A stretch of DNA of 64,000 bases from the NCBI GenBank assembly GCA_965203975.1, contig CBDBDT010000001.1, positions 648,029 through 712,028 of the forward strand, in the 5' to 3' direction. The translations under genes were made by a program, and so were the position numbers. The notes beneath the pieces were generated by a model. That model saw nothing but the letters and a program-made list of their open reading frames with translations. It was not told where the DNA came from and did no database searches. Positions within the stretch are counted from its first letter, which is position 1. The number at the start of each line of letters is the position of its first letter. This document shows, piece by piece, positions 1 through 64,000 of this stretch. The stretch is from Dehalococcoidia bacterium. Lineage in GTDB: Bacteria; Chloroflexota; Dehalococcoidia; Lucifugimonadales; UBA3495.

Positions 1-977
1 CCGGCGGACTTGAGGCGCTGGAAGTATTCCTTGACCTGGCGCTGGCGGATGGCCATGAGGATCTTCTGGCCTTCGTCCACCTTGTCCTTGCCGCCGCCCA
101 GGAGGACGGCCAGCGCGTCGCTGGTCAACTGGTTGCGGCCGGCGGGGTTCTCACCGCCGGCGCCGGTGGACTGGCGGGCCTCGCCTTCGTCGAGGTAGGA
201 GTGGATCTCTTCCCGGCGTTCCGGGGTGAACTCGTTCATGTACCGGAGGTGCAGGACGCCGATGGCAACATGCCGGGCTTCGTCCTGGGCGCAGCGCCGG
301 TACATGGCTTTCTCGGCCTCGTTATAGGCCATCATCTCCCCGAGGCGGAAGAGGGTCAGGACGTTTCCCTCGCCGGTGATGTGGAGGCGGGAGGAGAGTT
401 CGGTGAACTCGCGGGCGTTGTCAGTGCTGCCGCCGACCACGTCGCTGACGCTGTCGGTCATCCGCATCAGGCCGCCGCCGTTGGAAAGGGCGCGCTTGCG
501 GAAAACATCCAAGTGTCGGGACTCATCCATGACCTGGGCCAGTAGGGCGAGCCGGACCTCGTGGTAGTCGGGGGACATGGTGGAGATGAAGCGGCCGGGA
601 ACGTCGGAGGCGACGAACTCCACCTGGGTAAAGAAGGTGGCCAGCTGGCACTCGGCGGCTTCGATGTCGTCGGGGAGGGGCTTGATGGTCTCCCAGGGAA
701 TGTCGGTGGCGGAGCTCCACTGGCGGGTGACAAACTCGTGGTAGAGCTTGGTCAGGTTATGGGCCCAGACCTCGCTCTTGGTGCGGAAGGTGTAGGCGCC
801 GAAGCGGGCGACGTTGTTGCGGGGGATGGACCCTTGGACCCGTCCGGTGTCGTTGGCGGAAACTTCTTCGACGCTGTCGGAAGCGACGTTTTCCTCAAGT
901 TGGCTCAACCAGGAAAGGTCAAAGCCCTGCTCCCGGGCCTGTTCCCAGTAGGAGGCCCTTTGCTCCACTGTCGCCAT
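1..977 (-). CDS. ferritin-like di-iron carboxylate protein, 3' end cut by window edge (absent from ORF track)
   Basis: Manual reverse translation from ATG 977..975 (GGAGGTG at 989..983, 5-nt spacer) gives MATVEQRASYWEQAREQGFDLSW... The frame stays open to base 1. Two E-x-x-H motifs (MDESRHLDVF, QDEARHVAIG) are typical of di-iron four-helix-bundle proteins. Confidence 0.7.
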   Translation of the reverse strand, partial: MATVEQRASYWEQAREQGFDLSWLSQLEENVASDSVEEVSANDTGRVQGSIPRNNVARFGAYTFRTKSEVWAHNLTKLYHEFVTRQWSSATDIPWETIKPLPDDIEAAECQLATFFTQVEFVASDVPGRFISTMSPDYHEVRLALLAQVMDESRHLDVFRKRALSNGGGLMRMTDSVSDVVGGSTDNAREFTELSSRLHITGEGNVLTLFRLGEMMAYNEAEKAMYRRCAQDEARHVAIGVLHLRYMNEFTPERREEIHSYLDEGEARQSTGAGGENPAGRNQLTSDALAVLLGGGKDKVDEGQKILMAIRQRQVKEYFQRLKSA

Positions 978-1467
978 GCCTACACCTCCACGTCCGGTGC
1001 ATCGCTCGTGGTGAGAAATGCGGTGCGCGCCTGTTAGCGTTGATACTAAGCAGGGAGGCCGGGTTTGTCAACGAAAGGCAGGCGATATGTTTGCCAGGTC
1101 CCGGCCCGAATCGCTGGGGAAAATTTTCTGGCGCATTTTGATGCATTTTGATGCTTTTGGGCAGGGATGGAGCGGTGGAGCCGAGGGGACCGGGGCCGAT
1201 GAAGGCTATACTAAGAAAGGTTAACCCAGTGGCGGCAGGGTTGGAAAGGGGCAAGTGTCAGTGGCAGAGCAGAAAAGTTCGTTAGCATCTCTTCCTGTAA
1301 TTCCTTGCGGGCGAGAACCCATAAACAGCAGTAGGCCGGTTGGGCGGAAAACTGGTGACGAAAGGGTCGAGACCTAGGTTGTTGGAATCGCATTCTTGCG
1401 GGAATATCTTAGTCGGCTGAATCCTGGGAGGTACTTGATTCCAGGTCCCCGCTAAACAGCCGACGGG

Positions 1468-1518
1468 TTACATCTGTCGGCTGCGAGCTTCTTGTTCTGC
1501 ACGGTCCGCTTCTGCCAT
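1468..1518 (-). CDS. candidate 16-codon micro/leader ORF (MAEADRAEQEARSRQM)
   Basis: ATG 1518..1516 is preceded by AGGAGGTG (1531..1524). The TAA stop lies inside an 8-bp hairpin CAGCCGAC/GTCGGCTG (1457..1483). Confidence 0.25.
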   Translation of the reverse strand: MAEADRAEQEARSRQM

Positions 1519-1685
1519 GTTGCACCTCCTTTCCCTCGACCCGTTCACACGCTAACCTCAATGGGTGGGGAATGCCAGTATCAGGAATTTAGAGGTCTAC
1601 TTTAGGGATCTTATGTTACGTTTTTCAGATCCTCGGTGAAGGTTCAGCATTAAGACATGGAATTGGTCCGGGCGTTAGTGAGGAT

Positions 1686-2987
1686 CTATAACTTCGCTGC
1701 TTTGGCCGGTCCGGGCGACTGGACCGGGGCCTGGCCGGGGGGCTTGGCGAAGAGGATGGCGATGGCGGTCAGGACGCCGAGGGCGGCGAAGGAGACGAGG
1801 GCGATGTTATAGCTGCCGGTCAGGTCGAATACGATGCCCGCAGCCACGGCTCCGACAGCCTGTTCCAGGCTGGTGAAGGGCTCGGTGACGCCGCGAATTA
1901 CTCCCAGGGACCGCCGGCCGTAGTAGTCGGCGTAGGCCACCGGGGGGACGGAGAGCATTCCACCCACGCCGAACCCGAAGACGGAGGAGTAGGCGATACC
2001 TTCGAAGGTGGTGTCGGCGGTGAGGTAGAGCAGGGCGGGACCGGCTACGGCCAGGGCGACGACGGCCAGGACGTGGCGGGGCGGGAATTTTTCCGCGAGC
2101 CATCCCCAGAGCAGGCTGCCGGCTCCCATGAAGGCGGCGCTGAGGCCGAGGCCGACGCCGGCCCACCAGGCGCTCAGGCCCTGGTCACGCAGCAGGGCGG
2201 CCATGTGGGTGTTAATGCCGGCCTGCACCAAGAACAGGGTGCCGACACCGGCGGCCAGAATCCAGAGGGCGGGAGTCCGCGTGGCGGCCTTCAGGGTCCA
2301 GGCCGGTTCTTCCGCCGGAGGGGCCAGCGCTCCGGCGTCGCCGTTCGGCTCGGTATCCCCGTCGGGAAGCAGACCGATATCCTCGGGCCGCTGGACGATG
2401 AGGAGCGTTACAGGGATCAGGGCCGTAACCCATACGAGGAGTCCCAGGACGATCCATGCCTCCCGCCAGCCGGGTCCGGCGATAATCGCCGAGGCGACGA
2501 TGGGGAAAGAGACCAGTCCGATGGAGTGGGAGGCGAACAGCATTCCGTTGGCGCGTCCCCGCTTCCGGACGAACCAGCGGGACACCACCACGGAGGCGGC
2601 GATGGGAATGGGACTGGCGAAGATGACCCGTCCGATGCCGTAGGCCAGGTAGAAGGCCACGGGGATGGTGGCCCAGGCCAGGGAGATGGTGGACAATCCG
2701 AGAATGAATACGCTGGAGGCCAGAACCAGGCGGGCACCGTAGCGGTCCACCAGCCATCCCACCGCCGGGGAGACCGCCGAAGCTGCCAGACCGCCGAAGC
2801 TGGCGGCCCCGGCGATGAGGGTGCGGCTCCACCCCAACTCCTCGGCCAACGGGAACATGAACACGGCGATGGTGAGGCTGGCAGCGGAGTTGCGGGCCAC
2901 CTGGGTGCTGGCCGCCGAACAAAGGATGACCCACCCGTAGAAGAAAGGGAGACGATGGGAGAGGCTCCGGGCCGGACGCATCATCAT
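1686..2987 (-). CDS. MFS transporter
   Basis: 433-aa ORF with a multi-TM hydrophobic pattern. The loop motif GWLVDRYGARLV is typical of MFS TM2-3. Confidence 0.85.
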   Translation of the reverse strand: MMMRPARSLSHRLPFFYGWVILCSAASTQVARNSAASLTIAVFMFPLAEELGWSRTLIAGAASFGGLAASAVSPAVGWLVDRYGARLVLASSVFILGLSTISLAWATIPVAFYLAYGIGRVIFASPIPIAASVVVSRWFVRKRGRANGMLFASHSIGLVSFPIVASAIIAGPGWREAWIVLGLLVWVTALIPVTLLIVQRPEDIGLLPDGDTEPNGDAGALAPPAEEPAWTLKAATRTPALWILAAGVGTLFLVQAGINTHMAALLRDQGLSAWWAGVGLGLSAAFMGAGSLLWGWLAEKFPPRHVLAVVALAVAGPALLYLTADTTFEGIAYSSVFGFGVGGMLSVPPVAYADYYGRRSLGVIRGVTEPFTSLEQAVGAVAAGIVFDLTGSYNIALVSFAALGVLTAIAILFAKPPGQAPVQSPGPAKAAKL

Positions 2988-3383
2988 GGCGGGGTTCCGG
3001 CGAAGCGCGGCGTCGTCATTCGGGCACCGGTCGGAGGGGTTTCAGCGCAGGTGAGCAAACGATTTTCTTCAGAAGGGGTCTCCTAGAAGGGTTCTCCACT
3101 TGGCGGTTAAGCATAAGCCGTGTGGGTACCGTTGCGGACAGCCGTGCCATTGTCTCAGCAACGGCACCCGCAGACAACCGACGGGTTAACCGGCCACGTT
3201 TTGGGATTCATCCGCCAAATCCTCCCGAACTGGAGGGTTGGACTGGGTAGGGATGCCTGGGCGATGGGGGTGGCGGATGCCCTGTCCCTGTTGGGCATGG
3301 CCGGGGGTTGACGCCCGGTTTTCTGCTATGCTTTGGGCCGATACTTTTCCGGGCGAGACCGGGCCCGACAAGGAGTGCGAGTT

Positions 3384-5072
3384 ATGGCTGGGTTGTGCGG
3401 TGGAGAGGTACTGGTAAAGTCCTTGGTCAACGAGGGAGTTGAAGTCGTCTTCGGGATTCCGGGAATCCAGGTTTATGGAATTGTGGCGGCCTTGCGGGAC
3501 GAACCCGGCATCCGAATGATCACCACCCGACACGAGCAGGCCACGACATACATGGCGGACGGTTACGCCCGCGCGTCGGGGAAACCGGGTGTGGCCCTCG
3601 TGGTGCCCGGGGCAGGGCTTTACAACGCTGCCGCCGGAATGGCCAACGCCTATGCCCGCTCTATTCCGGTGCTGGTGATCGCCGGGACGATACCCAGGGG
3701 GATGATCGGGAAGAACCTGGGAGCGGTCCACGAAATCCAGGACCAGGCCAGCGTGGTGGGGCCGGTGACCAAGTGGCAACGCATGGTGATGAGGCCGAGG
3801 GAAGTCCCGGCCGCCGTGGCGGAAGGCTTCCGGCAGATGCGCAGCGGGCGTCCCCGTCCGGTCCTACTCGAGGTCCCGCCGGAAGTGGGGGTTGAACGGG
3901 AGGAAGTGCAGTTGGGGGGACCCGCCCGGGTTTCCCAGATAGTGCCCAGCCCCGACCTGCTGCGGGAAGCGGCCGGGGTAATCGCCCGGTCCCGGCTGCC
4001 GCTGATCTACGCGGGAGGCGGAGTGGCACGGTCCGATGGGGAGAAAGCCCTGGTGAGGCTGGCGGAGGCGACCAACATTCCGGTGGTTACCTCCAGCGGG
4101 GGCAAAGGGGCCATGCCGGACGGACACCCCCTGTGTTACGGCTCGTGTTTCAGTCCCCGGGGCGAGCGGCAGGAAATGAACCAACTCTTCGAAGTCATGC
4201 AGTCCTCGGACGTGGTCATTGGGATTGGGACGCGGTTTTCCCTGGGCAATCCGGCCGGCGAGAGGTCCACGCTCATCAATATCAATATCGAGGAGACCGA
4301 TCTCTACCGGGTCCAGGCCAACACCATTCCCCTCCTTGGCGACGCCGGGGCGACGCTGGAAGCTCTGTTTCCCTACCTGTTGGAAGAGAACGCGGGAGAC
4401 CGGACGTCCCCTGTGGAAGCGGTAGAGGCGGCCCGGAACCTTATCTCCTACTACGACATCCGATTGCGGGAGCCCCAGTTTCCGGTCATTGAGGCGATGC
4501 GGACGGGGATTCCAGAGGATGCGTTCACCGTGTGGGATGTCACCCAGTTCGGCTACTATGCGCGCACTCACTGGCGGGTGAAGCACCCGAAGACCTATAT
4601 TGACTCCGGCTACTCCTTCAACCTGGGCTATGCCTTCCCGACGGCTCTGGGGGCCAAGGTTGCCAAGCCGGACCGTCCGGTGGTCTGCATCACCGGGGAC
4701 GGCGGGTTCATGTTCAACGCCTCAGAGTTGTCCACGGCGGTGAAGTACGGAATCAACGTGGTTACTGTCGTCTTCAGAAATGACGCCTACGGCAATGTGG
4801 CGCGAGACCTGGAGGAGGTATTTTCCGGAGCTTATGAGACGGACCTGCACAACCCGGATTTCGTCAAGTTCGCGGAATCGTTTGGCGCGGTAGCAATGAG
4901 GGCGGGTGATCCCCTGGAGTTGGAAGCCCTGATTCCCGAAGCCCTGGCGCTTGAGGCCCCGGTGGTGATTGACGTGCCTTTCGGCGAAATGCCCATTCCC
5001 CGGGCGCCCCAGTTCGCGCCGGTCTATGCCTTGCCTTGGACGATGCCCCAGGACGGATTGATACCTTCGTGA
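3384..5072 (+). CDS. thiamine-diphosphate-binding enzyme, acetolactate synthase-like
   Basis: N-terminal TPP-enzyme pattern (GVEVVFGIPG...RHEQATTYMADGYARASGKPGV) and C-terminal ITGDGGFMFN...FRNDAYGN TPP motif. Start moved to ATG 3384 behind AAGGAG. Confidence 0.85.
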   Translation: MAGLCGGEVLVKSLVNEGVEVVFGIPGIQVYGIVAALRDEPGIRMITTRHEQATTYMADGYARASGKPGVALVVPGAGLYNAAAGMANAYARSIPVLVIAGTIPRGMIGKNLGAVHEIQDQASVVGPVTKWQRMVMRPREVPAAVAEGFRQMRSGRPRPVLLEVPPEVGVEREEVQLGGPARVSQIVPSPDLLREAAGVIARSRLPLIYAGGGVARSDGEKALVRLAEATNIPVVTSSGGKGAMPDGHPLCYGSCFSPRGERQEMNQLFEVMQSSDVVIGIGTRFSLGNPAGERSTLININIEETDLYRVQANTIPLLGDAGATLEALFPYLLEENAGDRTSPVEAVEAARNLISYYDIRLREPQFPVIEAMRTGIPEDAFTVWDVTQFGYYARTHWRVKHPKTYIDSGYSFNLGYAFPTALGAKVAKPDRPVVCITGDGGFMFNASELSTAVKYGINVVTVVFRNDAYGNVARDLEEVFSGAYETDLHNPDFVKFAESFGAVAMRAGDPLELEALIPEALALEAPVVIDVPFGEMPIPRAPQFAPVYALPWTMPQDGLIPS

Positions 5073-5248
5073 GACAAGGATAAGTCAAGGGCAGTAGTCC
5101 GGTTTCGGAGCGCCGCGAGGTTTCATCCCTTGAGGCGGGTCGGTTCTGAAACCCCCGGTTTCACGTTTCCAACATGCAGAGGCGTGAGACACGGTTTCGG
5201 TTATAATCGGGAATTATCCTATGGTATGCCACGAGGGCTGGTCAGGAC

Positions 5249-6901
5249 ATGGCAGGTATTACAGGAAATGAGTTCAGGGAGGCCCTGCTTGCCGCCACCC
5301 GGTGCATGGAGCAGTACCGGGAGGTCATCAACAGCCTCAATGTCTTTCCCGTTCCCGACGGCGACACCGGAACTAACATGCTGCTGACCATGCGCTCGGG
5401 GGTGGAACACCTGGGGGACGCCGACTCCGGGGATGTTGGCGCAGTGGCAGGGAGTTGGTCCAACGGGACCTTCCGGGGGGCCCGGGGCAACAGCGGGGTG
5501 ATCCTTTCCCAATATTTCAAGGGGTTGGCCCAGGGGCTGGAAGGCGCGGCGGATTGCGATGGACAGGCCCTGGGCAGCGCGTTCTCGCGGGCGTCGGAGA
5601 CGGCTTACTCTGCCGTCGGTGATCCCAAGGAAGGGACGATGCTGACGGTCATCCGGCGGGCGGGCGAGGAAGTGCAGCGGATGTTGGGGGAAGGTGTTTC
5701 GGACCCGCTGGCGCTGTGGGAGGCCGCCCTGGAAGAGGCCAAAGTCGCCCTGTCGCTGACCCCAACCCAGCTTCCTGCGCTGCAGGAGGCCGGAGTGGTG
5801 GACTCCGGGGGATTGGGCATTGTCGCCATCCTGGCCGGTGCGCTGGACTACCTCAAGACGGAAAACACTGGCCCGGTAGAGCTGGAACTGGGAGAGATCT
5901 CGGGGATTGAGGTCGCCCTCACCGGGGTGGAAACCAGCATCAGTGGCGACTTCCTGCATTCCAGCGAAGAGGCGGAGTGGGGGTACTGCACCCAATTCCT
6001 TCTGGAGGGGGAGGGACTTTCCCTGGAACAAATCCGGGAGGACATCAACGGATTGGCGGATTCGGTGGTGGTCATCGGGGACGCCGAGATGATCAGGGTG
6101 CACGCCCACCTGATGGACCCGGGAGCGGCGCTGACCTACGGAGTGAGCATGGGGCAGTTGTCCCAGATCAGCATCGAAAACATGAGCATCCAGAACCGGG
6201 GCTGGGTAGCCGGGCACCGGGACCGGCCGGCGGTGGAGCAAGGGACGGGGGTGGTGGCAGTAGCCTCGGGAGACGGGTTCGCGGAGCTGTTCCGCGACGC
6301 GGGCTGCGCCGGCCTGGTCAGCGGCGGGCAGACCATGAATCCCAGCATCCAGCAGTTGGTGGAAGCGGCGGCCGGCGCCGGATTGAGCGACGTCATCGTC
6401 CTTCCCAACAACAAGAACATTGTGCTGACGGCAGAGCAGGCGAAGCAGGCGGCCCCGGAAGGGCAGTCCATCCACGTCGTTCCCACGACCACCGTTCCGC
6501 AGGGGGTGGCGGTGATGCTGGCGTTCAATCCGGTCCGCTCGGTGGAAGACAACCTGGCGGCGATGAAGGAAGCGGTGGAAGCGGTGGTTACGCTGGAAGT
6601 AACCCACGCGGTCCGGGACGCCACGGTGGACGGGGTGGCAGTGACGGAGGGGCAGTTCATGGCCCTTTCCGACGGGGGCCTGGCGGCGGTGGGCGGCTCT
6701 GCGGAAGATGCGCTCCTCGACGCTTTGAAAGGCGTGGACCTGGACGAGGACAGCATCGTGACGGTGTACTGGGGGGAAGATTTGACCGGCGGAGACGCGG
6801 AGGAGACGGGCCGCAGGTTGGAAGAATTGGTCCCGGGGTTGCAGGTTGACGTAATTGAAGGGGGTCAGCCGCATTATCCCTACCTGGTCTCGGTGGAGTA
6901 A
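5249..6901 (+). CDS. DAK2-domain protein, YloV/FakA-like
   Basis: PVPDGDTGTNM DAK2 motif near the N-terminus. 550-aa architecture typical of YloV, followed by a DegV gene. Confidence 0.85.
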   Translation: MAGITGNEFREALLAATRCMEQYREVINSLNVFPVPDGDTGTNMLLTMRSGVEHLGDADSGDVGAVAGSWSNGTFRGARGNSGVILSQYFKGLAQGLEGAADCDGQALGSAFSRASETAYSAVGDPKEGTMLTVIRRAGEEVQRMLGEGVSDPLALWEAALEEAKVALSLTPTQLPALQEAGVVDSGGLGIVAILAGALDYLKTENTGPVELELGEISGIEVALTGVETSISGDFLHSSEEAEWGYCTQFLLEGEGLSLEQIREDINGLADSVVVIGDAEMIRVHAHLMDPGAALTYGVSMGQLSQISIENMSIQNRGWVAGHRDRPAVEQGTGVVAVASGDGFAELFRDAGCAGLVSGGQTMNPSIQQLVEAAAGAGLSDVIVLPNNKNIVLTAEQAKQAAPEGQSIHVVPTTTVPQGVAVMLAFNPVRSVEDNLAAMKEAVEAVVTLEVTHAVRDATVDGVAVTEGQFMALSDGGLAAVGGSAEDALLDALKGVDLDEDSIVTVYWGEDLTGGDAEETGRRLEELVPGLQVDVIEGGQPHYPYLVSVE

Positions 6902-6990
6902 GGCCGGAAAGCGCCCGATGGTCCTCATCGAGAGTCCTGATCGAGCTTCCTGATGATGAATGTGCCGGGACGCCCGGCGGAGGTATAGGT

Positions 6991-7830
6991 ATGACGATAC
7001 GCGTGGTTACCGACAGCACGTCCGATCTGCCAGCGCATCTGGCTGGGGATCTGGGGATCACGGTGGTGCCCTGCAACGTAATGTTCGGAGACGACACCTA
7101 CCGGGACGGGGTGGACCTGGAGCCGGACGAGTTTTTCCAGAAGCTCGGGGCGAGCCAGCGCCTTCCCACAACCTCTCAGCCCTCGGTGGCAGACTTCGAG
7201 GGGGTTTACCGTCAGCTTCTGGACGAGGGACACGAGATTGTATCGGTGCATGTGTCGCAGAAGCTGAGCGGCACCTACAATTCGGCGATACAAGCCAAGG
7301 CGGAGATCGGGGAGTCCGCTCCCATAACCGTGGTTGATTCCCAGATGGCCTCCATCGGGTTGGGACTGCTGACGCTGCAGGCGGCCCGGGCGGCGCAGAC
7401 CGCGTTGGACCATCGGGAAACGGCAGAGAAGGTGCGGGCGGCCCTTCCGCTCACGGGCTGTATCGTTGCCCTGGATACGCTGGAATACCTGCAGAAGGGG
7501 GGACGCATCGGGAAGGCCCAGGCATTCGCCGGGTCGCTCCTGAAGGTTAAGCCGATCCTCAAGCTGGAGGATGGGGAGGTCCATCCCCTAGAGCGTCCCC
7601 GGAGCCTGGACCGGGCGACGCACCGACTGGCGGAACTGGCCCGGGAACAGGCGCCCCTACGGCAACTGGCGGTCATCCACAGCACCGAGTCGGAGCGCTC
7701 GACGGAGTTGAAACGCAGCCTCAGCGACCTCCTGTCCGAGGATCAGATCATCGAGACTCGGTTCGGGCCGGCCCTGGGGGTGTATGTCGGGCCCCGGGCG
7801 TTTGGAGTCGCGTTTACCAGGGAAGGTTAG
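6991..7830 (+). CDS. DegV family fatty-acid-binding protein (FakB-like)
   Basis: The MTIRVVTDSTSDLP start and the ~280-aa length are typical of DegV. It sits adjacent to the DAK2 gene. Confidence 0.9.
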   Translation: MTIRVVTDSTSDLPAHLAGDLGITVVPCNVMFGDDTYRDGVDLEPDEFFQKLGASQRLPTTSQPSVADFEGVYRQLLDEGHEIVSVHVSQKLSGTYNSAIQAKAEIGESAPITVVDSQMASIGLGLLTLQAARAAQTALDHRETAEKVRAALPLTGCIVALDTLEYLQKGGRIGKAQAFAGSLLKVKPILKLEDGEVHPLERPRSLDRATHRLAELAREQAPLRQLAVIHSTESERSTELKRSLSDLLSEDQIIETRFGPALGVYVGPRAFGVAFTREG

Positions 7831-7921
7831 CGAGTCCGTTCCCGGTCAGCAAAGAGGAGAGCCTCCGGCGGAGAGTTTCATCCTCCGCCGGGAGATTTTT
7901 GTCCGGTGGAGCAGGCCCAGG

Positions 7922-8314
7922 CTAACCGGCGGGTTCCGGGTTGGAAATATGGCCGCCGGAAGCCAGGCCGGCGATGACGTAGGCGATCCCCAAGAGGGGA
8001 ACCAGGGCGAAGGCAACCGCAAGGCCGGCATCCCCGCGGATGACGCCCGTGGTGATGGCGACGAACAGGGCTACGTCCCCGATGAAGCTGAGGAGCACCA
8101 AAGCCAGAGCAACCACGGCGCCGGGACCGATGCGCCCACGAGGCCGCCAAACCAGAAACAGCAAAGCCACCGCCCCCAGGGGATGAATCCCGGAGATCAG
8201 GACTCGTTCCCATATGGTGCCGCCATCGGCGAACAAGCCGACCGCCGCGGTAAACCCGGCGAAGAGGGCGTAAATGGTCGTCAGCACGACCATTATCCAG
8301 CGGAAGGCCTTCAT
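7922..8314 (-). CDS. small integral membrane protein, unknown family
   Basis: 130 aa with about four hydrophobic segments. No recognisable motif. Confidence 0.5.
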   Translation of the reverse strand: MKAFRWIMVVLTTIYALFAGFTAAVGLFADGGTIWERVLISGIHPLGAVALLFLVWRPRGRIGPGAVVALALVLLSFIGDVALFVAITTGVIRGDAGLAVAFALVPLLGIAYVIAGLASGGHISNPEPAG

Positions 8315-8606
8315 TGGGAGGCTCCTTGATTAACTCGGGATGGGCCGCGACGGTGGGGCTGTTTTACTACGGCATAAGTGTATACCATGGAAGTGAAATA
8401 GCGTTGGGCAAGGAACCCGGAACCCGGCAGAAATACCCGAGTATTGGTGGTGCGTCTCAGCATATTCGGGTCTTGACGGTTGCGTTCCAGCTAATCTCTT
8501 TTCCTCGGAGACCCAGGAGGTGCGGTTGAAGGACCAGGTTGCGGAGTCTATGTCCGGGTCCGCGCAGCGTCATCAGTGGGATGACAGGCATGGGCGGGCA
8601 GCCGCT

Positions 8607-9359
8607 ATGGCCCGGTCCAAGTTGAAGGCCGCCGTCGAACCCGGATCGGTCCGGTTCCGGGGGACGGCAATCAAGTACGATGTCCACCGGAGCCCCCGCC
8701 GGAAGAAGACGGTCGAGATTTCAATTCGGGAGGGGACGGTGCGGGTTGCCGCTCCGGTCGTCACGTCCAAGGCGGAGCTGGACCGGATGGTGCTGAAGCG
8801 GGCGGAATGGATACTCGGAAAGCTGGCCGCAACGGTCGAGGAAGCGCAGACCCGCCGGTTGGGGACGGGAGACACGGTGCCGCTGCTGGGGGAGAATGTT
8901 CCGCTCCGGCTGGAAACGTCGGCTGTCGACAAGGCGACCGCCCGGTTCGACGACAGGGTACTGCGGGTCCATCTGCCGCCGGGGCTGGGGAAGAAAGAAG
9001 CGGTGGACTCGGCGGAAGAGGCGATGTTCCAGTGGTACCGGGCGCAGGCGGCGGAGCATCTTACTGCCGCGGTGGACCGCTGGTGGCCGGCCCTGGGACG
9101 GGGCGAGAAATGCCAAATCCTGATACGGAACCAGAAGCGGCGGTGGGGCAGCTGCTCATCCGGCGGCACCATCAGGTTCAACTGGCGGTTGATGATGCTG
9201 GCGCCGGACCTGGTGGACCTGGTAGTGGTGCATGAGCTGGCCCACCTGACGGTGATGAACCATTCCAGGGAGTTCTGGAGCCTGGTCGCGGAGCACATTC
9301 CCGGCCTGAAGGAGAGGCAGAAGAGGCTGCGGGAGGCGGAGGCCATTCTACCCTGGTGA
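8607..9359 (+). CDS. YgjP/DUF45 (M48-like) metal-dependent hydrolase
   Basis: HELAHLTVMNHSREFW zincin motif. Start moved to ATG 8607 (MARSKLK...). Confidence 0.8.
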   Translation: MARSKLKAAVEPGSVRFRGTAIKYDVHRSPRRKKTVEISIREGTVRVAAPVVTSKAELDRMVLKRAEWILGKLAATVEEAQTRRLGTGDTVPLLGENVPLRLETSAVDKATARFDDRVLRVHLPPGLGKKEAVDSAEEAMFQWYRAQAAEHLTAAVDRWWPALGRGEKCQILIRNQKRRWGSCSSGGTIRFNWRLMMLAPDLVDLVVVHELAHLTVMNHSREFWSLVAEHIPGLKERQKRLREAEAILPW

Positions 9360-9478
9360 CCATTCTGCTCTGGTGATGGGGGCTAGCCAGGGGACCGTTC
9401 CGGCAAGGCGGGAAGGGGAAGGAGCGCTCCCCGTAATGGGGAACGGTCCTTCCTGGGTGACGGGGTGGAAAAGAGGGG

Positions 9479-10930
9479 TCAGACGCGGCGCAACAGCTCT
9501 TCTTCCAGCTTGGTAAGGTCGAAGGACTCGCTGTCCGCGGCGACGCGGGCGTCGCCTTCCCGGACCATGATCTCGGCTTCGGTCTCCTCCAACTGTTCGG
9601 GAAGCTCCTCCTCCATGGCGCGGCGGCGCTGGACGTCGCGGGCGTGTTCCACGAAGAGACGGCGCATGGCGACAACCACCGAGTCGGTGGAGGACAGGTA
9701 CTCGGGCAAGTCGTACTGGACGTACTTCTCCGCGTCGTAGTCCTGATTGCGGAAGTTGAAGTTGAGCTCCCAGTTGCGGTAGGGCCAGGTGACGGTGCTC
9801 CAGAGGCGGCGGAAGATGCTGGGGGGCTGGGAGTACCGCTCGACGTTGAGGTAGACCATGCGGGTGAGGTTGTCCTCGACGGGCACGGCCCAACGGGTGC
9901 TGCGGAAGAACCTGGCGTTGCCGCCGGTGCGGGACATACCGGGAAGGCGGGTGCCGTTCCACTCGTTTACGTCCGGGGTGTCGGTGGCCTGCTCCGCCTG
10001 GAGGCGTCCCGCGGCCTGCCCACGCTTCTCCGCCTTGCGGTCCCAGATCCAGGTCCACAGGAGGCGCCAGCGGTGGAGGGGCCAGACCCCGTCCACGCCG
10101 GGGTAGTACATCTGGTAGGGGACGTTGCCGTTCTCGTCCTCGTAGAACTTTTCCACCGAGGACTTGCCGCGCCCGGGACGGTAGTGGACGTTCTTGTTGT
10201 TGACGATGTTGACCCGGTATCCCAGGGGAGTGCGGGGACGTCCGCCCAGACGGCTCTTGAGGATGCGGAGGGCGTTGCGGTGGACCATAAAGGCGTTGTG
10301 GGCGTCCATGGTGTTTTCCAGCACCAGGACCCAGTTGCAGTCGAACATGGTGAAGACGGGGCGGAAGATGTTGTGGGGCTCGAACATCTCCGGCGGGATG
10401 TCCTCCTGGGGGTCGACCGGCTCTCCGTCGCCCATCCAGACGAAGACCATGCCCTTGATGGTGACGGTGGGGAACTTGCGGGCCTTCATGCCGGGCGCGC
10501 CGGCCATCTTGGAATCCGGGCCCTCGGTGAGGAAGGCCACGCAGTTGCCATCGCCGTCGAAGGTGGCCCCGTGGTAGGGGCAGGTGACGAATCCCTCAAA
10601 GTAGCAGCGGCCCATGGAGAGGTAGACGGCCCGGTGGGGGCACCAGTCAAGAAGGGCCTGCACCTCGCCCTTGGTGTCGCGGAAGAACACGACGTCGGTG
10701 CCCAGCATCCGCAGGACCTCGGGCTTGTCCTTCTTGACGTCTTTGGCGGGCAGGGCGGGATACCAGTACTCGCGGTAGCCGGTGGGCGGGATGCGGCTAC
10801 GCCGGTCGCCGGGGTCGTCATGCTTCTGGAAGGGCGGGGTCTGGTCGAATCCCTGGGTCCCCCGACGCATATGCTTGTAACCGCCCGGGTAGCCGGACAA
10901 GGGCTTCATCAACAGCTTTCCGAGACCCAT
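9479..10930 (-). CDS. Rieske [2Fe-2S] non-haem-iron oxygenase alpha-subunit-like
   Basis: Rieske motif CPH-x17-CPYH (WCPHRAVYLSMGRCYFEGFVTCPYHG). Start chosen at the second ATG, 10 nt after GGAGG. Confidence 0.85.
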   Translation of the reverse strand: MGLGKLLMKPLSGYPGGYKHMRRGTQGFDQTPPFQKHDDPGDRRSRIPPTGYREYWYPALPAKDVKKDKPEVLRMLGTDVVFFRDTKGEVQALLDWCPHRAVYLSMGRCYFEGFVTCPYHGATFDGDGNCVAFLTEGPDSKMAGAPGMKARKFPTVTIKGMVFVWMGDGEPVDPQEDIPPEMFEPHNIFRPVFTMFDCNWVLVLENTMDAHNAFMVHRNALRILKSRLGGRPRTPLGYRVNIVNNKNVHYRPGRGKSSVEKFYEDENGNVPYQMYYPGVDGVWPLHRWRLLWTWIWDRKAEKRGQAAGRLQAEQATDTPDVNEWNGTRLPGMSRTGGNARFFRSTRWAVPVEDNLTRMVYLNVERYSQPPSIFRRLWSTVTWPYRNWELNFNFRNQDYDAEKYVQYDLPEYLSSTDSVVVAMRRLFVEHARDVQRRRAMEEELPEQLEETEAEIMVREGDARVAADSESFDLTKLEEELLRRV

Positions 10931-11073
10931 GACTGTCATTCCTCCGGGTGTTCTGCATCCTCCTCCGGGAAGCTCCGGGAGGATGGATGGGAGTAGTGGA
11001 TTTGGGAAAAATGCTACCAGAAATGTCAAGGAGGGCAAGCGAAGATTGAGGGGTCATCATCCATCAGGACGGC

Positions 11074-11913
11074 TCAAAAAGGATAAGGCTGGCCGCCGCC
11101 GACAGGGAGGACCTGTCCGGTGATGTAGGAGGCGTCGTTGGAGGCGAGGAAGGCGATGGCCGCGGCCTGCTCGGCAGCTTCTCCCCGGCGGCCCATGGGG
11201 ATCTCCACCAGGCGGGTCTCCTGGCGGTAGCGTTCCTGGTAGTCCATTTCCTCCTGGGGCAGGGTGGGAACGTCCACTTCGACGCCGTAGTCCCGGGGGG
11301 TTACCCGGTCCTCGGCGAGGCTGCCGCTGGGGGCAACGCAGTTGACCCGGACGCCTAGGTGGGCGACCTCCCGGGCCAGGGAACTGGTCAGTCCGATCTG
11401 CCCGGCCTTGGCGGCAGCGTAGGGGACGCGAAAGGCTCCGGTGACGGCGTGGGTGGCGATGTTGACAATGGAGCCGGACCGCTGCTCGATCATATAGGGC
11501 AATACGGCGCGGCAGCACCACATGGCGGTCCAGAAGCTCTTGTTAATCTCGGCCTCGATCTGGTCCGGGGTATAGTACTGGAAGGACTGGAACCAGATGG
11601 TGCCGCCCGCGACGTTGGCGAGAACGTCAATCCGTCCGAACTCCTCGTGGGCGCGGGCCATCAATGCCTCGGCGTTTTCCCATTTGGACAGCTCTCCCAG
11701 GGCGACGATGCACTGGCCGCCGAAGTCACGGACCTCCTGGCAGACCTTCTGAGACGTGGCCTCCACCATGTCGCCAATGACGATGGAAGCCCCTTCCTGG
11801 GCCATGCGCCGCACCGTGGCGGAGCCGATGCCCTGTCCCCCGCCGGTTACGACGCAAACCTTGCCTTCAAAACGACGCCCGCCCGCCGCCCGTGGATCCA
11901 AGACATCAGCCAT
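11074..11913 (-). CDS. SDR family oxidoreductase
   Basis: TGGGQGIGSATV cofactor motif and catalytic YAAAK. Start at ATG 11913 (MADVLDP...) behind GGGAG. Confidence 0.9.
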   Translation of the reverse strand: MADVLDPRAAGGRRFEGKVCVVTGGGQGIGSATVRRMAQEGASIVIGDMVEATSQKVCQEVRDFGGQCIVALGELSKWENAEALMARAHEEFGRIDVLANVAGGTIWFQSFQYYTPDQIEAEINKSFWTAMWCCRAVLPYMIEQRSGSIVNIATHAVTGAFRVPYAAAKAGQIGLTSSLAREVAHLGVRVNCVAPSGSLAEDRVTPRDYGVEVDVPTLPQEEMDYQERYRQETRLVEIPMGRRGEAAEQAAAIAFLASNDASYITGQVLPVGGGQPYPF

Positions 11914-11927
11914 GCTGCTACTCCCGG

Positions 11928-12353
11928 TTACCAGTCCAGGTTTTCGGTGCGTTGCTGGAGGACCTCGCCAAACAGGGTCAATACCTGATCGACCCGGAGC
12001 ACGACCGCGCACCCATCGCCCTGGGGGTCCTGGATGAGACCCGCCTCGGACAGCCGGGTGATGACGTCGTTGTTGACCGGTCCGTCCCGGTGGACCTCGG
12101 CGGTGCATCGGAATTTCCACCCGATGCCGCTGGCGGAATCGCGGTACAGCAGGACGACCCGGGGGCTTTCCTCCAATTCCCGGGGATTGCCCCGCTCCCG
12201 GTAGGCGAGGGACTGGTCATCGTAGACGATGATGGTGCCCCGGTAGCCGGCATTGGGGGTCCCGTCTGCGGAGGCGGTGGCCATGATGCAGGGGTTGCCG
12301 TTGTCCCGGGCGTGGTTGATGTGCCGGCGCATTTCGTCAGTGAGCTGGATCAT
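11928..12353 (-). CDS. pyridoxamine-5'-phosphate-oxidase-like (split-barrel flavin-binding) protein
   Basis: The MIQLTDEMRRHINHARDNGNPCIMATASADGTPNAGYRG pattern is typical of PNPOx-like family members. The upstream part of the track ORF looks non-coding. Confidence 0.7.
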   Translation of the reverse strand: MIQLTDEMRRHINHARDNGNPCIMATASADGTPNAGYRGTIIVYDDQSLAYRERGNPRELEESPRVVLLYRDSASGIGWKFRCTAEVHRDGPVNNDVITRLSEAGLIQDPQGDGCAVVLRVDQVLTLFGEVLQQRTENLDW

Positions 12354-13197
12354 GTCAGCCGCCTTGAAGCCTCCAGAGATTTTGGCGTATTTTAACACCG
12401 CTTTGACGTTCTCTTCCGATGCCTTCCTTCCCTTCGACCCCGACTGGTTCCGGGACTTCTTCACCGGGTCCGCCCTGGACTTTGTCCGGTTTTCCCGCGA
12501 CGAGGAGACCACGATTGCGGAGGCCCGGTTTGTAGAACAGGCTCTTGGACTCTCCCCCGGGGACAGGGTGCTGGATGTTCCCTGTGGGGGCGGGCGGATG
12601 GCCCTGGAACTGGCGGCGCGGGGGTTGGACGTGACCGGCGTGGACTTCAGCGCGGAGCTGTTGGAGACGGCGCGGCGGGGAGTGTCGGACCGGGACCTGC
12701 CCGTGGCATGGGAGCGGCGGGACATGCGGGACCTGCCCTGGGAGGGCGGGTTCGACGCGGTGCTGTGCTGGTGGAACAGCTTCGGCTACTTCGACGATCC
12801 GGGGAACGCTGGCTTCCTGCGGGCGGTGTTCCGGGCGCTGAAGCCCGGTGGGCGGTTCCTGCTGGATACCCCGCTGGTGGAGACCAGCCTGGCTGACATG
12901 GAGCCGCAGCAGCGCACCTGGTATTCGGTCGGCGAGCTGGTGGCCCTGGAGGAGCGGGACTACGACCACGAAACGGGACGTTTGGAGTCGGAGTGGACCT
13001 TCATCCACGGCGGGAGGACGGAAAAGCGGCGGTTTTCGCTCCGGCTCTACACCTACCGGGAGTTGGCGGCGCTGTTGCGGGAAGCCGGGTTCGGCGCCCT
13101 GCGGGCCTACGGGTCCCTCGACGGGGAACCCTTCGAGCTGGGGGCGCCGTGGTTGTATCTGGTCGCGGAGAAAGCCCCCGCTCAACCAGCAGGTTAA
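12352..13197 (+). CDS. class I SAM-dependent methyltransferase
   Basis: Motif I VLDVPCGGGRMALELA. The start is uncertain: ATG 12352 overlaps the divergent gene's ATG, and an in-frame TTG at 12403 is an alternative. Confidence 0.8.
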   Translation: MSAALKPPEILAYFNTALTFSSDAFLPFDPDWFRDFFTGSALDFVRFSRDEETTIAEARFVEQALGLSPGDRVLDVPCGGGRMALELAARGLDVTGVDFSAELLETARRGVSDRDLPVAWERRDMRDLPWEGGFDAVLCWWNSFGYFDDPGNAGFLRAVFRALKPGGRFLLDTPLVETSLADMEPQQRTWYSVGELVALEERDYDHETGRLESEWTFIHGGRTEKRRFSLRLYTYRELAALLREAGFGALRAYGSLDGEPFELGAPWLYLVAEKAPAQPAG

Positions 13198-13219
13198 TCC
13201 ATCGTCCGGGATCCGGCGG

Positions 13220-13735
13220 TTAGCGGGAGGGCGGCGGGTGGTCGTTCATGTCCAGCGGCTGGCCGTTGAGGGAGATGGTGTCGCGGAACAGCTCCGGGCG
13301 GCCAATGGTCTGCCGGACATAACACCCGTTGCGGGCGTTGCGGACCAGGCCGGCAATCCGCTCCGGCGGCTCAGACGATTCTATTTCATAGCTGATCTCG
13401 ATTTTGTCCGCCCGCGCCTGGATGGTCTGGGCGAGGACGGACCCCTCGGCTCCGACGCTGAGGGCGATGTGGGCCTGCACCTTGTCGACGGAGACCTTCA
13501 TCATCTGAGCGTACCGCTCAAGCTGGGTCATCTCTCAAAAGAGGATGGACGAGGCAAAGTAGGCCAGGGGCGACGGCGCGGAGTTGTCGCCGTTGGGCTC
13601 CCGCTCGTCGCAATGGATGGTGAATCCCCTGACGTAGGACTCCTTCTTCATCCGGTCCATCATGCGGGCGTCGGCTTCGACGGTGATGGCGCGGGAAACC
13701 CGGTCGGGATTGGAGGCGGGGGCCGGCGTGGTCAT
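13220..13735 (-). CDS. OsmC-family peroxiredoxin-like protein with in-frame TGA (13535..13537) at the first catalytic Cys position; candidate selenoprotein (or nonsense pseudogene)
   Basis: Track ORFs 13535..13807 and 13220..13531 are in one frame, separated only by TGA-GAG. The join reads ...DNSAPSPLAYFASSILF-[TGA]-EMTQLERY... The second conserved Cys is retained (NARNGCYVRQ). Start taken at ATG 13735 behind AGGAG. Confidence 0.6.
13491..13534 (-). promoter_or_regulatory. SECIS-like stem-loop immediately 3' of the in-frame UGA
   Basis: On the mRNA the outer helix is GAGAU/GUCUC. The upper helix is a perfect 6-bp UGAGCG/CGCUCA (13506..13520) capped by a G-U-A loop, with G and U at +24/+25 from the U of UGA. 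Confidence 0.4.
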
Positions 13736-13887
13736 GGCTACGCTCCTGGAGGCAAGGAATGCCCGGGAGTATAGCACGGCAGTCCAAGAAACCTCAGAAT
13801 GGGACATCAGTGCGGTAGGCGGGTCTTAATCCGAGAAGGAAACGCCCGAGTTTAAGGTGTGAGGGTTAGGCATCACCCCCATCCTAA

Positions 13888-13909
13888 CCTTCCCCGTCAA
13901 GGGGGAAGG
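13888..13909 (-). terminator. GC-rich hairpin downstream of the GH15 gene
   Basis: CCTTCCCC-GTCAAG-GGGGAAGG: 8-bp stem, 18 nt after the GH15 stop. Only a weak U tract follows. Confidence 0.35.
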
Positions 13910-13927
13910 GACTTGTTCAGAGGTTCC

Positions 13928-15778
13928 CTAGTTGGGACGGATGCGGTGCCGGCGGCGGGTGGGAGTGTCGGCGATGTAGCCGGACAGGTTGAGGGCGGTG
14001 TGGATGAGGCCGATGTGGGAGTAGGCCTGGGGGAAGTTGCCGAGCTGTCTCTGGGAACTCTTCTCGTACATTTCGGCGAACAGTCCCAGGTGGTTGGCGC
14101 ACTTGGTAATCATCTCGTGGAAGTAGTCCATAGCCCGGTCGGTCTGGCCGGTGTAAATCAGGTTGCCCATCAGCCAGAAGCTGAGGAGGGTGAATGCCCC
14201 CTCCGGCTGGCCTTCCAGGCCGTCGTCGGTCTCCCCGGGCAAGTAGCGCCAGACCAGGGGGCCGTCGGTGAGTTCGCGCTCGATGGCGTCCACGTTCTGC
14301 CGGATGCGGGGGTCATTCCTTTCCAACAGACCCATAAAGGGTATGGCGAGGTTGGAGGCGTCCAGCGCGTGGCTGCCGTAACGCTGGCGGAAGGCTTTCT
14401 TGTTGGCGCTCCAGCCCCGGTCCAGGATTTCGGCCTTGATGGTGTCGGCGGTGAGGGACCAGCGGCGGTAACAATCACGCTCACCCTGGGCGGCGGCGAT
14501 GTAGGCGGCGTTGTCGAGGGCGGCCCAGCACATCACCTTGGAATAGACGAAGTGTTGCTGCTCCCCGCGGACTTCCCACACGCCCCGATCCCTGCGGCGC
14601 CAGTTCTCCATGACGGTCTCTGCCAGTGAATGGACCAGCTCCCAGGCATCGTCGGGAATCCGCCCGTGGAGGAGCTGAAGGGAGTGGATGGACAGAATGA
14701 CCTCGCCGAACACGTCCATCTGGATGTGCTCGGCCGCGGCGTTGCCGATGCGGACAGGCCGGGAGTTCTCGTATCCCTTGAGGTGGTCCAGGGTGTATTC
14801 CTTCAGGGATGAATCGGGGTGGATGCCGTAGACGATGCGGGTGCGGGTGCGGTGGAGCTGGCACTGTTCCAGCAGCCAGTGGATGTACCGGTCGGCTCCG
14901 TAGGCGTCTCCCAGCCGGTAGAGACAGTCCACGGTGAAGCTGGTGTCCCGCAGCCAGGAAAAGCGGTAATCCCAGTTGCGGGTCCCGCCGATGGTCTCGG
15001 GAAGGCTGGCGGTGGGGGCGGCAACGATGGCGCCGGTGGGACGGTACATCATCAGGTGCAGCACTAGGAAAGACCGGACCACCTGCTCCCGCCACAGTCC
15101 CTCGTAGTCCATGCCGGCCACCAGGGTCTGCCAGTAGTCGCGGGTCTGCCGGAGGCGTTCTTCGGTCCGGTACCGCTCCAGGCCGGCGGGACGGCCGTGG
15201 CCGTACGCAAGGACAAAGGTGGCCTGTTCCCCCTGGGACAGGAGGAAATCGCAGGCGACGCCGTGGTCGTCGAAGGGAAGGGCGATGCTGCCCAGCAGGG
15301 TCATTGGCTGCCTGCCTCCGCTGACCTCAATGGCCCTTCCTGCCGGGGCGCTCATGTGGGGACGGAACCTGGGCGCGGCCCGAGCGTAGTCGGGCCGGGG
15401 CTGGAAAACGCAGCGGAGGCCCACCGCCCCGGCCCGGCAGGTGACTATGCGGTGAATTTCGGGAGGGGTGCGCGGCGCTTCGTCGGGGTTGCCGTCCTCG
15501 TCGTCATCGGAAATGGGCATGAAGTCGGTGACGGAAACGACGCCGGAGGCCGTTGTAAAGACGGTTTCCAGGATGTTGGTGTCGGGAAGGTACTGCTGGC
15601 GGGTTTCGGTGCACGGGCCGGTGGGGGCGATCTGAAATCGGCCGCCAATGTCATCGTCGAGGATGGCCGCGAAAACGCTGGGGGAGTCGAAACGGGGCAG
15701 GCAACACCAGTCTACGGAGCCGTCGGTTCCGACAAGCGCCGCCGAAGACATATCGCCTATCAGCCCGTAGTGGTACAA
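13928..15778 (-). CDS. glycoside hydrolase family 15 (glucoamylase/trehalase-like)
   Basis: The N-terminus YGLIGDMSSAALVGTDGSVDWCCLPRFDSPSVFAAILD is the characteristic GH15 pattern. 616 aa with an apparent TTG start. Confidence 0.9.
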   Translation of the reverse strand: MYHYGLIGDMSSAALVGTDGSVDWCCLPRFDSPSVFAAILDDDIGGRFQIAPTGPCTETRQQYLPDTNILETVFTTASGVVSVTDFMPISDDDEDGNPDEAPRTPPEIHRIVTCRAGAVGLRCVFQPRPDYARAAPRFRPHMSAPAGRAIEVSGGRQPMTLLGSIALPFDDHGVACDFLLSQGEQATFVLAYGHGRPAGLERYRTEERLRQTRDYWQTLVAGMDYEGLWREQVVRSFLVLHLMMYRPTGAIVAAPTASLPETIGGTRNWDYRFSWLRDTSFTVDCLYRLGDAYGADRYIHWLLEQCQLHRTRTRIVYGIHPDSSLKEYTLDHLKGYENSRPVRIGNAAAEHIQMDVFGEVILSIHSLQLLHGRIPDDAWELVHSLAETVMENWRRRDRGVWEVRGEQQHFVYSKVMCWAALDNAAYIAAAQGERDCYRRWSLTADTIKAEILDRGWSANKKAFRQRYGSHALDASNLAIPFMGLLERNDPRIRQNVDAIERELTDGPLVWRYLPGETDDGLEGQPEGAFTLLSFWLMGNLIYTGQTDRAMDYFHEMITKCANHLGLFAEMYEKSSQRQLGNFPQAYSHIGLIHTALNLSGYIADTPTRRRHRIRPN

Positions 15779-15869
15779 ATTTCATGCTTTGCGTGGATAT
15801 TGCCAGGCAATCCAACTGTATCATCGCGGCCCGGCGGGATGCAATGACGAAACCGGCGTACTCGCGCCA

Positions 15870-15896
15870 GTTGCCGCCCGGAACCCGGGCGGCAAC
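15870..15896. terminator. perfect 12-bp GC-rich hairpin between RidA and GH15 genes
   Basis: GTTGCCGCCCGG-AAC-CCGGGCGGCAAC. No clear U tract. Confidence 0.4.
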
Positions 15897-15902
15897 CCTG
15901 GT

Positions 15903-16298
15903 TTATCCCAGTTCCGCGATGGCTTCGATTTCCACGTCCAGCCCCGCTTCTGCCAGGGCGGTGATTTCGACCAGGGTGTTGGCGGGGAACTGGCCCTGGA
16001 AATACTCGTTGAAGAGGGCTTCCTGCCGTTCCCGATCCGCTCGCCAGTCGGGAATGCTGGTCACGAAGGTGGTGATCTTGACGATATCCCCGGGCGAGCC
16101 CCCTTCCTCGGAAAGGATGCGCATGATGCGGTCCAGCGTGACCTGCAACTGCTCCATCATGGACTGGCCCTGGGCTTCCGTGCCCCGGGCGGTGCATCCG
16201 GCGATGAACAGCAGGCTGCCCGCCCGCACGGAGCGGCTGAAGGTGGAGCCGGAGGGGGCGATGTGGGGGTAGTTCTTCCGTATCTTTTCCATTCTCAT
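15903..16298 (-). CDS. RidA/YjgF family protein
   Basis: 131 aa with the RSVRAGSLLFIAG...TTFV...VEIEAIA pattern typical of RidA. AGGAG precedes the ATG. Confidence 0.9.
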   Translation of the reverse strand: MRMEKIRKNYPHIAPSGSTFSRSVRAGSLLFIAGCTARGTEAQGQSMMEQLQVTLDRIMRILSEEGGSPGDIVKITTFVTSIPDWRADRERQEALFNEYFQGQFPANTLVEITALAEAGLDVEIEAIAELG

Positions 16299-16518
16299 GC
16301 TCCTATCAGGATTCGGGCACGAAGTTTGGGCCAGAGTACACCGGGTCGGGCCGTGGGCGCTACTTGTGGCCGGCGGTGGCGGATGGGAATCCTCCCTTGC
16401 CCTGGATGGAAATCGGTTCGTTGTGTTGGCTTCAAGCGGGTGTTAATATCCGGCCATACCGGAACTGGGATCGGATGTTCCCCGGAAGGCGGTGGCCGAT
16501 CCAGATGAGGAGTTGACC

Positions 16519-17406
16519 GTGCCCTACGCCAACATCGACGGGGTCAACCTGTACTACGAGGAATACGGCAGCGGTCCGGCGGTCATGCTGACCCCGGGCG
16601 GGAGGGTGGACCACAACGGCCTGCGGCCCATGGCCGCCCTGCTTTCGCCCCACTGCCGGGTCATCATCCACGACCGGCGCAACTGCGGCAAGTCCGACGT
16701 GGTCATCGGCGGCGAACTGTCGGAGCAGCACCTGTGGGCCGAGGAGATGGCGGCCCTTTTGAAGCACCTGGATGCGGCTCCTGCCTACCTGGCCGGAGGT
16801 TCGGCGGGTTCCCGCACCTCGCTCACGGTGGCGGTGCGGCACCCGGAAATGGTCAAGGGAGTGTTCATCTGGGAGGTTTCCGGCGGACCCAGGAGCGCAG
16901 AGCTGATGTCTCCCGGCTATTACGGGCAGTACATCGAGGCGGCGGAGCGGGGCGGGATGCCTGCCGTGGCCGACACCGAGTTCTTCGAGCAGCGCATCCG
17001 GGACAACGCCGACAACCTGGAGAAGATACTGTCCATGGACCCGGAGGAGTTTTGCACCGTGATGGGCCGCTGGCGGGACCAGTTCTCCCGGCCCAACCCG
17101 GTGGGTGACCTGACAGAGGAGCAGCTGCGGTCCATATCATGCCCGGTGCTGGCCTTTGAGGGAAACACGCCGGACGACGTCCACCACAGGTCCGCGGCGG
17201 AGAACGTGAAGCGGCTAGTCCCCAACGCCGAGCTGGTCCCGTCGGCGTGGACCGACGAGGAGTGGGCGGTCATCGGGCAGCACGACAACACCTTCCCCGG
17301 CATCGCCGCCACCAACCGCCATCACATGAAGTCCACCTTCTACGCTGCGCGGCTGCTGGAGTTCATAACCAGGGTCGAGGCCCAGCAGCCTTCCGCCGTG
17401 GCCTAG
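16519..17406 (+). CDS. alpha/beta hydrolase
   Basis: Nucleophile elbow GGSAGS. GTG 16519 lies 6 nt after GAGGAG; the track start 16492 is also possible. Confidence 0.8.
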   Translation: MPYANIDGVNLYYEEYGSGPAVMLTPGGRVDHNGLRPMAALLSPHCRVIIHDRRNCGKSDVVIGGELSEQHLWAEEMAALLKHLDAAPAYLAGGSAGSRTSLTVAVRHPEMVKGVFIWEVSGGPRSAELMSPGYYGQYIEAAERGGMPAVADTEFFEQRIRDNADNLEKILSMDPEEFCTVMGRWRDQFSRPNPVGDLTEEQLRSISCPVLAFEGNTPDDVHHRSAAENVKRLVPNAELVPSAWTDEEWAVIGQHDNTFPGIAATNRHHMKSTFYAARLLEFITRVEAQQPSAVA

Positions 17407-17470
17407 CCGCAACAACCGCAATCAAAAGCCCAAATCCAAAACCACATCAAACCCAAAGAGGAGGGAAACA

Positions 17471-17812
17471 ATGGGAACGTTCCGACTTTACAGCGGGGAC
17501 GACGGCCAGTCCCACATCGAGACCATCGACCTGGATCAGACGCCGGATTGGAAGAGCGCCCAGGCTGCCACCCAGATCAGCTTCAGCGAGGCTGCCGCCG
17601 GTCGCTTTTCCGACTGGCACCCAGCGCCTCGCCGCCAGTTCGTAATCATCCTGTCGGGTCAGCTGGAGATCGGGTTGGGCGACGGCTCCAAGCACGTCTT
17701 CGGCCCCGGCGACGCCCGACTGGTGGAAGATACCACTGGCCAGGGTCACACCACCGCCACCTACGGCGACCAGTCCTGCGTCACCTGCACCATTCCCCTG
17801 GCCAACCAATAA
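17471..17812 (+). CDS. small cupin-like protein
   Basis: 113 aa with a strong SD (GAGGAGGG). Beta-rich with a GxxHxxxxG-like region. The family assignment is weak. Confidence 0.5.
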   Translation: MGTFRLYSGDDGQSHIETIDLDQTPDWKSAQAATQISFSEAAAGRFSDWHPAPRRQFVIILSGQLEIGLGDGSKHVFGPGDARLVEDTTGQGHTTATYGDQSCVTCTIPLANQ

Positions 17813-17903
17813 GTCCCGTCAGAGGCTAACAATTTGCGGGCCGGGGCGCGTTAGTCCCGGCCTTTCTGTTCATTGCGGTGTTCCAGGGATGGTGGGCGCG
17901 CTG

Positions 17904-18419
17904 CTACCGCATCCCTTCCATCAACCTCACCGTCATTACGCCTCTTTCCAGGTCCACTTGCCGCACCACGCTGGCGATGGCCGGGATGAGCACCTGTCCT
18001 GCCGGGCCGTTGACGACGTAGACGTCGTTGCTGCCCGTCTCGATGATCTCGGAGACTTCTCCAAGGACTTCTCCTTCCTCCGTGACCACCCGCAGCCCAA
18101 TGAGCTGGAAATGGAAGTATTCGCCCTCGGGCAGCGGGTCCACGGCGTCCCGGGGAACGGTCAGCCACTGTCCGGCCAGGGGGCGGGCCGCGGCCGGGGA
18201 GTTGATGCCGTCAAACCGCAGGATTAGCCGGTTGGGAGGGCGAGACAGGGTTTCGGTGATTGTGAGGGGGGTATCTTCCCAGTAGAGGGTCTGCCCGGGG
18301 TCGAAACGGTGGGGGTCGTCGCTGTGGACCCGGACGCGCACCTGCCCCTGGGAGCCGTGGACGCCCAGAACCAGCCCGACGGCAACATCGTTGTCGGAAT
18401 CGGGCCGGGGATGCTCCAA
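17904..18419 (-). CDS. rimM: 16S rRNA processing protein RimM
   Basis: VAVGLVLGVHGSQGQVRV...PLPEGEYFHFQLIGL...NDVYVV pattern. Position after rpsP-KH. TTG 18419 is assumed as the start. Confidence 0.85.
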   Translation of the reverse strand: MEHPRPDSDNDVAVGLVLGVHGSQGQVRVRVHSDDPHRFDPGQTLYWEDTPLTITETLSRPPNRLILRFDGINSPAAARPLAGQWLTVPRDAVDPLPEGEYFHFQLIGLRVVTEEGEVLGEVSEIIETGSNDVYVVNGPAGQVLIPAIASVVRQVDLERGVMTVRLMEGMR

Positions 18420-18438
18420 AGCGGGAAAAGGGGAGGGG

Positions 18439-18666
18439 CTAAACGATTTCCAGGATGGCCCGGGTGTCGTCCTTGACGGCGGAAACCCGGAGCAGGACCC
18501 GCATCGCCTGGGCGACCCGTCCCTGCCGGCCGATGACCTTGCCCTTGTCCTCGGGGGCGACTTCAAGCCGCAGGATCACCTGCCCGCCCTCCACCGACTC
18601 GGTCACCGTTACGGCGTCGGGGTCGCTGCACAGGGATTTGGCGATGTATTCGATGAGTTCTTTCAT
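18439..18666 (-). CDS. KH-domain RNA-binding protein (YlqC-like)
   Basis: 75 aa with GKVIGRQGRVAQAMR (GxxG KH motif). Lies between rpsP and rimM. Confidence 0.9.
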   Translation of the reverse strand: MKELIEYIAKSLCSDPDAVTVTESVEGGQVILRLEVAPEDKGKVIGRQGRVAQAMRVLLRVSAVKDDTRAILEIV

Positions 18667-18678
18667 GACTGGAGAGGA

Positions 18679-19011
18679 CTAGGACGCGGCGGCTTCCTCC
18701 GCCTCGGCTTCCGTTTCCTCGACCTCGGCGACGGACTCTTCTGATTCTTCCGGCTCGGCGCCGTTCAGCTGCGCCAAGACGCCGTCGCGCTCCAGGATGC
18801 GCCGTACCGGATCAGAGGGCTGCGCTCCCTTGCGGAGCCATTCCAAGGCCCGGTCAGCCTTGAGAGTAATCGCCGGGGGATCGACCATCGGGTCATAGTT
18901 GCCAATCCACTCGACGTAGCGGCCGTCCCGGGGGGACTTGGAGTCCGCGACGACGATGCGGTATGACGGGTATTTCTTCTTTCCGACCCTTCTCAGGCGA
19001 ATCCTTAGCAT
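18679..19011 (-). CDS. rpsP: 30S ribosomal protein S16
   Basis: MLRIRLRRVGKKKYPSYRIVVADSKSPRDGRYVEWIGNYDP is a canonical S16 N-terminus, followed by an acidic C-terminal tail. Confidence 0.95.
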   Translation of the reverse strand: MLRIRLRRVGKKKYPSYRIVVADSKSPRDGRYVEWIGNYDPMVDPPAITLKADRALEWLRKGAQPSDPVRRILERDGVLAQLNGAEPEESEESVAEVEETEAEAEEAAAS

Positions 19012-19125
19012 TCAGTCTCCGGCAAAATTTCGTGTAGCGTGTTCCCGGGGGGAACTTATCGGGAAAATCCCGAAAAAGGGATCGGGCCCGGCCTTTTGGG
19101 CACCACCCTTAGAAACTCTGGGTCT

Positions 19126-19242
19126 CAGGGGCGATGGTAGACATTGGCCTGGGCCCGACCGACGGGTTCGCTTATGTGGTCCAAACTAGTTAGGAGCTGG
19201 TCACCCCGTCGTGTCCAGACAGATGCCTACCATCGCCCCTGC
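19126..19242. repeat. 117-nt rod-like inverted repeat / candidate structured RNA or MITE-like element
   Basis: Perfect 15-bp closing stem CAGGGGCGATGGTAG / CTACCATCGCCCCTG. Further inner helices are CAT/ATG, CTGG/CCAG and CGACGGGT/ACC(C)CGTCG. Confidence 0.5.
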
Positions 19243-19503
19243 GTATTAAACTATGTTCCATGCGCTATCACCTCCTTCTTCCAGATTCCCGCCCAGCGGT
19301 TGGAGTATTTTTACTACATGAGGCGAATGGTGTCAAGACAATTTGCCGGTATTGCCGACAGGTTATGATTCTCTCCCCGGTCAGGCACGCCGAGACCGTG
19401 GTGGACCCGGCCCGCGACCCGGCTGACTGGCCCCTGTCTCCGGGGCTTCGGGCTTTGTGGTGATAAGGGGGTTTGCGATGGCAGAATGGGACGGATGGCG
19501 GAC

Positions 19504-20457
19504 ATGCGCCTGATCTTCATGGGCACCCCCGGCTTCGTCATTCCGGTGCTGGAGCCGCTGGTGGACGCTCCCGGAATCTACGTGGTTGCGGTCTACACGC
19601 CGCCGGACCGGCCCCGGGGGAGGGGCCGGTCCGTGGAAATGCCGCCGGTGAAGGAGTATGCGCTGGAGCGCGGCCTGAAGGTGTGCCAGCCGGCCGGGTT
19701 CCGCCGGGAAGAAGCGCGGGAGGAATTGGTATCCTTCCAGCCCGACGTGCTGGTGGTGGCCGCCTACGGAAGGCTGCTGCCCAGGCCGGTGTTGGAGGCT
19801 GCGGCGGGGGGTTGCCTTAACCTGCATCCGTCTTTGCTCCCGAAATACCGGGGCCCCTCGCCGGTGGCAACGGCGATCCGGGACGGAATGGAGTCCACCG
19901 GAGTAACCCTGATGGTGCTGGACGAGGGAATGGACTCCGGGCCGATGATCGCCCAGCGGGAGCATCCCATCGCGCCGACCGACACGGCCGGTTCCCTCAC
20001 CGCGGAGCTCTTCCGGGCCGGAGCCGACCTGTTGCTGGAGAACCTGGACGGGTGGGTCCGGGGAGAAATTACCGCCGTCCCGCAGGACGACGATGCCGCC
20101 ACCCTCACGCAGAAGCTGGAACGCTCCGACGGGGCCGCGGACTGGGGCCTTCCCGCGGGGCAACTGGAACGCCTCCACCGTGCCTACACTCCCTGGCCGG
20201 GACTGTTCACGTCGTGGGACGGCAAGGGCCTGAAGCTGGTGGATGTGGTGGCGCTTCCCGCGTCGGGGGCAACGGATTCCACTTCCGGCGCCGTGGTGGA
20301 ATTGGAGCATTCCGGTATTCCGTGCGGTGTGGTCACGGGTGACGGCATCCTCGGGTTGAGGAGCGTGCAACTGGAAGGGCGACGGGCCTCGGATACGTCC
20401 GATTTTCTGCGGGGATACCCGGCCTTCCTGGGTTCGATCCTGGCGGGCCGGGAGTAA
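19504..20457 (+). CDS. fmt: methionyl-tRNA formyltransferase
   Basis: MRLIFMGTPGF start and NLHPSLLPKYRG motif. Confidence 0.9.
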   Translation: MRLIFMGTPGFVIPVLEPLVDAPGIYVVAVYTPPDRPRGRGRSVEMPPVKEYALERGLKVCQPAGFRREEAREELVSFQPDVLVVAAYGRLLPRPVLEAAAGGCLNLHPSLLPKYRGPSPVATAIRDGMESTGVTLMVLDEGMDSGPMIAQREHPIAPTDTAGSLTAELFRAGADLLLENLDGWVRGEITAVPQDDDAATLTQKLERSDGAADWGLPAGQLERLHRAYTPWPGLFTSWDGKGLKLVDVVALPASGATDSTSGAVVELEHSGIPCGVVTGDGILGLRSVQLEGRRASDTSDFLRGYPAFLGSILAGRE

Positions 20458-20576
20458 TTATCCCGCCGTTGGTTTGTCCGAGGGACGGGTTTACAATGGG
20501 GCGAATCGACACCTTGCCGCCCGGGAGATATGCCTAGAGCGGGAAAAGACCCAACATTACAATTTGGAGGCCTGCC

Positions 20577-21527
20577 ATGACGACCAGGACCATTCCCTCG
20601 GAAGCCCAGGTGCTGGAATGGATGACCTCGTTGAGCAACTGGGGACGCTGGGGCGAGGACGACCAGAAGGGGTGCCTGAACCTGATCACCCCGGCCAAGC
20701 GGACGCAGGCGGCGTCCCTAGTGCAGGATGGAGAAACCGTCAGCTGCGCCCGTCCCATAACCACCGAAATGACCCCCGACGTGACTTTCCAGGTCCAGCG
20801 GTACATGGTGGACAGCGGAGAGGGGCGGGACACCGATCCGCCGGAGCGGAAGCTGGTGCGCCGGGGAGCGTCCGAGTTCATCGGGATGGTCTTCCACGGC
20901 CAGAGCATCACCCACATCGACTCCCTGTCCCATTATTCCTGGCAGGCCAAGCTGTACAATGGCAAGCCCGCCAACCTCATTACCTCCAGGGAGGGTGCAC
21001 AGAGCCACTCCATCGAGGTGGCCTCCGACGGCATCGTTTCCCGGGGCGTGCTGCTGGACATAACCAAGGTCCGCGGGACGAAGTGGCTGGCAACGGATGA
21101 TCCGGTGATGCCGGAGGACCTGGAAGCCGCCGAGGAGCTGGAGGGAGTGAAGGTCGAGGAGGGCGACATTCTCCTGGTGCGAACGGGCAACTACCGGATG
21201 CGCTTGGAGGAAGGCCCCCGCCCCAACACCCAGCCCTTCACCGCCTGCCAGGTGGCCTGCACGCCTTGGTTCAAGGAACGGGGCGTCGCCATGCTGGGCA
21301 CCGACACGTCCAACGACGTGCGCCCCAGCCACTACGCCACCATCACCGCGCCGCTTCACACCGTTTGCCTGGTCACCCTGGGACTGTGGCTCATCGACAA
21401 CGCCAACCTGGAAGAGCTGGCCCTGGCTTGCGAGCGGCGGAACCGCTACGAGTTCATGCTATCCATGGGGCCGTTGAAGCTCCGCAACGTTACTGGAAGC
21501 CCGGTGAATCCCATCGCCATCTTTTAA
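20577..21527 (+). CDS. cyclase family protein (kynurenine-formamidase-like fold)
   Basis: HGQSITHIDSLSH metal-binding motif (HxxxxTHxDxxxH). SD GGAGG. Confidence 0.8.
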   Translation: MTTRTIPSEAQVLEWMTSLSNWGRWGEDDQKGCLNLITPAKRTQAASLVQDGETVSCARPITTEMTPDVTFQVQRYMVDSGEGRDTDPPERKLVRRGASEFIGMVFHGQSITHIDSLSHYSWQAKLYNGKPANLITSREGAQSHSIEVASDGIVSRGVLLDITKVRGTKWLATDDPVMPEDLEAAEELEGVKVEEGDILLVRTGNYRMRLEEGPRPNTQPFTACQVACTPWFKERGVAMLGTDTSNDVRPSHYATITAPLHTVCLVTLGLWLIDNANLEELALACERRNRYEFMLSMGPLKLRNVTGSPVNPIAIF

Positions 21528-21558
21528 TCAACGGAAGGGTCAGGACTGGCAAAAGTAG

Positions 21559-21593
21559 AGGGGAGTCCAGCAACGGACTCCCCTGTTGTGTTT
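21559..21593. terminator. rho-independent terminator between convergent cyclase and htpX genes
   Basis: AGGGGAGTCC-AGCAAC-GGACTCCCCT 10-bp stem followed by GTTGTGTTT. An A-run precedes it (bidirectional). Confidence 0.6.
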
Positions 21594-21613
21594 GGCGGTC
21601 CAGCCGGGGTGGC

Positions 21614-22465
21614 TCAGAAGTTGGGGCGCATGTTGCGTAGGCGGCGGGCCCGCTCCTCGATGGGCGGATGGGTGGAAAACAAGCCGCTGAGTGTCTTGCC
21701 CCGCAGGGGGTTGACGATGAACAGGTGGGAGGCTGCTTCCGACACCTGCATGGGACGCATCTCGGCGCCCATTTCCAGCTTCTCCAGGGCCCGGGCTAGG
21801 GCTTCCGGGTTGCCCGATGTCTTGGCTCCGGTGGCGTCGGCCTGGAACTCCCGCGCCCGGGAGATGGCCAGGCGGATGACCGTCGCTGCCAGCGGCATGA
21901 CGATGGCCACTATCAGGAGCCCGATGATTCCGCCGCCGCCCCGGTCCCGTCCGCCGTGCATTCCGCCGAAAATGGCGGAAAACTGGGCGATCATGGCCAG
22001 CATGGATATGGCCCCGGCGATGGTGGCAACCACCGACATTATCAGGGTGTCCCGGTTGCCGACGTGGGCCATTTCGTGGGCCATCACCGCGCCCAACTCC
22101 TCCCGGGTGAGCAGCCGACGGATTCCCGTCGTGGCGGCCACCGCCGCGTTCTGGGGGTTGCGGCCGGTGGCGAAGGCGTTGGGAGAGGCGCTGTCAATCT
22201 CGTAGACCCGGGGCATCGGCAGCCCGGCCAGGGAAGCCTGCTCGGCCACCAGCCCCCACAGCTCCGGGTCATCATCCTGGGTGACGGGCTTGGCGTGGGC
22301 CATTGAAAGGGCGATCTTGTCGCTGAACCAATAGGCCCCGACGTTCATAATCAGGGCGAATCCGAGGGCCAGGATTATTCCCAGTTCTCCGCCGAAGATG
22401 CCGCCGATCATCAGCAGCAGGCCGGTCAGTACCATCAGCAGGAAGAAGGTCTTGACGGTGTTCAT
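21614..22465 (-). CDS. htpX: zinc metalloprotease HtpX (M48)
   Basis: HEMAHVGNRD motif with N-terminal TM helices. Start at ATG 22465 (MNTVKTFFLL). Confidence 0.9.
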   Translation of the reverse strand: MNTVKTFFLLMVLTGLLLMIGGIFGGELGIILALGFALIMNVGAYWFSDKIALSMAHAKPVTQDDDPELWGLVAEQASLAGLPMPRVYEIDSASPNAFATGRNPQNAAVAATTGIRRLLTREELGAVMAHEMAHVGNRDTLIMSVVATIAGAISMLAMIAQFSAIFGGMHGGRDRGGGGIIGLLIVAIVMPLAATVIRLAISRAREFQADATGAKTSGNPEALARALEKLEMGAEMRPMQVSEAASHLFIVNPLRGKTLSGLFSTHPPIEERARRLRNMRPNF

Positions 22466-22631
22466 TCGATTGTCGCTCCAATAAGGGAGAGGGTTGTCCG
22501 GTTCTTCCGGTCGGGAAGGGCTGGACGCGGCTCGGACAGCGGGCCAGCGAGCGTCCATCCTCTTCGTCAATTATATCACCGGGGAATCTTCTGCCGGTTG
22601 ATTCCTCCGTTCCCCGGTGCGGCTGTTTTCG

Positions 22632-22660
22632 TTGACACCTCCGGCGGTCGATGATACATT
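22632..22660 (+). promoter_or_regulatory. sigma-70-like promoter candidate upstream of etfBA
   Basis: TTGACA - 17 nt - TACATT, about 60 nt upstream of the etfB start. Confidence 0.4.
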
Positions 22661-22722
22661 CCCCTTACCAACGTCCGTGCTCTCACGGACGGCTATTTTT
22701 GTCGCCTTTCGGAGGATCAGCC

Positions 22723-23523
22723 ATGCCGGTCAACATCGGCGTTCTGGCCAAGCAGGTCATTGACCCGGAAATGCCCATGGCGGCGTTCCAGATCGACAGC
22801 GCGGCCAAGCGGGTGGTGACCCCGCCCAATATTCCCCCGGTGGTCAACGGCTTCGACGAGAACGCAGTGGAAGCCGCCCTCCAGATCAAGGACGCCCAGG
22901 AAGCCACGGTGACGGTCATTTCCGCCGGCTCCAGCTTTGCCCTGGACGTGATGAAGAAGCCTCTGTCCATGGGGGCGGATGAGCTGGTCCTGCTCCAGGA
23001 CGACGCCTTCGAGAACACCATCGACAGCTTCTTCACCGCCCAGCTCCTGGCGGCGGCCATCAAGAAGCTGGGCGGCTTCGACCTCATCATCTGCGGACGC
23101 CAGGCTTCCGACTGGGACAACGCCCAGGTCCCCCTGGGCGTGGCCGAAATCCTGGGAATGTCCTGCGTTGCCCTGGGACGCAAGGTAACCGTTGACGGCG
23201 ACAAGGTCACTGTGGAACGGCTGATTCCCGACGGATACGAGGTTGTAGAAGCTCCGCTGCCGGCCCTGGTAACCGTGAGCAACGAGCTGGGCCAGCCCCG
23301 CTATCCGACCCTGCGTGGCATCATGGCGGCCACCCGCAAGCGCCCCACCATCTGGGCTGCGGGAGACCTGGAAGCCGATGCCGGACAACTGGAGCCGCGC
23401 ATAACGCTCCATGACCTGTTCGTCCCCCAGCGCACCCAGGAATGCGAGATCATCGAGGGCGACGACGAGGCCGACGCGGCCCGCCAGTTGGCATTGCGGC
23501 TGCGGGAAGACAAGCTCATCTAG
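22723..23523 (+). CDS. etfB: electron transfer flavoprotein beta subunit
   Basis: MPVNIGVLAKQVIDPE... pattern, ~266 aa, followed by etfA. Confidence 0.9.
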   Translation: MPVNIGVLAKQVIDPEMPMAAFQIDSAAKRVVTPPNIPPVVNGFDENAVEAALQIKDAQEATVTVISAGSSFALDVMKKPLSMGADELVLLQDDAFENTIDSFFTAQLLAAAIKKLGGFDLIICGRQASDWDNAQVPLGVAEILGMSCVALGRKVTVDGDKVTVERLIPDGYEVVEAPLPALVTVSNELGQPRYPTLRGIMAATRKRPTIWAAGDLEADAGQLEPRITLHDLFVPQRTQECEIIEGDDEADAARQLALRLREDKLI

Positions 23524-23630
23524 GCACTGGACCATTCTAGGTAGTCCTGGATTCGATTGACCAGCCGCGCCGACGCTGTCCCGTCCGGCGCCCAACCCCA
23601 TCCACGAAGAAGTGAATCACGGAGGGACCA

Positions 23631-24623
23631 ATGGCTCAGGGAGTCCTGGTTTTGGAAGGACTGACCGGCGGCGAGCTCAGCCTGACCGCCAGGGAGATTC
23701 TGGCGGCGGGACGCGGCGTTGCGGACGCGCTGGGCGAGGAATTGTCCATCGGGCTGCTGGGAAGTTCTCCCGAAGCCGCTGCCCAGGAGGCAATCAGCCA
23801 CGGCGCCGACAGAGTATACCTGGTAACGAGCCCGGCCTTGGACGCCTACCAGGTTGACCTGTGCCTGTCTGCCATGGAGTCCCTGTGCCGCGAGGCCGAT
23901 CCCAGCGTCGTTCTAATCGGACGTACCAACGAGGGCCGGGAAATAGCTCCCCGCCTCGCCTTCCGCCTGGGAGTCGGTCTGGCCCAGGACTGCCTGGAGG
24001 TCTCGGTGGACACCGCCACGGGCAAGCTGCTCGCCAACCGTCCCGTGTACGGCGGCAACGCCGTCGCCGTGGTGAGCTGCAACTATACCCCCCAGGTAGC
24101 GGCCGTCCGCCCCAAGGTCTACGAGCCGCTGGAGCCGGATGCCAGACGCTCCGGCGACACCGTATCCTTCCCCGTGGACCTGGACGCGGGGATGGCCAAG
24201 GCCACTCTCGTGGACACCGTCATGGAGGAGTCGGAAGGCATTAAGCTGGAGGACGCCCGCATCGTGGTGTCTGGCGGCCGGGGGCTGGGAGGACCCGATC
24301 CCTTCAAGGATCTGGAGGAACTGGCCGGTCTGCTGGGAGCCGGCGTCGGTGCCTCCCGCGCCGCCGTCGACTCGGGCTGGGTCCCGGCCAGCTACCAGGT
24401 CGGTCTCACCGGCAAGACCATCACTCCCGACCTGTACATCACCGTTGCCATCTCCGGCGCCAGCCAGCACATGGCCGGCTGCTCCGGCTCCAAGGTCATA
24501 GTTGCCATCAACAAGGACGCCGAGGCCAACATCTTCAAGGAAGCCCGCTATGGCGTCGTCGGCGACTGGGAGAAGGTCCTGCCCGCCCTGACGGAGACGG
24601 TGCGGGAGTTGACGCAAGAGTAG
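23631..24623 (+). CDS. etfA: electron transfer flavoprotein alpha subunit
   Basis: C-terminal FAD-binding pattern VSGGRGLG...[11 protein letters not shown]...[25 protein letters not shown]. Confidence 0.9.
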
Positions 24624-24694
24624 GCGATCCCATAGGTATTTCCCAAAGCTTTTGGTTGTGAGCGTGCCCGCACACGAATCGTTAGGATGGATTC

Positions 24695-26461
24695 ATGGAA
24701 GCTAACATCTTGACCTTACAAACTTTGTTTGGCTCTGATGTGTCATATCGCATACCCCAATTCCAACGCCCCTATGCTTGGAAAAAGGATGATCAGTGGA
24801 AGCCTCTTTGGGAAGACGTGCACAACCTCACTGGAACCATCCTGTCCCGGCCAGACCGGAAAGTGCCACCGCATTTTATGGGTGCAATAGTTTTGCAGAG
24901 TCAAGAGAGTGGTACGGGAGAAGTAGTGAAGCGGATTGTGGTAGATGGCCAACAACGTCTTACCACGCTCCAACTCCTCATTCGGGCAGCTCAGGACGCT
25001 TTCCAAAGCCTGAATGATACTGAAAGGGCTAACAGATTGTCTGAATTAACCCTTAATACCGAAGACCATTGGGGAGGCGACTCAGATAACCAGACCAAAA
25101 TCCGCCAGTCTAACCTCAACGACCAACGGGCCTTTCAAGAGGCGATTCGAGGCTCTAGTGATGGACATGGGTCGCTGCGGGCCATCGGTGAAGCGTTCGA
25201 GTATTTTAAGGGAGTAGTAATGGAATGGCTGAACGAGGAACCAGCTATCAGGGTCGGCCGTTCTAATGCCTTGGAAGAAGCCCTCACTAAGTATCTGCAA
25301 ATCGCAGCCATAGATTTGGATGATGGAGAAAAACCGCACTTTATCTTCGCCGTCCTAAACACCCGTGCTGAACCTTTGAAAGAGTCCGACCACATCAAAA
25401 ATACTGTAATGTATGAAGCCGACGTCATTGATGACGCCCATAAAGCCGGCGAATTGTGGGGGATGTTCGACAACAATGATTGGTGGCGCCAAGAAACTAA
25501 AGAAGGACGACTGAACCGCATCCATCTGGACAGATTTCTCAATTATTGGATTGTCGTCCGGACGCAAGAGGACATTACATCGGATCGCGTGTCGGCTCGA
25601 TTCAGCAGTTATGTTGAATCTGCCCGTTCATCAATCGAGGACATTACGGCAGATATCCGCAAGGCTGGTTTGATATACCAGGATATGGAGGAAGCTCGAT
25701 ACCCGGGCATAGAAACTTTCCTGCGTCGAATGAAGACCATGGAGCTTGGCGCGGTTATGCCTCCACTTCTGTGGCTCTACACGAACGAAGTTCCAGAGGA
25801 AGAACGGAACAGGAGCATCAAGGCGCTAGAGAGTTTTCTTGTCAGGCGCATGCTCTGCGGACTTGGTTCTCAAGGACTCAACAGGCTATTCATCGAACTT
25901 GTCGGCAGGCTGGAGGCAAGGGGAGCCGACCGCGTTGATGAGAGTCTGGTCGGCTTTCTCAACAGGCAAACCGTCGAAAATCGCATTTGGCCCAAAGATG
26001 GGCTTCTAGCAGAAAACCTTATTCAAAAACCTCTACGGGGTAGCACAAGCCGACAAAGGATGGTTTTGGAAGCCATCGAGATCGCTATGAGAAGCGACAA
26101 GACCAATGTCTTCGAGCAATTTCGGAACCTCACCATCGAACACTTAATGCCCCAATCATGGGAACGTAACTGGCCATTGCCACAAGATGTCTCCGATAGA
26201 AACGAGGCTTCGGAAGTCAGGAACCGCGCCATCAAGGAAATCGGGAATTTGACGCTGGTTACTGATAAATTGAATCCGAGCCTTTCCAACGATCCGTGGG
26301 GAAAGAAAAAGGAGACTCTTGCCCAACATACAGCGCTTCGCTTGAATTGGGAATTGCTTAACCCTGATCCTGAGGTGTGGGACGAGGAGGCTATATATGC
26401 GCGTAGCGAGGAGTTACACGGAAGAATTCTAAAGATTTGGCCTCATGCCGACCTACTCTAG
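24695..26461 (+). CDS. DUF262/DUF1524 protein, GmrSD-like (putative modification-dependent type IV restriction nuclease)
   Basis: N-terminal QFQRPYAW and VVDGQQRLTTL (DUF262/ParB-like). C-terminal TIEHLMPQS ... GNLTLVTDKLNPSLSN (DUF1524 His-Me finger). The gene is visibly AT-richer than its flanks. Confidence 0.85.
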   Translation: MEANILTLQTLFGSDVSYRIPQFQRPYAWKKDDQWKPLWEDVHNLTGTILSRPDRKVPPHFMGAIVLQSQESGTGEVVKRIVVDGQQRLTTLQLLIRAAQDAFQSLNDTERANRLSELTLNTEDHWGGDSDNQTKIRQSNLNDQRAFQEAIRGSSDGHGSLRAIGEAFEYFKGVVMEWLNEEPAIRVGRSNALEEALTKYLQIAAIDLDDGEKPHFIFAVLNTRAEPLKESDHIKNTVMYEADVIDDAHKAGELWGMFDNNDWWRQETKEGRLNRIHLDRFLNYWIVVRTQEDITSDRVSARFSSYVESARSSIEDITADIRKAGLIYQDMEEARYPGIETFLRRMKTMELGAVMPPLLWLYTNEVPEEERNRSIKALESFLVRRMLCGLGSQGLNRLFIELVGRLEARGADRVDESLVGFLNRQTVENRIWPKDGLLAENLIQKPLRGSTSRQRMVLEAIEIAMRSDKTNVFEQFRNLTIEHLMPQSWERNWPLPQDVSDRNEASEVRNRAIKEIGNLTLVTDKLNPSLSNDPWGKKKETLAQHTALRLNWELLNPDPEVWDEEAIYARSEELHGRILKIWPHADLL

Positions 26462-26541
26462 TCCAGATTTGGCGCAATCGAACTCTGAGCTGGTCAGATT
26501 ATCCTCCGCGTGTGACAGGCGTGGCGAAATAACCTCACCGC

Positions 26542-27378
26542 CTACCCCAACACCACGTTGTCGATCAGCCGCACGCCGCCGATCCGGACGGCGGTCAGAG
26601 CCATTGCTCCCAGGATGGCAGTTTCCAGTTCAATGAAGCTGCCGGTATCGACGACGGCCACATAGTCCACGCCTTCAACCGACGGCTCCGAGCGGAGCAG
26701 CTCCAGCACCCTTTCCTGTAACTCCGGGACGCTGATTATTCCTGACTTCCAGGCGGATTCCAGGGCCGACAGCGCCCGGTACACGACCGGCGCGGCCTGC
26801 CGTTGGTCCGGGGTGAGGTAGGCGTTGCGGCTGCTCATGGCGAGGCCGTCGGGTTCCCGGACCGTGGGGCACACGATTATCTCAGGCCCCAGGTCCAGGT
26901 CCCGGGTCAATTGCTTGATGACCGCCGCCTGCTGCCCGTCCTTCTGTCCGAAGTAGGCCCGGTCGGGCCGGACAATGCTCAACAGCTTGCAGACCACCGT
27001 CGCCACTCCCCGGAAATGCCCGGGGCGCACCGCTCCCTCCAGCTTCTCCCCGATTTCGCCCACGTCCACCCAGGTGGCAAATCCGGCTGGGTACAGTGAT
27101 TCCGGCGTCGGGGTGAAGACCAGGTCAACCCCTTCCCCGGCGAGCAGTTCCAGGTCTCGGGGCAGGTCCCGGGGATAGGCTGCCAGGTCCTCGCCGGGCC
27201 CGAATTGGGTGGGGTTGACGAATATGGTGGCCGCCGCCGTTAAGTTTTCCGACCTCGCCCGCCGCACCAGGGAAAGGTGGCCTTCGTGGAGGGCCCCCAT
27301 GGTCGGCACTAGGCCCAACGGCCTTTCCGCATTGGCGCAGGCAGCCGCCATCTCCCCAGTGTCGCTGATGACCCGCAT
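26542..27378 (-). CDS. panC: pantoate--beta-alanine ligase
   Basis: PTMGALHEGHLSLV HIGH-type motif. 278 aa. Confidence 0.95.
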   Translation of the reverse strand: MRVISDTGEMAAACANAERPLGLVPTMGALHEGHLSLVRRARSENLTAAATIFVNPTQFGPGEDLAAYPRDLPRDLELLAGEGVDLVFTPTPESLYPAGFATWVDVGEIGEKLEGAVRPGHFRGVATVVCKLLSIVRPDRAYFGQKDGQQAAVIKQLTRDLDLGPEIIVCPTVREPDGLAMSSRNAYLTPDQRQAAPVVYRALSALESAWKSGIISVPELQERVLELLRSEPSVEGVDYVAVVDTGSFIELETAILGAMALTAVRIGGVRLIDNVVLG

Positions 27379-27404
27379 CGCGCTAGGTCCCGACCATGAC
27401 GGGG

Positions 27405-29108
27405 CTAAAAAAGTTCATCGATTTCCCGTTCCAGGCGCTCCCGGGGGCTTTCCGACACCACGCCGGTAGGGGGCGCATAGCCCCGGCTGAACTGGGTGTA
27501 GGAGTCCTGGGAGCCGTACTCCCGGGTATGCACCACCACCGGCATCGGGACGGCGTGCCCGAAGATGAGCGCTTGCTGCTTCGCTTCCAGGCGGGAGAGC
27601 ACCCCTCGGAGCTGACGCGCTCCGGCGGTGCCTGCCAGGACGGCGTCAGTGTCCCGGTCGTTGTCCAGCAGGCAGGTGAGGCGGGTGCCCAGCTGGCTCA
27701 TCACCTCGGAGTCGATGGCGCTGGGCCGCTGGTCAATGACCATCAGCGTGACGTTGTACTTGCGCAGCTCCCGGGCGATGGTCCCGAAGATGGTCTGCGA
27801 CGCGACCGCCGGGTTCAGGAACTTGTGGGCTTCCTCGATGACTATGACCACCGGCCGAGGGTCCTTGACCTTCCCGCCCTCGGCCATCTCCTTCAGCTCA
27901 ACATAACGGTTGTGGATGCGCCGGGACAGGAGGTTGCTGAGGAGAATGTAGGCGTTCAGGTCCCGGCCATGCCGCCCGAACTCCAGGACTACGTGCTTTC
28001 CTTTCTCCAGGTGCTCCACGATCCTGGCAGCCGTGTCATAGCGGGTGTTGGCCTGCATGAAATCAAACCGCTTGAACCGGAGCAGGCGGTTGTGCAGCGC
28101 GCCCAGCGCCTGGGCGTTGACCCCGACATCGTTGGCCAGGCCGGCGATGTCCTCGGTACCCTCCATGGACAGGAAGCGTTCCAGCCAGCGCTGCTGCCCG
28201 AACCTCTGCTGCAGGTTGTAGGCCGCGGAGGCCGCCACCTCGGAAAGGTTCAGCGTCTCCCGGAGCAGTTCGATGTCTTCCGGCTCCACCTCCCCGTAAC
28301 CGATGCGCACCACTTCGTCCGCCGAGGTCCCCCGCCAGCGGTCCCGCTCCTCGTCCAGCGTGAAGGTGGAAACGTTGGCCGGGAAAAGCTGTTTCAGGCC
28401 CTTGACCGACACGTTGCGGTCCGAGTCCTGGCCGCTCCAGCCGTATTCGCTGTGCATGTCGAAGATGAGCGTGGACGCCTGCCCCCCCTGGAGGATGCCC
28501 AAGAGGAGCAGCCGGGTCAGGAAGGTCTTGCCCGTGCCGCTCTTGCCGAACACGCCGATGGACCGTTTGACCAGCTCATCCAGGTCCAGGCATACCCTGG
28601 TGTCCATGTCCAGCGGGTTCCCGATCCAGAAGTGCCTCTCGTCTTCCTGTCCGAAAACCAGGTCCACATCCTGCTGGGATGCGGCGTGGGTTGGGGAGAA
28701 GTGGGCCGGGATGGTCTTGGCGGCGACAGGCGCTTCCTGGGAACCCCCCGCGGCAACGGGCATCGTCAGATGGGGCAAGATGTTCACCGTCCCGTAGGCG
28801 ACGGTCCCGGATATCGCCCGGGCCACCAGCGCATCGTCCGCCTCCGGGGGCAAGTGGGACAGGCGGCTGTCGCTGCTGGCCAGGGATACGTCCGTCACGA
28901 CGCCGAAGAACCTCTGGCGTTCTCCCTGGATGGTCACGAAGGAGCCGACCTTCACATCCTCCACGGACACATTCCCGGTGGAGTCCAGCCTGGCCTGCAC
29001 TCCCTGGCTCAGGGAGCCGCCGATGACCTGTCCCAACCGGCGGCCTTCGAGACCCCCTTCCCATGCGCCCGCGCCATTGGGGAACAGCCCGTGGCCGCCG
29101 TCCGTCAC
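27405..29108 (-). CDS. HerA/FtsK-superfamily ATPase (DUF87-type) with N-terminal HAS-barrel
   Basis: Walker A GKSGTGKT (nt 28524..28547) and Walker B VVIVIEEAHKF. N-terminal barrel-like segment LGQVIGG...GSFVTIQGERQRFFGVVTDV. The GTG start overlaps the upstream stop (GTGA). Confidence 0.85.
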   Translation of the reverse strand: MTDGGHGLFPNGAGAWEGGLEGRRLGQVIGGSLSQGVQARLDSTGNVSVEDVKVGSFVTIQGERQRFFGVVTDVSLASSDSRLSHLPPEADDALVARAISGTVAYGTVNILPHLTMPVAAGGSQEAPVAAKTIPAHFSPTHAASQQDVDLVFGQEDERHFWIGNPLDMDTRVCLDLDELVKRSIGVFGKSGTGKTFLTRLLLLGILQGGQASTLIFDMHSEYGWSGQDSDRNVSVKGLKQLFPANVSTFTLDEERDRWRGTSADEVVRIGYGEVEPEDIELLRETLNLSEVAASAAYNLQQRFGQQRWLERFLSMEGTEDIAGLANDVGVNAQALGALHNRLLRFKRFDFMQANTRYDTAARIVEHLEKGKHVVLEFGRHGRDLNAYILLSNLLSRRIHNRYVELKEMAEGGKVKDPRPVVIVIEEAHKFLNPAVASQTIFGTIARELRKYNVTLMVIDQRPSAIDSEVMSQLGTRLTCLLDNDRDTDAVLAGTAGARQLRGVLSRLEAKQQALIFGHAVPMPVVVHTREYGSQDSYTQFSRGYAPPTGVVSESPRERLEREIDELF

Positions 29109-29713
29109 TTTCCAACCCCGGAGAGAATGGTATTGATGCGGGCGACGTCACCGGCCAGTTGCGCCGCCAGCGCCCGCCCCGCCCGTAGGGCCACATCCGG
29201 ACCGTCGGACCGGCCGTCAACCATTCCCAGCAGGCACGACCTGATTACGTCGTCGGAGGCCGGACATTCGGGACGCGCCAAACGGGCCAGGAATCCCGGA
29301 TCGGCGGCGAACATGGCGTATTCTTCATCCCCGCAAGTGTAAACGAAAGCGTGGACCCGTGGCGGCAGGGTCGGCAACCACGGGGCGAACCCCGAGGATC
29401 CCGCGGCGCCGACGGTGACCGCATCAAACCGGGAAGTCAGCAGCCGGGATAGCTGGGGATTTTCCAGCAGTACTTCGTCCTCCGTCTCATGGTCCCGTCC
29501 CCGCGCCAGGACCGGTCGGCTGGGGTCCAGCGGTTCGGTGCGGACATTGTTGACCACTCCATAGATTCCCGGGTGCCCGGCCCGGATGAAACTGCCCAGA
29601 GGCGGCGAGCCATACAGCTCGTAGCATTGGACGGTAAACGAGGTGGAATCTGCGGCGATGACCTCTCCGACCCGCGCCGCCGCTGATTGCTCTCCAGGTT
29701 GACCCACCGTCAT
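29105..29713 (-). CDS. 202-aa protein with stand-alone HAS-barrel-like N-terminus, partner of the HerA-like ATPase
   Basis: ATG 29713 behind GGGAGGGAG. VGEVIAADSTSFTVQ...GSFIRAGHPGIYGVVNNV parallels the ATPase N-terminus. Its stop overlaps the ATPase start. Confidence 0.65.
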   Translation of the reverse strand: MTVGQPGEQSAAARVGEVIAADSTSFTVQCYELYGSPPLGSFIRAGHPGIYGVVNNVRTEPLDPSRPVLARGRDHETEDEVLLENPQLSRLLTSRFDAVTVGAAGSSGFAPWLPTLPPRVHAFVYTCGDEEYAMFAADPGFLARLARPECPASDDVIRSCLLGMVDGRSDGPDVALRAGRALAAQLAGDVARINTILSGVGK

Positions 29714-29757
29714 TTCCGAGTTCGCTCCCTCCCGTTCTGCGGCAGACCCGAACCGTC

Positions 29758-29785
29758 AACCGGACGGGTGTTGACCCGTCCGGTT
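29758..29785. terminator. perfect 12-bp hairpin between ytxH-like gene and the HAS-barrel/HerA pair
   Basis: AACCGGACGGGT-GTTG-ACCCGTCCGGTT. A T-run follows only on the + strand (CTGCGCTTTT). Confidence 0.4.
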
Positions 29786-29844
29786 CTGCGCTTTTGCGAG
29801 ACTGTGGCGGCCACCCGCGGTCCTTGCTAAGGGGTGGCCGTCCT

Positions 29845-30033
29845 TCACTCGGCGGACTGCCGCTCCTCGCGGATCCTGCGGACCCGGTCGATCCCGTCGG
29901 CGATTCCCTGGCGCACCAACTCTCGGGCCTCTTCGCCCGGCTTGGGAGCCAACAGCAGCCCTATTGCCACGCCGACGGCCACGCCGACCACCAGTCCTGC
30001 CACGATGCCCTGTCCATCCGAACTCTTGTACAC
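29845..30033 (-). CDS. YtxH-domain small membrane/stress protein
   Basis: GIVAGLVVGVAVGVAIGLLLAPKPGEEARE pattern. GTG start 9 nt after GGAGG. Confidence 0.7.
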   Translation of the reverse strand: MYKSSDGQGIVAGLVVGVAVGVAIGLLLAPKPGEEARELVRQGIADGIDRVRRIREERQSAE

Positions 30034-30254
30034 TTTCTCATACCTCCAGAATGAATATTGCTGGGAATCGGGGTCACTGTCGGGCCGGAACGCCGGTCAA
30101 ATTCCTGCGCGGCGTGCCGGGCCTTGTGACAGAAACCAGCCCTTGGTTCCGCTGAAGCCGCATGACTTCGTATCCAGATTTTAACATAGGCCAAGCGAAC
30201 AGGTTGCTTTCTGAACGGTATCTTCCCGATGATCGGCCTTCCGCTGTGGTTACC

Positions 30255-30284
30255 TTGACACTCTTCGGAGGCCACGCTTAGAAT
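30255..30284 (+). promoter_or_regulatory. sigma-70-like promoter candidate for DUF2520-panB
   Basis: TTGACA - 18 nt - TAGAAT, about 215 nt upstream of ATG 30502. Confidence 0.4.
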
Positions 30285-30501
30285 TGCCACGCCATCCACC
30301 GGACCGGGGGTGAGCGCGAATGTCTACCCACAACGTCATACCCGTGGGCCGCTGGGATCCTCAGATGACCGAGACGGCCAAGTCCACCAGCCCAACTCCG
30401 CCGCTTCGTGCCTCACCACGTCGTGCCATCCCCGGTGCCGTCGCGGCTCTTGATTCGCGCGTTAGTCTCCCACCGTCAACCTTCCTTCTGGCTGCGCGCG
30501 G

Positions 30502-31407
30502 ATGACTGACCAGCCTTCCCGCATCGGCTTCATTGGAATCGGCTTGCTTGGCCGGGGGCTGGCCCTCGCGCTCTCGGCCAAGGGGTATCTGGTTACCGGG
30601 GCAGCCAGCCGGTCGTTTTCTTCCGCCCAGTGGCTCTCGGAACGGGTGGACGGTTGCCGCGCCTACGGCAGTCCCCAGGCCCTGGCTGACGACTCTGACC
30701 TGGTGTTTATAACCACTCCTGACTCGGTCATCGCTGAAGTAGCCTCCCAGGTCACGTGGCGGAGCGGCCAGGGTGTCGTCCATTGCAGCGGCGCGTCGTC
30801 CACCGAGCTTTTGCGGCCCGCCGCGCTTCAGGGAGCGGCTGTTGGCTCCATGCATCCCTTTCAGACCTTCGCCGGCCTGACCAGGTCCGAAGATGCCGAG
30901 GCCCGCCTTAAAGGGATTGCTTTCGCCGTTGCCGGCGAACTGTGGCTGCCGGCGTACCTGGACCGGATGGCCCGTGCCCTGGGAGGCCATCCCGTCAATA
31001 TCCCGGACCGGGAACGTCCCCTCTACCACGCCTCGGCCATCCTGGGATGCGGGTATCTCGCTGCCCTGTTGCAGGCGGCGGTTGACTGCTGGACCGCCAT
31101 CGGATACACGGAGGAAGAAGCCCTGGCGGCTCTGGTGCCTCTTGCCGGGACCACTATCGAGAATATCGGCCGGAACGGGATCGCGCCCAGCGTCACCGGA
31201 CCCGCCGTGCGGGGCGACTTGTCCACAATGAACACGCACCTGGCAGCCCTGGGAGACGCTGTCCCGTCCGGGGCCCTGGCTTACGGCGCGCTTACATCCG
31301 CTTCCCTGGCCCTGGCCGAGCGGCGGGGCGTACCCCCGGAAGCTGTCGCGGGAATGCGGGCACTGGCCAACCAATTTCTGCGGAGGTGGGATTCATGCCC
31401 AGAGTGA
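30502..31407 (+). CDS. Rossmann-like plus DUF2520 domain protein (candidate ketopantoate reductase role)
   Basis: IGFIGIGLLGRGLALAL dinucleotide fold. Later segments are HPFQTF, LYHASAILG and TGPAVRGD, as in DUF2520 proteins. It overlaps the panB start. Confidence 0.75.
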   Translation: MTDQPSRIGFIGIGLLGRGLALALSAKGYLVTGAASRSFSSAQWLSERVDGCRAYGSPQALADDSDLVFITTPDSVIAEVASQVTWRSGQGVVHCSGASSTELLRPAALQGAAVGSMHPFQTFAGLTRSEDAEARLKGIAFAVAGELWLPAYLDRMARALGGHPVNIPDRERPLYHASAILGCGYLAALLQAAVDCWTAIGYTEEEALAALVPLAGTTIENIGRNGIAPSVTGPAVRGDLSTMNTHLAALGDAVPSGALAYGALTSASLALAERRGVPPEAVAGMRALANQFLRRWDSCPE

Positions 31408-32234
31408 CGATCCGGGACATTGCCCGGATGAAGTCCCGGGGAGAGCGCATCCCCATGATCACCGTCTACGACTACACCTCCGCCCGGTTGGCCGACGCCG
31501 CGGAAATCCCGATAGTGCTGGTGGGCGACAGCCTGGGAATGGTCGTCCTCGGCTACGATTCCACCATTCCGGTGACCATGGACGATATGGTCCATCACAC
31601 CAAGATGGTCGCCCGGGGCTGCCGGCAAGCGCTGATAGTTGCCGACCTGCCCTTCATGACCTACCAGGTGGACCAGGGCCAGGCTTTGACCAACGCCGCC
31701 CGTCTCCTCCAGGAAGGAGGCGCCCAGACGGTAAAGCTGGAGGGGGGCGAAGCCGTGGCGGAGACTGTCCACCGCATCGTCCAGGCTGGAATTCCAGTCA
31801 TGGGCCACATTGGCCTGACGCCCCAATCGGTCAACGCCTTCGGCGGCTTCCGGGTCCAGGGACGCCTCCGGGCCGAAGCGGTGCAGCTGCTCAAGGATGC
31901 CCAGGCCCTCCAGGACGCCGGGGCCTACTCGGTGGTGCTGGAGTTGGTGCCGGCTCCCCTGGCCAGTCTGATATCCCAGAGGCTGGCCATTCCCACCATC
32001 GGCATCGGTGCTGGTCCCGAGTGCGACGGCCAAGTGCAGGTGCTCCATGACATGCTGGGCCTGTTCACCGACTTCATCCCGAAGCACGCCAAGCAGTATG
32101 CAACCCTGGGAGAAGCGATGAAGCAGGCATTCATCGACTATGCCAGGGAGGTGCGGGACGGAGAATTTCCAACGGAGCAGCAGAGTTTCACCATGAGCCA
32201 AGAGGTCCTGGCGGAGCTGACAGTCCCGCAGTGA
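31395..32234 (+). CDS. panB: 3-methyl-2-oxobutanoate hydroxymethyltransferase
   Basis: MITVYDYTSARLADAAEIPIVLVGDSLGMVVLGYDSTIPVTMDDM is a canonical PanB pattern. Confidence 0.95.
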   Translation: MPRVTIRDIARMKSRGERIPMITVYDYTSARLADAAEIPIVLVGDSLGMVVLGYDSTIPVTMDDMVHHTKMVARGCRQALIVADLPFMTYQVDQGQALTNAARLLQEGGAQTVKLEGGEAVAETVHRIVQAGIPVMGHIGLTPQSVNAFGGFRVQGRLRAEAVQLLKDAQALQDAGAYSVVLELVPAPLASLISQRLAIPTIGIGAGPECDGQVQVLHDMLGLFTDFIPKHAKQYATLGEAMKQAFIDYAREVRDGEFPTEQQSFTMSQEVLAELTVPQ

Positions 32235-32254
32235 CCCCCTTCCCGGACGACGAG

Positions 32255-32285
32255 AAAAAGCGCCGCTGGTTGAGCGGCGCTTTTT
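32255..32285. terminator. bidirectional rho-independent terminator (panB / convergent membrane-protein gene)
   Basis: AAAAA-GCGCCGCT-GGTTG-AGCGGCGC-TTTTT. Confidence 0.75.
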
Positions 32286-32313
32286 GATGGCCTTGCGGAG
32301 ATTGGGGCAGGGC

Positions 32314-33078
32314 CTAGTTGACCCGGTTTTCCTCAATGCGTTCCACGAACAACCGGAGCTCGGCGAGCACATCGTCTACCAGCTTGGGCCGGGTCTGCTC
32401 GAATACGAGCTGCTCACTGTCGGAAACCCCGGTGGGGTCCAGTTGCAGCTGAACGTGGTAGGTTCCTTCGGGGTTGCTCAAGGTCACTTCCTGGTTGACC
32501 AGGGCCACCCGCAGCTTGGGTGTGAATATGCTGTGGGTGTAGGGCTGGTCATAGAACTGGGCGACCTGGATGGTGCCGTGTTCCCGGTTGTAGCGGACCA
32601 ACCGCTTGGGGCCAACCGGATAGTGGACGGTTATCTGGGCGTCGTCGAGGGGCTGTCCCTTCAGGTACCCGTCCATCTGGATCGTCCGCACGATAGTGTC
32701 CTGGTTCTGGTTGTAAAGGGCGACGTACATGGTGGTTTGCCGGTTGGTGGTGTCAACCTGGTTGGTGTACCAGACCTGCTGCCCGAATTCGGGGGGAAGG
32801 TTTACCTCCACAAAGCCCTCGCCCAGGACCTCGCCAAAGGTCACGATGGGGATGGGAATGCCGTCCTCGCTGACCTGCTGGGCCGGGACTTCCGGTTCGG
32901 CAGCGGCGGTGTTGACGCCGGATGCAGGCTGGGCGGCGCCGGCCTCGGCCTGGTCGGATCCCGGCAGCAGGAAGGTGAAGGCCAGTCCGCCGACCACCAA
33001 TATCGCAATTACCAGCGCCGAGATCATGATAATCTTGCCGGCTCCTCCCCGCTTCTCCGGAGAACGAGAGACTCTCAT
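32314..33078 (-). CDS. N-terminally membrane-anchored protein with beta-rich extracytoplasmic domain, unknown family
   Basis: Strong SD AAGGAGGA, a single TM (IIMISALVIAILVVGGLAFTFLL), then an Ala/Pro/Glu linker and a ~180-aa domain. It lies 175 bp downstream of the tubulin-like gene on the same strand. Confidence 0.7.
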   Translation of the reverse strand: MRVSRSPEKRGGAGKIIMISALVIAILVVGGLAFTFLLPGSDQAEAGAAQPASGVNTAAAEPEVPAQQVSEDGIPIPIVTFGEVLGEGFVEVNLPPEFGQQVWYTNQVDTTNRQTTMYVALYNQNQDTIVRTIQMDGYLKGQPLDDAQITVHYPVGPKRLVRYNREHGTIQVAQFYDQPYTHSIFTPKLRVALVNQEVTLSNPEGTYHVQLQLDPTGVSDSEQLVFEQTRPKLVDDVLAELRLFVERIEENRVN

Positions 33079-33253
33079 AAGTTCCTCCTTAGTGGATTCT
33101 GACTTGTTGATTCTAACGATGGGGCCGCTCAGAGCTCTTGGACAAGTTGCCTGTCAAGGGCGCGAAAGCGCCGGCCCTTCAATCAAACGATGCGCTCAAA
33201 TGACGCGCTTGAGGGTCCTGCACGCAGGGCCCGTCAGGCTCTGGACTGGGCTG

Positions 33254-34519
33254 TTACAGGTTGGGCAGCAGTTCTCCCGCCCGGGTCACCTCCTCCCACA
33301 GATTCTCGCGGTTGGCCCGCTTGTCCCTGGTCTCGCCCATCATCTCGGTAGCCCGCTTGTAGAACCACTCCACCTTTTCCATGGCGGCCCCTAGGCCGAT
33401 GTTGCAGACCATGACGGTAACGCTGATGGTGTCCGACGTGCGGCCCGGGTAGGTGCCCTTGCGTCGTCCCGCCCCGGGGACCCGGTCCGCGAAGATGGTG
33501 TCCATCATCTCGACGATTTCCTCGGTGGTTTCATGGGGCGGGCCGCTGAACAACCCCAGCACGTTCTGGGCGTCGTACATTATTCGCCCGTCCGCGAGAT
33601 GACCGCACTCGACGGATAGCTCCGCCAGCGCCGAGTGCACCACGTTCTGGGCGCGTTCGATCTGGGCCTTGGAAACCGAGAAATGCCGGTACTTGCCGGC
33701 TCCCGGCCGGAAGCGGCTCAACATCGAGGCGGACGTGTCCTTCTGCGGAGGCACCGAGGATGTGGACACGCCGATGGCCGCCGGGCCCTTGAGGATGCGG
33801 ATCACGTCGTTGGCGTCCAGCACCTCGCCGATATACCGGCGGTCGGTTTCCTCGCCCACGCACATGATGTCCATGAACGAGTCCGCGATGCGCCGGTTGA
33901 TCTGGGCATAGTTCACGCCCAGGGGTTCGTTCTTGCGGACGAACTTCTGGTTGTCCACCAGGAACACCGCGTCGGCGTTGCAGTTTTCCATCACCTTCTT
34001 GATGCAAGTCGCCGTGTTGACCACGCTGTCCGGTTCGTCGTACTGGCTCTCGAAGGGAAGGACCAGCATGCAGTAGACCGGCTTCTTGAACTCTTCCTTG
34101 AGCAGATCGGCCACCACTCCCACCGAGCCTGATCCCGTGCCGCCCGCGGTGGTGGCGCAGACCAGGATGGCGTCAGCCCGGAACACGTCGCCGTGGTCCC
34201 GGATCGTCGACGTTATCTTCCTAGCGTTGCGGCGCGCCTGCTCGGCTCCGTCCGCGTTGACCTTGCCGGCGCCCCTGCCCCGGAACTCGTCGGTGGTCCC
34301 CATCAGGATGGTGTGATCGTCCGTCTGGGGAATGTGGTTGAGACCGTAGAGGTCCCCGGCGCCGAGGTTCATGGCGAAAACGCCGGTGTTGATCGGGTCG
34401 CTGTCCGATCCGGTGAAAATCCGCACGTGCCGGTTCTTCCAGACCCACTCTCCCATGGCAGCAAACTCGTCGGCGATGTTCGAACCGCCTTGGCCGGCTC
34501 CCACGACTACAAACTTCAT
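33254..34519 (-). CDS. divergent tubulin/FtsZ-superfamily GTPase (tubulin-type signature)
   Basis: T1-like VVGAGQGGSNIADEF (nt 34484..34501). CATTAGGTGSGSVG (nt 34127..34147) matches [SAG]-G-G-T-G-[SA]-G. A T7-like VLDANDV lies ~105 aa further on. SD AAGGAGTGAGG. Confidence 0.8.
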   Translation of the reverse strand: MKFVVVGAGQGGSNIADEFAAMGEWVWKNRHVRIFTGSDSDPINTGVFAMNLGAGDLYGLNHIPQTDDHTILMGTTDEFRGRGAGKVNADGAEQARRNARKITSTIRDHGDVFRADAILVCATTAGGTGSGSVGVVADLLKEEFKKPVYCMLVLPFESQYDEPDSVVNTATCIKKVMENCNADAVFLVDNQKFVRKNEPLGVNYAQINRRIADSFMDIMCVGEETDRRYIGEVLDANDVIRILKGPAAIGVSTSSVPPQKDTSASMLSRFRPGAGKYRHFSVSKAQIERAQNVVHSALAELSVECGHLADGRIMYDAQNVLGLFSGPPHETTEEIVEMMDTIFADRVPGAGRRKGTYPGRTSDTISVTVMVCNIGLGAAMEKVEWFYKRATEMMGETRDKRANRENLWEEVTRAGELLPNL

Positions 34520-34965
34520 ACCTCACTCCTTGCGCTGCCCGGCCCGCGATGTTTGCCTGTTGGCCCCAACCCCACTTGCCGACAACAATAAAATAAGACT
34601 GGCAGGAACGAATACTGCTGGCTACCTGCGGGGGATTGTACATAACCTCTTGCCCGGATTTGCTAGAGGATTTTTGCCAAGTTTCGCCGCGTTTGCGAAT
34701 CGGCCGGTATCTTTTCCGTTCCGGTGCCTTTCCAGCGATTGAGTTGGGATGGGCGGGGCCGGTCGCTGTCGGAGAAAATTGCAAAACCCGGACCCAAGCT
34801 ATAGTGGCAACGGACTACGTCAGTAGCGTTGCTGAAGTCGTTTCCATGGAAGGTTGGGGCGCCAGGGTGAAGAATCGGATCAGCTGAGGTGTATCCGTCT
34901 TATATGGGCTGGCACAGTGGGATTATTATCAGGGATTGGCTAGGTGGAACTTATCAATCTGCCCG

Positions 34966-35715
34966 TTATGCGTCAGGCCTCCTTAGAGGCAGTTCCATCT
35001 TGTAGGTAAACATGTAGTGCCGGTGAATGTCTCGGAACCTGTCCTTGAACCGGCTCTCGATATCGTCCATGGCCGGACTCAACCCGGCGGCCGCGAGAAT
35101 CTCCTGGGTGCTCGTACGGATGTCTTCCCAACTCGTGGCTTCCTGGAACTCTTTCCACTGCCCAGGGAAGAAACTGCTGGCCATTTTGGCCGCAGCGGTT
35201 GCCGCTCCGCTCCAGTGAAGAACGGGTTCTCCCAAGAGGTATGGAAAGTTGGTTTGCCGCTTGAGAAAGTCGCCTGTGGCGCTGCCGACGGGGACAACGG
35301 TGGCGTGTGGTTTTGCCACCAGCTTCAGTTCTGCCAAGAGCATCGGGTACCATCGGTTGAACTCCTGCTCTTGGGTTCTGCCCTTGGCCACCTTGGGCGG
35401 TACGGCGCACTTCCCCAGATCCGTCAGGTAGTACGTCTCTCCGGGTTTGCATAGGTGTCGGTGAGCGCCGTAGTTCAGAAGTAAGTCGCCCAGGGAGAGC
35501 AGCAGGTTGAAGCCAGGAGGAGGCATCGGTGGGAACTCGCCGGGCGGGAGTTTATCCGCATCCTCTGGGCTAATGCTGGTCATTTTACCTACGAGAACGA
35601 AGTCCACCGGACCTCGAGGCGCAAGATATCGCAGAAAGTGATGTTGGTGGTCCTTTGCTGACTCACGCCATTGGGTCTGCAGGGCATCGTATTGTTCTTT
35701 GAAGGTCTGAGTCAT
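34966..35715 (-). CDS. uracil-DNA-glycosylase-superfamily-like protein (weak, motif-based)
   Basis: Segments DFVLVGKMTS, YYLTDLGKCAVPP, TVVPVGSATGDFL and VLHWSGAA follow the order of the UDG-fold motifs. AT-richer region. Start at ATG 35715. Confidence 0.4.
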   Translation of the reverse strand: MTQTFKEQYDALQTQWRESAKDHQHHFLRYLAPRGPVDFVLVGKMTSISPEDADKLPPGEFPPMPPPGFNLLLSLGDLLLNYGAHRHLCKPGETYYLTDLGKCAVPPKVAKGRTQEQEFNRWYPMLLAELKLVAKPHATVVPVGSATGDFLKRQTNFPYLLGEPVLHWSGAATAAAKMASSFFPGQWKEFQEATSWEDIRTSTQEILAAAGLSPAMDDIESRFKDRFRDIHRHYMFTYKMELPLRRPDA

Positions 35716-35931
35716 GGTTATCCTGGCGGGGATAATCCTGTCTCGTTTTCCGAGTGGCACTTGCTGGTCCTGGCGTTTAAACAAGCCAGCGGAGCTTAGA
35801 GTCCGCCGACGCATAAGCCTCAAGTCTTCCTACGGTACTATTTTTCTCGAGACATTTCCATTTCTTGAGTCGTTCTTATCTCCGCCTCCTTGGGCCACTC
35901 GTCCCGTCTCTTGATCGACGCGAGCACTGTT

Positions 35932-36312
35932 CTACCGTCTGGCAAGACCGCGATGGGTTCCGTGAGAGGCAACCGGATGAACGACCCGCCAAGCCTTGGC
36001 GGTGCTCCCTTCTCCCTTAATTACGTTTCTTAAGTCAGAGATGAGAACATGCGGGTGCACCTTCTCCTGGGTATACAGGGGCGGAACGTTCACCACCAGG
36101 TCGGCCAGGTCCTGCTCGTCCTTGCCCCGCCAGACCAGTTGCGGGTCCAAGTCGAGCTTGCGCCGCTGGTAAGCCACCCGCAGCGGCGCCTCCTGTTCCT
36201 CCCGCACTAGCGACTGGTACTCCGCCGTGGGGATGTTGGTGCGGGTGTCCTGCTCGTGGCGCAGGGCTTCAACCTGCTTGGCGGCGGCGCGGGTGCGGGG
36301 TGGTCGGGCCAC
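35932..36312 (-). pseudogene. N-terminal fragment of an adenine-specific DNA methyltransferase (R-M remnant)
   Basis: ...DLDPQLVWRGKDEQD...VNVPPLYTQEKVHPHVLISDL resembles, from memory, the conserved N-terminus of type III/IIG-like N6 methylases. No catalytic DPPY/FxGxG motifs. The ORF ends after 126 aa. Confidence 0.5.
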
Positions 36313-36334
36313 GGGTGTACCTCCGGTTCAGTGG

Positions 36335-36757
36335 TTAGTGATTCACAAATGGGTTCAGTATGGTCAGTTGCTCAATGCGCTGGCCGTGCTGCATATCTTC
36401 GCTGTACAGGCGGGCACAGTCGGCCTCAAGCGCCGTTGCGATGACGAGGGAATCGTAGAAGGAGAAGCCGTAGCGACTCCCAATTGCGATAGCGTCCTGG
36501 TAAAGGGCGGGCGAGGGATATATTTGCCACAGGGGGAAAAGCACGTCATCCATCAGGACGCGAAGCTGGCCGACCGGCGTTCCCAGTCTCCCGATCAACA
36601 CATTGAGGGTTTCCTGCACGACCTGAAAGCTGATGCAGCCGGTTCCCTCGATTACACTTCGGGAAACCAACTCCATTGCCTTCTGTCGTTTCTCAGGGAA
36701 TCTATTATCCACCGAGTATACGAGTACGTTGCTGTCCAGGAAGTCATCGGCGCTCAT
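36335..36757 (-). CDS. vapC: PIN-domain toxin VapC
   Basis: MSADDFLDSNVLVYSVD... with a PIN acidic-residue pattern. 14-nt overlap with the upstream antitoxin gene. Confidence 0.9.
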   Translation of the reverse strand: MSADDFLDSNVLVYSVDNRFPEKRQKAMELVSRSVIEGTGCISFQVVQETLNVLIGRLGTPVGQLRVLMDDVLFPLWQIYPSPALYQDAIAIGSRYGFSFYDSLVIATALEADCARLYSEDMQHGQRIEQLTILNPFVNH

Positions 36758-36971
36758 TCATCTCTTCCCGGGTAAACTTTCGTCCGCCAGTGTCTATGAC
36801 TTCGGCCACGGCATTCAAGGCAGCAATGGCCCTCTCACCTTTGCGCTTTCGCCCCACATAGTCAGCCAGCCATTGCCTGAACTCAGCGTTCAGCGTGGTG
36901 TTCTTGGTTGCCGCTATGCGGCGAGCCTCCTCGATCAGCCCCTCATCGGCGCTCAGCGTGATGTTTTTCAT
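36744..36971 (-). CDS. vapB: VapB-type antitoxin (RHH-like)
   Basis: 75 aa, MKNITLSADEGLIEEARRIAATKNTTLNAEFRQWL. Overlaps vapC. Confidence 0.8.
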   Translation of the reverse strand: MKNITLSADEGLIEEARRIAATKNTTLNAEFRQWLADYVGRKRKGERAIAALNAVAEVIDTGGRKFTREEMNERR

Positions 36972-36989
36972 GTCTGTCCAGGCTCCTCT

Positions 36990-37034
36990 TCAATGAACCG
37001 GATTGTTTGCGTCCAGAATATCATCGGCGCTCAT
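36990..37034 (-). pseudogene. 14-codon stub of a second vapC (MSADDILDANNPVH*)
   Basis: Same ATGAGCGCCGATGA overlap architecture with the upstream antitoxin as in the intact pair. Truncated after 14 codons. Confidence 0.6.
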
Positions 37035-37248
37035 TCATCTCGTCCCGGGTGAACTTGCGCCCACCGGTGCCATAGGTGGCCTGCAACTCGCGAATGGTAG
37101 CCATGGCTTTCTCTGCCTGCCGCTTTCGGCCCACATAGCCGGCAAGCCACCGGCGGAACTCGGCGTTAAGTGTTGTGTTGCGAGAAGCGGCAATGCGGCG
37201 CCCCTCCTCGATTAGCGCCTCATCGGCGCTGAGTGTTATATTCTTCAT
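37021..37248 (-). CDS. vapB: orphan paralogous VapB-type antitoxin
   Basis: 75 aa, near-collinear with the 36744..36971 product (MKNITLSADE[A/G]LIEE..., identical C-terminus GGRKFTR[D/E]EMNERR). Confidence 0.75.
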   Translation of the reverse strand: MKNITLSADEALIEEGRRIAASRNTTLNAEFRRWLAGYVGRKRQAEKAMATIRELQATYGTGGRKFTRDEMNERR

Positions 37249-37290
37249 GGCAATGGCGAATCCCCTTTCACTGTTATCGTGTACACTATT

Positions 37291-37452
37291 CTAGTGTCCT
37301 CCAGTCAAAGAGTACATATCAACCAACTGCGCCAGGCCGGCCTCAGTATCGTACACGTCGGTAAGCTCGGCGAAAGCCCAGCGGCCGTACTGGCCCAGGA
37401 GGCAGGCTAGTCCGCGCCCAATCTTTCCCGTCTTTCCCGCGCAGGCGGGAAT
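37291..37452 (-). pseudogene. possible C-terminal remnant of a restriction/helicase subunit
   Basis: Start-less open frame ...KIGRGLACLLGQYGRWAFAELTDVYDTEAGLAQLVDMYSLTGGH*. The GRWAF-E-x-x-D tail resembles, from memory, C-termini of type III-like Res/helicase proteins encoded next to such methylases. Confidence 0.3.
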
Positions 37453-37669
37453 CTAGACCCCTGTTGTCTGTTCCGCGCCGTATCGTGTTGACCGTTCACC
37501 GGCAGTTTGACCAAACTGGCACTCGGCGATTGCCCCGTCCTGGTTTCCCCTCCATCCCCGTTATAATGTGCCCGCCGCCGCTGCCGGACTCGGCCCCGGC
37601 TTTTCCCCGGGTAATAGACCCCGTAGAACGCACCCCGCGGAACGAACCCCACAGAAAGGAGATTCGGCT

Positions 37670-38194
37670 ATGGCATCTGAAAGCGTGGACCTCAACGGAT
37701 TCATCATCGCCCTGTGCGAAGCCCCCTACCGTTGGATCCAGCAGGCCCTGGATGAAGTGGACGACGACAAGCTCTATTTCCGTCCCGAACAGGACTCTAA
37801 CCACATCGCCTGGCTGGTCTGGCATCTGTCCCGGTGGCGCGACCGCATCAGCGCCGCCGTGTTGGACGAGCCCCAGGTCTGGACCAGCGGCGGCTGGAGC
37901 GAGTCGTTCGGCATAGACCCGGAGCGTACTGGGCTGGGGGACACTCCTGAACAGGTCGCCCAGTTCCGCCCGGAACGTGAGCTCCTCGCCGAATATTCGA
38001 AAGCTGCTCATCAGGCCCTGATCGACCGGGTGGGACGGGCTAGCCAGGCCCAGCTCGAAGCGGAGATAGAGTATTCCCCCGGGAACACGCGCCCGGCCTG
38101 GCGGGCCCTGGTCAGTGTGGTGGAGGACACCGCCGAACACACCGGGCAGGTCAACTATCTTCGCGGCATGGCTGCCGGATACGGGTGGCGCTAG
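37670..38194 (+). CDS. DinB family protein
   Basis: IAWLVWHLSRW and DTAEHTGQVNYLRG (DinB_2 His triad pattern). SD AAAGGAG. Confidence 0.8.
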   Translation: MASESVDLNGFIIALCEAPYRWIQQALDEVDDDKLYFRPEQDSNHIAWLVWHLSRWRDRISAAVLDEPQVWTSGGWSESFGIDPERTGLGDTPEQVAQFRPERELLAEYSKAAHQALIDRVGRASQAQLEAEIEYSPGNTRPAWRALVSVVEDTAEHTGQVNYLRGMAAGYGWR

Positions 38195-38288
38195 GCACCC
38201 GGTTGGCTGACTCTCCGGGAATGGGTGGCCCCTAGTGCAGAAGTCCTGATCCCGGACCTTCCGGCGCGGCGGTTCTTCCGGTGCTCTG

Positions 38289-38921
38289 TTGATGCCCTTC
38301 CTTGATTCGGAAGTCCTCGATTGGCTCATCCGGTACGGGTATATCCTCATGTTCCTGGCGATGCTGGTCGAGGGCCCGGCCGTCACCGCCAGCGCCGCTC
38401 TGGGGGCCGCCCTCGGCCACTTCAACGTCTTTACCGTGTTTGTCCTCTCCTTCTTCGCCAACTTCCTCCCCGATGTTCTTTACTACGGTCTGGGAAAGTG
38501 GGGCGGCCAATGGGTCCTGGACAGGTTCGGGGAGCGGGTCGGAATCCGGGAGACCCGGCGGGACCGGGCGGCGGAGATTATCGACCGCCACCTCGGCCTA
38601 TGGCTCCTCTTCATCAAGACCATTCCCTTCATCAGCCCTCCCGGATTGGCCGTAATGGGAGCGTTGGGCATACCCATCAAGCGGTTCATCTGGTGGGACG
38701 CCGCCCTGGTTGCGTTGACCTCCCTTGTGTTCGTCCTCCTGGGTTATTTCGCGGGAAAAGGGTATGCTGTACTCCAGGCCGCCATCGGCTACGGGCCTTT
38801 CCTGCTGGCGGCGATGTTTCTCCTGTTCGTAGCCTGCGCCTACCTCTACGGCAAGGCCGCCCAGCGCTACTCCGGGAAAATACGGCGATGGAACGGTGAC
38901 GAATTGAACGTGGGAGACTAA
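38289..38921 (+). CDS. DedA/VTT-domain membrane protein
   Basis: YGYILMFLAMLVEGPAV... and LGKWGGQWVLDRFG pattern. Confidence 0.85.
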   Translation: MMPFLDSEVLDWLIRYGYILMFLAMLVEGPAVTASAALGAALGHFNVFTVFVLSFFANFLPDVLYYGLGKWGGQWVLDRFGERVGIRETRRDRAAEIIDRHLGLWLLFIKTIPFISPPGLAVMGALGIPIKRFIWWDAALVALTSLVFVLLGYFAGKGYAVLQAAIGYGPFLLAAMFLLFVACAYLYGKAAQRYSGKIRRWNGDELNVGD

Positions 38922-39017
38922 AATTCAAGTGCAGGGCCCATCCAGACCCGGCGCTGTCAATGAACGTGCAGATGATGAAGTTCCCCCCAACGGGACGTTC
39001 CAAGGAGGGAAGCAGTC

Positions 39018-40217
39018 GTGAGAATCCTCGTTGCCAGTGATACCTATCCGCCCCAGTTGAACGGCGCCGCCGTCGCCGCCCAGCGTTTCGTCCGGGGTCT
39101 GGCCGGGCGCGGCCACCGGGTCGAGGTGGTGGCCCCCAACATGGCCTTCCGCGACGAGGCCAGGTCGGAACCCGAAACTCCCGGCGTTACCGTCCGCCGC
39201 ATCAAGTCCTTCCCGGCCCGGCCGGTCCATCCCCAGTTCCGGGTCACTTCCTGGGTCGGAATAAACGCCAAGTTGCGCCGGATATTCGCTGATTTCCAGC
39301 CCGACGTGGTCCACTTGCAGACCCACTTCGTCCTAGGGAAGGCCGCCCTGCAGCGGGCCAGGAAACAGGACATCCCCGTGGTTGGAACCAATCATTTTCT
39401 CCCCGAAAACCTCGTCGAGTACTTCCCCCGTGCGTTGTTTCCGGTCGTTACCTCCGCCATGTGGGTCCACTGGATGCGGGTGTACAACCGTCTCGACTGC
39501 GTCGTGGCCCCTTCCCGCAGTTGCCGGGAAGTCCTGGAGCACGTGGGAATGACCGCCCCGGCCCGCGTCATCTCCAACGGAATAGACCTGGAGCGCTTCT
39601 TTCCGGCGTCCCCTCCCGGCTGGCTGTACGGCAATTACGGCATCCGCCGCGACGTGCCGGTCCTTCTGACCGTGGGCCGGCTGGAAAAAGACAAGCGCGT
39701 GGATATGGTGATCCGCGCCGCTGCCCTTGCCGCCCGGAATGAGGAGCTCCAATTGGTGGTTGTCGGCAAGGGGCGCGACGAGGCCGAGTTCCGCGAGCTG
39801 GGCAAGAAGGTGGCTCCCACGGGCAGCCTGGTCTTCACCGGGTTCGTTCCCGATGAAGACCTTCCCCTCCTGTATAACCTGGCCCACGTGTACGTCGGGG
39901 CCGGAGCCGCCGAGTTGCAGGGCATTGCCGTCATGGAGGCGATGGCTTCCGGTCTCCCTGTCCTCGCCGCCGATTCCGTCGCCTTGCCCGAGTTGATGGA
40001 ACACGGCGGTAACGGGTTCCTCTTCCGGCCTACGGACGAAGACCTGTCTGCCTGCATCCTGGAAATTCTCAGCCTACGGCGCCGCTGGGAGGAAATGGGG
40101 GACCGCAGCCTGTCCCTCGTCCAGCCCCACCGAATGACCACCGTGCTGGAACAGGTCGAGGGCCTGTACCGGGAACTTCTGGTCTCCCGGAAGGACCGGC
40201 TGGCCCACCAGGCCTGA
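39018..40217 (+). CDS. glycosyltransferase family 4 (GT-B)
   Basis: MRILVASDTYPPQLNGAAV N-terminus and C-terminal E-x7-E region (AELQGIAVMEAMASGLPV). Confidence 0.9.
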   Translation: MRILVASDTYPPQLNGAAVAAQRFVRGLAGRGHRVEVVAPNMAFRDEARSEPETPGVTVRRIKSFPARPVHPQFRVTSWVGINAKLRRIFADFQPDVVHLQTHFVLGKAALQRARKQDIPVVGTNHFLPENLVEYFPRALFPVVTSAMWVHWMRVYNRLDCVVAPSRSCREVLEHVGMTAPARVISNGIDLERFFPASPPGWLYGNYGIRRDVPVLLTVGRLEKDKRVDMVIRAAALAARNEELQLVVVGKGRDEAEFRELGKKVAPTGSLVFTGFVPDEDLPLLYNLAHVYVGAGAAELQGIAVMEAMASGLPVLAADSVALPELMEHGGNGFLFRPTDEDLSACILEILSLRRRWEEMGDRSLSLVQPHRMTTVLEQVEGLYRELLVSRKDRLAHQA

Positions 40218-40275
40218 CCGCCCTCATTCCTGCCCTTGGCTCCAAGCTGCCCGGCCCAGGGCCCCATCCAGTCCT

Positions 40276-42372
40276 TTGGAGAATATCGCTTTGACCGAAC
40301 TTCAGCCGCCTGTTGCCCCCCAGCGCCATCACGAGTTCGAGCTGTTCAACGACGCCCGCACCGATCCCTGGTTCTGGCTCCGGTTTATCGAAGACGCCGA
40401 GACCATGGCCTACCTGGAAGCCGAGAACGCCTACACCGACGCGGTCATGGCTCCCACCGAGGATCTCCAGGAAAAGTTGTACCGCGAGATGCGGGGCCGC
40501 ATACGGGAGGACGATTCCACCGTCCCAGAAAAGGACGGCGATTACTTCTACTACATCCGATTCGAGGAGGGCGGCCAGTACCCCATCTATTGCCGCCGGT
40601 TCGGTCATTCCGAAGGAGGAGACCCCGAGGGTGGTGATCCCGGGGGCGACGAGGAAGTGCTCCTCGACGCCAACGAGCTCGCCAAGGACCAGGACTACCT
40701 CCGGGTGGGCGTCTTCGAGACCAGCCCCGACCACAAGCTGCTGGCCTACTCCCTGGATACCGAGGGCTCCGAGGTCTACACCATCCGCATCATGGACCTG
40801 GCGACCCGGGAGCACCTGGACGACCCCATCCCCAATACCTACTATTCGCTGGAGTGGGCCAACGACAACCGGTCTTTCTTCTACTCCGTGCTCGACGAGT
40901 ACCACCGCCCGGTCCAGGTGTTCCGCCACCGGCTCGGCGAGGACCCTTCCGATGACCGGTTGGTCTACGAGGAACAGGACGAGCGTTTCTTCGTCGGCGT
41001 CGGCAAGTCCCTCAGCCGCCGCTTCATCTACGTCGTCGCCGGCGGCAACAACATGTCCGAGTGGCGGTTCATGGATGCTGGCGACCCGGACTCCGGGCTG
41101 ACGTTGATCGAGCCCCGCAGCGAGGACTTCGAGTACGACGTGGAGGACCACGGCGACCGGTTTCTCATCCGCCACAACGGGTCGGGAGCCCGGGACTTCA
41201 TGATCTCGGAAGCCCCGATAGCTACTCCCGGGTGGGACTCGTGGACGCCGGTTGTGGAACACCAGGCCGGCCGTCCTATCCTGGGGATCCACTGCTTCCA
41301 GGACTACCTGGCGATGGAATTCCGGGAAGCCGGTCTGCCCCAGGTCTCCGTCACCCGCTTTTCCACCGGCCAGACTCACCGAATCGCCCTGGACGACGCT
41401 GTATACGCCATCAGCGCCCGGAGCGGGCGGGAGTGGGACACATCCACCCTCCGCTATTCCTACTCCTCCATGACCACGCCCCCCACCGTCTACGACTACG
41501 ACATGAACACCCGGGAGCGGGAATTCAGGAAACAGATCGAAGTGCTGGGAGGCTTCGACTCCGCCGACTACTCCACCGAGCGGTTGCTGGCCCCGGCCCG
41601 GGACGGCGCCCTCGTCCCCATCTCTCTGGTCTACCGGAAGGACACTCCCCTGGACGGCTCGGCCCCCCTGTATCTATACGGGTACGGGTCCTACGGGATC
41701 ATCCTGGACGCCGAGTTCGGCTCGGCCCGCCTCAGCCTCGTCGACCGGGGGTTCATCTTCGCCATTGCCCACATCCGGGGCGGCATGGAGATGGGCTGGG
41801 ACTGGTACGAGAGCGGGAAGCTCCTCAACAAGCGGAACACCTTCAACGACTTCATCGACTGCGCCGACTATCTCGTTTCCCGGGGCTACGCCTCCTCGGG
41901 AAACATCGCCGCCGCCGGAGGCAGCGCCGGCGGGATGCTCATGGGCGCCGTGGTCAACCAGCGGCCCGATCTGTTCCAGGCCGTGGCTGCCCACGTGCCC
42001 TTCGTGGACGTGCTGAACACCATGCTGGACGACTCCCTGCCCCTCACCACCATGGAATACAACGAGTGGGGCAACCCCAACGACGCCCGGTATTACGACT
42101 ACATCAAGTCCTACTCGCCCTACGACAACGTCACCACCCAGGACTATCCCAACCTGCTTATCACCGGCGGCATCAACGATCCCCGGGTCACTTACTGGGA
42201 GCCTGCCAAGTGGGCCGCCCGCCTGCGCGCCGCCAAGACCGACGACAACCTGCTGCTGCTGAAAATCCACATGGACTCTGGGCACGCCGGCGCCTCCGGC
42301 CGCTTCGACCGGCTCAAGGAGGTCGCCCTGGAATACGCCTTCATCCTCCACTGCTTCGGCATCGAGGAGTAG
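40276..42372 (+). CDS. S9A prolyl-oligopeptidase-family peptidase, oligopeptidase B-like
   Basis: 698 aa with catalytic GGSAGGMLMG and a C-terminal ...MDSGHAGASGRF pattern. Apparent TTG start. Confidence 0.9.
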   Translation: MENIALTELQPPVAPQRHHEFELFNDARTDPWFWLRFIEDAETMAYLEAENAYTDAVMAPTEDLQEKLYREMRGRIREDDSTVPEKDGDYFYYIRFEEGGQYPIYCRRFGHSEGGDPEGGDPGGDEEVLLDANELAKDQDYLRVGVFETSPDHKLLAYSLDTEGSEVYTIRIMDLATREHLDDPIPNTYYSLEWANDNRSFFYSVLDEYHRPVQVFRHRLGEDPSDDRLVYEEQDERFFVGVGKSLSRRFIYVVAGGNNMSEWRFMDAGDPDSGLTLIEPRSEDFEYDVEDHGDRFLIRHNGSGARDFMISEAPIATPGWDSWTPVVEHQAGRPILGIHCFQDYLAMEFREAGLPQVSVTRFSTGQTHRIALDDAVYAISARSGREWDTSTLRYSYSSMTTPPTVYDYDMNTREREFRKQIEVLGGFDSADYSTERLLAPARDGALVPISLVYRKDTPLDGSAPLYLYGYGSYGIILDAEFGSARLSLVDRGFIFAIAHIRGGMEMGWDWYESGKLLNKRNTFNDFIDCADYLVSRGYASSGNIAAAGGSAGGMLMGAVVNQRPDLFQAVAAHVPFVDVLNTMLDDSLPLTTMEYNEWGNPNDARYYDYIKSYSPYDNVTTQDYPNLLITGGINDPRVTYWEPAKWAARLRAAKTDDNLLLLKIHMDSGHAGASGRFDRLKEVALEYAFILHCFGIEE

Positions 42373-42433
42373 GGTAGAAGGAAGAGGAGCAGGATCAGCC
42401 TCCCGCAAGATCCGGGCGTGGTGAAACGCCCCC

Positions 42434-43234
42434 TTACAACCCGATCAGCTCCCGCGCCGTCTCACCCAGGATCCGCTCTGTGTTGTAGTCGGAAAGGCCC
42501 AATTCGGCGATGTAGTCCGACCCGTCCGCCTGTCCGGCCAGCGGATAGTCGGTGCCGAAGCAGACCTTGTCGGGCCCGTGCTTATTGATGATCGCCGCCA
42601 GGGTTGGAGCCGCCACCTCCCTTAGCGTCGGCGGCCATGTTGTGTCGATCAGCACGTTTTCCCTGCCGATCAGCTCCCTCTCCGCCTCGTCCAGCATGTA
42701 GAACCCGCCCAGATGGAGGGCGATCACCTTCAGCCTGGGAAATTGGCGCACCACGTTCATCACCCGCTCCGGCGGAGAGAAAACCGTCTCGCCCTCTCCG
42801 GTGTGGGGCAGCCGGCCGGAGTGGATCTCCAGCACCATGTCGTCCCCCATCTCCTCATACACTTCCAGCATCCGCGGGTCGTCGGGAAAGAAGCTGTTCA
42901 TCATCGGGTGCAGCTTGATTCCCTTGATTCCGTTCTCCCGTAGCCGCCGAACCTCCCCCGCCTTGTCCTCCAGATCCGGGTGCATTGCCCCAAAGGGAAC
43001 CAGCATGTCGTCCTGGATCGAGATCAGCCAGTCGTTGGCCCGCGTCACTTGGTCCGCCCGGTCCACCACGCCCAGCACCACCGACTTGTCCACGCCGGAT
43101 TCCCGCATGTGCCCTTTCAGGCTGTCCACCGTGTTCAGCCCGATGGCGTCGATCCCGAGCTGTTCCACCAGCCGGTCCAGGACTACATCCGCGATCCGGT
43201 CCGGCCAGACGTGGGTGTGAACGTCAATGCGCAT
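42434..43234 (-). CDS. amidohydrolase-family metal-dependent TIM-barrel hydrolase
   Basis: MRIDVHTHVWPD start motif. SD AGGAGG. Confidence 0.85.
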   Translation of the reverse strand: MRIDVHTHVWPDRIADVVLDRLVEQLGIDAIGLNTVDSLKGHMRESGVDKSVVLGVVDRADQVTRANDWLISIQDDMLVPFGAMHPDLEDKAGEVRRLRENGIKGIKLHPMMNSFFPDDPRMLEVYEEMGDDMVLEIHSGRLPHTGEGETVFSPPERVMNVVRQFPRLKVIALHLGGFYMLDEAERELIGRENVLIDTTWPPTLREVAAPTLAAIINKHGPDKVCFGTDYPLAGQADGSDYIAELGLSDYNTERILGETARELIGL

Positions 43235-43468
43235 GGGGAAACCTCCTGGAAATCATGACAAAGTCTAGCTGGAAGAGACGGCGGGTGTTTGACCAGCCGG
43301 TACACCGGGATTATCCTGTCCCGGCTGTCGAAAACCGCCGCACCGCCACGCTTGGGCCGTGATTTTTGCAAACTGCCGGTAAATGGAAACGAAAACTCTT
43401 TGACGAGGCGACGATAGGTCTGGTATAGCTAAAGGCGTAAGCTACACTATGAGAGGAGTGACGTGATT

Positions 43469-43615
43469 ATGGAAGCTTACTGTGTCAAGTGCAAGAGTAA
43501 GACGGAGATCCAGAACCCCCAGTCCATCACCATGAAAAACGGCCGGCCCGCGACCCAGGGCACCTGCCCGATTTGCAGCACCAAGGTCTTCCGCATCGGC
43601 GCCGCCGCCAGCTAG
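43469..43615 (+). CDS. 48-aa zinc-ribbon protein (DUF5679-like), below the ORF-track size cutoff
   Basis: MEAYCVKCKSKTEIQNPQSITMKNGRPATQGTCPICSTKVFRIGAAAS has two CxxC pairs. GAGAGGAG lies upstream. Confidence 0.7.
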   Translation: MEAYCVKCKSKTEIQNPQSITMKNGRPATQGTCPICSTKVFRIGAAAS

Positions 43616-43912
43616 AGTTGCGACGCCGCCAAAACCTGGGCCACGGGCAGCGGCGGCGCGCCCACAACTGAAACCCCACATTCTCCACTCCGTACGGTCG
43701 CGGTAGTCGGTTGCGGTGAATCACCGCCGTCAAGTCCCCAATGGCCGGGTCTGTCCCCAGCTACCTTCAGCTTCCCAGCCCACCGCCCCGGGAGTGCTTG
43801 TGCTCAACCCCGTGCCCGCCCGCCATTCCCGGGCCGAGTCCCGCAGGACAGCCGCTGGCGTTGGGACAAGTTTCTTTGGCCGGCGGCGGAGTTGCAAAGA
43901 GCCGCGACATTC

Positions 43913-43941
43913 TTGACGCCAACTTCAACCCCCCATAGACT
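43913..43941 (+). promoter_or_regulatory. sigma-70-like promoter candidate upstream of serC
   Basis: TTGACG - 17 nt - TAGACT, about 50 nt before ATG 43993. Confidence 0.3.
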
Positions 43942-43992
43942 AGCCGATGGCCGCGGCGCGCCGCCGCCGGCGTCCTTATCCTGGCATCGGGG

Positions 43993-45084
43993 ATGGAGAT
44001 GACTGACCGCGTTTACAACTTTGCCGCCGGACCCGCCGTCCTGCCCCTGCCCGTTCTGGAGGAAGCCCAGCGAGACCTCCTGTCTCTCCCCGGGGTCGGC
44101 ATCTCCGTGCTGGAGATGAGCCACCGCTCCCCGGCTATCGAGGACATGATGCGCTCCGCCGAGGGGGACATCCGCACCTTGGCCGCAATTCCCGACAACT
44201 ACCGCATCCTCTTCCTCCAGGGTGGGGCATCCCTCCAGTTTTCCATGGTTCCCATGAACCTGCTGGGGCAGGGCCAGTCCGCCGACCACATCGTCACCGG
44301 CCATTTCGCCAGGATGGCCCTCCAGGAAGCCCGCACCGTGGGCAGCATCAACCTCGCCGGTTCCACCGAGGGTGATGGATTCAACCGCATTCCCGGCCAG
44401 TCGGAGCTTCAGTTGGACCCGGACGCGGCCTACCTTCACTTCACCACCAACAACACCATCTTCGGCACCGAGTGGCAGGAAGAACCCGACCCCGGCGATG
44501 TCGCCCTGGTGGCCGACGCCTCCTCCAACATCTTCAGCAAGCCCATCAACATCAACCGGTATGGCCTGGTCTACGCCGGCGCCCAGAAGAACCTGGGAGC
44601 CGCCGGCGTCACCCTGGTCGTCATCCGCGAGGACCTTCTGGAACGTTCTCCAGACACCCTTCCGGCCATGCTTAACTACCAAACCCACGCGAAGGGCAAC
44701 TCCGCCTACAACACCCCGCCCGTCTTCGCCGTCTACATCCTTGGTCTCGTCGTCAAGTGGCTCATCGCCCAAGGAGGACTGGAGGCTGCCCAGCGCCGAA
44801 ACCGGGAGAAGGCCGCCCTCCTCTACGACGCCATCGACTCGTCCGAGTACTTTCGCGGCCACGCCCTCCCGGCCCACCGCTCTGCCATGAACGTCACCTT
44901 CCGGCTGCCGGACCAGGACGCCGAGCAGCGGTTCGTCGATGAAGCAGCCGCCCAGGGCCTGGCCGAGCTCAAGGGACACCGCTCCGTTGGCGGCATCCGC
45001 GCCTCCATCTACAACGCCTTCCCCCGCGAGGGAGTAGAAACCCTGGCGTCCTTCATGAAGGAGTTTGAGCGCACCAACGGGTAG
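43993..45084 (+). CDS. serC: phosphoserine aminotransferase
   Basis: YNFAAGPAVLPLPVLEEAQ...EMSHRS pattern. 363 aa. Confidence 0.95.
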   Translation: MEMTDRVYNFAAGPAVLPLPVLEEAQRDLLSLPGVGISVLEMSHRSPAIEDMMRSAEGDIRTLAAIPDNYRILFLQGGASLQFSMVPMNLLGQGQSADHIVTGHFARMALQEARTVGSINLAGSTEGDGFNRIPGQSELQLDPDAAYLHFTTNNTIFGTEWQEEPDPGDVALVADASSNIFSKPININRYGLVYAGAQKNLGAAGVTLVVIREDLLERSPDTLPAMLNYQTHAKGNSAYNTPPVFAVYILGLVVKWLIAQGGLEAAQRRNREKAALLYDAIDSSEYFRGHALPAHRSAMNVTFRLPDQDAEQRFVDEAAAQGLAELKGHRSVGGIRASIYNAFPREGVETLASFMKEFERTNG

Positions 45085-45231
45085 AGTCGTGCGGTCCCTT
45101 ATTGGTGCTAATGGCGGGCCGGATGATGGCCGCGACTGCTCCCTAACCATCACCCCGCTTTGGCGGGTATAATTATGTGCGTCGCACCAGCCCGGCGGCA
45201 GTAAACCTATACCCAGCATGGAGCATCGGAA

Positions 45232-47784
45232 ATGACAACCACCACCGGCGGATCCGTCAACAGCGTGGTCCTGACCAGCGCCACCCAGGCCAATGGAGTG
45301 TCGGTGCCCGACTATGACCGGGGCCATCTGGAAGCCGTCGGCTTCCTCACCGCCATGACTTTGGTGCTCTTGGGGAACTACGCCCAGACCGGCCACTTCG
45401 GCGGCCCCCTGGCCTACACCCCCTACACCGTGGCGACTCACCTCGTCGGACCCAACCTCGGCGGCCTGCGGTACGACTACCGCCGTCCCAAGCACCCCTA
45501 CGCCGACAAGTTCATGCTCGCCGGGGGCCACAACGCCCCAGTCACCTACGCCCTCTGGCTCATCATGGGCGAGGCTATGGCCCGCCGCCACGCCCTCACC
45601 GGCGACGACCGCTACTACGTTGATCCCAACGTTGCCCTACTTTCCATAGATTGCCTCGGGTTCCGCCGCGGCCGGGGCGCCCTGGAAACCCTGCTCAAGG
45701 ACAACGACCTCGAGGACCATCCCCTCATGGCGCAAGCCGGAATCCGCGGCATCCGCGCCCTAGCCGGCCACTCCGAGACCACCGACGTCACCAACGACGT
45801 CAACGGCGGCCCCTCCGGCATCGGCATCGCCACCGCCGCCGGCAAGGCCGCCTTCTGGGACATGGTCGGCGCCCCCGACAGCCTGAAGGTTATGGCCATC
45901 GAGGGCGAGTTCGCCATGACCTCCGGCCACTCCCAGGAGATGAAGACCCAAGCCATGGCACAGCAGGTGGGCAAGCGCCTCCGCATTCTCCTGTCCTACA
46001 ACAACGCCGGCATCGACGATGAGCTGGTTGGCGGGGTCATCAAGCCCCAGTACCAGGGCTACCGCATTGAGGACCAGTGGGCCTCCTACGGCTGGAACGT
46101 CCTGTCCGTGGACAACGGCAACGACTACCACCAGGTCGTCTCCGCTCTCAAAACCATGGAGGACTGGGACCCCTCCGACGACCGGCCTATGATCATGGTC
46201 GGCCGCACCGTCAAGGGATGGTGGCCAGCCGCGGTCAATGGCGAGATTCCGGGATACGGCGAGCAGATCGTCAGCTACGCCAGCCACCCCTACGGCTTCG
46301 CCATGAACAGCGACTACTTCCGGGCCCTGGCCCGGACCTTCGAGGACCGCTTCGGCGTCAAGTTCGTGGGTATCGAGGACGGCCCGGTCTCCAACAACCG
46401 CGACCGACTCATCCAGTTCAAGCAGAACATCGACATCGCCCTCTCCGTCCTGGAGAGCCACGGCCTCGGCGAGTGGATTTCCGACCGCCTCGTCGAGATC
46501 GGCGACTCCGTGGACGACAACCTGCCCCTCCGCATCAACCGGGATGTTGATCCCTTCCAGGACCCCCGCCTGGCCGTGTCCAATCTCCCAATGGAGGCCC
46601 AGCAGGTCGCCGTGACCAATCCCCTCACCGGCGAGGAAAAGCAGGTCGGCATCAAGCTCTTCGAGGAGCCCGGCAACATCCGCGGCACCCGCCGCGCCAT
46701 CTCCGAGATAGTCAAGTACATGAACTACGTGACGGACAACCGCTTCGTCATCGTCGCCGCCGACTTGGCCGACTCCATCAACGTCGAAAACGGCTCCATC
46801 TGGGGCCACTACGACCCGGTTACCAACCCCCTCGGCGTCCGCCTCAAGGCCGGCATACAGGAAGCGGGCAACGTCTCCACCGCCGTCGGATTCGTCGGCC
46901 AGACCGCCTCCCTCGACCCCAAGAAGCACGTCGGCGTCTGGGCTATCAGCGGCACCTACGGCGCGTTCACTCCGTTGATGTACCTTCCATCCCGCGTCTG
47001 GAGCCAGCAGAACCAGGACAGCCCTTTCCGGGTGGGCGTCCTCAACGTCCTCGCCGGGCACTCCGGCCCCGAGACCGCCGCCGACGCCCGCACCCACTTC
47101 GGCATCTTCTCCCCTCAGGTCTGGAAGCTCTTCCCCCGGGGCCAGGCCATCACCCTCAGCTTCTGGGACTACAACGACGTCGCCCCCGGCTACTTCGCCG
47201 CCGCCGAGGTAGCCGCACGCGATCCCAAGGTTGGCGTCATCGTCTTGGAAGTGGCCCGCCCCGACTTCCCGGTCGCTGACCGCAGCGCCTTCGCCGATTC
47301 GGACCTGATCGCCGCCGCCAAGGGGTTCTACGTCATCCGCGATTTCGACCCCGGCCGTCCGAAACAGGGCTACGTCCTCACCCAGGGTTCATCTTCGACG
47401 GTCAATCTCGTCTCCGCCCTCCCTCGGCTGGAAGAGGCCGGCATCAACGTCAAGGTCATCGCCGCCATCAGCGACGAACTCTTCCAACTCCAGCCCGAGG
47501 AATACCGCCGCTCCGTCCTTCCCGACGGTGCTATCTATGACTTGATGATCGTGACCACCGGCACCCGCCGGATGTGGCCCGTGCGGAACCCCGGCCCCCT
47601 CACCGACGAGTATTCCCTCGTTTCCGACTGGCACAACGAATGGCTCACCGGCGGCACCGAGTCCGACGTCATCGCCGAGGCCCACCTGGATGCTGAGTCC
47701 ATCTTCAACGGCATCCGGCGCTTCGCCCTCGACCATGACGAGCGCATCACCCGCCAGCGGGAAATGCTCCAGGGATTGGTCTAG
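45232..47784 (+). CDS. transketolase-family TPP-dependent enzyme, atypically long (850 aa)
   Basis: TGHFGGPLAYTPY, GGPSGIGIATAAGKA and AIEGEFAMTSGHSQE...YNNAGIDD are collinear with the transketolase TPP-binding motifs but divergent. Confidence 0.65.
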   Translation: MTTTTGGSVNSVVLTSATQANGVSVPDYDRGHLEAVGFLTAMTLVLLGNYAQTGHFGGPLAYTPYTVATHLVGPNLGGLRYDYRRPKHPYADKFMLAGGHNAPVTYALWLIMGEAMARRHALTGDDRYYVDPNVALLSIDCLGFRRGRGALETLLKDNDLEDHPLMAQAGIRGIRALAGHSETTDVTNDVNGGPSGIGIATAAGKAAFWDMVGAPDSLKVMAIEGEFAMTSGHSQEMKTQAMAQQVGKRLRILLSYNNAGIDDELVGGVIKPQYQGYRIEDQWASYGWNVLSVDNGNDYHQVVSALKTMEDWDPSDDRPMIMVGRTVKGWWPAAVNGEIPGYGEQIVSYASHPYGFAMNSDYFRALARTFEDRFGVKFVGIEDGPVSNNRDRLIQFKQNIDIALSVLESHGLGEWISDRLVEIGDSVDDNLPLRINRDVDPFQDPRLAVSNLPMEAQQVAVTNPLTGEEKQVGIKLFEEPGNIRGTRRAISEIVKYMNYVTDNRFVIVAADLADSINVENGSIWGHYDPVTNPLGVRLKAGIQEAGNVSTAVGFVGQTASLDPKKHVGVWAISGTYGAFTPLMYLPSRVWSQQNQDSPFRVGVLNVLAGHSGPETAADARTHFGIFSPQVWKLFPRGQAITLSFWDYNDVAPGYFAAAEVAARDPKVGVIVLEVARPDFPVADRSAFADSDLIAAAKGFYVIRDFDPGRPKQGYVLTQGSSSTVNLVSALPRLEEAGINVKVIAAISDELFQLQPEEYRRSVLPDGAIYDLMIVTTGTRRMWPVRNPGPLTDEYSLVSDWHNEWLTGGTESDVIAEAHLDAESIFNGIRRFALDHDERITRQREMLQGLV

Positions 47785-47811
47785 CTCGCCCCAGTTCAGA
47801 AGCCAGCGAAT

Positions 47812-47838
47812 GAGGCCGCCGGGCGTTCCGGCGGCCTC
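47812..47838. terminator. 11-bp GC hairpin between convergent genes
   Basis: GAGGCCGCCGG-GCGTT-CCGGCGGCCTC followed by TTGCATT. Confidence 0.45.
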
Positions 47839-47872
47839 TTGCATTCCGCTCGATTCGGGAGAGTGTGTTCGG

Positions 47873-48718
47873 TCAGCCTATCAGCTTGGCCAGGTCGTCC
47901 AGTACCGGCAGCACCGTATCCCGGTCCTCCGGGGGCAGGGTCAACAGCACCCGGGATACTCCGTCCTGCTCCATCCTCGCGATGGTGTCGGCGTCCGGGC
48001 TTACCCCGAAGATGGTAATTGGCACCGCGTCGGGATCGCGCCCCGCGTCTTCCAGACGGGTCCGCAGCAGCGCGACCTTCTCTCCCAGCGTGGGACCTGA
48101 GTTGACCCTCCCGCCAATGGGCATCCACCCGTCGGCGAACTCCACCACCCGGTCGAAGGTCCGCGGCCCGTCGCCGCCCATGAATATCGGCGGATGCGGC
48201 GTCTGGACCGGCTTCGGATAGGACCAGATGGGGTCGAAGTCCACGAAGTCCCCGTGAAACTCCGGCTCTTCCTCGGTCCAAATGGTCTTCATCGCCAGGA
48301 TGTTCTCCCGCAGGATGCGCCACCTTCGCCGGAAGTTCGTCCCGTGGTTCTCCATTTCCTCGGCGTTCCACCCGCCCCCGATCCCGAACATGAACCTACC
48401 GTTGGAAATCTGGTCCACACTGGCAACCTCCTTGGCCATCACGATTGGATCGCGCTCGATGACCAGGCAGATGCCCGTCCCCAGCTTCAGCGTCGTGGTT
48501 GCCGCCGCTGCCGCCGTCAGCGCGACAAACGGGTCGTAGCAGTGCCAGTACTCCCTCGGCAGGTCTCCTCCGCCGGGCCACGGGCTGCGCCGCGACGCGG
48601 GAATGTGCGTATGCTCGGGAAACCAGATGGACTCGAATCCCCGCGCTTCCACTTCACGGGCCAACTCGTCGGGTCTGATTGCGTAGTCCGTGGGAAACAT
48701 GTAGACTCCGTAATCCAT
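47873..48718 (-). CDS. LLM-class (F420-dependent-type) oxidoreductase
   Basis: MDYGVYMFPTDYAIRPDELAREVEARGFESIWFPEHTHIP pattern. SD AGGAGG. Confidence 0.85.
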   Translation of the reverse strand: MDYGVYMFPTDYAIRPDELAREVEARGFESIWFPEHTHIPASRRSPWPGGGDLPREYWHCYDPFVALTAAAAATTTLKLGTGICLVIERDPIVMAKEVASVDQISNGRFMFGIGGGWNAEEMENHGTNFRRRWRILRENILAMKTIWTEEEPEFHGDFVDFDPIWSYPKPVQTPHPPIFMGGDGPRTFDRVVEFADGWMPIGGRVNSGPTLGEKVALLRTRLEDAGRDPDAVPITIFGVSPDADTIARMEQDGVSRVLLTLPPEDRDTVLPVLDDLAKLIG

Positions 48719-48898
48719 AAGGCCTCCTGAGCTGTTTTCCGGCTTGGCGCTCCCCATTTCGGTAGGCTCAAGGGAACGCGTCGCCGATTATATTGACTGC
48801 CGCTCCCGGTGTACACCGGAATTGGCCCCCGGAGAACCCCACACTGGCCCTCTCCACCGTTCCCACCCCTCTTCAGCTACTGCCCTGCCGAGAACGCC

Positions 48899-49675
48899 AT
48901 GATTCCCGAAACCGACTACTCCGCCCTGGATCGCCCGGAAATATCCAGGAACTCCTTCTACCCCCGGGCGGGTTGGACTCCCACCCCCGCCGGTGCGGAG
49001 GACTACTTCATACCCATTGAAGACGGTATTCAACTCTCCAGCCGCTTCTTCACCGCCGGCGCCGGGCAGCCCACCATCCTGTTCTTCTACGGCAACGGCG
49101 AGACTGCCCCGGACTACGACCGGATCGCCCCCTTCTACGTCCAGACCGGCGTCAACTTCTTTGTTTCCGACTACCGGGGTTACGGCCGCAGCGGAGGGTC
49201 TCCCACCTTCCCCTCCATGATCGCCGACTGCCACCTCGTCCTGGACGCCCTGACTGAAATGCTGGTCTCGGAAGGCTACAACGGCCCCGTGTTCGCCATG
49301 GGACGCTCCATGGGCCGCCACGCCGCCTTCGAGCTGGCAACCCGCCGGGACGCGGATCTGGGCGGCGTCATTATCGAGAGCGGCCGCCCCACCCTGGGCC
49401 AGTTCCTCTACGGCCTCCCCCCGGATGAAGCCCGTGGGCTGGAGGAGGGGTACGTACACAAGGTTGCTTCCATCCACATCCCGGCATTGGTGATTCACGG
49501 CGAAATGGACGAGTTGGCCCCTCTTGCCCAGGCCCGGGCCATGTTCGACAGCCTGGCGTCGGCGCAGAAACAGATGCTTACCATTCCCAACGCCGGGCAC
49601 AATGACCTGCTCTTCCAGGGGCTGCCCGATTACTTCGGCGCCATCCGGGAGTTCGTGTTCGGTGGGCAGGGCTGA
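48899..49675 (+). CDS. alpha/beta hydrolase
   Basis: DYRGYGRSGG and nucleophile elbow GRSMG. Confidence 0.8.
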   Translation: MIPETDYSALDRPEISRNSFYPRAGWTPTPAGAEDYFIPIEDGIQLSSRFFTAGAGQPTILFFYGNGETAPDYDRIAPFYVQTGVNFFVSDYRGYGRSGGSPTFPSMIADCHLVLDALTEMLVSEGYNGPVFAMGRSMGRHAAFELATRRDADLGGVIIESGRPTLGQFLYGLPPDEARGLEEGYVHKVASIHIPALVIHGEMDELAPLAQARAMFDSLASAQKQMLTIPNAGHNDLLFQGLPDYFGAIREFVFGGQG

Positions 49676-49679
49676 CCCC

Positions 49680-49979
49680 GTGCCCGACAACAACCGCATC
49701 CTGCTGGTGGGGCGCCAGCAGGCCCGCATTCAACATCTGACCGGCATCCTGGAAATGGCTGGGTTCATCGTCACCGCCACCACCGACGACGGCGTGGCCA
49801 TCGACCTGGCCGGGTCCTCCACCTACGAAGCCCTCCTCATCGACAACGACGTTGCCCAGCCGGACCGCCGCTACGTCGCCACCCAGTGCCGCAACCGGGA
49901 CCCCCTGCTGATCGTCCTGACCGTCAACAGCCCCCGCTCCCTGCTGACCCAGCTCCGCCAGGCCGGGTTGCGCACCTGA
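49680..49979 (+). CDS. stand-alone receiver-like (possibly degenerate CheY-like) domain
   Basis: GTG 49680. ILLVG...ALLIDNDV...LLIVLT beta-alpha periodicity. The N-terminal acidic pair is absent. Confidence 0.4.
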   Translation: MPDNNRILLVGRQQARIQHLTGILEMAGFIVTATTDDGVAIDLAGSSTYEALLIDNDVAQPDRRYVATQCRNRDPLLIVLTVNSPRSLLTQLRQAGLRT

Positions 49980-49992
49980 CCCTTTCGGACCG

Positions 49993-50916
49993 CTAGTCCA
50001 CCTCTCCGTCGGCCCACGCCTTGATGATGTGGTAGGCGATGGCCACCGGGCCCGGCAGCAGCAGTTCCTCGGTCTTCTCTTCCAGGGCCAGCTTCACCGT
50101 CTCCCGGTCAAACCACTGCACGTCCGTCATCTCCTCGTCGTCCATGTGGATGTCCGTCGTGGCGGCGTGAGCGTGGCAGCCCATCATCAGCGAGGACGGA
50201 AAGGGCCACGGCTGGGATGAATGGTACCGCACGTCCTTCACCTGGATGCCCGCTTCTTCCATGATCTCCCGCGCCACCGCTTCCTCAATGCTCTCCCCCT
50301 GGTCCACGAACCCGGCCAGCGCCGAGTAGCGGTTCAGGCGGGCCAGGCGTCCCCGGGACTGTCCCAGCAGGCACCGCTCTCCGTCGGACACGACGGTGAT
50401 GACCACCGGGTCCACCCGGGGAAAATGTTCCGCTTTGCACTGGGGACACTCCCGCTTCTGTCCGCCCCGCCGTATCTCCGTCGGATTCCCGCAGACCGAG
50501 CAGAAACCGTGCCGGTTGTGCCAGTTGATCTGGCACCGTCCCTGGGCCAGTATCCCGGCCTCCGGGCCTGCCAGCTGCTCCGCTGCCGCGCGGGCTTCCT
50601 CGAAGACCAGGTTGGGCATGTCGGCGATGGCGTCCCCGGCCCCAAGACTCTGGGACAGGTCTACCGCAAAGTAGGTAACGCCCTCCTCCATGCCGAGCAG
50701 CAACGGAATGCCGTCAAACCCGCTGGCGTCCAGTTCCTGGCGGTTTATCCACCCCAGCCGGGGCTGGTCGTCCCCGGTAACCAGGACGTGGGGTCCGCGC
50801 ATCGGCAGAAATCGGCTGGATGGGAGAGTCCCCTGCTCGCGGATCCATTCCTCGTCCCTGCGTTCTCGTTCCCCCCGGTCCAGGGGATTCCCGGCGAAAA
50901 TATGCGGGTCTCTCAA
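49993..50916 (-). CDS. nudC: NAD+ diphosphatase (NADH pyrophosphatase) NudC
   Basis: Zinc ribbon CSVCGNPT...CPQC followed by the Nudix box GFVDQGESIEEAVAREIMEEAGI. TTG start 7 nt after AAAGGAG. Confidence 0.85.
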   Translation of the reverse strand: MRDPHIFAGNPLDRGERERRDEEWIREQGTLPSSRFLPMRGPHVLVTGDDQPRLGWINRQELDASGFDGIPLLLGMEEGVTYFAVDLSQSLGAGDAIADMPNLVFEEARAAAEQLAGPEAGILAQGRCQINWHNRHGFCSVCGNPTEIRRGGQKRECPQCKAEHFPRVDPVVITVVSDGERCLLGQSRGRLARLNRYSALAGFVDQGESIEEAVAREIMEEAGIQVKDVRYHSSQPWPFPSSLMMGCHAHAATTDIHMDDEEMTDVQWFDRETVKLALEEKTEELLLPGPVAIAYHIIKAWADGEVD

Positions 50917-51118
50917 CGGAATACTCCTTTGGGATTACGATTCGCACCATTAAACAGCCAACCGCCCCCGAAGGCAACCCGGGCTGTCCCGGGGAATGGG
51001 TATAGTCTTGGGATTCGCAGTGGATTAGAATTGCCCCGTCCAACCCTTCGTAGCCCTGCTTCCAGAACCCTGCTACAGGAAAGCCGCCCCGGCCTAACCT
51101 CATCCCCTCGGAGCCGTC

Positions 51119-52063
51119 ATGTCCTTGTCGCCCGATGAAATGCTGGAAATGTACCGCCGGATGGTTACCATCCGTGCTTTCACCCGCCGCGCCGCCCAGG
51201 AATCCCTCTCCGGCAACCTCCCCAGCCCGGTCCAGGCCACGGGAGGGGAGGAAGCCTCCGCCGTCGGCGTCTGCGCCGCCCTGCGGTCCACGGACCGGAT
51301 AACCGGCACCCACCGCAGCATCGGACACGCCATCGCCAAGGGACTGGAACTCGGTCCCCTCATGGCCGAACTTTACGGCCGGACCAACGGTTGCTGCGGC
51401 GGCAAGGGGGGCGCCATGCACATCGCCGATTTCCAGCGGGGCATGTTGGGAGCGAACGGCATTGTCGGCGGCGGTCTGCCCATCGCGGCCGGCGCGGCCC
51501 TGGCGGCCCAACTTGAAGGCAGCGGCGGCGTGGCCGTCGCCTTCTTTGGGGATGGCGCATCCAACGAGGGCACATTCCACAGCACCCTCAACCTGGCTTC
51601 CATCTGGAAGCTCCCTCTGGTTTTCGTTTGCGAGAACAACGGCTGGGCCATCGCCGTTCCGGCCTCCTACGCCCTGTCCGTCGAGGACGTTTCCGTCCGG
51701 GCCGTCTCCTACGACCTCCCTGGTTTCACCGTGGACGGCTCCGATGTCCTGGCCGTTTACGAAGCTGCCTCCCATGCTGTCGCCAGGGCCAGGAGTGGGG
51801 AGGGCCCCACCCTCATCGAATGCAAGACCAGGCGCCTGCCCCTCACGGGTTCAGAGCCCTCCGAACCGCCCGGCCTGGATGACGGCGGTACCGGATACGC
51901 CGACCCCATCCCGGCCTTCGCCGCCACGTTGGGACTCGGCCCGGAACAATTGCAGGAAGTCCACCGGGAAGTCGCCCGCACGTTGGACGATGCGGCCGAA
52001 TTTGCCGGCTCCGGACCGGTCCCCGGCCCCGAAGACGCTTTGGCTGGAGTGTTCGCCGGTTAG
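51119..52063 (+). CDS. 2-oxoacid (pyruvate/acetoin-type) dehydrogenase E1 alpha subunit
   Basis: YRRMVTIRAF..., GGKGGAMH, FFGDGASNEGTFHSTLNLASIWKLPLVFVCENN TPP motif. Confidence 0.9.
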   Translation: MSLSPDEMLEMYRRMVTIRAFTRRAAQESLSGNLPSPVQATGGEEASAVGVCAALRSTDRITGTHRSIGHAIAKGLELGPLMAELYGRTNGCCGGKGGAMHIADFQRGMLGANGIVGGGLPIAAGAALAAQLEGSGGVAVAFFGDGASNEGTFHSTLNLASIWKLPLVFVCENNGWAIAVPASYALSVEDVSVRAVSYDLPGFTVDGSDVLAVYEAASHAVARARSGEGPTLIECKTRRLPLTGSEPSEPPGLDDGGTGYADPIPAFAATLGLGPEQLQEVHREVARTLDDAAEFAGSGPVPGPEDALAGVFAG

Positions 52064-52119
52064 CCGTCCGCCCGGGATTTCCCTGTCCGACGCCTCATAA
52101 GGAGGATAAGAGCGACCGA

Positions 52120-53088
52120 ATGCGCGAGATAACCTACGTAGAAGCCCTCCTGGAAGCCTTCCGGGAAGAAATGCGCCGCGACGAGAAGGTTTTCCACCTG
52201 TGCGGCGGATTGGGTCCCCTGGAAGACCTCATACCCGAGTTCGGCGCCCAGCGGGTGCGCGTCTGTCCCATCTCCGAGGATGCCTACGTGGGGGCAGGCA
52301 TCGGAGCGGCCGGCTGCGGCTTCCGGCCCATCATCAGCCCCGGGCTCATGGCCTTCGCCTTCACCGCTATGGACCAGATCGTTAACCAGATGGCCAAGGT
52401 CCACTACATGTTCGGCGGACAAGCCCAGTTTCCCATCGTGCTCCGAGCTGCCACCGGAGGGGGAAGGGCTGCGGCTGCCCAGCACTGCCAGAGCTCCCAC
52501 CCCTTCTTCCTCAACCTGCCGGGCCTCAAGGTCGTCATGCCCTCCACTCCCAGCGACGCCAAGGGCCTGATGAAGACCGCCATCCGGGACAACAACCCGG
52601 TCGTCTTCTTCGAGCCCCAGGGATACGGCATCGCCGGCCTCACCGGCCCGGTCCCCGAGGATGAGTACACCATCCCCATCGGCGCTGCCGACGTCAAGCG
52701 CCCCGGCTCCGACGTTACCATCGTCGCCATCGGCCACATGGTGCAGGAGTCCCTTTCCGCCGCAGAATCGCTGGCGGAGCGGCATGGCGTAGCGGCGGAA
52801 GTCGTTGACCCCCGGACCCTTGTTCCCCTGGACCGCGCATCCCTCCAGGAATCGGTCATCAAGACCGGCCGGCTCGTCGTCGTCGACGAGGCCAGCTCAA
52901 CCGGAAGCGCCGCCGCCGAAATCATCGCCGCCGTTACCGAGTCCGCCGCCTTCTCCGCCCTGAAAGGCCCTCCCCGCCGCGTGTGCGCTCCCGATGTCCC
53001 AATCCCGTACAGCCCCGCCATGGAGCAACACTGCGTCCCCCGCTCCGGCGACATCGTCTCCGCTGTTCTCGAGGTGGTCGGGCGGTAA
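52120..53088 (+). CDS. 2-oxoacid dehydrogenase E1 beta subunit
   Basis: MREITYVEALLEAFREEM... and PVVFFEP pattern. Directly follows E1 alpha. Confidence 0.9.
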   Translation: MREITYVEALLEAFREEMRRDEKVFHLCGGLGPLEDLIPEFGAQRVRVCPISEDAYVGAGIGAAGCGFRPIISPGLMAFAFTAMDQIVNQMAKVHYMFGGQAQFPIVLRAATGGGRAAAAQHCQSSHPFFLNLPGLKVVMPSTPSDAKGLMKTAIRDNNPVVFFEPQGYGIAGLTGPVPEDEYTIPIGAADVKRPGSDVTIVAIGHMVQESLSAAESLAERHGVAAEVVDPRTLVPLDRASLQESVIKTGRLVVVDEASSTGSAAAEIIAAVTESAAFSALKGPPRRVCAPDVPIPYSPAMEQHCVPRSGDIVSAVLEVVGR

Positions 53089-53147
53089 CCCATTCTCTTC
53101 CGGTGCTCTGGTCGTTGTGCCTTCCTTCATCCCGCTCTTGCCCTTTG

Positions 53148-53176
53148 TTGACAGGAACCGGGTGCCGGGGCAGAAT
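53148..53176 (+). promoter_or_regulatory. sigma-70-like promoter candidate
   Basis: TTGACA - 17 nt - CAGAAT upstream of the LLM gene. Confidence 0.3.
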
Positions 53177-53268
53177 TGTCCCAAGTTCTTCTGGCCGCCG
53201 GACACTGTTCCAGGTTCCTTAGAATCGGTGTCCCCCGGCATCAAACCGCAAAGGGAGGCAAACGGAAA

Positions 53269-54438
53269 ATGGCATTGCCGGAACGCATGAGGTTCGGAAT
53301 ATTCCTCGGCCCCTTCCACCGTGTCGGCGAAAACCCCACCCTGGCCATCGAGCGCGACCTGGAGTTGGTGGAGTGGCTCGACCATCTCGGATTCGACGAA
53401 GCGTGGATTGGTGAGCACCACAGCGCGGGCTGGGAGATTATCTCCTCGCCCGAGGTATTCATCGGAGCCGCCGCCCAGCGCACCAAGCGCATCAAGCTAG
53501 GGACCGGCGTGGTCAGCCTTCCCTACCACCATCCCCTGATGGTCGCCAACCGGATGGTCCAATTGGACCACATGACCTACGGCCGCGTCCTCTTCGGCGT
53601 CGGCCCCGGCGCTCTCCCCGGGGACGCCTACATGATGGGCATCCCCCACGAGTTGCAGCGCGAGCGCATGGATGAGTCCCTGGGCATCATCCTTCGCCTT
53701 TTCACCGAGACCGAACCCATCACCTACAAGAGCGACTGGTTCGAGCTCAAGGAGGGCCTGCTCCAGTTGCGGCCCTACCAGCGGCCCTACATGCACACCG
53801 CCGTCGCCTCGGTCCAGTCCCCCGCCGGCGTCACCCTGGCCGGAAAGTACGGCTGTTCCGTGCTCACCATCACCGTGCCCCGCGACCCGTCTGCCGGCCC
53901 CTCCGACCTGGGTGCCCTGTGGGCCATCGCCGAAGAATCCGCCGCCGAGCACGGGCAGACCATGAACCGGGACGACTGGCGCTTGGTCCTCCCCATGCAC
54001 CTGGCCGAGTCCCGCAAGGAAGCCCTCGACGATGCCCGCATGGGAGCCGGCCAGTACCTTCGGGAGTACTCCGAGCAGACCAACGGCCGCAAGGCCGCTT
54101 TCGATGGGCCGCTGGACAAGGTCATCGACCACATGGCCGACAATGGCTCCTGGATCGTTGGCACCCCCGACGACTGCATCGAAGCCATCGAGCGGCTGGA
54201 CGAGCAGAGCGGCGGGTTCGGCGCTTTCCTGGTCCAGACGATCGACTGGGCGCCCCGGGAGAAGATGCTCAAGAGCTATGAGCTGTTCGCCCGCTACGTG
54301 ATGCCCCACTTCCAGGGCTCGGTGCTTAGCACCCAGGCGTCCAACCAGTGGGCGAGGGAGCGCCAGGAAGACTTGGTCAGCGGCCGTGTCCGCGCCATCG
54401 ACCGGGCCAAGGCCGCCTACGCCGCCCGCGCCGGATAG
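53269..54438 (+). CDS. LLM-class flavin-dependent monooxygenase
   Basis: RFGIFLGPFH...LGFDEAWIGEHHSAGWE...GTGVVSLPYHHPLMVANR pattern. SD GGGAGG. Confidence 0.85.
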   Translation: MALPERMRFGIFLGPFHRVGENPTLAIERDLELVEWLDHLGFDEAWIGEHHSAGWEIISSPEVFIGAAAQRTKRIKLGTGVVSLPYHHPLMVANRMVQLDHMTYGRVLFGVGPGALPGDAYMMGIPHELQRERMDESLGIILRLFTETEPITYKSDWFELKEGLLQLRPYQRPYMHTAVASVQSPAGVTLAGKYGCSVLTITVPRDPSAGPSDLGALWAIAEESAAEHGQTMNRDDWRLVLPMHLAESRKEALDDARMGAGQYLREYSEQTNGRKAAFDGPLDKVIDHMADNGSWIVGTPDDCIEAIERLDEQSGGFGAFLVQTIDWAPREKMLKSYELFARYVMPHFQGSVLSTQASNQWARERQEDLVSGRVRAIDRAKAAYAARAG

Positions 54439-54599
54439 GATCCACATTCAATCGCACCCGGAAAGCCGCCCGCGCCTGTTCCCCTGGCATGAACGGAGCG
54501 TCGGCGGCTTTATTTCCGCCGCCCCGGGCCAATTGACCCGGCCCGACTCCCGCCCGGCCTTCGGCGGCGCCAATGCCAAGGAGTTTCCAAGGAGTTCCC

Positions 54600-55754
54600 A
54601 TGAGCGTCGCGTCAATTTTGGAAGCCGCCCCCAAGCTCGCCGAGGAATGGGCCTCGCAACGGGATGACCGGCAGAACCGCACCAAGGCTGACCCCGCCGA
54701 CTACGAACGGCTGCGCCAGTTGGGCTTCAACCTGATGGCCGTTCCCGTCGAGTTCGGCGGCTATTGGGAAGACCTGGCCCGCTCGGGCCGGTCCCTTTGC
54801 ACCGTCCTTCGGATGCTGGCCAAGGGGGACCCCTCCATCACCCTGTCCAGCTCCATGCACCAGGGAGTGCTGGCGTCGTGGCGCGTCCCCTCCGTGCCAG
54901 ACCCCTTCAATGAAGGATTCCAGAAGCAGCGCAAGGAGGTCTTCTCCACCGTCACCGACGGTTGCTGGTGGGGCACCATCGTTTCCGAACCCGGCAGCGG
55001 CGGCGATACCGGCCTGACCCGCGCCGGTTGTGTCCCCGAGGGCAATGGCCTGCTCAAGTATCGTCTCTCTGGACAGAAGCACTTCGGCAGCGGCTCCGGC
55101 CTCACATCGTTCATGACCACCCGGGCCGTGCCCCAGGGCGAGACCGCCCCCGACCTCTTCTTCATGGAAGTCCGGGACCAACCCTGGGACGGCAGCACCG
55201 GAATGAAGCTCGCCGCCGAGTGGCGCGGCCACGGCATGAAGTCCACCAACAGCCACGCCTTCGAGTTCACCGACTTCCCCGCCACCCGCATCGCCTGGCC
55301 CGGCCATCAGGCCGAGTTGATGAACAACAACAGCAGTCTCGGCGGCATCTCCTTCACCTCGGTCATCATGGGAGTGATCGACGCCGCCATGGAGTACTCC
55401 CGGGAACGCCTCAAGGCGAACCTGGCCCGCGGCTCCCGGCTCCGATCCCTCCAGCAGGTGGACTGGACCATGGCCGAGCAGGAAGCCTGGCTCATCGACC
55501 AGGCCTGGGAAGGCGCCATGCGGGTGGTGGACACCGGCACCCAGGACCGACGGGTCATGCTCATGTGCAAGGAAAACGTGGCCCGCCTCTCCGAGTCCGT
55601 CCTCAACCGCCTCTGCCGCATCGCTGGGGGCAACTCCTACACCTGGTACTCCCCCCTGGGTGCCTGGTTCGAGGACGTCCGCGCTCTTGGCTACCTACGT
55701 CCCCCTTGGGCTCTGGCCTACGACAACCTCTACAACTGGAGCGTGGAGAGCTAG
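54600..55754 (+). CDS. acyl-CoA dehydrogenase family protein
   Basis: ~385 aa. The overall pattern is ACAD/AidB-like (GSG...G..K.FGSGSG). Assignment is by general resemblance. Confidence 0.7.
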   Translation: MSVASILEAAPKLAEEWASQRDDRQNRTKADPADYERLRQLGFNLMAVPVEFGGYWEDLARSGRSLCTVLRMLAKGDPSITLSSSMHQGVLASWRVPSVPDPFNEGFQKQRKEVFSTVTDGCWWGTIVSEPGSGGDTGLTRAGCVPEGNGLLKYRLSGQKHFGSGSGLTSFMTTRAVPQGETAPDLFFMEVRDQPWDGSTGMKLAAEWRGHGMKSTNSHAFEFTDFPATRIAWPGHQAELMNNNSSLGGISFTSVIMGVIDAAMEYSRERLKANLARGSRLRSLQQVDWTMAEQEAWLIDQAWEGAMRVVDTGTQDRRVMLMCKENVARLSESVLNRLCRIAGGNSYTWYSPLGAWFEDVRALGYLRPPWALAYDNLYNWSVES

Positions 55755-55802
55755 GACCGACCGGCTCGGGCCGCTCTTCTGGAATCCCGCCGCCAACGAA
55801 CA

Positions 55803-55826
55803 GGGGCCGGACAATTGTCCGGCCCC
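55803..55826. terminator. perfect palindromic hairpin between convergent genes
   Basis: GGGGCCGGAC-AATT-GTCCGGCCCC. Confidence 0.5.
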
Positions 55827-55856
55827 GATGCTTGCCGTAGTCCCTGGTGCTCGGAC

Positions 55857-56300
55857 TCAGTAGTGGCGAAGCTCCACCACGTTGTCGTCGGGATCATAGA
55901 CGTACAGGGAAATCCCGTCGCCGTGGGATCCCCACCGCTTGCCGGGGCCGGCCTGTATGTCGACGCCCATCGCCTCGAAGCTGGCCTTCAATTCCTCCAT
56001 GTCGGTGGGCTCGATCACCATGCAGAAATGGTCCTGGTTCTTCGCCCCGTCCCGGCCGATGGGATCCTGATCGCTGCCGAAGAAGTCGATGATCGTGTCG
56101 GCGTTCAGCCGCGCCGACGGAAACCGGACCTCGCCGGCCCGCCACTGCTCGATGCGCTCCGGCTGCATTCCCAGGGTCTCGCAGTAGAACCGCAGCGACG
56201 TCTCCACGTCCTTTACCCGCAGGACAATATGGTCCATCTCGGTGATCTTGACCAGTGGTTGGCTCTGCCGCGCCACCGCGGTATCAGTCTGAGTAGCCAT
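55857..56300 (-). CDS. VOC (glyoxalase/bleomycin-resistance/dioxygenase) family protein
   Basis: MDHIVLRVKDVETSLRFYCETLGM pattern. Start at ATG 56300. Confidence 0.85.
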   Translation of the reverse strand: MATQTDTAVARQSQPLVKITEMDHIVLRVKDVETSLRFYCETLGMQPERIEQWRAGEVRFPSARLNADTIIDFFGSDQDPIGRDGAKNQDHFCMVIEPTDMEELKASFEAMGVDIQAGPGKRWGSHGDGISLYVYDPDDNVVELRHY

Positions 56301-56361
56301 TGCCGCCTCTCCTTCTTGATCGGGTTTGGGTTCAAAGGATACGTGGTTCGCGCCCGGCTTG

Positions 56362-57060
56362 CTATGCCGGCTGCGCGGCCCAGTCCACGCCGTTGAGGAT
56401 GATCTTCTGGAACTCGGGGGTCTCGAAGCTCCGCCCGTCGTGCCCCAGGAGACAGACGAAAACGTTCCCGTCCCCGTACTTCCGGGTCCAGCCCAGGGGA
56501 TAGGTCCCACCCGCCATGAAAGTCTCCACCCGGTTCGGACCCCAGGGCCAGGTGCCATCCTCAGCCGTTCCGGTAATGTAAACGTCGTTGCCGTCCCGGA
56601 TGGCCAGGTTCATGTACAGCTCGTCGTTGGTCGAGAAGTCCGATATGCCGCCGCAGCCGGCGTGGTCGGCATTGCTGACATTGACCGTGAACTGCCCATA
56701 GGGCGGGTGGTAGCTGGTGCCGGAAATCCAGCCGCCCCCGGTGATGTCATGGTACTCGGGCCAGTTGTCGGCGACGCAGGTGGAGATGTGGATGCAGACG
56801 AACCCCTTTCCCGACCGGATGAACCCGCTGAGCCCGTCCTGCTGCTCCTGGGTCATGCGCCAATCGCCGAAGTCGGGAACGTTCTCCCGGCGGGTGTTGA
56901 AGACGACAGCGTCGTATCCGCCCATCGCTCCACCGTCGGCCAGCACCGCGGCATCTTCCGTGACGGTTACGTCATGGCCGGCTCCCTTGAGGAAGGACTC
57001 CAGGATGGGGGTGGACTCCTCGTAGGGATGGCGTCCACCGGAAAGTACTAGAAGCTTCAT
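56362..57060 (-). CDS. ThuA-domain protein
   Basis: MKLLVLSGGRHPYEES... with class-I glutamine-amidotransferase-like ThuA architecture. Confidence 0.75.
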   Translation of the reverse strand: MKLLVLSGGRHPYEESTPILESFLKGAGHDVTVTEDAAVLADGGAMGGYDAVVFNTRRENVPDFGDWRMTQEQQDGLSGFIRSGKGFVCIHISTCVADNWPEYHDITGGGWISGTSYHPPYGQFTVNVSNADHAGCGGISDFSTNDELYMNLAIRDGNDVYITGTAEDGTWPWGPNRVETFMAGGTYPLGWTRKYGDGNVFVCLLGHDGRSFETPEFQKIILNGVDWAAQPA

Positions 57061-57160
57061 GTCCAGCTACCTCCGATTCATTAATGGACCTTGGCTCTCG
57101 GCATTATAGGGCCAACGCCGCCGGGTGTAAAAACCGGGCGGGTCATGCGTCCATTCCATT

Positions 57161-57190
57161 TTGACCGCCCAAAGTTGCCGGTGCTAAAAT
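57161..57190 (+). promoter_or_regulatory. sigma-70-like promoter candidate for yebC-ruvC-ruvA
   Basis: TTGACC - 18 nt - TAAAAT, about 70 nt upstream of ATG 57263. Confidence 0.4.
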
Positions 57191-57262
57191 CCCCGGAACC
57201 TTGGTCGGTCTGGCGCCGGTGCCAGCAAGCCATCGGTGCGGGCTGAATGGGAGGTGCAAGTC

Positions 57263-58027
57263 ATGTCAGGTCATTCGAAATGGTCCACCATCAAACGTCA
57301 GAAGGGCGCTAACGACGCCAAGCGGGGTGCGCTTTTCACCAAGCTTGCCCGCGATATCGTCCTGGCCGTCCGTGACGGCGGGGGCAGCGACCCGGAAATG
57401 AACTTCCGGCTCCGCCTTGCGGTGGACAAGGCCAAGTCCAATAACATGCCCCTGGACAGCATTACCCGCGCCATCCGCCGGGCCTCTGGCCAGGGCGAGG
57501 GGGTGGAGGAGTTTTCGGAGGTCACCTACGAGGGATACGGTCCCGGCGGCGGCGCGATTCTGCTCCAGGCCTTGACCACCAACCGCAACCGCACTGCCTC
57601 CGAGGTGCGGTCCGCCTTCAACCGGGGCGGCGGCAACCTTGGTGAAGCCGGCTGTGTGTCCTGGAACTTCGAGACCAAGGGCGTCATAACCCTGGAGGTC
57701 GACGACCCGGACCGGGCCGACGAGCTTAGCCTGGTCGCCATCGACGCCGAGTCCGACGACGTCAAGTACGAGGACGGACTCCTGGAAATCTACACCGCTC
57801 CGGAAAACCTCCAGTCGGTGCAGAGGGCTTTGGAGGCGGAATCCGCCGAGTTGGCGTCCTGCGACATCTCCCTCGTTCCCAAGGCCACCATCGCCCTGGA
57901 CGAGAAGGCCTCGGAACAGACCCTCCGCCTGCTGGACAGCCTGGAGGAACTGGCAGACGTCCAGAAGGCCTACACCAACGCCGACTTCCCGCCGGAGGTG
58001 TTGGAACAGTACCAGGCGGCAGCCTAG
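57263..58027 (+). CDS. YebC/PmpR family DNA-binding transcriptional regulator
   Basis: MSGHSKWSTIKRQKGANDAKRGALFTKLARDI is a canonical N-terminus. Confidence 0.95.
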   Translation: MSGHSKWSTIKRQKGANDAKRGALFTKLARDIVLAVRDGGGSDPEMNFRLRLAVDKAKSNNMPLDSITRAIRRASGQGEGVEEFSEVTYEGYGPGGGAILLQALTTNRNRTASEVRSAFNRGGGNLGEAGCVSWNFETKGVITLEVDDPDRADELSLVAIDAESDDVKYEDGLLEIYTAPENLQSVQRALEAESAELASCDISLVPKATIALDEKASEQTLRLLDSLEELADVQKAYTNADFPPEVLEQYQAAA

Positions 58028-58549
58028 ATGCGCGTCCTAGCCATCGATCCCGGCACCGTTGCCATGGGATACGGGGTGGTCGACTCGGGCCCTCCGACCG
58101 ATGCCGACGACTACGGTGTCCTGCGGCTGCCCCGGTCGATGCCCCTGGAAGAGCGCCTGTACCAGCTGCACACCCACATCCTGAACATGATCAACATCTT
58201 CCACCCCGACGCCGTCGCCGTGGAAGAGCCTTTCGTGGGCCGGGGGGAACGCCAGTTTGTCGGGCCCGCCATCGCCGTCGGGCAGGCCCAGGCCCTGGTT
58301 TTCATCGGAGCGGCCAGCCAGAACGTCCCGGTGTTCCGTTACAGTCCCGCCCAGATCAAGCTGGCCGTGACCGACTATGGTGGAGCGACCAAGGAACAAA
58401 TGCAGCAGACCGCTGCGTCCACCCTCGGCCTCCATGAAGTGCCCTCCTCCGACGCCGCCGACGCCCTCTGCGTTGGGTTGTGCCACCTCATCAGCCAGCA
58501 GGCCGTGACGGCCCTTGACCGGATAATTCCCCCCGGCCAGGAGCGTTGA
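58028..58549 (+). CDS. ruvC: crossover junction endodeoxyribonuclease RuvC
   Basis: MRVLAIDPGTVAMGYGV start (catalytic D). 173 aa. Confidence 0.9.
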   Translation: MRVLAIDPGTVAMGYGVVDSGPPTDADDYGVLRLPRSMPLEERLYQLHTHILNMINIFHPDAVAVEEPFVGRGERQFVGPAIAVGQAQALVFIGAASQNVPVFRYSPAQIKLAVTDYGGATKEQMQQTAASTLGLHEVPSSDAADALCVGLCHLISQQAVTALDRIIPPGQER

Positions 58550-58553
58550 ACGC

Positions 58554-59135
58554 TTGATAACCGGGGTGAGCGGCGTCCTGCAGGGCGTTGGCCCGGATAG
58601 CGTCCATATCCAGGTGGGCGGGGTGACCCTGCAGGTGTTCGTGCCGTCCTCGGTGCCGCCGTCCCTGGGCGCCCAGGGCAGCGCGGTGCAGCTGTTCACC
58701 CACCTGCGGATCCGGGAAGACCAGCCCGTCCTCTACGGGTTCGCCACCGAGGCTGACCGCGATGCCTTCCTGCTCCTGATGACCGTTTCCGGAATCGGCC
58801 CCCGCCACTCCCTGGGACTGCTGGGAACCTTGGGAGTCTCCGGAGTCCAGCAGGCCATCGAGGCCGGCGACGTGGCCGCCCTCAGCGTTGCTCCCGGCAT
58901 CGGCCGGCGCACCGCCGGAAGGCTGGTTCTGGAACTCAAGGGCATGGTCGTTGCCACCGAGACCGGCGCTTCTCCTGTCGCCGACGGTTCCGCCGGCGAG
59001 GTGGTCGAAGCCCTCATGGCCCTCGGCTACTCCGCCACCGAGGCGAGGCGGTCCCTTAACGGCCTGGACGCTCCTGCCGACGCTACGGTCGAGGAACGCA
59101 TCCGGCTTGCGTTGATGCAGTTGGCGGGGGGGTAG
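58554..59135 (+). CDS. ruvA: Holliday junction DNA helicase subunit RuvA
   Basis: TTG start. MITGVSGVL...HLRIREDQPVLYGF...LLMTVSGIGPR (HhH) pattern. Confidence 0.9.
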   Translation: MITGVSGVLQGVGPDSVHIQVGGVTLQVFVPSSVPPSLGAQGSAVQLFTHLRIREDQPVLYGFATEADRDAFLLLMTVSGIGPRHSLGLLGTLGVSGVQQAIEAGDVAALSVAPGIGRRTAGRLVLELKGMVVATETGASPVADGSAGEVVEALMALGYSATEARRSLNGLDAPADATVEERIRLALMQLAGG

Positions 59136-59137
59136 GT

Positions 59138-59689
59138 ATGGCCCATTCCACATGCGGGCAAATGTTCAATGCTGGAAAGACTCTGTTGGAGCAAAGCGGG
59201 TTGGTTGTCTGGACTGCCGACGGGGATTTTGGTTCCAAGTACCCGGGGTTGAACGATTGCCAGTTTGAGAAATGCGCCGCAAAAAGATTTGGTGGCGAGT
59301 TTGGACGGTATATTTCTTGGGTAATGTTCTCGGTTGGGGCGGAAAACTTGGCGAAGGCCGCGTGCGTTTGCAACGGGATAGTGTCGAAGTCCCCGCCAAA
59401 TCTTGACTACGGTACTCTTGGAGATTATTGGAAAGGTAGGCCAAAGGAAACACCTTATCTGAAACAGCTTTGCGAGAAGCGATCTGTTTTGTATACCGAT
59501 TCAGCGAATTTGCTCAATGGTTATCGATACCTTACTCAGAAGATCAGGAACAGGGATACTCATACCTACATCCCGAATGTTCGGAGAAACGATTTCCCCA
59601 AAGTAGAATTAACCTTCGTTCCAGCGTTCAACATCCTGGTCGAGACAATGAAAAAGAATGGGCATTTCGGGGGTTCAAACCATGCCTGA
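59138..59689 (+). CDS. AT-rich 183-aa protein with HEPN-like R-N-x-x-x-H motif, unknown family
   Basis: Hand-counted lines inside give 42-55% GC, against ~73% in the adjacent ruvA line. RNRDTH at nt 59546..59563. Helix-like [11 protein letters not shown] upstream. 2-nt gap to ruvA and 8-nt overlap with uvrB. Confidence 0.6.
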
Positions 59690-61709
59690 ATTCCAACTGG
59701 TGTCCGATTTCCAAATGACCGGCGACCAGCCCTTGGCCGTCCAGAAGTTGGTGGGCGGGGTGCGGGAGGGGATGGAGCACCAAACGCTGATGGGTGTCAC
59801 CGGAAGCGGCAAAACCTTCACCATGGCCAACATCATCCAGGAGGTTCAGCGCCCTACCCTGGTGCTGGCCCACAACAAGACCCTGGCCGCCCAGCTCGCT
59901 TCCGAGTTCAAGGAGTTCTTCCCCAACAACGCCGTCGAGTACTTTGTCTCCTACTACGACTACTACCAGCCGGAAGCCTACGTCCCCCAGTCCGACACCT
60001 ACGTCGAAAAGGACGCCAGTGTCAACGAGGAACTGGACAAGCTCCGTCTGGCTGCCACCACGTCCCTGCTGACACGCCGTGATGTGCTGATCGTGGCCTC
60101 CGTTTCCTGCATCTACGGCCTGGGCGACCCGTCTGATTACTTCAACCTGGTTGCCAAGGTGGAAGTCGGCGAGATTCGCGACCGCAGCCGCCTGCTCCGC
60201 CAGCTCATCGACATGCAGTACGAGCGCAACGACTATGACCTGGCGCGGGGACGGTTCCGCGTCCGCGGTGACACCCTGGAGATCGTGCCCGCCTACGAGG
60301 AACTGGCCGTCCGGATCCAGTTCTTCGGCGACGAGGTGGAGAAAATCGTCGAAATCGACCCGCTGACCGGGGAGTTGCTGGCCCAGCGGCAGGAGACCGC
60401 CATCTACCCGGCCAAGCACTTTGTCACCACCCAGGAACGCTTGGGCCTGGCCGTCAAGGACATCGAGGTCGAACTGGAAGAGCGCCTGCGCGACCTGCGC
60501 GCCCAGGACAAGATCCTGGAGGCCGCTCGCCTGGAGTCCCGCACCAACTACGATCTGGAAATGCTGCGGGAAGCCGGGTTCTGCCACGGCATCGAGAACT
60601 ATTCCTGCCACCTCGCCCGCCGCCACCAGCACCGGGACGGCAAGTTCGCCGTGACCTGCGGCTCCACCCCCTGGACCCTGCTGGACTATTTCCCTGAAGA
60701 CTTCCTCATGTTCATCGACGAGTCCCACATGACCCTGCCCCAGGTCCGCGGCATGTACCACGGCGACGTATCCCGCAAAAACACCCTCGTTGACTACGGT
60801 TTCCGGCTACCCTCCGCTGTGGACAACCGCCCGCTGAACTTCGGAGAGTTCGAACAGCGGATCAACCAGGTGGTCTTCGTTTCCGCCACGCCCGGCCCCT
60901 ACGAGATGGAGCACAGCGCGGCGGTCGTGGAGCAGGTCATCCGGCCCACCGGGCTGCTGGACCCCACCATCGAGGTCAAGTCCACCGCCGGCCAGATCGA
61001 CGACCTCCTCCAGAACATCAAGCAGCGGGTGGACGTGGGCCAGCGTTGTCTCGTGACCACCCTGACCAAGCGTATGTCCGAGGAGCTGGCCGACTACCTG
61101 TCGGAGATGGGAATCCGCAACCACTACCTCCATTCCGACATCGAAACCCTCAACCGGATCGAAATCCTCCGCGACCTGCGCCTCGGCGTCTACGATGTAA
61201 TCGTGGGCATCAACCTGCTGCGGGAGGGCCTGGATCTCCCTGAGGTGAGCTTGGTGGCCATCCTGGACGCCGACAAGGAGGGTTATCTCCGGTCCACGAC
61301 TTCCCTGATCCAGACCATCGGGCGCGCGGCCCGCCACTCCGATGGCCACGTCATCATGTACGCCGACCGTATAACTGACTCCATGAAGCTTGCCCTGGAC
61401 GAGACGGCCCGGCGGCGGGAAATCCAGCACGCCTTCAACCAGCGTAACGGGATCGAACCCCAGAGCATCCAAAAGGCCGTCCATGACATAACCGACAGCA
61501 TCAAAATGGTGGCCGAGCAGAAAGCCGGCTACCAGGTGGCCCGTCAGGAGATGTCCCGCGATGACATGTTCCGGGTGGTCAAGGACCTGGACTTCCAGAT
61601 GAAGGAAGCCGCCCGCAACCTCGAGTTCGAGAAGGCCGCGGCCCTCCGGGATGAAATGTTCGAGCTTCGCCGCCTGCTCGCCGTCGAGGAAAAGACCCTC
61701 AGCGTGTAA
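59682..61709 (+). CDS. uvrB: excinuclease ABC subunit B
   Basis: [20 protein letters not shown]...[13 protein letters not shown] and C-terminal UVR domain [12 protein letters not shown]. Confidence 0.97.
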
Positions 61710-61744
61710 TTCCGCAGCTTCTGTCCGGGAGGTTCAGTAGTCCG

Positions 61745-61999
61745 TCACCGGTACGCTTCCCGCCGGTGCAACACTCTGAGTATCGTGACTACCCCGCGCG
61801 GGTAGTCGAAGGTTAGCAGTACCCGCCAGTCGCCTACTCTAAGGCGCCACCTTTGTCCAAGTCCTTGCAACTTGATAACGTCTCCCCGCTCCGCCTCGGC
61901 AAACTCCAAAAGTGCGATGCGAATTCTGTCGGCCGTAGCTCGCTCTAACCTGCGGAAATCCCTCGAGGCAGCGGCTTCCCATTCGATCTCCCAGGTCAC
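61745..61999 (-). CDS. RelE/ParE family type II toxin
   Basis: 84 aa with ...RLRVGDWRVLLTF...VTILRVLHRREAY pattern. ATGA overlap with the upstream antitoxin gene. Confidence 0.85.
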   Translation of the reverse strand: MTWEIEWEAAASRDFRRLERATADRIRIALLEFAEAERGDVIKLQGLGQRWRLRVGDWRVLLTFDYPRGVVTILRVLHRREAYR

Positions 62000-62250
62000 A
62001 GGCCGAGTTCTCGCATCAATTCCTCGTGGGGAATGGCTGGTTCCCCTCGTGCGATGGACTCCATGGCCTCCTCAAGGGCCTCTATTTCGTCCTCTTCTGG
62101 CTCCTCCTCTGGTGCGTTGAGGAGCGCCCGCAGCAGCGGATCGTGTTCCGCTAGACGTTCCAGCAAGGCTTGGTGGACTGCGGCCCACTCACATTCCGGA
62201 AGTCGGTCCACCAGAGCGTGGAGTGTTGTTTTATCAATTTGTCCAATCAT
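61996..62250 (-). CDS. cognate antitoxin (unclassified)
   Basis: Small acidic protein overlapping the toxin start. The start is ATG 62250, or GTG 62280 overlapping the upstream stop. Confidence 0.6.
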   Translation of the reverse strand: MIGQIDKTTLHALVDRLPECEWAAVHQALLERLAEHDPLLRALLNAPEEEPEEDEIEALEEAMESIARGEPAIPHEELMRELGL

Positions 62251-62276
62251 GGCCCTTTCCTGTTTCCTGGGTGTGG

Positions 62277-63131
62277 TCACTCTGCCCCGCCTTTAACCAC
62301 CCGGTGCAGCCGTTCCAGCACCGCCGCGTTCTCGTCCAGGCTGAAGTTGTCCACGTAGTATTTGCTGTCGCCGCTGGTCCCGTCCACAGCTCCCCGGTCA
62401 ACCAGGTGGGTAATCAGCCGCCGGTCCTCCTCGATTGACGGAAGCAGGTTCCTCCCGGACAGCCGGGACAGCGCGGCCACCAACCCGTACCCGCCCCAGT
62501 TGGAGACGCTGGCCAGGATCAGCCGGTCCACCCTCGTCACCGCCGGGTCGGGAGGCAAGGTCGCCACCGTGGGAATAACCTCGGCCAGGTTGCCCATCCC
62601 TATCTCGTTCCCGCCGTCCCCGATGCCCACCGACGGGATGCCAGCCTCGAAGAAGTAGTCCAGCCGGGCGGTGTGCTCGGTGATATCCCGGTACCGCATG
62701 TTCAGGTATGCGTCCGAACCGGTCCGCCCGCACCGCTCGATGGAAATAACCAGCCCCGGCCGAATTCGCTCCAGTACCGCCGCCGTCTCGCGCTTGCTGG
62801 TCGCCACGTCGGCAATGGGAAACTCGATAACCTCGGCCCGGTCTTCCAGCCATTCCCTCATCGACGGAGCGGAGTGGCGGTCGGTTACATAAGTCACCTG
62901 CCGGCCCAGCGCCTGCAGAGCGTTCCCGATGGCGACGGCTCCCGGCGGCCCGTCCGTCTCGTGCTTTCCTGCCGACAGGATGTAGAACCCGGTAGCGATG
63001 ATAGCCGGACCCGGGTGGTCGAGGACGTACTGCGCTGCCAGCGTGCAGAAATCCTCCGCAACGTGCCCCCGCAGGTGGGAAACCCCCCGCTGGTCCTGGT
63101 CCAGGATGATGTCTTCGATGGTCTCGGCCAT
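62277..63131 (-). CDS. DUF4392 (D-glutamate-cyclase-like) domain protein
   Basis: PAIIATGFYILSAGKHETDGPPGAVAIG and SVGIGDGGNEIGMGN pattern. Confidence 0.8.
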   Translation of the reverse strand: MAETIEDIILDQDQRGVSHLRGHVAEDFCTLAAQYVLDHPGPAIIATGFYILSAGKHETDGPPGAVAIGNALQALGRQVTYVTDRHSAPSMREWLEDRAEVIEFPIADVATSKRETAAVLERIRPGLVISIERCGRTGSDAYLNMRYRDITEHTARLDYFFEAGIPSVGIGDGGNEIGMGNLAEVIPTVATLPPDPAVTRVDRLILASVSNWGGYGLVAALSRLSGRNLLPSIEEDRRLITHLVDRGAVDGTSGDSKYYVDNFSLDENAAVLERLHRVVKGGAE

Positions 63132-63137
63132 GGCCGC

Positions 63138-63932
63138 CTAGAGCACCGCCACGTCTGCGTCCCGCTGGTCGGTGATAAACATGTGGCCCGGCGCGTGGGT
63201 TATCATCAATGGCGGTTTGGAGTTTAAAGCAACGGCCTGGGGTGTCACGCCGCAGGCCCAGAACACCGGCTCTTCGCCCGGCCGGACTTCCACCCCATCC
63301 CCGAAATCAGGACGGTCAATGTCGGATATTCCGATAGCCTCTGGATTCCCTATGTGGACCGGGGCGCCGTGGGTGGCGGGGAACCGGGATGTCACCTGCA
63401 CCGCCCGCACGATCTGGTCCCGGGGTATCGGCCTCATGCTCACCACCATTGGGCCGGAAAACACCCCGGCCGGCGTGGCCGGAATGTTGGTGATGTACAT
63501 GGGCACGTTGCATCCCATCGTCTGGTGCCGCAGCTCAATCCCGGCATCCGTCATTGCCTGCTCGAAAGAGAAGCTGCACCCCAGCAGGAACGACACTAAG
63601 TCGTCGTCCCAGTGGTCCACCAGCGACGGGACTTCCGCCGAGAATTGTCCCTCCTCGTAGATGCGGTATCCGGGAACGTCGGTGCGGATGTCCGCTCCGG
63701 GAGCGGTCAACGTCGGCTCCACGCTGCCGGCTTCTATGACTTCTAGGAGAGGACATGGCTTCGGGTTGCGCTGGCAGAACAGCAGGAAGTCGAATGCCAG
63801 ATCCTTGGGAAGAATCGCCAGGTTGGCCTGCACATGCCCGGGTGCCACTCCCGAAGTCACCCCCCGCCACGCGCCGGTGCGGATCAGGTGTCGGACCTCG
63901 GCGGGTTTTTGGGGAAGCGCGGTCGTGGTCAT
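63138..63932 (-). CDS. UPF0317/DUF1445 putative hydro-lyase
   Basis: [49 protein letters not shown] is a canonical DUF1445 pattern. Confidence 0.85.
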
Positions 63933-64000
63933 GGCCTGCCCTCAGTGTGCCCTCAATGGAGAATCTCTGTCCGGGCCATCATAGGTTGCCGCCTATACGC

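What the first reader, a model, noticed from the sequence alone, without database searches (positions are those of the whole stretch)
27405..29713. Stand-alone HAS-barrel-like protein translationally coupled to a HerA/FtsK-type ATPase, with no nuclease partner, embedded among pantothenate genes
The 567-aa protein has Walker A GKSGTGKT, Walker B VVIVIEEAHKF and an N-terminal barrel-like segment (LGQVIGG...VKVGSFVTIQGERQRFFGVVTDV), i.e. HerA/DUF87 architecture. The preceding 202-aa ORF has a stop that overlaps the ATPase GTG start (GTGA). Its N-terminus repeats the same pattern (VGEVIAADSTSFTVQ...LGSFIRAGHPGIYGVVNNV), followed by a helical C-terminal half (…GRALAAQLAGDVARINTIL). Known HerA contexts pair the ATPase with an effector: NurA nuclease in repair, or Sir2 or DUF4297 in anti-phage systems. 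Here the only partner is a second, free HAS-barrel protein and no nuclease or effector is adjacent. The pair is co-oriented with panC, which lies only 26 nt downstream, while DUF2520-panB sits on the other side. It therefore either interrupts the pan locus or is co-transcribed with panC. A GmrSD-like restriction gene lies 1 kb away. I cannot tell whether this is a housekeeping translocase module or a defence-type system, and I do not recognise it as a described one.
Basis: partly seen in the sequence, partly recalled or inferred. Interest (0 to 1): 0.7.

Follow-up and report, generated by a model that had tools for sequence, protein, structure and literature searches.

The report
Extra barrel subunit for NurA–HerA
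A small undescribed protein that copies the docking barrel of the HerA DNA motor is always encoded just before that motor in a group of Chloroflexota bacteria, and in the older gene orders it lies between the NurA nuclease and HerA, so it looks like an unrecognised third part of a known DNA-end-processing machine, not a new defence system.

Summary
A 202-aa ORF (29105-29713, -) ends in a GTGA overlap with a 567-aa HerA-type ATPase (27405-29108, -). panC follows 26 nt downstream, and no nuclease lies nearby. An AlphaFold model of the small protein (pLDDT 87) matches only HerA N-terminal regions in the PDB, so the HAS-barrel guess holds.

The interpretation needs correcting. The pair is a conserved chromosomal module of Dehalococcoidia/Chloroflexota:
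- HerA follows the small gene in 79 of 80 genome loci.
- The stop/start overlap is present in 87 of 97 loci.
- dN/dS is about 0.12.

In all basal lineages, and in distant relatives, the order is (selB)-nurA-small-herA. The window belongs to a derived clade in which nurA has separated from the pair. NurA loci next to selB but without the pair form the matching clade in the NurA tree, so NurA probably persists elsewhere in the genome.

The GmrSD gene is a separate low-GC3 insertion. panC adjacency is synteny of one subclade. PADLOC finds nothing for the small protein.

Most likely the small protein is an accessory or adaptor subunit of a NurA-HerA DNA-end-processing machine. I found no description of such a third subunit. 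This is a new variant of a known kind, and the mechanism is inferred, not shown.

The parts
29105..29713 (-). Small protein, 202 aa: N-terminal HAS-barrel (about residues 14-126) followed by a helical C-terminal part (129-197). Family-invariant motifs are TEPLDPSRPVLARG (59-72), NPQ..RLLTSRF (85-96) and LPxLPPRVHxF (113-123).
   Evidence: ORF. Family of about 200-aa proteins. AF2 model with pLDDT 87. Foldseek top 50 are all HerA N-termini. dN/dS 0.12-0.14.
27405..29108 (-). HerA-type (FtsK/HerA superfamily) ATPase, 567 aa: its own HAS-barrel (about residues 24-142) followed by the DUF87 ATPase domain.
   Evidence: Pfam DUF87 1.9e-27 and HAS-barrel 1.7e-9. PDB sequence matches to HerA chains 8wiv, 4d2i and 9x1l. 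65-97% identity across Dehalococcoidia loci.
29105..29108 (-). GTGA stop/start overlap between the small ORF and HerA (translational coupling).
   Evidence: Sequence. The same 4-nt overlap is possible in 83 of 97 loci and a 1-nt overlap in 4 of 97.
28524..28547 (-). Walker A motif GKSGTGKT of HerA.
   Evidence: Translation. Invariant in alignment A3.
27819..27851 (-). Walker B region VVIVIEEAHKF of HerA.
   Evidence: Translation. Conserved in A3.
29845..30033 (-). YtxH-like small membrane protein (62 aa), co-oriented and directly upstream. It is a syntenic remnant of the nurA-ytxH-small-herA arrangement. Whether it has a functional link to the pair is unknown.
   Evidence: Pfam YtxH 8.7e-11. 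Translation. The same position is occupied in L001-L008, L023, L026, L029, L036, L038 and L065. In L168 it lies between NurA and the small gene.
29758..29840 (-). Two strong RNA hairpins between ytxH and the small gene, one with a perfect 12-bp stem. Neither has a U-tract. They may be a terminator or a regulatory element.
   Evidence: RNA fold -66.3 kcal/mol, z = -3.3 against shuffles.
26542..27378 (-). panC, 26 nt downstream and co-oriented. It is probably co-transcribed. It is a neighbour by synteny, not a component of the system.
   Evidence: Pfam Pantoate_ligase 1.2e-96. No terminator-like site in the gap. Found downstream in 31 of 80 loci, essentially one subclade.

Best explanation
The two genes are the motor half of a three-protein system: NurA nuclease, free HAS-barrel protein and HerA ATPase. 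The system is inherited vertically in Dehalococcoidia/Chloroflexota.

The ancestral operon was selB-nurA-small-herA. In the clade that contains this window, nurA stayed next to selB. The tightly coupled (ytxH-)small-herA unit moved elsewhere, here to a position upstream of panC.

The small protein is made in fixed proportion with HerA. It most likely binds at the N-terminal HAS-barrel crown of the HerA hexamer, which in known complexes is the face where the NurA dimer docks. There it would act as an adaptor or modulator of NurA docking and of DNA entry or exit. The whole machine would process DNA ends (resection or degradation) as a housekeeping repair function.

Shown: the fold prediction, gene order, coupling, conservation and NurA linkage in relatives. 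Inferred: physical binding to HerA and NurA, stoichiometry and the repair role.
For: 1. The small gene and HerA are inseparable. HerA lies directly downstream in 79 of 80 genome loci, and the remaining locus ends at a contig edge. A stop/start overlap is present in 87 of 97 loci. Both genes are under purifying selection.
2. NurA (Pfam PF09376, E 5e-24 to 1e-29) lies directly upstream and co-oriented in 11 of 80 genome loci. It also does so in independently found relatives L081/L082, L086, L087 and L168. In 17 of 43 loci that hold both genes, the NurA stop overlaps or lies within 30 nt of the small-gene start.
3. In lineage L083-L085 the small gene stays coupled to NurA by a 1-nt overlap, although no HerA lies within 8 kb. 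The small protein therefore tracks both partners.
4. In the HerA tree the NurA-linked loci are all the basal branches and the unlinked loci, including the window, form one derived clade. In the NurA tree the 'selB-nurA, no pair within 1.8-10 kb' loci plus L168 form one clade. Each of these two clades is sister to the same group of loci (L048, L069, L075, L078). The congruence suggests that the two halves sit in the same genomes.
5. The small protein has the HerA N-terminal fold. Its secondary-structure order parallels that of the HerA N-terminus.
6. In characterised complexes the HAS domain is the NurA docking site. Deleting the HAS domain of Sulfolobus HerA abolishes NurA binding (PMC3326311). 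In D. radiodurans HerA the acidic HAS motif D78/E80/D81 faces basic NurA motifs (PMC9960219). The most invariant motif of the small protein, followed by an acidic helix (ETEDEV), lies in the equivalent insert of the barrel and is the least confident part of the model.
7. The context is housekeeping: priA, selB, rpoBC, ogg and uvrB in related loci and in the window. GC3 is host-like. The small protein has no PADLOC hit.
Against: - No NurA lies in the 64-kb window. I could not scan the rest of this genome, so persistence of NurA in this lineage rests on tree congruence only (NJ trees, no bootstrap support).
- One earlier clue for an unlinked NurA collapsed on checking. P0506 and P0177 lie on the same 2.4-Mb contig, but a close relative (L168) shows that NurA is linked there.
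- Profile-profile comparison finds no sequence homology between the small family and its cognate HerA (hhalign probability 0.4%). The Pfam HAS-barrel hit is below the curated cut-off. The barrel assignment therefore rests on a predicted structure.
- This HerA is far below the NCBIfam cut-offs for every named HerA subfamily, at 84 bits or less against cut-offs of 600 or more.
- No Mre11/Rad50-type genes are linked.
- Canonical NurA-HerA complexes work without any third protein (PMC3326311, PMC9960219).
- No complex prediction or experiment supports the proposed docking.
Confidence: 0.58

Rival explanations
1. Nuclease-independent module. In the window's clade the small protein and HerA form a self-sufficient DNA (or other polymer) translocase that no longer works with NurA. 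The small barrel protein would replace NurA as the cap on the HAS face.
For: About 65 of 80 genome loci lack NurA within 6 kb, yet the pair is even more conserved there, with HerA at 64-97% identity. Heterogeneous genes have been inserted between nurA and the small gene in 20 of 43 loci, so NurA linkage is loose.
Against: Related NurA genes without an adjacent pair exist and form the clade expected for these genomes. The ancestral and intermediate arrangements (L168: nurA-ytxH-ytxH-small-herA) link the same proteins. Operon splitting is common for proteins that still work together.
Confidence: 0.2
2. Regulatory decoy. The small protein mimics the HerA HAS face and holds NurA (or HerA) inactive until DNA damage occurs. 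It would be a competitive inhibitor or chaperone rather than a structural adaptor.
For: It has the fold of the NurA docking domain (PMC3326311). It remains coupled to NurA when HerA is not nearby in L083-L085.
Against: The near-universal 4-nt overlap with herA implies equimolar synthesis with HerA. That fits a stoichiometric subunit better than a regulator. There is no evidence either way on binding.
Confidence: 0.12
3. Novel HerA-based anti-phage defence system whose effector lies elsewhere or is the small protein itself.
For: HerA ATPases are motors of several defence systems. The ATPase gives partial hits to PADLOC HerA models, best 7.9e-34, over the C-terminal ATPase only. A GmrSD gene lies nearby. 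Restriction-modification-like genes follow the operon in L081.
Against: The small protein has no PADLOC hit. No effector domain is present. In the loci recovered the module recurs at comparable chromosomal positions with tree-consistent synteny and host-like GC3. GmrSD is an independent low-GC3 insertion missing from close relatives. The ancestral neighbours are selB and nurA.
Confidence: 0.06
4. The small ORF is a decaying remnant of a duplicated herA 5' end and has no function of its own.
For: It has the HerA N-terminal fold and lies immediately 5' of herA.
Against: dN/dS is 0.12-0.14. There are 22 invariant residues over 49 sequences at about 50% identity. The family has 931 cluster representatives of constant length near 200 aa. 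The overlap with herA is conserved. The family is retained across lineages with GC content from 44% to 70%.
Confidence: 0.02

Closest known systems
NurA-HerA DNA end-resection complex (Sulfolobus, Thermococcus, Deinococcus radiodurans)
   Same: The ATPase is HerA-type with an N-terminal HAS-barrel. A NurA-domain nuclease is encoded in the same operon in basal relatives. The HAS face is the known NurA docking site (PMC3326311, PMC9960219).
   Different: An additional, always-present 200-aa free HAS-barrel protein is encoded between nurA and herA. nurA is unlinked in the window's clade. There is no mre11-rad50 linkage. This HerA is not an equivalog of any named HerA family. The described complexes are two-component.
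Anti-phage HerA systems (SIR2-HerA/Nezha, DUF4297-HerA, TdpAB)
   Same: A HerA hexamer motor is paired with a partner encoded next to it. The small protein's model also matches the N-termini of these HerAs (best TM 0.48 to TdpA).
   Different: The partner here has no enzymatic effector domain. PADLOC gives no hit for it. The module is conserved across related chromosomes in housekeeping contexts rather than confined to defence islands.
N-terminal beta-barrel crown of F1/V1/A1-ATPase alpha and beta subunits
   Same: The HAS-barrel is the fold shared by HerA and ATP synthase. In those ATPases the barrels of catalytic and non-catalytic subunits together build the crown that holds the ring. This is established knowledge and is restated in PMC3326311.
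   Different: Here the second barrel comes from a protein with no ATPase domain at all. Whether it joins or stacks on the crown is untested.
Uncharacterised bacterial DUF87/HAS-barrel ATPases such as Synechocystis Sll0284
   Same: The ATPase has the same domain architecture, and these proteins are explicitly noted as undescribed in bacteria (PMC8136920).
   Different: I have no evidence that Sll0284 has a small barrel partner or a NurA neighbour. This was not tested.

Membership tests
HerA clade of the FtsK/HerA ATPase superfamily (567-aa protein) | Central DUF87/HerA ATPase domain with Walker A and Walker B motifs | tested here: met
   Pfam PF01935 E 1.9e-27, above its cut-off. GKSGTGKT and VVIVIEEAHKF are present and conserved.
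HerA clade of the FtsK/HerA ATPase superfamily (567-aa protein) | N-terminal HAS-barrel | tested here: met
   Pfam PF09378 E 1.7e-9, 38.1 bits against a 25.2-bit cut-off. The AF2 model, though of low confidence, shows the barrel strand pattern.
HerA clade of the FtsK/HerA ATPase superfamily (567-aa protein) | Equivalog of a named HerA subfamily (archaeal repair HerA, anti-phage HerA, CedD) | tested here: not met
   The best NCBIfam scores are 60-84 bits against cut-offs of 600-970.
HerA clade of the FtsK/HerA ATPase superfamily (567-aa protein) | Hexameric ring that translocates DNA | not testable with these tools
   This needs biochemistry or a multimer prediction.
NurA-HerA end-resection system | NurA nuclease gene in the same operon or locus | tested here: not met
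   No NurA lies in the 64-kb window. The feature is met in relatives: 11 of 80 genome loci plus L081, L086, L087 and L168.
NurA-HerA end-resection system | NurA present somewhere in the same genome | tested here: inconclusive
   I could not scan the genome. The NurA and HerA trees are congruent and pair-less selB-nurA loci exist. This suggests the answer is yes.
NurA-HerA end-resection system | Linkage to mre11-rad50 (archaeal operon type) | tested here: not met
   No such genes appear among the conserved neighbours in 80 loci or in the annotated window ORFs.
NurA-HerA end-resection system | ATP-dependent nuclease and resection activity of the complex | not testable with these tools
   This is a biochemical assay.
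HAS-barrel domain, PF09378 (202-aa protein) | Pfam score above the gathering threshold | tested here: not met
   17.4 bits against 25.2. 14 of 49 members hit at E<=0.1 and none reaches the cut-off. hhalign against the cognate HerA family gives probability 0.4%.
HAS-barrel domain, PF09378 (202-aa protein) | Barrel fold superimposable on HerA N-terminal domains | tested here: met
   AF2 model with pLDDT 87. The Foldseek PDB top 50 are all HerA chains, E 4.8e-7 to 5.6e-4, probability 1.00, 120-152 aligned columns in all but one. The viral library gives no significant match.
Known anti-phage HerA systems (SIR2-HerA, DUF4297-HerA, and others in PADLOC) | Adjacent effector gene (SIR2, DUF4297, nuclease) recognised by defence models | tested here: not met
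   PADLOC gives no hit for the small protein. The HerA hits cover mainly residues 405-530 only. The neighbours are ytxH and panC.
NurA nuclease (as the identity of the 202-aa protein) | NurA or RNase-H-like fold or domain | tested here: not met
   No Pfam NurA hit. The fold matches are to HerA barrels only.

The most novel reading that the evidence does not exclude
The free HAS-barrel protein assembles into its own ring (or a set of six caps) on the HerA crown. This would create a two-tier docking platform that uncouples the motor from a fixed nuclease. HerA could then work with a NurA encoded elsewhere, with other partners, or as a nuclease-free translocase in most of this Chloroflexota clade. 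That would be a previously unseen way of building a HerA machine, reminiscent of the mixed catalytic and non-catalytic barrel crowns of rotary ATPases.
Probability: 0.25. Interest if true: 0.7.

Novelty: new variant of a known kind. Interest (0 to 1): 0.5.

Why it matters
NurA-HerA is treated as a two-protein machine, and structural models of DNA end resection rest on the NurA dimer docking directly on the HerA HAS-barrel ring. Here a conserved third protein is itself a free copy of that docking domain. It is encoded between the two known subunits and is more tightly coupled to the motor than the nuclease is. This suggests that in a widespread group of environmental bacteria, including marine SAR202-type Dehalococcoidia, docking is mediated or regulated differently.

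The finding gives a function-linked annotation to a family of about 900 'hypothetical protein' clusters that have no Pfam family. It shows that bacterial HerA genes without an adjacent nuclease need not be orphan or defence genes. It also offers a simple testable system of three soluble proteins for asking how HAS barrels recruit partners.

Tried and rejected
1. Sequence searches of the small protein against the PDB, both single-sequence and profile, gave nothing meaningful.
2. hhalign of the small family against the cognate HerA family found no homology at the N-terminus. It returned only a chance-level match to the HerA C-terminus. A recent herA duplication is therefore not demonstrable from sequence.
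3. PADLOC and NCBIfam gave no hit for the small protein.
4. I looked for a conserved fourth gene. ORFs between nurA and the small gene are heterogeneous (RAYT-like transposase, LOG-like, HicB-like, glutaminyl-cyclase-like and others), so none is a conserved component. Clustering of neighbours in 80 loci found nothing universal beyond the pair.
5. I first took the shared contig length of NurA P0506 and HerA P0177 (2,399,274 bp) as evidence for an unlinked NurA in the derived clade. Look-ups of both proteins failed. A close relative (L168) then showed that NurA is actually linked there through two ytxH genes, so I withdrew that argument.
6. Cluster look-ups of distant family members gave no taxonomy. 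The spread of the family beyond Chloroflexota therefore stays open. L083 and L086 have 44-48% GC and unknown origin.
7. The AF2 model of HerA from a shallow alignment was poor (pLDDT 63). I did not use it for fold search.
8. Foldseek against viral structures gave no significant match.
10. The Iyer et al. 2004 FtsK-HerA paper is not held in the library.
11. The promoter and terminator scan was at chance level.
Full report
**1. The observation**

The region holds two co-oriented minus-strand ORFs, 29105-29713 (202 aa) and 27405-29108 (567 aa). The TGA stop of the first overlaps the GTG start of the second (GTGA).

The large protein is a HerA-type ATPase. Pfam gives DUF87/HerA central domain at E 1.9e-27 and HAS-barrel at E 1.7e-9. 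Walker A GKSGTGKT and Walker B VVIVIEEAHKF lie at the stated places. Its PDB sequence matches are HerA chains.

panC follows 26 nt downstream. DUF2520-panB lies divergently upstream. A GmrSD gene sits beyond panC. The whole 64-kb window contains no NurA-like sequence.

**2. The small protein is a free HAS-barrel**

Sequence evidence alone is weak:
- The Pfam HAS-barrel hit has E 0.0049 and lies below the curated cut-off.
- 14 of 49 family members hit the model, and none reaches the cut-off.
- PDB sequence searches give nothing.
- Profile-profile comparison with the cognate HerA family gives probability 0.4%.

The predicted structure settles the fold. An AlphaFold2 model built on a 49-sequence alignment is confident (pLDDT 87, pTM 0.83). 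All 50 best Foldseek matches in the PDB are N-terminal regions of HerA proteins. They include Sulfolobus, Thermococcus and Deinococcus HerA, SIR2-HerA, DUF4297-HerA and TdpA. E-values run from 4.8e-7 to 5.6e-4 over about 120-150 columns. The viral structure library gives no significant match.

The order of secondary-structure elements is four strands, an insert with short helices, three strands, then a helix. The low-confidence model of this locus's own HerA N-terminus shows a parallel order.

After the barrel come about 70 helical residues with no recognisable relative.

The family's most invariant residues lie in three motifs: TEPLDPSRPVLARG, NPQ..RLLTSRF and LPxLPPRVHxF. The first two are in the barrel insert, which is the least confident part of the model.

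**3. The gene pair is real, conserved and chromosomal**

- The small protein defines a family of about 200-aa 'hypothetical proteins' with no Pfam family. It has 223 hits in the word-indexed search and 931 cluster representatives at E<=1e-3 in the exhaustive search.
- A scan of one genome per species found 116 genomes. The 80 loci retrieved are nearly all labelled Dehalococcoidia, Chloroflexota or SAR202.
- HerA lies directly downstream in 79 of 80 loci, and the remaining contig ends there.
- In 97 loci with both genes, a HerA start codon overlaps the small-gene stop by 4 nt in 83 and by 1 nt in 4. The script picks the in-frame start nearest the stop, so this is an upper estimate, but it is far beyond chance.
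- dN/dS against close relatives is 0.12-0.14 for the small gene and 0.06 for HerA.
- HerA GC3 (0.87) matches host genes.
- Clustering all ORFs of the 80 loci shows that only these two genes are universal.

**4. The nuclease partner exists at family level**

In 11 of 80 genome loci a NurA-domain protein of about 402 aa (PF09376, E 5e-24) lies immediately upstream and co-oriented.

Independent look-ups of other family members gave these arrangements:
- L081/L082: selB-DUF429-nurA-small-herA.
- L086 (44% GC): nurA-small-herA.
- L087: selB-nurA-small-herA.
- L168: selB-nurA-ytxH-ytxH-small-herA.
- L083-L085 (48% GC): nurA-small followed by an ankyrin-repeat protein, with no HerA within 8 kb.

Two database 'long' family members are simply frameshift fusions of NurA with the small protein or of the small protein with HerA.

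Among the 43 loci with both genes, the NurA stop overlaps or lies within 30 nt of the small-gene start in 17. In 20 there are inserts of 0.4-4.4 kb holding unrelated genes, so there is no conserved fourth component.

**5. Evolutionary reading**

A neighbour-joining tree of HerA places all NurA-linked loci on the basal branches. All unlinked loci, including the window, fall in one derived clade, which is sister to L048/L069/L075/L078. Within that clade the loci with panC downstream form essentially one subclade that contains the window.

A metagenome scan with the NurA profile found many selB-nurA loci that have no small gene or HerA within 1.8-10 kb. In the NurA tree these loci, together with L168, form one clade that is sister to L048/L057/L069/L075/L078.

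The two trees are congruent. The simplest reading is that the pair-less NurA genes and the NurA-less pairs are two halves of the same genomes. These are NJ trees without bootstrap support, and no single genome was checked, so this remains an inference.

The window keeps a ytxH gene (29845-30033, Pfam 8.7e-11) directly upstream of the small gene. The same is seen in L001-L008, L023, L026, L029, L036, L038 and L065, and in the linked intermediate L168. This fits a break between nurA and ytxH.

I first thought that a shared contig length proved an unlinked NurA. L168 showed that this case is linked, and I dropped the argument.

**6. What the neighbours mean**

GmrSD has GC3 0.53 against 0.82-0.88 for its neighbours. 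It is missing between panC and etfA in L001, L003, L005 and L006. It is an independent insertion.

panC adjacency is subclade synteny (31 of 80 loci). DUF2520-panB upstream occurs only in the closest relatives. There is no terminator-like site between herA and panC, so co-transcription is plausible but unproven.

The rest of the window is ordinary chromosome: an MFS transporter, a TPP enzyme, a Rieske oxygenase, GH15, ETF, luciferase-like monooxygenases and uvrB.

PADLOC has no model for the small protein and gives only partial generic HerA hits for the ATPase. NCBIfam scores are far below every HerA equivalog cut-off. A defence role is unlikely.

**7. Mechanism**

Established knowledge: in Sulfolobus, removing the HerA HAS domain abolishes NurA binding (PMC3326311). 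In D. radiodurans the NurA dimer contacts the HAS ring, with the acidic HerA motif D78/E80/D81 facing basic NurA motifs (PMC9960219).

Here a free copy of that docking domain is synthesised in fixed proportion with HerA. Ancestrally it is encoded between NurA and HerA, and in one lineage it stays with NurA.

My best-supported model (confidence about 0.58) is that the small protein is a stoichiometric accessory subunit sitting at the HAS face. It would mediate or tune NurA docking in a housekeeping DNA-end-processing machine. The conserved insert loop plus acidic helix (residues 59-91) would be the partner-binding surface.

Rivals:
- A nuclease-free translocase in the derived clade (0.2).
- A decoy or inhibitor of NurA docking (0.12).
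- A defence system (0.06).
- A functionless remnant (0.02, contradicted by the conservation data).

Binding, stoichiometry and activity are all inferred. I could not run a multimer prediction.

**8. Comparison and novelty**

The system works like, and is evolutionarily tied to, NurA-HerA. It fails two membership features locally: there is no adjacent NurA, and this HerA is not an equivalog of any named HerA. It also adds a component absent from the described two-protein complexes.

Literature searches found no description of a stand-alone HAS-barrel partner or of a three-gene nurA-X-herA operon. One paper notes that bacterial DUF87/HAS-barrel proteins are 'largely undescribed' (PMC8136920).

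I rate this a new variant of a known kind, with interest 0.5. It is a credible, testable third subunit for a well-studied machine, but it occurs in uncultured lineages and its mechanism is only inferred.

Noticed in passing
window 33254-34519 (-): A 421-aa tubulin/FtsZ-superfamily protein whose best matches are CetZ-type. Pfam gives Tubulin 8.4e-22 and CetZ_C 4.3e-9. The best PDB match is 4b46 (E 8.6e-23 over nearly the full length), followed by 4b45 and 3zid. CetZ is usually regarded as archaeal, yet here it sits in a Chloroflexota chromosome. It is 88-98% conserved in L002-L005. Next to it is a 254-aa ORF (32314-33078, -) with no Pfam hit.
   Followed up: partly
window 24695-26461 (+): The GmrSD-type type IV restriction gene has GC3 0.53 against 0.82-0.88 in flanking genes. 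It is absent between panC and etfA in the close relatives L001, L003, L005 and L006, but present at 79% identity in L065. It looks like a recent, independent insertion.
   Followed up: yes
window 29758-29840 (-): Two strong hairpins lie between the ytxH stop and the small-gene start, one with a perfect 12-bp stem (AACCGGACGGGU...ACCCGUCCGGUU). Neither has a U-tract. The fold has z = -3.3 against shuffles. Only about 40 nt remain before the ATG, so the promoter of the pair is unclear.
   Followed up: partly
window 34966-35823 (-), 36227-36775 (+), 59138-59689 (+): These ORFs have low GC3 (0.55-0.67) compared with about 0.85 for the rest of the window. The first two have no Pfam hit. They may be further foreign insertions.
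   Followed up: no
L083 6820-11542 (also L084, L085): In a lineage with 48% GC the small barrel gene is coupled by a 1-nt overlap to NurA. It is followed by a 966-aa ankyrin-repeat protein instead of HerA, and no HerA lies within 8 kb.
   Followed up: partly
L109, L113, L115, L126 (between nurA and the small gene); also L121-L167: The nurA/small-gene junction is an insertion hotspot. IS200/RAYT-like transposase ORFs and other unrelated genes (LOG-like, HicB-like, glutaminyl-cyclase-like, restriction-like) are inserted there, while the small-herA junction stays intact.
   Followed up: partly
L006 6001-6900; L001/L006 and L039/L040: In L006 the small ORF matches only over its first ~110 residues, and the database protein P0006 is 309 aa. 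This is probably a frameshift in a long-read MAG. The same assembly carries near-identical copies of the locus at the ends of two contigs (CBDBDE01 contigs 1 and 2), and CAXXFI010000002.1 carries two copies. These look like assembly duplications rather than true paralogues.
   Followed up: no

What the first reader, a model, noticed from the sequence alone, without database searches (positions are those of the whole stretch)
33254..34519. Divergent tubulin/FtsZ-superfamily GTPase with a tubulin-type signature, outside any cell-division cluster
This 421-aa ORF has a strong SD. Its N-terminus MKFVVVGAGQGGSNIADEF looks like the T1 nucleotide-binding loop. CATTAGGTGSGSVG (nt 34127..34147) fits the PROSITE tubulin signature [SAG]-G-G-T-G-[SA]-G, not the FtsZ-type GGGTGTG. 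About 105 residues later, VLDANDV sits where the T7 synergy loop (N-x-D-x-x-D in FtsZ) is expected, so the protein may be polymerisation-competent. None of the usual ftsZ neighbours (ftsA, ftsQ, mur, ddl) are present. Instead the gene sits between an AT-richer TA/defence islet and a gene for a membrane-anchored protein. Non-FtsZ tubulin homologues in bacteria are rare (BtubAB, TubZ/PhuZ of plasmids and phages, FtsZl1/FtsZl2; CetZ in archaea), and from sequence alone I cannot place this one in any of them.
Basis: partly seen in the sequence, partly recalled or inferred. Interest (0 to 1): 0.8.

Follow-up and report, generated by a model that had tools for sequence, protein, structure and literature searches.

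The report
Bacterial CetZ-like tubulin with membrane partner
This gene encodes a bacterial relative of CetZ, the tubulin-like protein that shapes archaeal cells, and across wall-less Dehalococcoidia/SAR202 bacteria it always sits next to a gene for a small membrane-spanning protein, which suggests an untested filament system tied to the cell envelope.

Summary
Pfam gives Tubulin plus CetZ_C, both above threshold. The three solved archaeal CetZ structures are the best sequence and fold matches, ahead of FtsZ, TubZ and PhuZ. It fails the FtsZ equivalog model (39.6 bits against a cut-off of 295). It belongs to a large, very conserved family (70% identity or more) confined to Dehalococcoidia/SAR202. 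In a rough tree this family is sister to archaeal CetZ. One survey (PMC9871819) mentions the family in passing; no function is known. New here: the gene forms an obligate pair with the downstream 254-aa gene. That gene encodes an invariant 12-residue cytoplasmic tail, one transmembrane helix, a variable linker and a β-rich outer domain with no structural match. The pairing holds in 53 of 53 informative genomes and persists in relatives at 40–50% identity. The upstream toxin-antitoxin/restriction islet is a strain-specific insertion. Most likely mechanism (inferred): GTP-driven CetZ-type filaments tethered to the envelope through the partner, in bacteria reported to lack peptidoglycan.

The parts
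33254..34519 (-). cetZ-like gene, 421 aa (stop codon 33254..33256): tubulin/FtsZ-superfamily GTPase of the Dehalococcoidia CetZ-like family
   Evidence: ORF. Pfam Tubulin 78.8 bits and CetZ_C 36.5 bits, both above cut-off. PDB phmmer best hits 4b46, 4b45 and 3zid. AF2 model plus Foldseek top three are CetZ1, CetZ2 and M. thermophila CetZ. dN/dS 0.05-0.08 against L001-L003.
34526..34530 (-). Shine-Dalgarno AGGAG, 6 nt upstream of the ATG
   Evidence: Read directly from the sequence.
34478..34501 (-). T1 nucleotide-binding loop, residues 7-14 (GAGQGGSN)
   Evidence: G7, G9, Q10, G11, G12, S13 and N14 are invariant in 51 homologues. Aligns with CetZ1 GFGQAGGK and FtsZ GVGGGGGN.
34385..34450 (-). 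Clade-specific insertion in the H1-S2 loop, residues ~24-45, with invariant W25, W27, N29, R30, R33, T36 and G37. It is a candidate lateral, membrane or partner contact surface (inferred).
   Evidence: About 12-13 residues longer than archaeal CetZ and FtsZ in the alignment. Invariant columns. Low to medium pLDDT.
34127..34147 (-). T4 tubulin signature, residues 125-131 (AGGTGSG)
   Evidence: G126 to G131 are invariant. The serine at position 6 is the tubulin/CetZ type, not the FtsZ GGGTGTG.
33803..33823 (-). T7 synergy loop, residues 233-239 (VLDANDV). D235 and D238 align with CetZ1 D215 and E218.
   Evidence: HMMER alignment to 4b46. V233 to D238 are invariant. E218A is the GTPase-blocking CetZ1 mutant (bioRxiv 10.1101/2024.04.08.588506).
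33710..33727 (-). M-loop hydrophobic patch, residues 265-270 (SMLSRF), aligning with the CetZ1 amphipathic M-loop tip (G)LLSRL
   Evidence: Alignments. The role of the CetZ1 M-loop is described. The family consensus here is SLLGR. The model has low confidence in this region.
33257..33271 (-). Conserved extreme C-terminal tail, residues 417-421 (LLPNL; family pattern [LIV]-P-[NDS]-L)
   Evidence: P419 and L421 are invariant and L418 is nearly invariant. The tail is present in all loci and in distant subfamilies. It is analogous to the essential CetZ1 tail LESLF.
33079..33253 (-). Intergenic spacer between the cetZ-like gene and its partner (175 nt here, about 75-180 nt in relatives). No terminator or significant structure was found.
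   Evidence: No minus-strand terminator in the scan. RNA fold z-score -0.64.
33084..33090 (-). Shine-Dalgarno AAGGAGG of the partner gene
   Evidence: Read from the sequence.
32314..33078 (-). Partner gene, 254 aa: a bitopic (N-in, predicted) membrane protein of unknown family, obligately paired with the cetZ-like gene
   Evidence: Directly downstream on the same strand in 53 of 53 GTDB loci that extend past the gene. Starting from the partner, a Tubulin+CetZ_C gene lies directly upstream in L147 and L148, and cut upstream ORFs ending in the same conserved tail lie there in L149 and L150. No Pfam, NCBIfam, PADLOC or PHROG family. dN/dS 0.15-0.19.
33043..33078 (-). Partner N-terminal tail, residues 1-12 (MRVSRSPEKRGG; motif M-[RK]-x-S-R-x-P-E-x-R-G-G), predicted cytoplasmic. 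It is the proposed docking peptide (inferred).
   Evidence: It is the most conserved segment of the partner (0.74 against 0.55 for the globular domain). M1, R5 and R10 are invariant and S4, P7 and E8 nearly so. Related motifs occur in the P0142 and P0145 subfamily partners.
32959..33042 (-). Partner transmembrane helix (residues ~13-40)
   Evidence: AF2 helix 13-35. A hydrophobic stretch is conserved in all orthologues.
32317..32850 (-). Partner extracytoplasmic β-rich domain plus C-terminal helix (residues ~77-254). It follows a Pro/Ala-rich linker of variable length (36-122 aa across orthologues).
   Evidence: AF2 pLDDT 78-94 over most of the domain. No significant PDB fold match (best E 2.9e-3, TM 0.27 or lower) and no profile match. 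Linker lengths.
34520..34770 (-). Conserved 5' region upstream of the cetZ-like gene (presumed promoter/leader). The synteny break with relatives lies at 34770/34771.
   Evidence: blastn synteny with L001-L003 runs to 34770-34772. No sigma-70 consensus match was found here.

Best explanation
The gene encodes a bacterial CetZ-like cytoskeletal GTPase. SHOWN: it has the tubulin/FtsZ fold. It keeps all the nucleotide-binding loops and the T7 acidic pair that completes the active site of the neighbouring subunit in a protofilament. Its closest relatives with solved structures are the archaeal CetZ proteins. It is under strong purifying selection. It forms an invariant two-gene unit with a downstream gene for a single-pass membrane protein. 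INFERRED: the protein assembles into GTP-dependent protofilaments on the cytoplasmic face of the membrane. The partner acts as a dedicated transmembrane adaptor. Its invariant, positively charged 12-residue N-terminal tail (the only part predicted to face the cytoplasm) would dock onto the filament. Its flexible Pro/Ala-rich linker and β-rich outer domain would reach into the proteinaceous (S-layer type) envelope. In Dehalococcoidia/SAR202, which are reported to lack peptidoglycan, such a module would organise the envelope or cell shape, as CetZ1 does in the wall-less archaeon Haloferax volcanii. The lineage probably arose through an old exchange between archaea and Chloroflexota. The neighbouring TA/restriction islet plays no part.
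For: Identity: Pfam Tubulin (E 8.4e-22) and CetZ_C (E 4.3e-9), both above gathering. PDB phmmer gives CetZ1 8.6e-23 over the full length, CetZ2 2.2e-14 and M. thermophila CetZ 2.2e-8, against about 5e-6 or weaker for FtsZ. The AF2 model (pTM 0.69) has Foldseek top three CetZ1, CetZ2 and CetZ at E 9e-20 to 2e-16 with target-normalised TM 0.70-0.80, then FtsZ (2.6e-15 and weaker) and TubZ (1.2e-14 and weaker).

Catalytic and assembly motifs are invariant in 51 homologues: T1, T4, the T7 D235/D238 pair (equivalent to CetZ1 D215/E218) and the C-terminal tail. CetZ1 E218 and the CetZ1 C-terminal tail are functionally essential.

Selection: dN/dS 0.05-0.08.

Module: the partner lies directly downstream in 53 of 53 informative GTDB loci although it is only 30-45% identical. 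The reverse look-ups from the partner find the cetZ-like gene upstream: full Tubulin+CetZ_C genes in L147 and L148, and cut ORFs ending in the same tail in L149 and L150. The pairing persists in subfamilies at 50% and 40% identity (L143, L145). The 35% subfamily instead sits next to a different bitopic envelope protein with a tiny conserved cytoplasmic tail.

The partner's N-tail is its best-conserved segment.

Host biology: SAR202 and most Dehalococcoidia lack peptidoglycan and have an S-layer-like envelope (PMC11994032, PMC10444878, PMC10284905). Archaeal archaellum clusters were also transferred into this lineage (PMC12488501).
Against: No experiment exists for any bacterial member; polymerisation, GTPase activity and localisation are all unknown. 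Physical contact between the two proteins is inferred only from gene adjacency. No covariation was seen between the CetZ-like C-tail and the partner N-tail, and the C-tail is kept in relatives that lack this partner, so the docking site is unknown. The partner's topology rests on the positive-inside rule and an AF2 helix only. The AF2 model of the GTPase is of medium quality (mean pLDDT 66, with a weak C-terminal domain). The partner's outer domain has no recognisable fold, so contact with the envelope is a guess. I could not show that this particular genome lacks peptidoglycan or MreB, or that it has a separate ftsZ. A phage-like relative next to a ParB-like gene shows that the scaffold can serve other purposes.
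Confidence: 0.55

Rival explanations
1. It is a cell-division protein: a second (or the main) Z-ring-forming tubulin homologue of peptidoglycan-less Dehalococcoidia, with the partner acting as its membrane anchor at the septum, in the way that ZipA or SepF anchor FtsZ.
For: It has the same superfamily and an intact polymerisation interface. A bitopic anchor with a short cytoplasmic peptide recalls FtsZ anchors (knowledge of the family). JGI annotates members as 'cell division GTPase FtsZ'. SAR202 lacks ftsW and ftsI (PMC11994032), so its division machinery is atypical.
Against: It scores 39.6 bits against the 295-bit cut-off of the FtsZ equivalog TIGR00065 and has no FtsZ_C domain. It is nearer to CetZ, and in Haloferax division is carried out by FtsZ1, FtsZ2 and SepF while CetZ proteins are implicated in cell shape (abstracts; Duggin 2015 as I recall it). 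ftsZ and ftsA are reported in SAR202, although that annotation may partly reflect this gene. There is no division-gene context in the 56 loci.
Confidence: 0.15
2. It positions envelope machines (for example the horizontally acquired archaellum, chemosensory arrays or S-layer insertion sites) rather than determining shape as such.
For: Archaella were transferred from Methanotecta-type archaea into Dehalococcoidia and Anaerolineae. From memory, CetZ1 in Haloferax is also reported to affect assembly and positioning of the motility machinery. The partner has a long flexible extracellular linker and an outer domain.
Against: No archaellum, chemotaxis or S-layer gene lies near the pair in the window or in the 56 loci. 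Co-occurrence with archaellum clusters was not tested.
Confidence: 0.12
3. It is a DNA-segregation or positioning tubulin of a mobile element (TubZ/PhuZ-like).
For: A 47%-identical relative (P0143) lies on phage-like contigs directly after a ParB-like gene. TubZ and PhuZ are weaker fold matches.
Against: The window gene sits in conserved chromosomal synteny with panB, panC and housekeeping genes across species. There is no DNA-binding adaptor gene next to it; its partner is a membrane protein. Pfam Tubulin_2 is below threshold. There are no relatives in IMG/VR.
Confidence: 0.04
4. It is part of a defence island, functionally linked to the adjacent TA/restriction genes.
For: It lies close to PIN/antitoxin genes, a Type III methyltransferase fragment and, 7 kb away, a GmrSD-type restriction enzyme.
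Against: The islet 34771..37555 is missing from the nearest relatives (~91% nucleotide identity across the region), where about 28 bp take its place, and none of its genes occurs in any of the 56 loci. PADLOC finds nothing for the CetZ-like protein or its partner.
Confidence: 0.02

Closest known systems
Archaeal CetZ (H. volcanii CetZ1/CetZ2, PDB 4b46/4b45; M. thermophila CetZ, 3zid)
   Same: It has the Tubulin and CetZ_C domain pair. These are the best sequence and fold matches. It shares the GQ-type T1, the GGTGSG T4, the V-x-D-x-x-[DE] T7, a long M-loop with a hydrophobic L-[SG]-R patch, and a short hydrophobic C-terminal tail.
   Different: The host is bacterial. Identity to CetZ1 is only about 21-25%. 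In a rough NJ tree it branches as a sister clade, not inside archaeal CetZ (PMC9871819 calls these sequences 'CetZ-like'). It carries a 12-13-residue H1-S2 insertion with invariant Trp and Arg residues. It has an obligate bitopic membrane partner; I know of no such partner described for archaeal CetZ, but I did not examine archaeal CetZ neighbourhoods here.
FtsZ with its membrane anchors (FtsA, ZipA, SepF)
   Same: It has the same superfamily fold and would assemble as a GTP-dependent protofilament. The filament-plus-membrane-tether logic is similar, and a conserved C-terminal peptide follows a variable linker.
   Different: It fails TIGR00065, has no FtsZ_C domain, has a different T4 (S rather than T) and lacks the Asn of N-x-D-x-x-D. 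There is no dcw cluster. The partner is unrelated to FtsA, ZipA or SepF.
TubZ/TubR and phage PhuZ
   Same: These are divergent bacterial or phage tubulin homologues. A phage-like relative of this family lies next to a ParB-like gene.
   Different: Fold and sequence matches are weaker than to CetZ. The gene is chromosomal, with no DNA-binding adaptor.
Other Dehalococcoidia CetZ-like subfamilies (P0149 and P0168 clusters, 33-35% identity)
   Same: They share the same host class, the CetZ_C-type C-terminal domain and an L-P-x-L tail. The P0149 gene is also adjacent to a gene for a bitopic envelope protein with a minute conserved cytoplasmic tail.
   Different: The neighbour is a different protein: about 520 aa, type I, with Ig-like repeats and a C-terminal TM followed by RRRIYYY, and it lies upstream rather than downstream. 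These subfamilies lack the H1-S2 insertion.

Membership tests
Tubulin/FtsZ superfamily | Tubulin/FtsZ GTPase domain (Pfam PF00091) above the gathering score | tested here: met
   78.8 bits against a cut-off of 33, residues 4-195.
Tubulin/FtsZ superfamily | Nucleotide-binding loops T1 and T4 (signature GGTG[SA]G) and T7 acidic residues | tested here: met
   GAGQGGSN 7-14, GGTGSG 126-131 and D235/D238 are all invariant in 51 homologues.
Tubulin/FtsZ superfamily | Two-domain tubulin/FtsZ fold | tested here: met
   AF2 model with pTM 0.69. Foldseek finds 972 PDB matches at E<=1e-3, and all 50 listed are CetZ, FtsZ or TubZ. Model quality is only moderate in the C-terminal domain.
Tubulin/FtsZ superfamily | GTP-dependent polymerisation | not testable with these tools
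   Needs purified protein.
CetZ (archaeal tubulin-like cell-shape proteins) | CetZ-type C-terminal domain (Pfam PF21011) | tested here: met
   36.5 bits against a cut-off of 21.6, residues 200-390. PMC9871819 reports the same for Chloroflexota sequences.
CetZ (archaeal tubulin-like cell-shape proteins) | Closer to solved CetZ proteins than to any other tubulin-superfamily branch | tested here: met
   phmmer against PDB and Foldseek both rank CetZ1, CetZ2 and M. thermophila CetZ first.
CetZ (archaeal tubulin-like cell-shape proteins) | Branches inside the canonical (archaeal) CetZ clade | tested here: inconclusive
   An NJ tree of 93 sequences without support values places the family, together with other Dehalococcoidia subfamilies, as sister to the archaeal CetZ clade. 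PMC9871819 treats these sequences as 'CetZ-like' outside the supported canonical node.
CetZ (archaeal tubulin-like cell-shape proteins) | Role in cell-shape change (rod development) with GTPase-dependent dynamics | not testable with these tools
   Needs genetics and imaging in a cultivated Dehalococcoidia or SAR202 strain.
FtsZ | Passes the FtsZ equivalog model TIGR00065 | tested here: not met
   39.6 bits against a cut-off of 295.2.
FtsZ | FtsZ_C domain, GGGTGTG signature and N-x-D-x-x-D T7 | tested here: not met
   No FtsZ_C hit. The signature is GGTGSG, and Val replaces the Asn in T7.
FtsZ | Location in a division/cell-wall (dcw) cluster | tested here: not met
   No ftsA, ftsQ, mur or ddl in the annotated parts of the window or in the regions compared across the 56 related loci.
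TubZ / PhuZ (plasmid and phage tubulins) | Encoded on a plasmid or phage with an adjacent DNA-binding adaptor (TubR-like) or centromere | tested here: not met
   Chromosomal synteny is conserved across species, and the neighbour is a membrane protein. Only the distinct P0143 subfamily is phage-like.
FtsZl1 / Tubulin_2 proteins | Pfam Tubulin_2 (PF13809) above the gathering score | tested here: not met
   16.8 bits against a cut-off of 27, over a 35-residue stretch around T4 only.
Bacterial tubulin BtubA/B and eukaryotic-type tubulin | Tubulin_C domain and closest similarity to α/β-tubulin; paired btubA/btubB genes | tested here: not met
   No Tubulin_C hit. BtubA E 0.5 and γ-tubulin about 7e-4, against 8.6e-23 for CetZ1. 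There is no second tubulin gene nearby.

The most novel reading that the evidence does not exclude
Peptidoglycan-less Dehalococcoidia/SAR202 use an archaeal-style cytoskeleton. CetZ-like filaments would be coupled across the membrane, through the invariant N-tail of a dedicated bitopic adaptor, to the S-layer-type envelope, taking the place of the MreB/peptidoglycan logic of other bacteria. The module would be part of a wider archaea-to-Chloroflexota transfer of envelope biology, alongside the archaellum. Phages of these bacteria would have captured a copy of the same tubulin and paired it with a ParB-like protein.
Probability: 0.3. Interest if true: 0.8.

Novelty: new variant of a known kind. 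Interest (0 to 1): 0.62.

Why it matters
CetZ is regarded as an archaeal cytoskeletal family. Here a sister family is nearly universal and extremely conserved in a bacterial class that includes SAR202, a widespread and abundant clade of the dark ocean that is reported to have lost its peptidoglycan wall. How such wall-less bacteria set their shape and organise their envelope is unknown. The obligate pairing with a small transmembrane protein gives a concrete two-component hypothesis that cultivated SAR202 and Dehalococcoidia strains now make testable. It also gives a possible handle on what tethers CetZ-type filaments to membranes, which, as far as I know, has not been worked out for archaeal CetZ either. 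It adds a second case, beside the archaellum, of archaeal-type cell-biology machinery in Chloroflexota. It also warns that 'ftsZ' calls in these genomes may really be this gene.

Tried and rejected
- The exact-sequence look-up of the protein found nothing on record.
- The Rfam gathering scan of the whole window found nothing.
- The promoter and terminator scan of 32000..35200 gave no minus-strand promoter upstream of the gene and no terminator between the two genes.
- The RNA fold of the 175-nt spacer is no better than shuffles (z -0.64), so there is no evidence for an attenuator.
This says nothing about the rest of the genomes.
- PADLOC found nothing for either protein, so the defence role is rejected.
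- The partner has no Pfam, NCBIfam or PHROG family, no significant PDB fold match and no PDB profile match; the FliL and flagellin hits at E 0.3-0.4 cover only the TM region.
- I looked for covariation between the CetZ-like C-tail and the partner N-tail across 50 pairs. None was convincing, and the tail is kept in subfamilies without the partner, so I dropped the idea that the tail binds the partner.
- IMG/VR scans with P0143 and with the family alignment found no relatives.
- I could not obtain taxon names for most intermediate representatives, which are unnamed metagenome singletons.
Full report
**1. The observation**

The ORF is real. Window 33254..34519 on the minus strand encodes 421 aa starting MKFVVVGAGQGGSN. 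AGGAG lies 6 nt upstream of the ATG. VLDANDV is at residues 233-239. The match to the superfamily is far beyond chance: Pfam Tubulin E 8.4e-22 (78.8 bits, cut-off 33) and CetZ_C E 4.3e-9 (36.5 bits, cut-off 21.6).

**2. What the protein is**

Against all PDB sequences the best matches are the three solved CetZ proteins. H. volcanii CetZ1 (4b46) scores E 8.6e-23 over residues 1-382, CetZ2 (4b45) 2.2e-14 and M. thermophila CetZ (3zid) 2.2e-8. FtsZ starts at about 5e-6, TubZ at 2e-4, γ-tubulin at 7e-4 and BtubA at 0.5.

I built an AlphaFold2 model from 51 homologues. It has mean pLDDT 66.4 and pTM 0.69, with a good N-terminal domain and a weaker C-terminal domain. Foldseek against the PDB gives the same order:
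- CetZ1 8.6e-20, CetZ2 1.6e-17 and CetZ 1.8e-16, with target-normalised TM 0.70-0.80;
- then FtsZ (2.6e-15 and weaker) and TubZ (1.2e-14 and weaker).

Viral structures match less well. A phage FtsZ-like protein scores 1.5e-14 and PhuZ about 1e-5.

The FtsZ equivalog model TIGR00065 gives 39.6 bits against a cut-off of 295. No FtsZ_C or Tubulin_C domain is found, and Tubulin_2 is below threshold.

In the alignment with CetZ1, D235 and D238 fall on D215 and E218. E218 is the T7 residue whose E218A mutation blocks GTPase turnover and hyperstabilises CetZ1 polymers. The hydrophobic M-loop tip that characterises the CetZ1 subfamily (LLSRL) aligns with SMLSRF. The short hydrophobic C-terminal tail that CetZ1 needs for rod formation (LESLF) has a counterpart in the invariant ...LLPNL. 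The 'tubulin-type' T4 signature and a T7 loop without the FtsZ asparagine are therefore the ordinary CetZ pattern. They are not an anomaly.

**3. Where it occurs**

The organism is a Dehalococcoidia (Chloroflexota) bacterium with 63% GC. The nearest genomes (L001-L003, about 91% nucleotide identity across the region and 97-98% protein identity) are Dehalococcoidia MAGs.

The family is large and tightly conserved. More than 1,247 clusters at 90% identity scored E<=1e-3. The 120 best are all at least 70% identical, and those that carry a source name are named Chloroflexota, Dehalococcoidia or SAR202. 56 GTDB species representatives carry it. An alignment of 51 members has 78% mean column identity. 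dN/dS against the nearest relatives is 0.05-0.08.

Among 1.84 billion representative proteins clustered at 50% identity, only 262 score E<=1e-3 and 27 score E<=1e-30. The series runs as follows:
- the protein's own cluster;
- a few small clusters at 39-50% identity;
- further clusters at 31-37%, two of which (P0149, P0168) carry Dehalococcoidia names;
- canonical archaeal CetZ, for example from Nitrososphaerales.

A rough neighbour-joining tree has no support values. It puts the target clade and the other Dehalococcoidia subfamilies together as sister to archaeal CetZ, with E. coli FtsZ as outgroup.

The literature held in the library mentions this only once. Santana-Molina et al. [quoted passage not shown] No other paper combines CetZ with Chloroflexota, Dehalococcoidia or SAR202. 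I found no functional statement about the family.

**4. The neighbourhood and the main new result**

The 254-aa gene downstream (32314..33078, minus strand, with its own AAGGAGG) is the invariant companion of the cetZ-like gene. A profile built from it finds an orthologue directly downstream on the same strand in 53 of the 56 GTDB loci. The three exceptions are contigs that end before that position. The partner is far more divergent than the GTPase (30-45% against 70% or more) but is still under purifying selection (dN/dS 0.15-0.19).

I also started from the partner. In all four places examined (L147-L150) the gene directly upstream is the cetZ-like gene. L147 and L148 have complete Tubulin+CetZ_C genes. 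L149 and L150 have upstream ORFs cut by the contig start that end in the same conserved tail.

The partner has four parts:
- an N-terminal tail, M-[RK]-x-S-R-x-P-E-x-R-G-G;
- one transmembrane helix;
- a Pro/Ala-rich linker that varies from 36 to 122 residues;
- a β-rich domain of about 150 residues followed by a C-terminal helix, modelled with pLDDT 78-94 over most of it.

The 12-residue tail is the most conserved part of the protein (mean majority fraction 0.74, against 0.55 for the domain and 0.39-0.44 for the linker and TM). By the positive-inside rule it is the only part that faces the cytoplasm, where the GTPase is. The outer domain has no significant structural or profile match and no Pfam, NCBIfam, PHROG or PADLOC family.

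The pairing extends beyond the family:
- The 50%-identity subfamily (P0142, locus L143) is followed by a 59-aa TM protein and a 357-aa homologue of the partner (VPEVDFGEVLEEGFVEL...).
- The 40% subfamily (P0145, L145) is followed 4 nt later by a protein with a basic tail, a TM helix and a Pro/Thr linker; the contig ends before any domain. Its tail contains a related [SA]-R-x-x-E-[KR] motif.
- The 35% Dehalococcoidia subfamily (P0149; 80 metagenome loci, all 90% identical or more, so this is effectively one lineage) has a different neighbour. In the loci inspected, an upstream same-strand gene encodes a type I membrane protein of about 520 aa. It has a signal peptide, Ig-like repeats, a C-terminal TM helix and a seven-residue cytoplasmic tail, RRRIYYY.

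So a CetZ-like gene lies next to a gene for a bitopic envelope protein with a minute conserved cytoplasmic peptide in the four lineages above (the target family and the P0142, P0145 and P0149 subfamilies). Other subfamilies differ. P0156 is followed by two FtsH-like genes. P0151 is flanked by small multi-TM proteins. P0143 has a phage-like context.

**5. What does not belong to it**

Compared with L001-L003, the window carries a 2.8-kb insertion at 34771..37555, where the relatives have about 28 bp. The insertion holds:
- a 285-aa ORF with no homologues;
- a fragment of a Type III methyltransferase (PADLOC 2.3e-24);
- a PIN-domain gene and two DUF6364-like antitoxin genes.

Its GC content is 54-59% against 63-65% for the flanks. 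None of these genes occurs in any of the 56 loci.

In the relatives, a DinB-like gene is transcribed divergently about 200-400 nt upstream of the cetZ-like gene. On the other side lie panB, a DUF2520 reductase-like gene, a HerA-like ATPase gene with an unknown partner, panC, a second strain-specific islet (a GmrSD type IV restriction enzyme, 24628..26541) and ETF genes. The rest of the annotated window is metabolic.

**6. Mechanism**

Shown:
- the fold;
- all GTP-contacting loops and the trans-acting T7 acidic pair;
- strong constraint over the whole surface;
- an obligate gene pair.

Inferred:
- The protein forms GTP-dependent protofilaments, like CetZ1, which polymerises in vitro and acts at the cell envelope.
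- The partner is its transmembrane adaptor. The conserved tail would bind the filament, and the linker and outer domain would reach the envelope.

I could not identify the docking surface. The C-terminal L-P-x-L tail does not co-vary with the partner tail. It is also retained in subfamilies without this partner, including the phage-like one. It may therefore serve subunit-subunit contacts, as proposed for CetZ1. The clade-specific H1-S2 insertion (invariant W25, W27, N29, R30, R33, T36, G37) is an alternative candidate.

The biological setting fits an envelope or shape role. SAR202 and most Dehalococcoidia lack peptidoglycan synthesis genes and have an S-layer-like coat. Peptidoglycan was lost once, before the marine radiation. 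ftsZ and ftsA are reported in SAR202 but ftsW and ftsI are not. Archaellum clusters were acquired from archaea (PMC11994032, PMC10444878, PMC10284905, PMC12488501).

Two caveats apply. I could not verify these traits for this particular genome. Published 'ftsZ' calls may include this gene, since JGI names members 'cell division GTPase FtsZ'.

**7. Rivals**

- A division role is possible, but it is disfavoured by the distance from FtsZ, the CetZ affinity and the context.
- A role in positioning envelope machines such as the archaellum is a variant I cannot separate from shape control.
- DNA segregation is unlikely for this chromosomal, membrane-partnered gene, although it may apply to the phage-like relative.
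- A defence role is rejected.

**8. Novelty and verdict**

The kind (CetZ-type tubulin homologue) is known, and the bacterial clade has been noticed once in a phylogenomic survey. Four points are new here, as far as the held literature shows:
- the size and conservation of the family;
- the obligate bitopic partner with its invariant cytoplasmic peptide;
- the recurrence of that logic in diverged subfamilies;
- a phage-like offshoot.

I file it as a new variant of a known kind. Interest is moderately high. The module is a concrete, testable candidate for the cytoskeleton of a very abundant wall-less bacterial lineage, but every functional step is still inference.

Noticed in passing
L137:4229-5491 (also L138, L139); P0143: A CetZ-like protein that is 47% identical to the window's (same H1-S2 insertion, tail ...GLPSL) lies on phage-like contigs. 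These carry a same-strand array of small genes with PHROG hits (phrog_3230 at 1e-44, nucleoside deoxyribosyltransferase, radical SAM, an Acb1/RNA-ligase-like gene). A ParB-like gene lies directly upstream and there is no membrane partner. It may be a phage tubulin captured from the host family. No relatives were found in IMG/VR.
   Followed up: partly
window 34771-37555: A strain-specific 2.8-kb insertion (about 28 bp in relatives at ~91% nucleotide identity) with lower GC. It holds a 285-aa ORF with no homologues or families (34966..35823, minus), a 126-aa N-terminal fragment of a Type III methyltransferase (35932..36312, minus), a PIN toxin gene (36335..36757, minus) and two tandem 75-aa DUF6364-like antitoxin genes (36744..36971 and 37021..37248, minus).
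   Followed up: partly
window 24628-26541: A second strain-specific islet: a GmrSD-type (type IV, modification-dependent) restriction endonuclease gene (24695..26461, plus) with GC3 of 0.53 against about 0.85 for its neighbours. It is absent from L002 and L003 and replaced by other DNA in L001. It sits between the ETF genes and panC.
   Followed up: partly
window 27405-29713: A HerA-like ATPase gene (DUF87 plus HAS barrel; 27405..29108, minus) overlaps by 4 nt an upstream 202-aa gene with no family (29105..29713, minus). The pair is conserved only in the five closest genomes. PADLOC matches HerA models, but no known partner (NurA, Sir2 or DUF4297) was identified.
   Followed up: no
L061:4195-5748, L062:4370-5959, L082:4325-5908: In the 35%-identity Dehalococcoidia CetZ-like subfamily (P0149), the upstream same-strand gene in the loci inspected encodes a type I surface protein of about 520 aa. 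It has a signal peptide, four or more Ig-like repeats, a C-terminal TM helix and the cytoplasmic tail RRRIYYY. This is a second, unrelated envelope protein with a tiny cytoplasmic tail next to a CetZ-like gene.
   Followed up: partly
L140:5001-10312: Another CetZ-like subfamily (P0156, 34% identity, GC 42%) is followed on the same strand by two tandem FtsH-like genes (AAA plus Peptidase_M41).
   Followed up: no
L002:11408-12209: In the near-identical relative L002, the partner gene is split into two reading frames. This is either an apparent frameshift or an assembly error in a long-read MAG.
   Followed up: no
window 30502-32234: panB (31386..32234, plus) and a DUF2520/Rossmann-like gene (30502..31407, plus; possibly a PanG-type ketopantoate reductase) overlap by 22 nt. 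They are convergent with the partner gene, an arrangement kept in 33 of the 56 loci. panC lies 4 kb away on the other strand.
   Followed up: no

Follow-up and report, generated by a model that had tools for sequence, protein, structure and literature searches.

The stretch of DNA analysed here (the window) comprises 64,000 nucleotides of a Dehalococcoidia bacterium and carries five plus-strand genes between 57.2 and 61.7 kb: yebC, ruvC, ruvA, an unannotated ORF encoding 183 amino acids and uvrB. The identities of yebC, ruvC, ruvA and uvrB rest on strong Pfam matches for all four. The features of the locus, all on the plus strand, are the following.

57161..57190, plus strand: sigma-70-like promoter (TTGACC-18-TAAAAT, TG extended) upstream of yebC; consensus match only
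57236..58027, plus strand: yebC (TACO1/YebC family); PF01709, E = 2.4e-49
58028..58549, plus strand: ruvC; PF02075, E = 3.6e-27
58554..59135, plus strand: ruvA; Pfam RuvA_N, HHH_5 and RuvA_C
59137..59667, plus strand: very probably foreign insert of 531 bp, GC 0.475, in place of the ParDE-like cassette of the sister genomes; junction alignments and composition
59138..59689, plus strand: HEPN-like ORF (P0001), 183 aa, unannotated; ORF call, homologs, motifs and AF2 model
59342..59356, plus strand: E69-N-L-A-K73, an Ex3K motif in predicted helix-2 (residues 53-78); family alignment, motif definition from PMC3710099
59546..59569, plus strand: R137-N-R-D-T-H142-T-Y144, an Rx4HxY motif where predicted helix-3 ends and the loop towards helix-4 begins; family alignment and model
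59668..59689, plus strand: host-derived uvrB leader (SD-like GGGGG) and uvrB start, encoding the ORF tail G178-A183 and the stop codon; identical to sister genome G001
59682..61709, plus strand: uvrB (ATG at 59682), with a mosaic 5′ end of ~150 nt when compared to the nearest sister genomes; Pfam UvrB and identity comparison

The ATG of the ORF lies 2 nt past the ruvA stop codon (TAG, 59133-59135), and its 3′ end overlaps the start of uvrB by 8 nt (ATGCCTGA). On recheck, the ORF coordinates, the 2-nt spacer and the 8-nt overlap given in the initial annotation of this DNA were all correct, as was its placing of an RNRDTH motif at 59546..59563, which corresponds to R137 to H142. The same annotation described the ORF as wedged in where ruvB would be expected, in an operon lacking ruvB, and this view had to be abandoned. 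In the genome of the window (G000), ruvB was found on the same contig, ~386 kb from the window (G000:C1:1093911-1094387, minus strand; RuvB_N, E = 3e-76). Since the order ruvC-ruvA-gap-uvrB is common to all eight genomes of the genus, the position is not one in which ruvB is to be expected. The ORF occupies a slot whose content varies across the genus, and is not a stand-in for a missing ruvB.

The syntenic junctions of related genomes had been suggested as a check on the origin of the ORF. In this comparison the ORF turned out not to be conserved across the genus, as whole-genome searches recovered no homolog in any of the seven sister genomes (0/7), and its composition was not host-like. The ruvA-uvrB gaps of the seven sisters measure 304-555 bp at a GC of 0.53-0.57, and each of them (7/7) holds a 62-aa ORF (MATTDIKQ...) with a weak, sub-threshold RelB/ParD-like match (E = 0.011-0.047). 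Downstream of this small ORF, G001 and G005 carry a gene for a ParE toxin of 95-99 aa (PF05016; E = 4e-14 and 2e-17, respectively). In G004, an 81-aa ORF occupies the ParE position, with a ParE-like N-terminus that then gives way to divergent sequence, and the other four sisters carry only the small 62-aa ORF in the gap. Parsimony makes a ParDE-like cassette the ancestral state of the genus, one that was replaced in the genome of the window.

At the left junction, homology to the sisters stops just past the ruvA stop codon, after 'TAGG' in '...GGGTAGG' and immediately before 'T ATG'. At the right junction it restarts at 'CGGGGGTTCAAACCATG', and the junction sequence 'CGGGGGTTCAAACC ATG CCTGA' is identical to that of G001. 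Because the junction alignments place the homology breaks at these points, the foreign segment runs from 59137 to 59667 and is almost ORF-exact. Residues G178-A183 and the stop codon are consequently host sequence, consisting of the uvrB leader with its SD-like GGGGG, and make up a non-native tail. This fits with the structural model, in which the pLDDT drops below 50 at residues 180-183 and nowhere else. The incoming gene has lost its own stop codon, which in relatives lies a few codons past '...NGHF'.

The initial annotation had also noted that the ORF is AT-rich, and this anomaly was borne out by windowed GC and by GC3. Windows of 200 nt over the ORF have a GC of 0.43-0.54 as compared to ~0.65-0.70 in the flanks, and while ruvA and uvrB have a GC of 0.69 and 0.63, respectively, that of the gap between them is 0.48. 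The 531 bp at 59137-59667 (GC 0.475, with a window mean of 0.634) represent the lowest-GC span of this length in the 64-kb window (z = -4.1 against all 531-bp spans), and the GC3 of the ORF is 0.55 as opposed to 0.83-0.87 for yebC, ruvC, ruvA and uvrB. From the low GC the annotation had concluded that the ORF was acquired horizontally. The foreign origin stands, as the absence of the gene from all seven sisters and the synteny are independent of GC, but GC alone fails as evidence for dating. The entire gene family shares this low GC, as its members fall below the surrounding DNA in 22 of 23 loci (mean difference ~0.08), and the GC can therefore not by itself date the insertion here. We hold with high confidence that this is a real gene of foreign origin that came in by cassette replacement.

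The adjoining uvrB sequence gave an indication of the route of import. Nucleotides 1-150 of uvrB are 87% identical to both G007 and G001, and nucleotides 151-942 are 93-94% identical, as compared to 95% identity between G007 and G001 in both parts. At the N-terminus of UvrB, residues E3, Q11, M31 and E32 match the G002/G003 lineage. This 5′ mosaic points to homologous recombination. Most likely, the cassette was imported via the conserved flanks with a crossover ~150 nt into uvrB, judging from a mosaic that spans only 150 nt. Inverted or direct repeats flanking the insert did not exceed matches of chance size, no tRNA gene or integrase was found near it, and no recombinase genes flank it.

A family gene occupies the ruvA-uvrB slot in a second genome, the Dehalococcoidia MAG S16_99 (locus L087), whose flanks are 80% (UvrB) and 48% (RuvA C-terminus) identical to those of the window. 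This gene is 44% identical to the ORF, has a GC of 0.43 versus 0.59-0.61 in its flanks, and ends with a stop codon 2 nt before the uvrB ATG. In the family tree both slot copies belong to the same well-supported clade (99/98), but they are placed in a polytomy, and an AU test did not reject their monophyly (p = 0.48). The two copies may represent an old slot allele that was spread by recombination, or two separate arrivals.

With respect to expression, the annotation had proposed read-through from the yebC promoter. In agreement with this, a search for consensus matches yielded the site at 57161-57190, upstream of yebC, as the only promoter-like site on the plus strand before the ORF, and no terminator-like site on the plus strand before the end of uvrB. 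Given the tight packing, with the 2-nt spacer and the 8-nt overlap, the ORF is most likely co-transcribed with yebC, ruvC, ruvA and uvrB. Translational coupling of uvrB to the ORF is plausible as well, since ribosomes translating the ORF reach its stop codon within the start region of uvrB. SOS regulation was considered and rejected, as a LexA-like GAAC-N4-GTTC box is absent upstream of yebC.

The ORF belongs to a large family. A single-sequence search with its product returned 183 homologs, an exhaustive phmmer search 231 representatives at 50% identity, and a profile built from 100 diverse members at least 502 protein clusters. Among the clusters found, no family member carried a Pfam domain or a name, and the few source names available, from Candidatus Angelobacter, a Diapherotrites archaeon and Nitrospira, read 'hypothetical protein'. 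The close subfamily is limited to MAGs of Dehalococcoidia/Chloroflexi, and within the lineage the gene is rare (3/41 relatives and 2/401 class-level genomes). The genome of the window has a second family copy on its other contig (C2:2228002-2228487, 162 aa), which was acquired separately, as it falls in a different clade of the tree from the slot copy; a PaREP1 gene adjoins it, in this single case.

Several family copies have mobile elements as neighbours. A small serine recombinase (resolvase) precedes the two closest homologs of the ORF (P0002 and P0004) at a distance of 80 bp, in surroundings with DDE transposases, and P0035 was found on several contigs of one sample beside IS elements and a NERD protein, the latter again a single case. 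Other copies adjoin small toxin-antitoxin-like genes (HicB-like, DUF433/DUF5615, and a candidate pair made up of a small ORF and, after it, an overlapping ORF of 149 aa). In the copy of G009 the catalytic His has been lost (RNRDVD), which we read as a probable sign of decay. As for an origin from phages or plasmids, tblastn gave no match in 50,697 phage records and 72,556 plasmid records. Taken as a whole, the gene is accessory and mobile, with a patchy distribution across phyla.

The initial annotation had seen no antitoxin or partner gene, and this was borne out for the window and extends to at least 22 loci. Clustering of the genes within three positions on either side revealed no recurring neighbour family in 22 independent Dehalococcoidia loci, nor was there a recurring partner in four loci from other phyla, including Nitrospira. 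An adjacent MNT gene was absent from all of 26 or more family loci, and no alternative or antisense frame inside the family gene was consistently open or conserved. The genome of the window does contain six PF01909 (MNT) matches, all on contig 2, and no PF01934 match; examples of its unlinked MNT genes are found near C2:411741 and C2:2174141.

Two sequence motifs connect the family to the HEPN superfamily. According to Anantharaman et al. 2013 (PMC3710099), the superfamily (Pfam clan CL0291) is recognised by Rx4-6H in which a polar residue (N, D or H) directly follows the Arg, and by an acidic residue that is conserved in helix-2 and in many cases belongs to Ex3[KR]. Its biochemical mark is metal-independent endoRNase activity with 2′,3′-cyclic phosphate ends as products. 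Both hallmarks are present in the ORF product, the former as R137-N138-R-D-T-H142 and the latter as E69-N-L-A-K73 in helix 53-78. Furthermore, R137..H142-T-Y144 constitutes an Rx4HxY motif, which defines the class I HepT toxins, where the Tyr is the site of AMPylation (PMC7641770). The RNxxxH motif noticed in the initial annotation is thus real, with R137 and H142 invariant in 100 of 100 diverse members, together with W61, E69 and R149. The upstream helix-like segment that it had singled out corresponds to helix-2, which bears the Ex3K hallmark. K73, N138, R139, D140 and Y144 are conserved at 91-98% (K73 in 97/100, N138 in 98/100 and Y144 in 91/100 sequences). In a second alignment, R137 and H142 were found in 62/62 sequences and Y144 in 59/62, and RNRDxH occurs in ~100 of 108 distant representatives. 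A zinc site formed by H3, C6, C78 and H176 was rejected as a family feature, since the conservation of these residues does not extend beyond the Dehalococcoidia subfamily.

The AF2 model of the ORF product (pLDDT 91.8, pTM 0.88) contains helices 4-19, 53-78, 119-140 and 149-173, with an insert at 79-118 and, as extra N-terminal elements, helix 4-19, a hairpin at 23-33 and helix 41-51. E69 and K73 lie in helix 53-78. Helix 119-140 ends at D140 and carries R137-D140, H142 is in the loop 141-148, and helix 149-173 follows. A second model, of a Nitrospira member (P0345) that is ~30% identical and was modelled from a separate alignment, reached a pLDDT of 94.3 with the same order of elements; here helix 139-162 runs through the motif, which aligns at 157-162. 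In both of these confident AlphaFold models the motifs are predicted to sit where the HEPN fold places them. Foldseek matched the first model to 7bxo_D, HepT of the MntA-HepT complex (prob 0.89, TMt 0.58), to 2hsb, AF_0298 (prob 0.84, TMt 0.59), and also to 5yep_C (SO_3166). For the second model the best match was again 2hsb (prob 0.75, TMt 0.52). HEPN structures were the only high-probability matches for both models (TMt 0.52-0.59), at E-values that were all above 0.4.

Sequence and profile searches were less revealing. The ORF product, its paralog and distant members had no match in Pfam, NCBIfam, PADLOC or PHROG, and the defence models of PADLOC-DB 2.0 gave no match to the ORF at E ≤ 10. 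A search of 100 family members against Pfam at E ≤ 10 produced scattered noise with one PF08780 match (E = 0.049), and the family profile found nothing among PDB sequences at E ≤ 10. With hhalign, the comparison to a HepT alignment was non-significant (P = 0.074; range 0.07-0.09 over HepT/PF05168). The HepT and PF05168 alignments were built from related genomes and were used for the motif register only. In the best path, IRNRDAHxY of the family is in register with RNxxxHxY of HepT, and the final helix is aligned too. As a control, HepT (PF01934) and HEPN (PF05168) were compared with each other, and this was equally non-significant (P = 0.078). The test accordingly has little power, and since HepT and PF05168 are themselves undetectable to each other, missing significance is expected within the HEPN superfamily. 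The HEPN reading of the initial annotation thus stands as far as the motif, the model topology and the best Foldseek matches are concerned, and the Foldseek search that it had proposed returned HEPN chains as the only high-probability structural matches; a statistically significant link to any HEPN family did not emerge from the sequence, profile or structure searches (hhalign P = 0.074, Foldseek E > 0.4). On the basis of the models and motifs we consider it likely that the ORF product adopts a HEPN fold.

Cas13, Csm6, RNase L, many Abi systems and the toxin-antitoxin type that is most abundant all have HEPN RNases as their effectors. HepT toxins are neutralised by an adjacent MNT. Of the known systems, HepT (DUF86, PF01934; type VII HepT/MntA, e.g. 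Shewanella oneidensis SO_3166, PDB 5yep and 7bxo) provided the match of best probability to the ORF in Foldseek (prob 0.89, TMt 0.58). It shares with the ORF product the Rx4HxY (RNxxxHxY) motif, in register by hhalign, as well as the aligned last helix, and both are small proteins expected to be metal-independent RNases. Unlike HepT, the ORF product has no PF01934 or PF08780 match, and an adjacent MNT antitoxin (PF01909, GSX10DXD) is missing from every family locus. The HEPN-T domain of the AF_0298 type (PDB 2hsb) and classical HEPN (PF05168) gave the top or a near-top Foldseek match for both models. The motif His is usually missing from AF_0298-like proteins, which rely on another His instead (PMC3710099), whereas the family of the ORF keeps the canonical, invariant Rx4H and has no sequence-level match to AF_0298/PF05168. 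The solitary or Abi-type HEPN families (AbiV, AbiU2, AbiJ-associated, DUF4145 etc.) catalogued by Anantharaman et al. 2013 (PMC3710099) are likewise free of MNT and found in mobile, defence-associated, patchy contexts, but the ORF differs from them in having no match to their Pfam/PADLOC models, no domain fusion and no recurring operon partner. Lastly, the type II cassettes (ParDE/RelBE) of the sisters share the niche of the ORF as small, lower-GC, selfish cassettes between ruvA and uvrB that are co-oriented with the operon. The proteins are unrelated: ParE, an alpha/beta toxin, comes with an antitoxin gene of its own, and the ORF is a single gene without an antitoxin.

Together, these findings lead us to favour, as a reasonably probable explanation, that the ORF belongs, as a solitary gene, to a family of the HEPN superfamily that had no name before, and is a putative RNase toxin or defence gene that arrived by replacing the cassette in the slot. 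The parts of this explanation are not equally firm. With the predicted fold and the intact motif, RNase activity is likely, while a role as toxin or in defence is about as likely as not. A constitutive HEPN RNase without an antitoxin should be harmful, which argues for some control mechanism or for a non-toxic role. The latter is the core of a first rival explanation, in which a HEPN-fold RNase serves a benign cellular function in RNA processing or turnover, perhaps in the DNA-damage response, and needs no antitoxin for that reason. It would be in line with the missing partner gene in 26 or more loci, with the operon shared with DNA-repair genes both here and in L087, and with the location of many family loci among housekeeping genes. 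However, a benign function sits poorly with a gene that is very rare and patchy (2/401 class genomes, 3/41 relatives), that has a GC under its flanks in 22/23 loci, that travels with resolvases and transposases, and that occupies a slot otherwise used by a toxin-antitoxin cassette. In addition, the G009 copy does without the catalytic His (RNRDVD), and no LexA-like box precedes the operon. We therefore regard a benign role as rather unlikely.

Alternatively, the ORF product could be a HepT/MntA-like (type VII) toxin that is neutralised in trans, with Y144 AMPylated by one of the unlinked MNT nucleotidyltransferases of the genome. Since Rx4HxY is the signature that defines the class I HepT toxins and its Tyr the AMPylation site (PMC7641770), the 91-95% conservation of Y144 and the presence of six PF01909 matches together with the absence of PF01934 HepT would suit this idea. 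Yet all MNT matches of the genome are on the other contig, none of the 26 or more family loci has an adjacent MNT, and a mobile solitary gene cannot count on a host-encoded partner in each new host. Moreover, the HepT Tyr is dispensable for toxicity (PMC7641770), so that the conservation of Y144 may be structural or catalytic, and neutralisation in trans is in our view very unlikely. Finally, the protein might not be HEPN at all but an unrelated helical bundle, in which R-N-x3-H and E-x3-K serve in ligand or nucleic-acid binding or in another type of catalysis. All database similarities are indeed non-significant, up-down helical bundles are common folds, and the extra N-terminal elements (helix 4-19, hairpin 23-33 and helix 41-51) are absent from minimal HEPN domains. 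Against this, two independent motifs match HEPN in type, order and predicted structural position, HEPN structures are the sole high-probability Foldseek matches for two members that are ~30% identical, and the hhalign control showed HepT and PF05168 to be equally undetectable to each other (P = 0.078). A fold other than HEPN is thus improbable.

Under the favoured explanation of a solitary HEPN RNase, the protein would be a metal-independent endoribonuclease with a small HEPN fold, probably acting as a dimer. H142 would serve as the general base, R137 and N138 would stabilise the transition state, and E69 and K73 would complete the active site, with the invariant R149 as well as R139 and D140 probably helping in substrate binding. 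As an accessory gene, it would encode a selfish toxin or a defence-type RNase, and it would have entered the ruvA-uvrB slot when a RelB/ParD-ParE-like cassette was swapped for it by homologous recombination through the flanks. Its activity might be kept in check by the N-terminal module specific to the family, by a modification of Y144 that acts in trans, or by weak expression owing to atypical codon usage.

A bolder version of this explanation, which we put forward only as a speculative and rather doubtful proposal, would make the ruvA-uvrB junction of these SAR202/Dehalococcoidia genomes a dedicated exchangeable slot. Selfish toxin cassettes, with ParDE in some lineages and the solitary HEPN gene in the genome of the window and in MAG S16_99, would be exchanged precisely at the ORF boundaries by recombination through the conserved repair-gene flanks, and would be co-expressed and translationally coupled with uvrB. 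The HEPN RNase in the slot would be antitoxin-free and curbed by its N-terminal module or by modification of Y144. If true, such an antitoxin-free, self-contained HEPN RNase would represent a new regulatory logic for HepT-like RNases.

The present analysis would enlarge the HEPN RNases by a widespread family that is named in no current library and comprises at least 502 clusters from bacteria and archaea. New HEPN families turn up regularly, and one more will be no great surprise to the specialist. The family keeps a HepT-type Rx4HxY site, yet is never found with MNT or another partner, and one may ask what prevents such an RNase from doing harm. The locus itself offers a clean natural cassette replacement inside a DNA-repair operon, in which a ParDE-like module gave way to a different toxin-type gene, with junctions at base level and a recombination footprint, and the use of the slot recurs in a distant relative (MAG S16_99). 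The practical value is modest and consists of a candidate compact RNase and a new profile for defence and toxin-antitoxin annotation in uncultured marine Chloroflexota.

Four residues of P0001, the 183-residue HEPN-like product encoded between ruvA and uvrB, are conserved at a level of at least 90% in the Dehalococcoidia subfamily alignment only (A1), and not in the alignments of the wider family (A2, of 100 diverse members, and A3). The codons concerned, all on the plus strand, are:
59144-59146 (+), H3 of P0001
59153-59155 (+), C6 of P0001
59369-59371 (+), C78 of P0001
59663-59665 (+), H176 of P0001
Judged from helix polarity, these residues could be clustered at one end of the predicted helical bundle, and together they possibly form a subfamily-specific metal or disulfide site.

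The same genome carries a second family copy of 162 residues on contig 2, at about 2,228,002 (locus L018, 1501-1989), which has an intact RNRDAH motif and is phylogenetically distinct from P0001. This gene is followed after 35 nt by a gene for a 127-residue PaREP1-family protein (L018, 2024-2407; PF05942, E = 1.6e-6). PaREP1 is itself a HEPN-clan family, and locus L014 likewise contains two PaREP1 genes, separated from its family member by about 4 kb.

The closest homologs of P0001, namely P0002 and P0004 (loci L110-L113), are encoded 80 bp downstream of a small serine recombinase gene (Resolvase + HTH_7) in the same orientation, and this arrangement was found in two different surroundings. 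The recombinase and the family gene may represent a small recombinase-cargo mobile unit. At L116 (4001-4902), a family member is paired with a HicB-like antitoxin gene, and the pair is flanked by a full-length Ni_insertion (LarC-like) gene on one side and two Ni_insertion fragments on the other; it looks as if the pair was inserted in or beside a duplicated larC. In G009, a Dehalococcoidia MAG, the family copy (L016/L098, contig CAXXFI010000001.1) is probably inactivated: its motif region reads IRNRDVDNY, with the catalytic histidine substituted, its 3' end runs into a lipoprotein-like ORF downstream, and a transposase adjoins it.

Within the genus, the ParDE-like cassette occupying the ruvA-uvrB gaps of seven sister genomes (G001-G007; L020-L026) is undergoing decay. 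Full-length ParE is retained in G001 and G005, G004 has a shorter candidate ParE-like ORF of 81 residues, and the remaining four (G002, G003, G006 and G007) have only a 62-residue antitoxin-like ORF, the C-terminus of which is altered in G003. Directly downstream of uvrB in the window, and in convergent orientation, lies a gene pair (61745-62280 (-)) consisting of an 83-residue ParE/RelE toxin gene (PF05016, E = 1e-8) and, upstream of it, a 93-residue ORF of weak RelB-like similarity. Therefore, cassettes of the toxin-antitoxin type are present on both flanks of uvrB in this genus.

Elsewhere in the window, the patch with the second-lowest GC content (about 0.48-0.50; 24695-26461 (+)) corresponds to one gene, located between etfA and panC, for a GmrSD-type type IV restriction protein of 588 residues (GmrSD_N, E = 1.5e-30; GmrSD_C, E = 1.3e-22). 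This gene displays the same pattern as the P0001 locus, namely one-gene defence cargo amid housekeeping genes.
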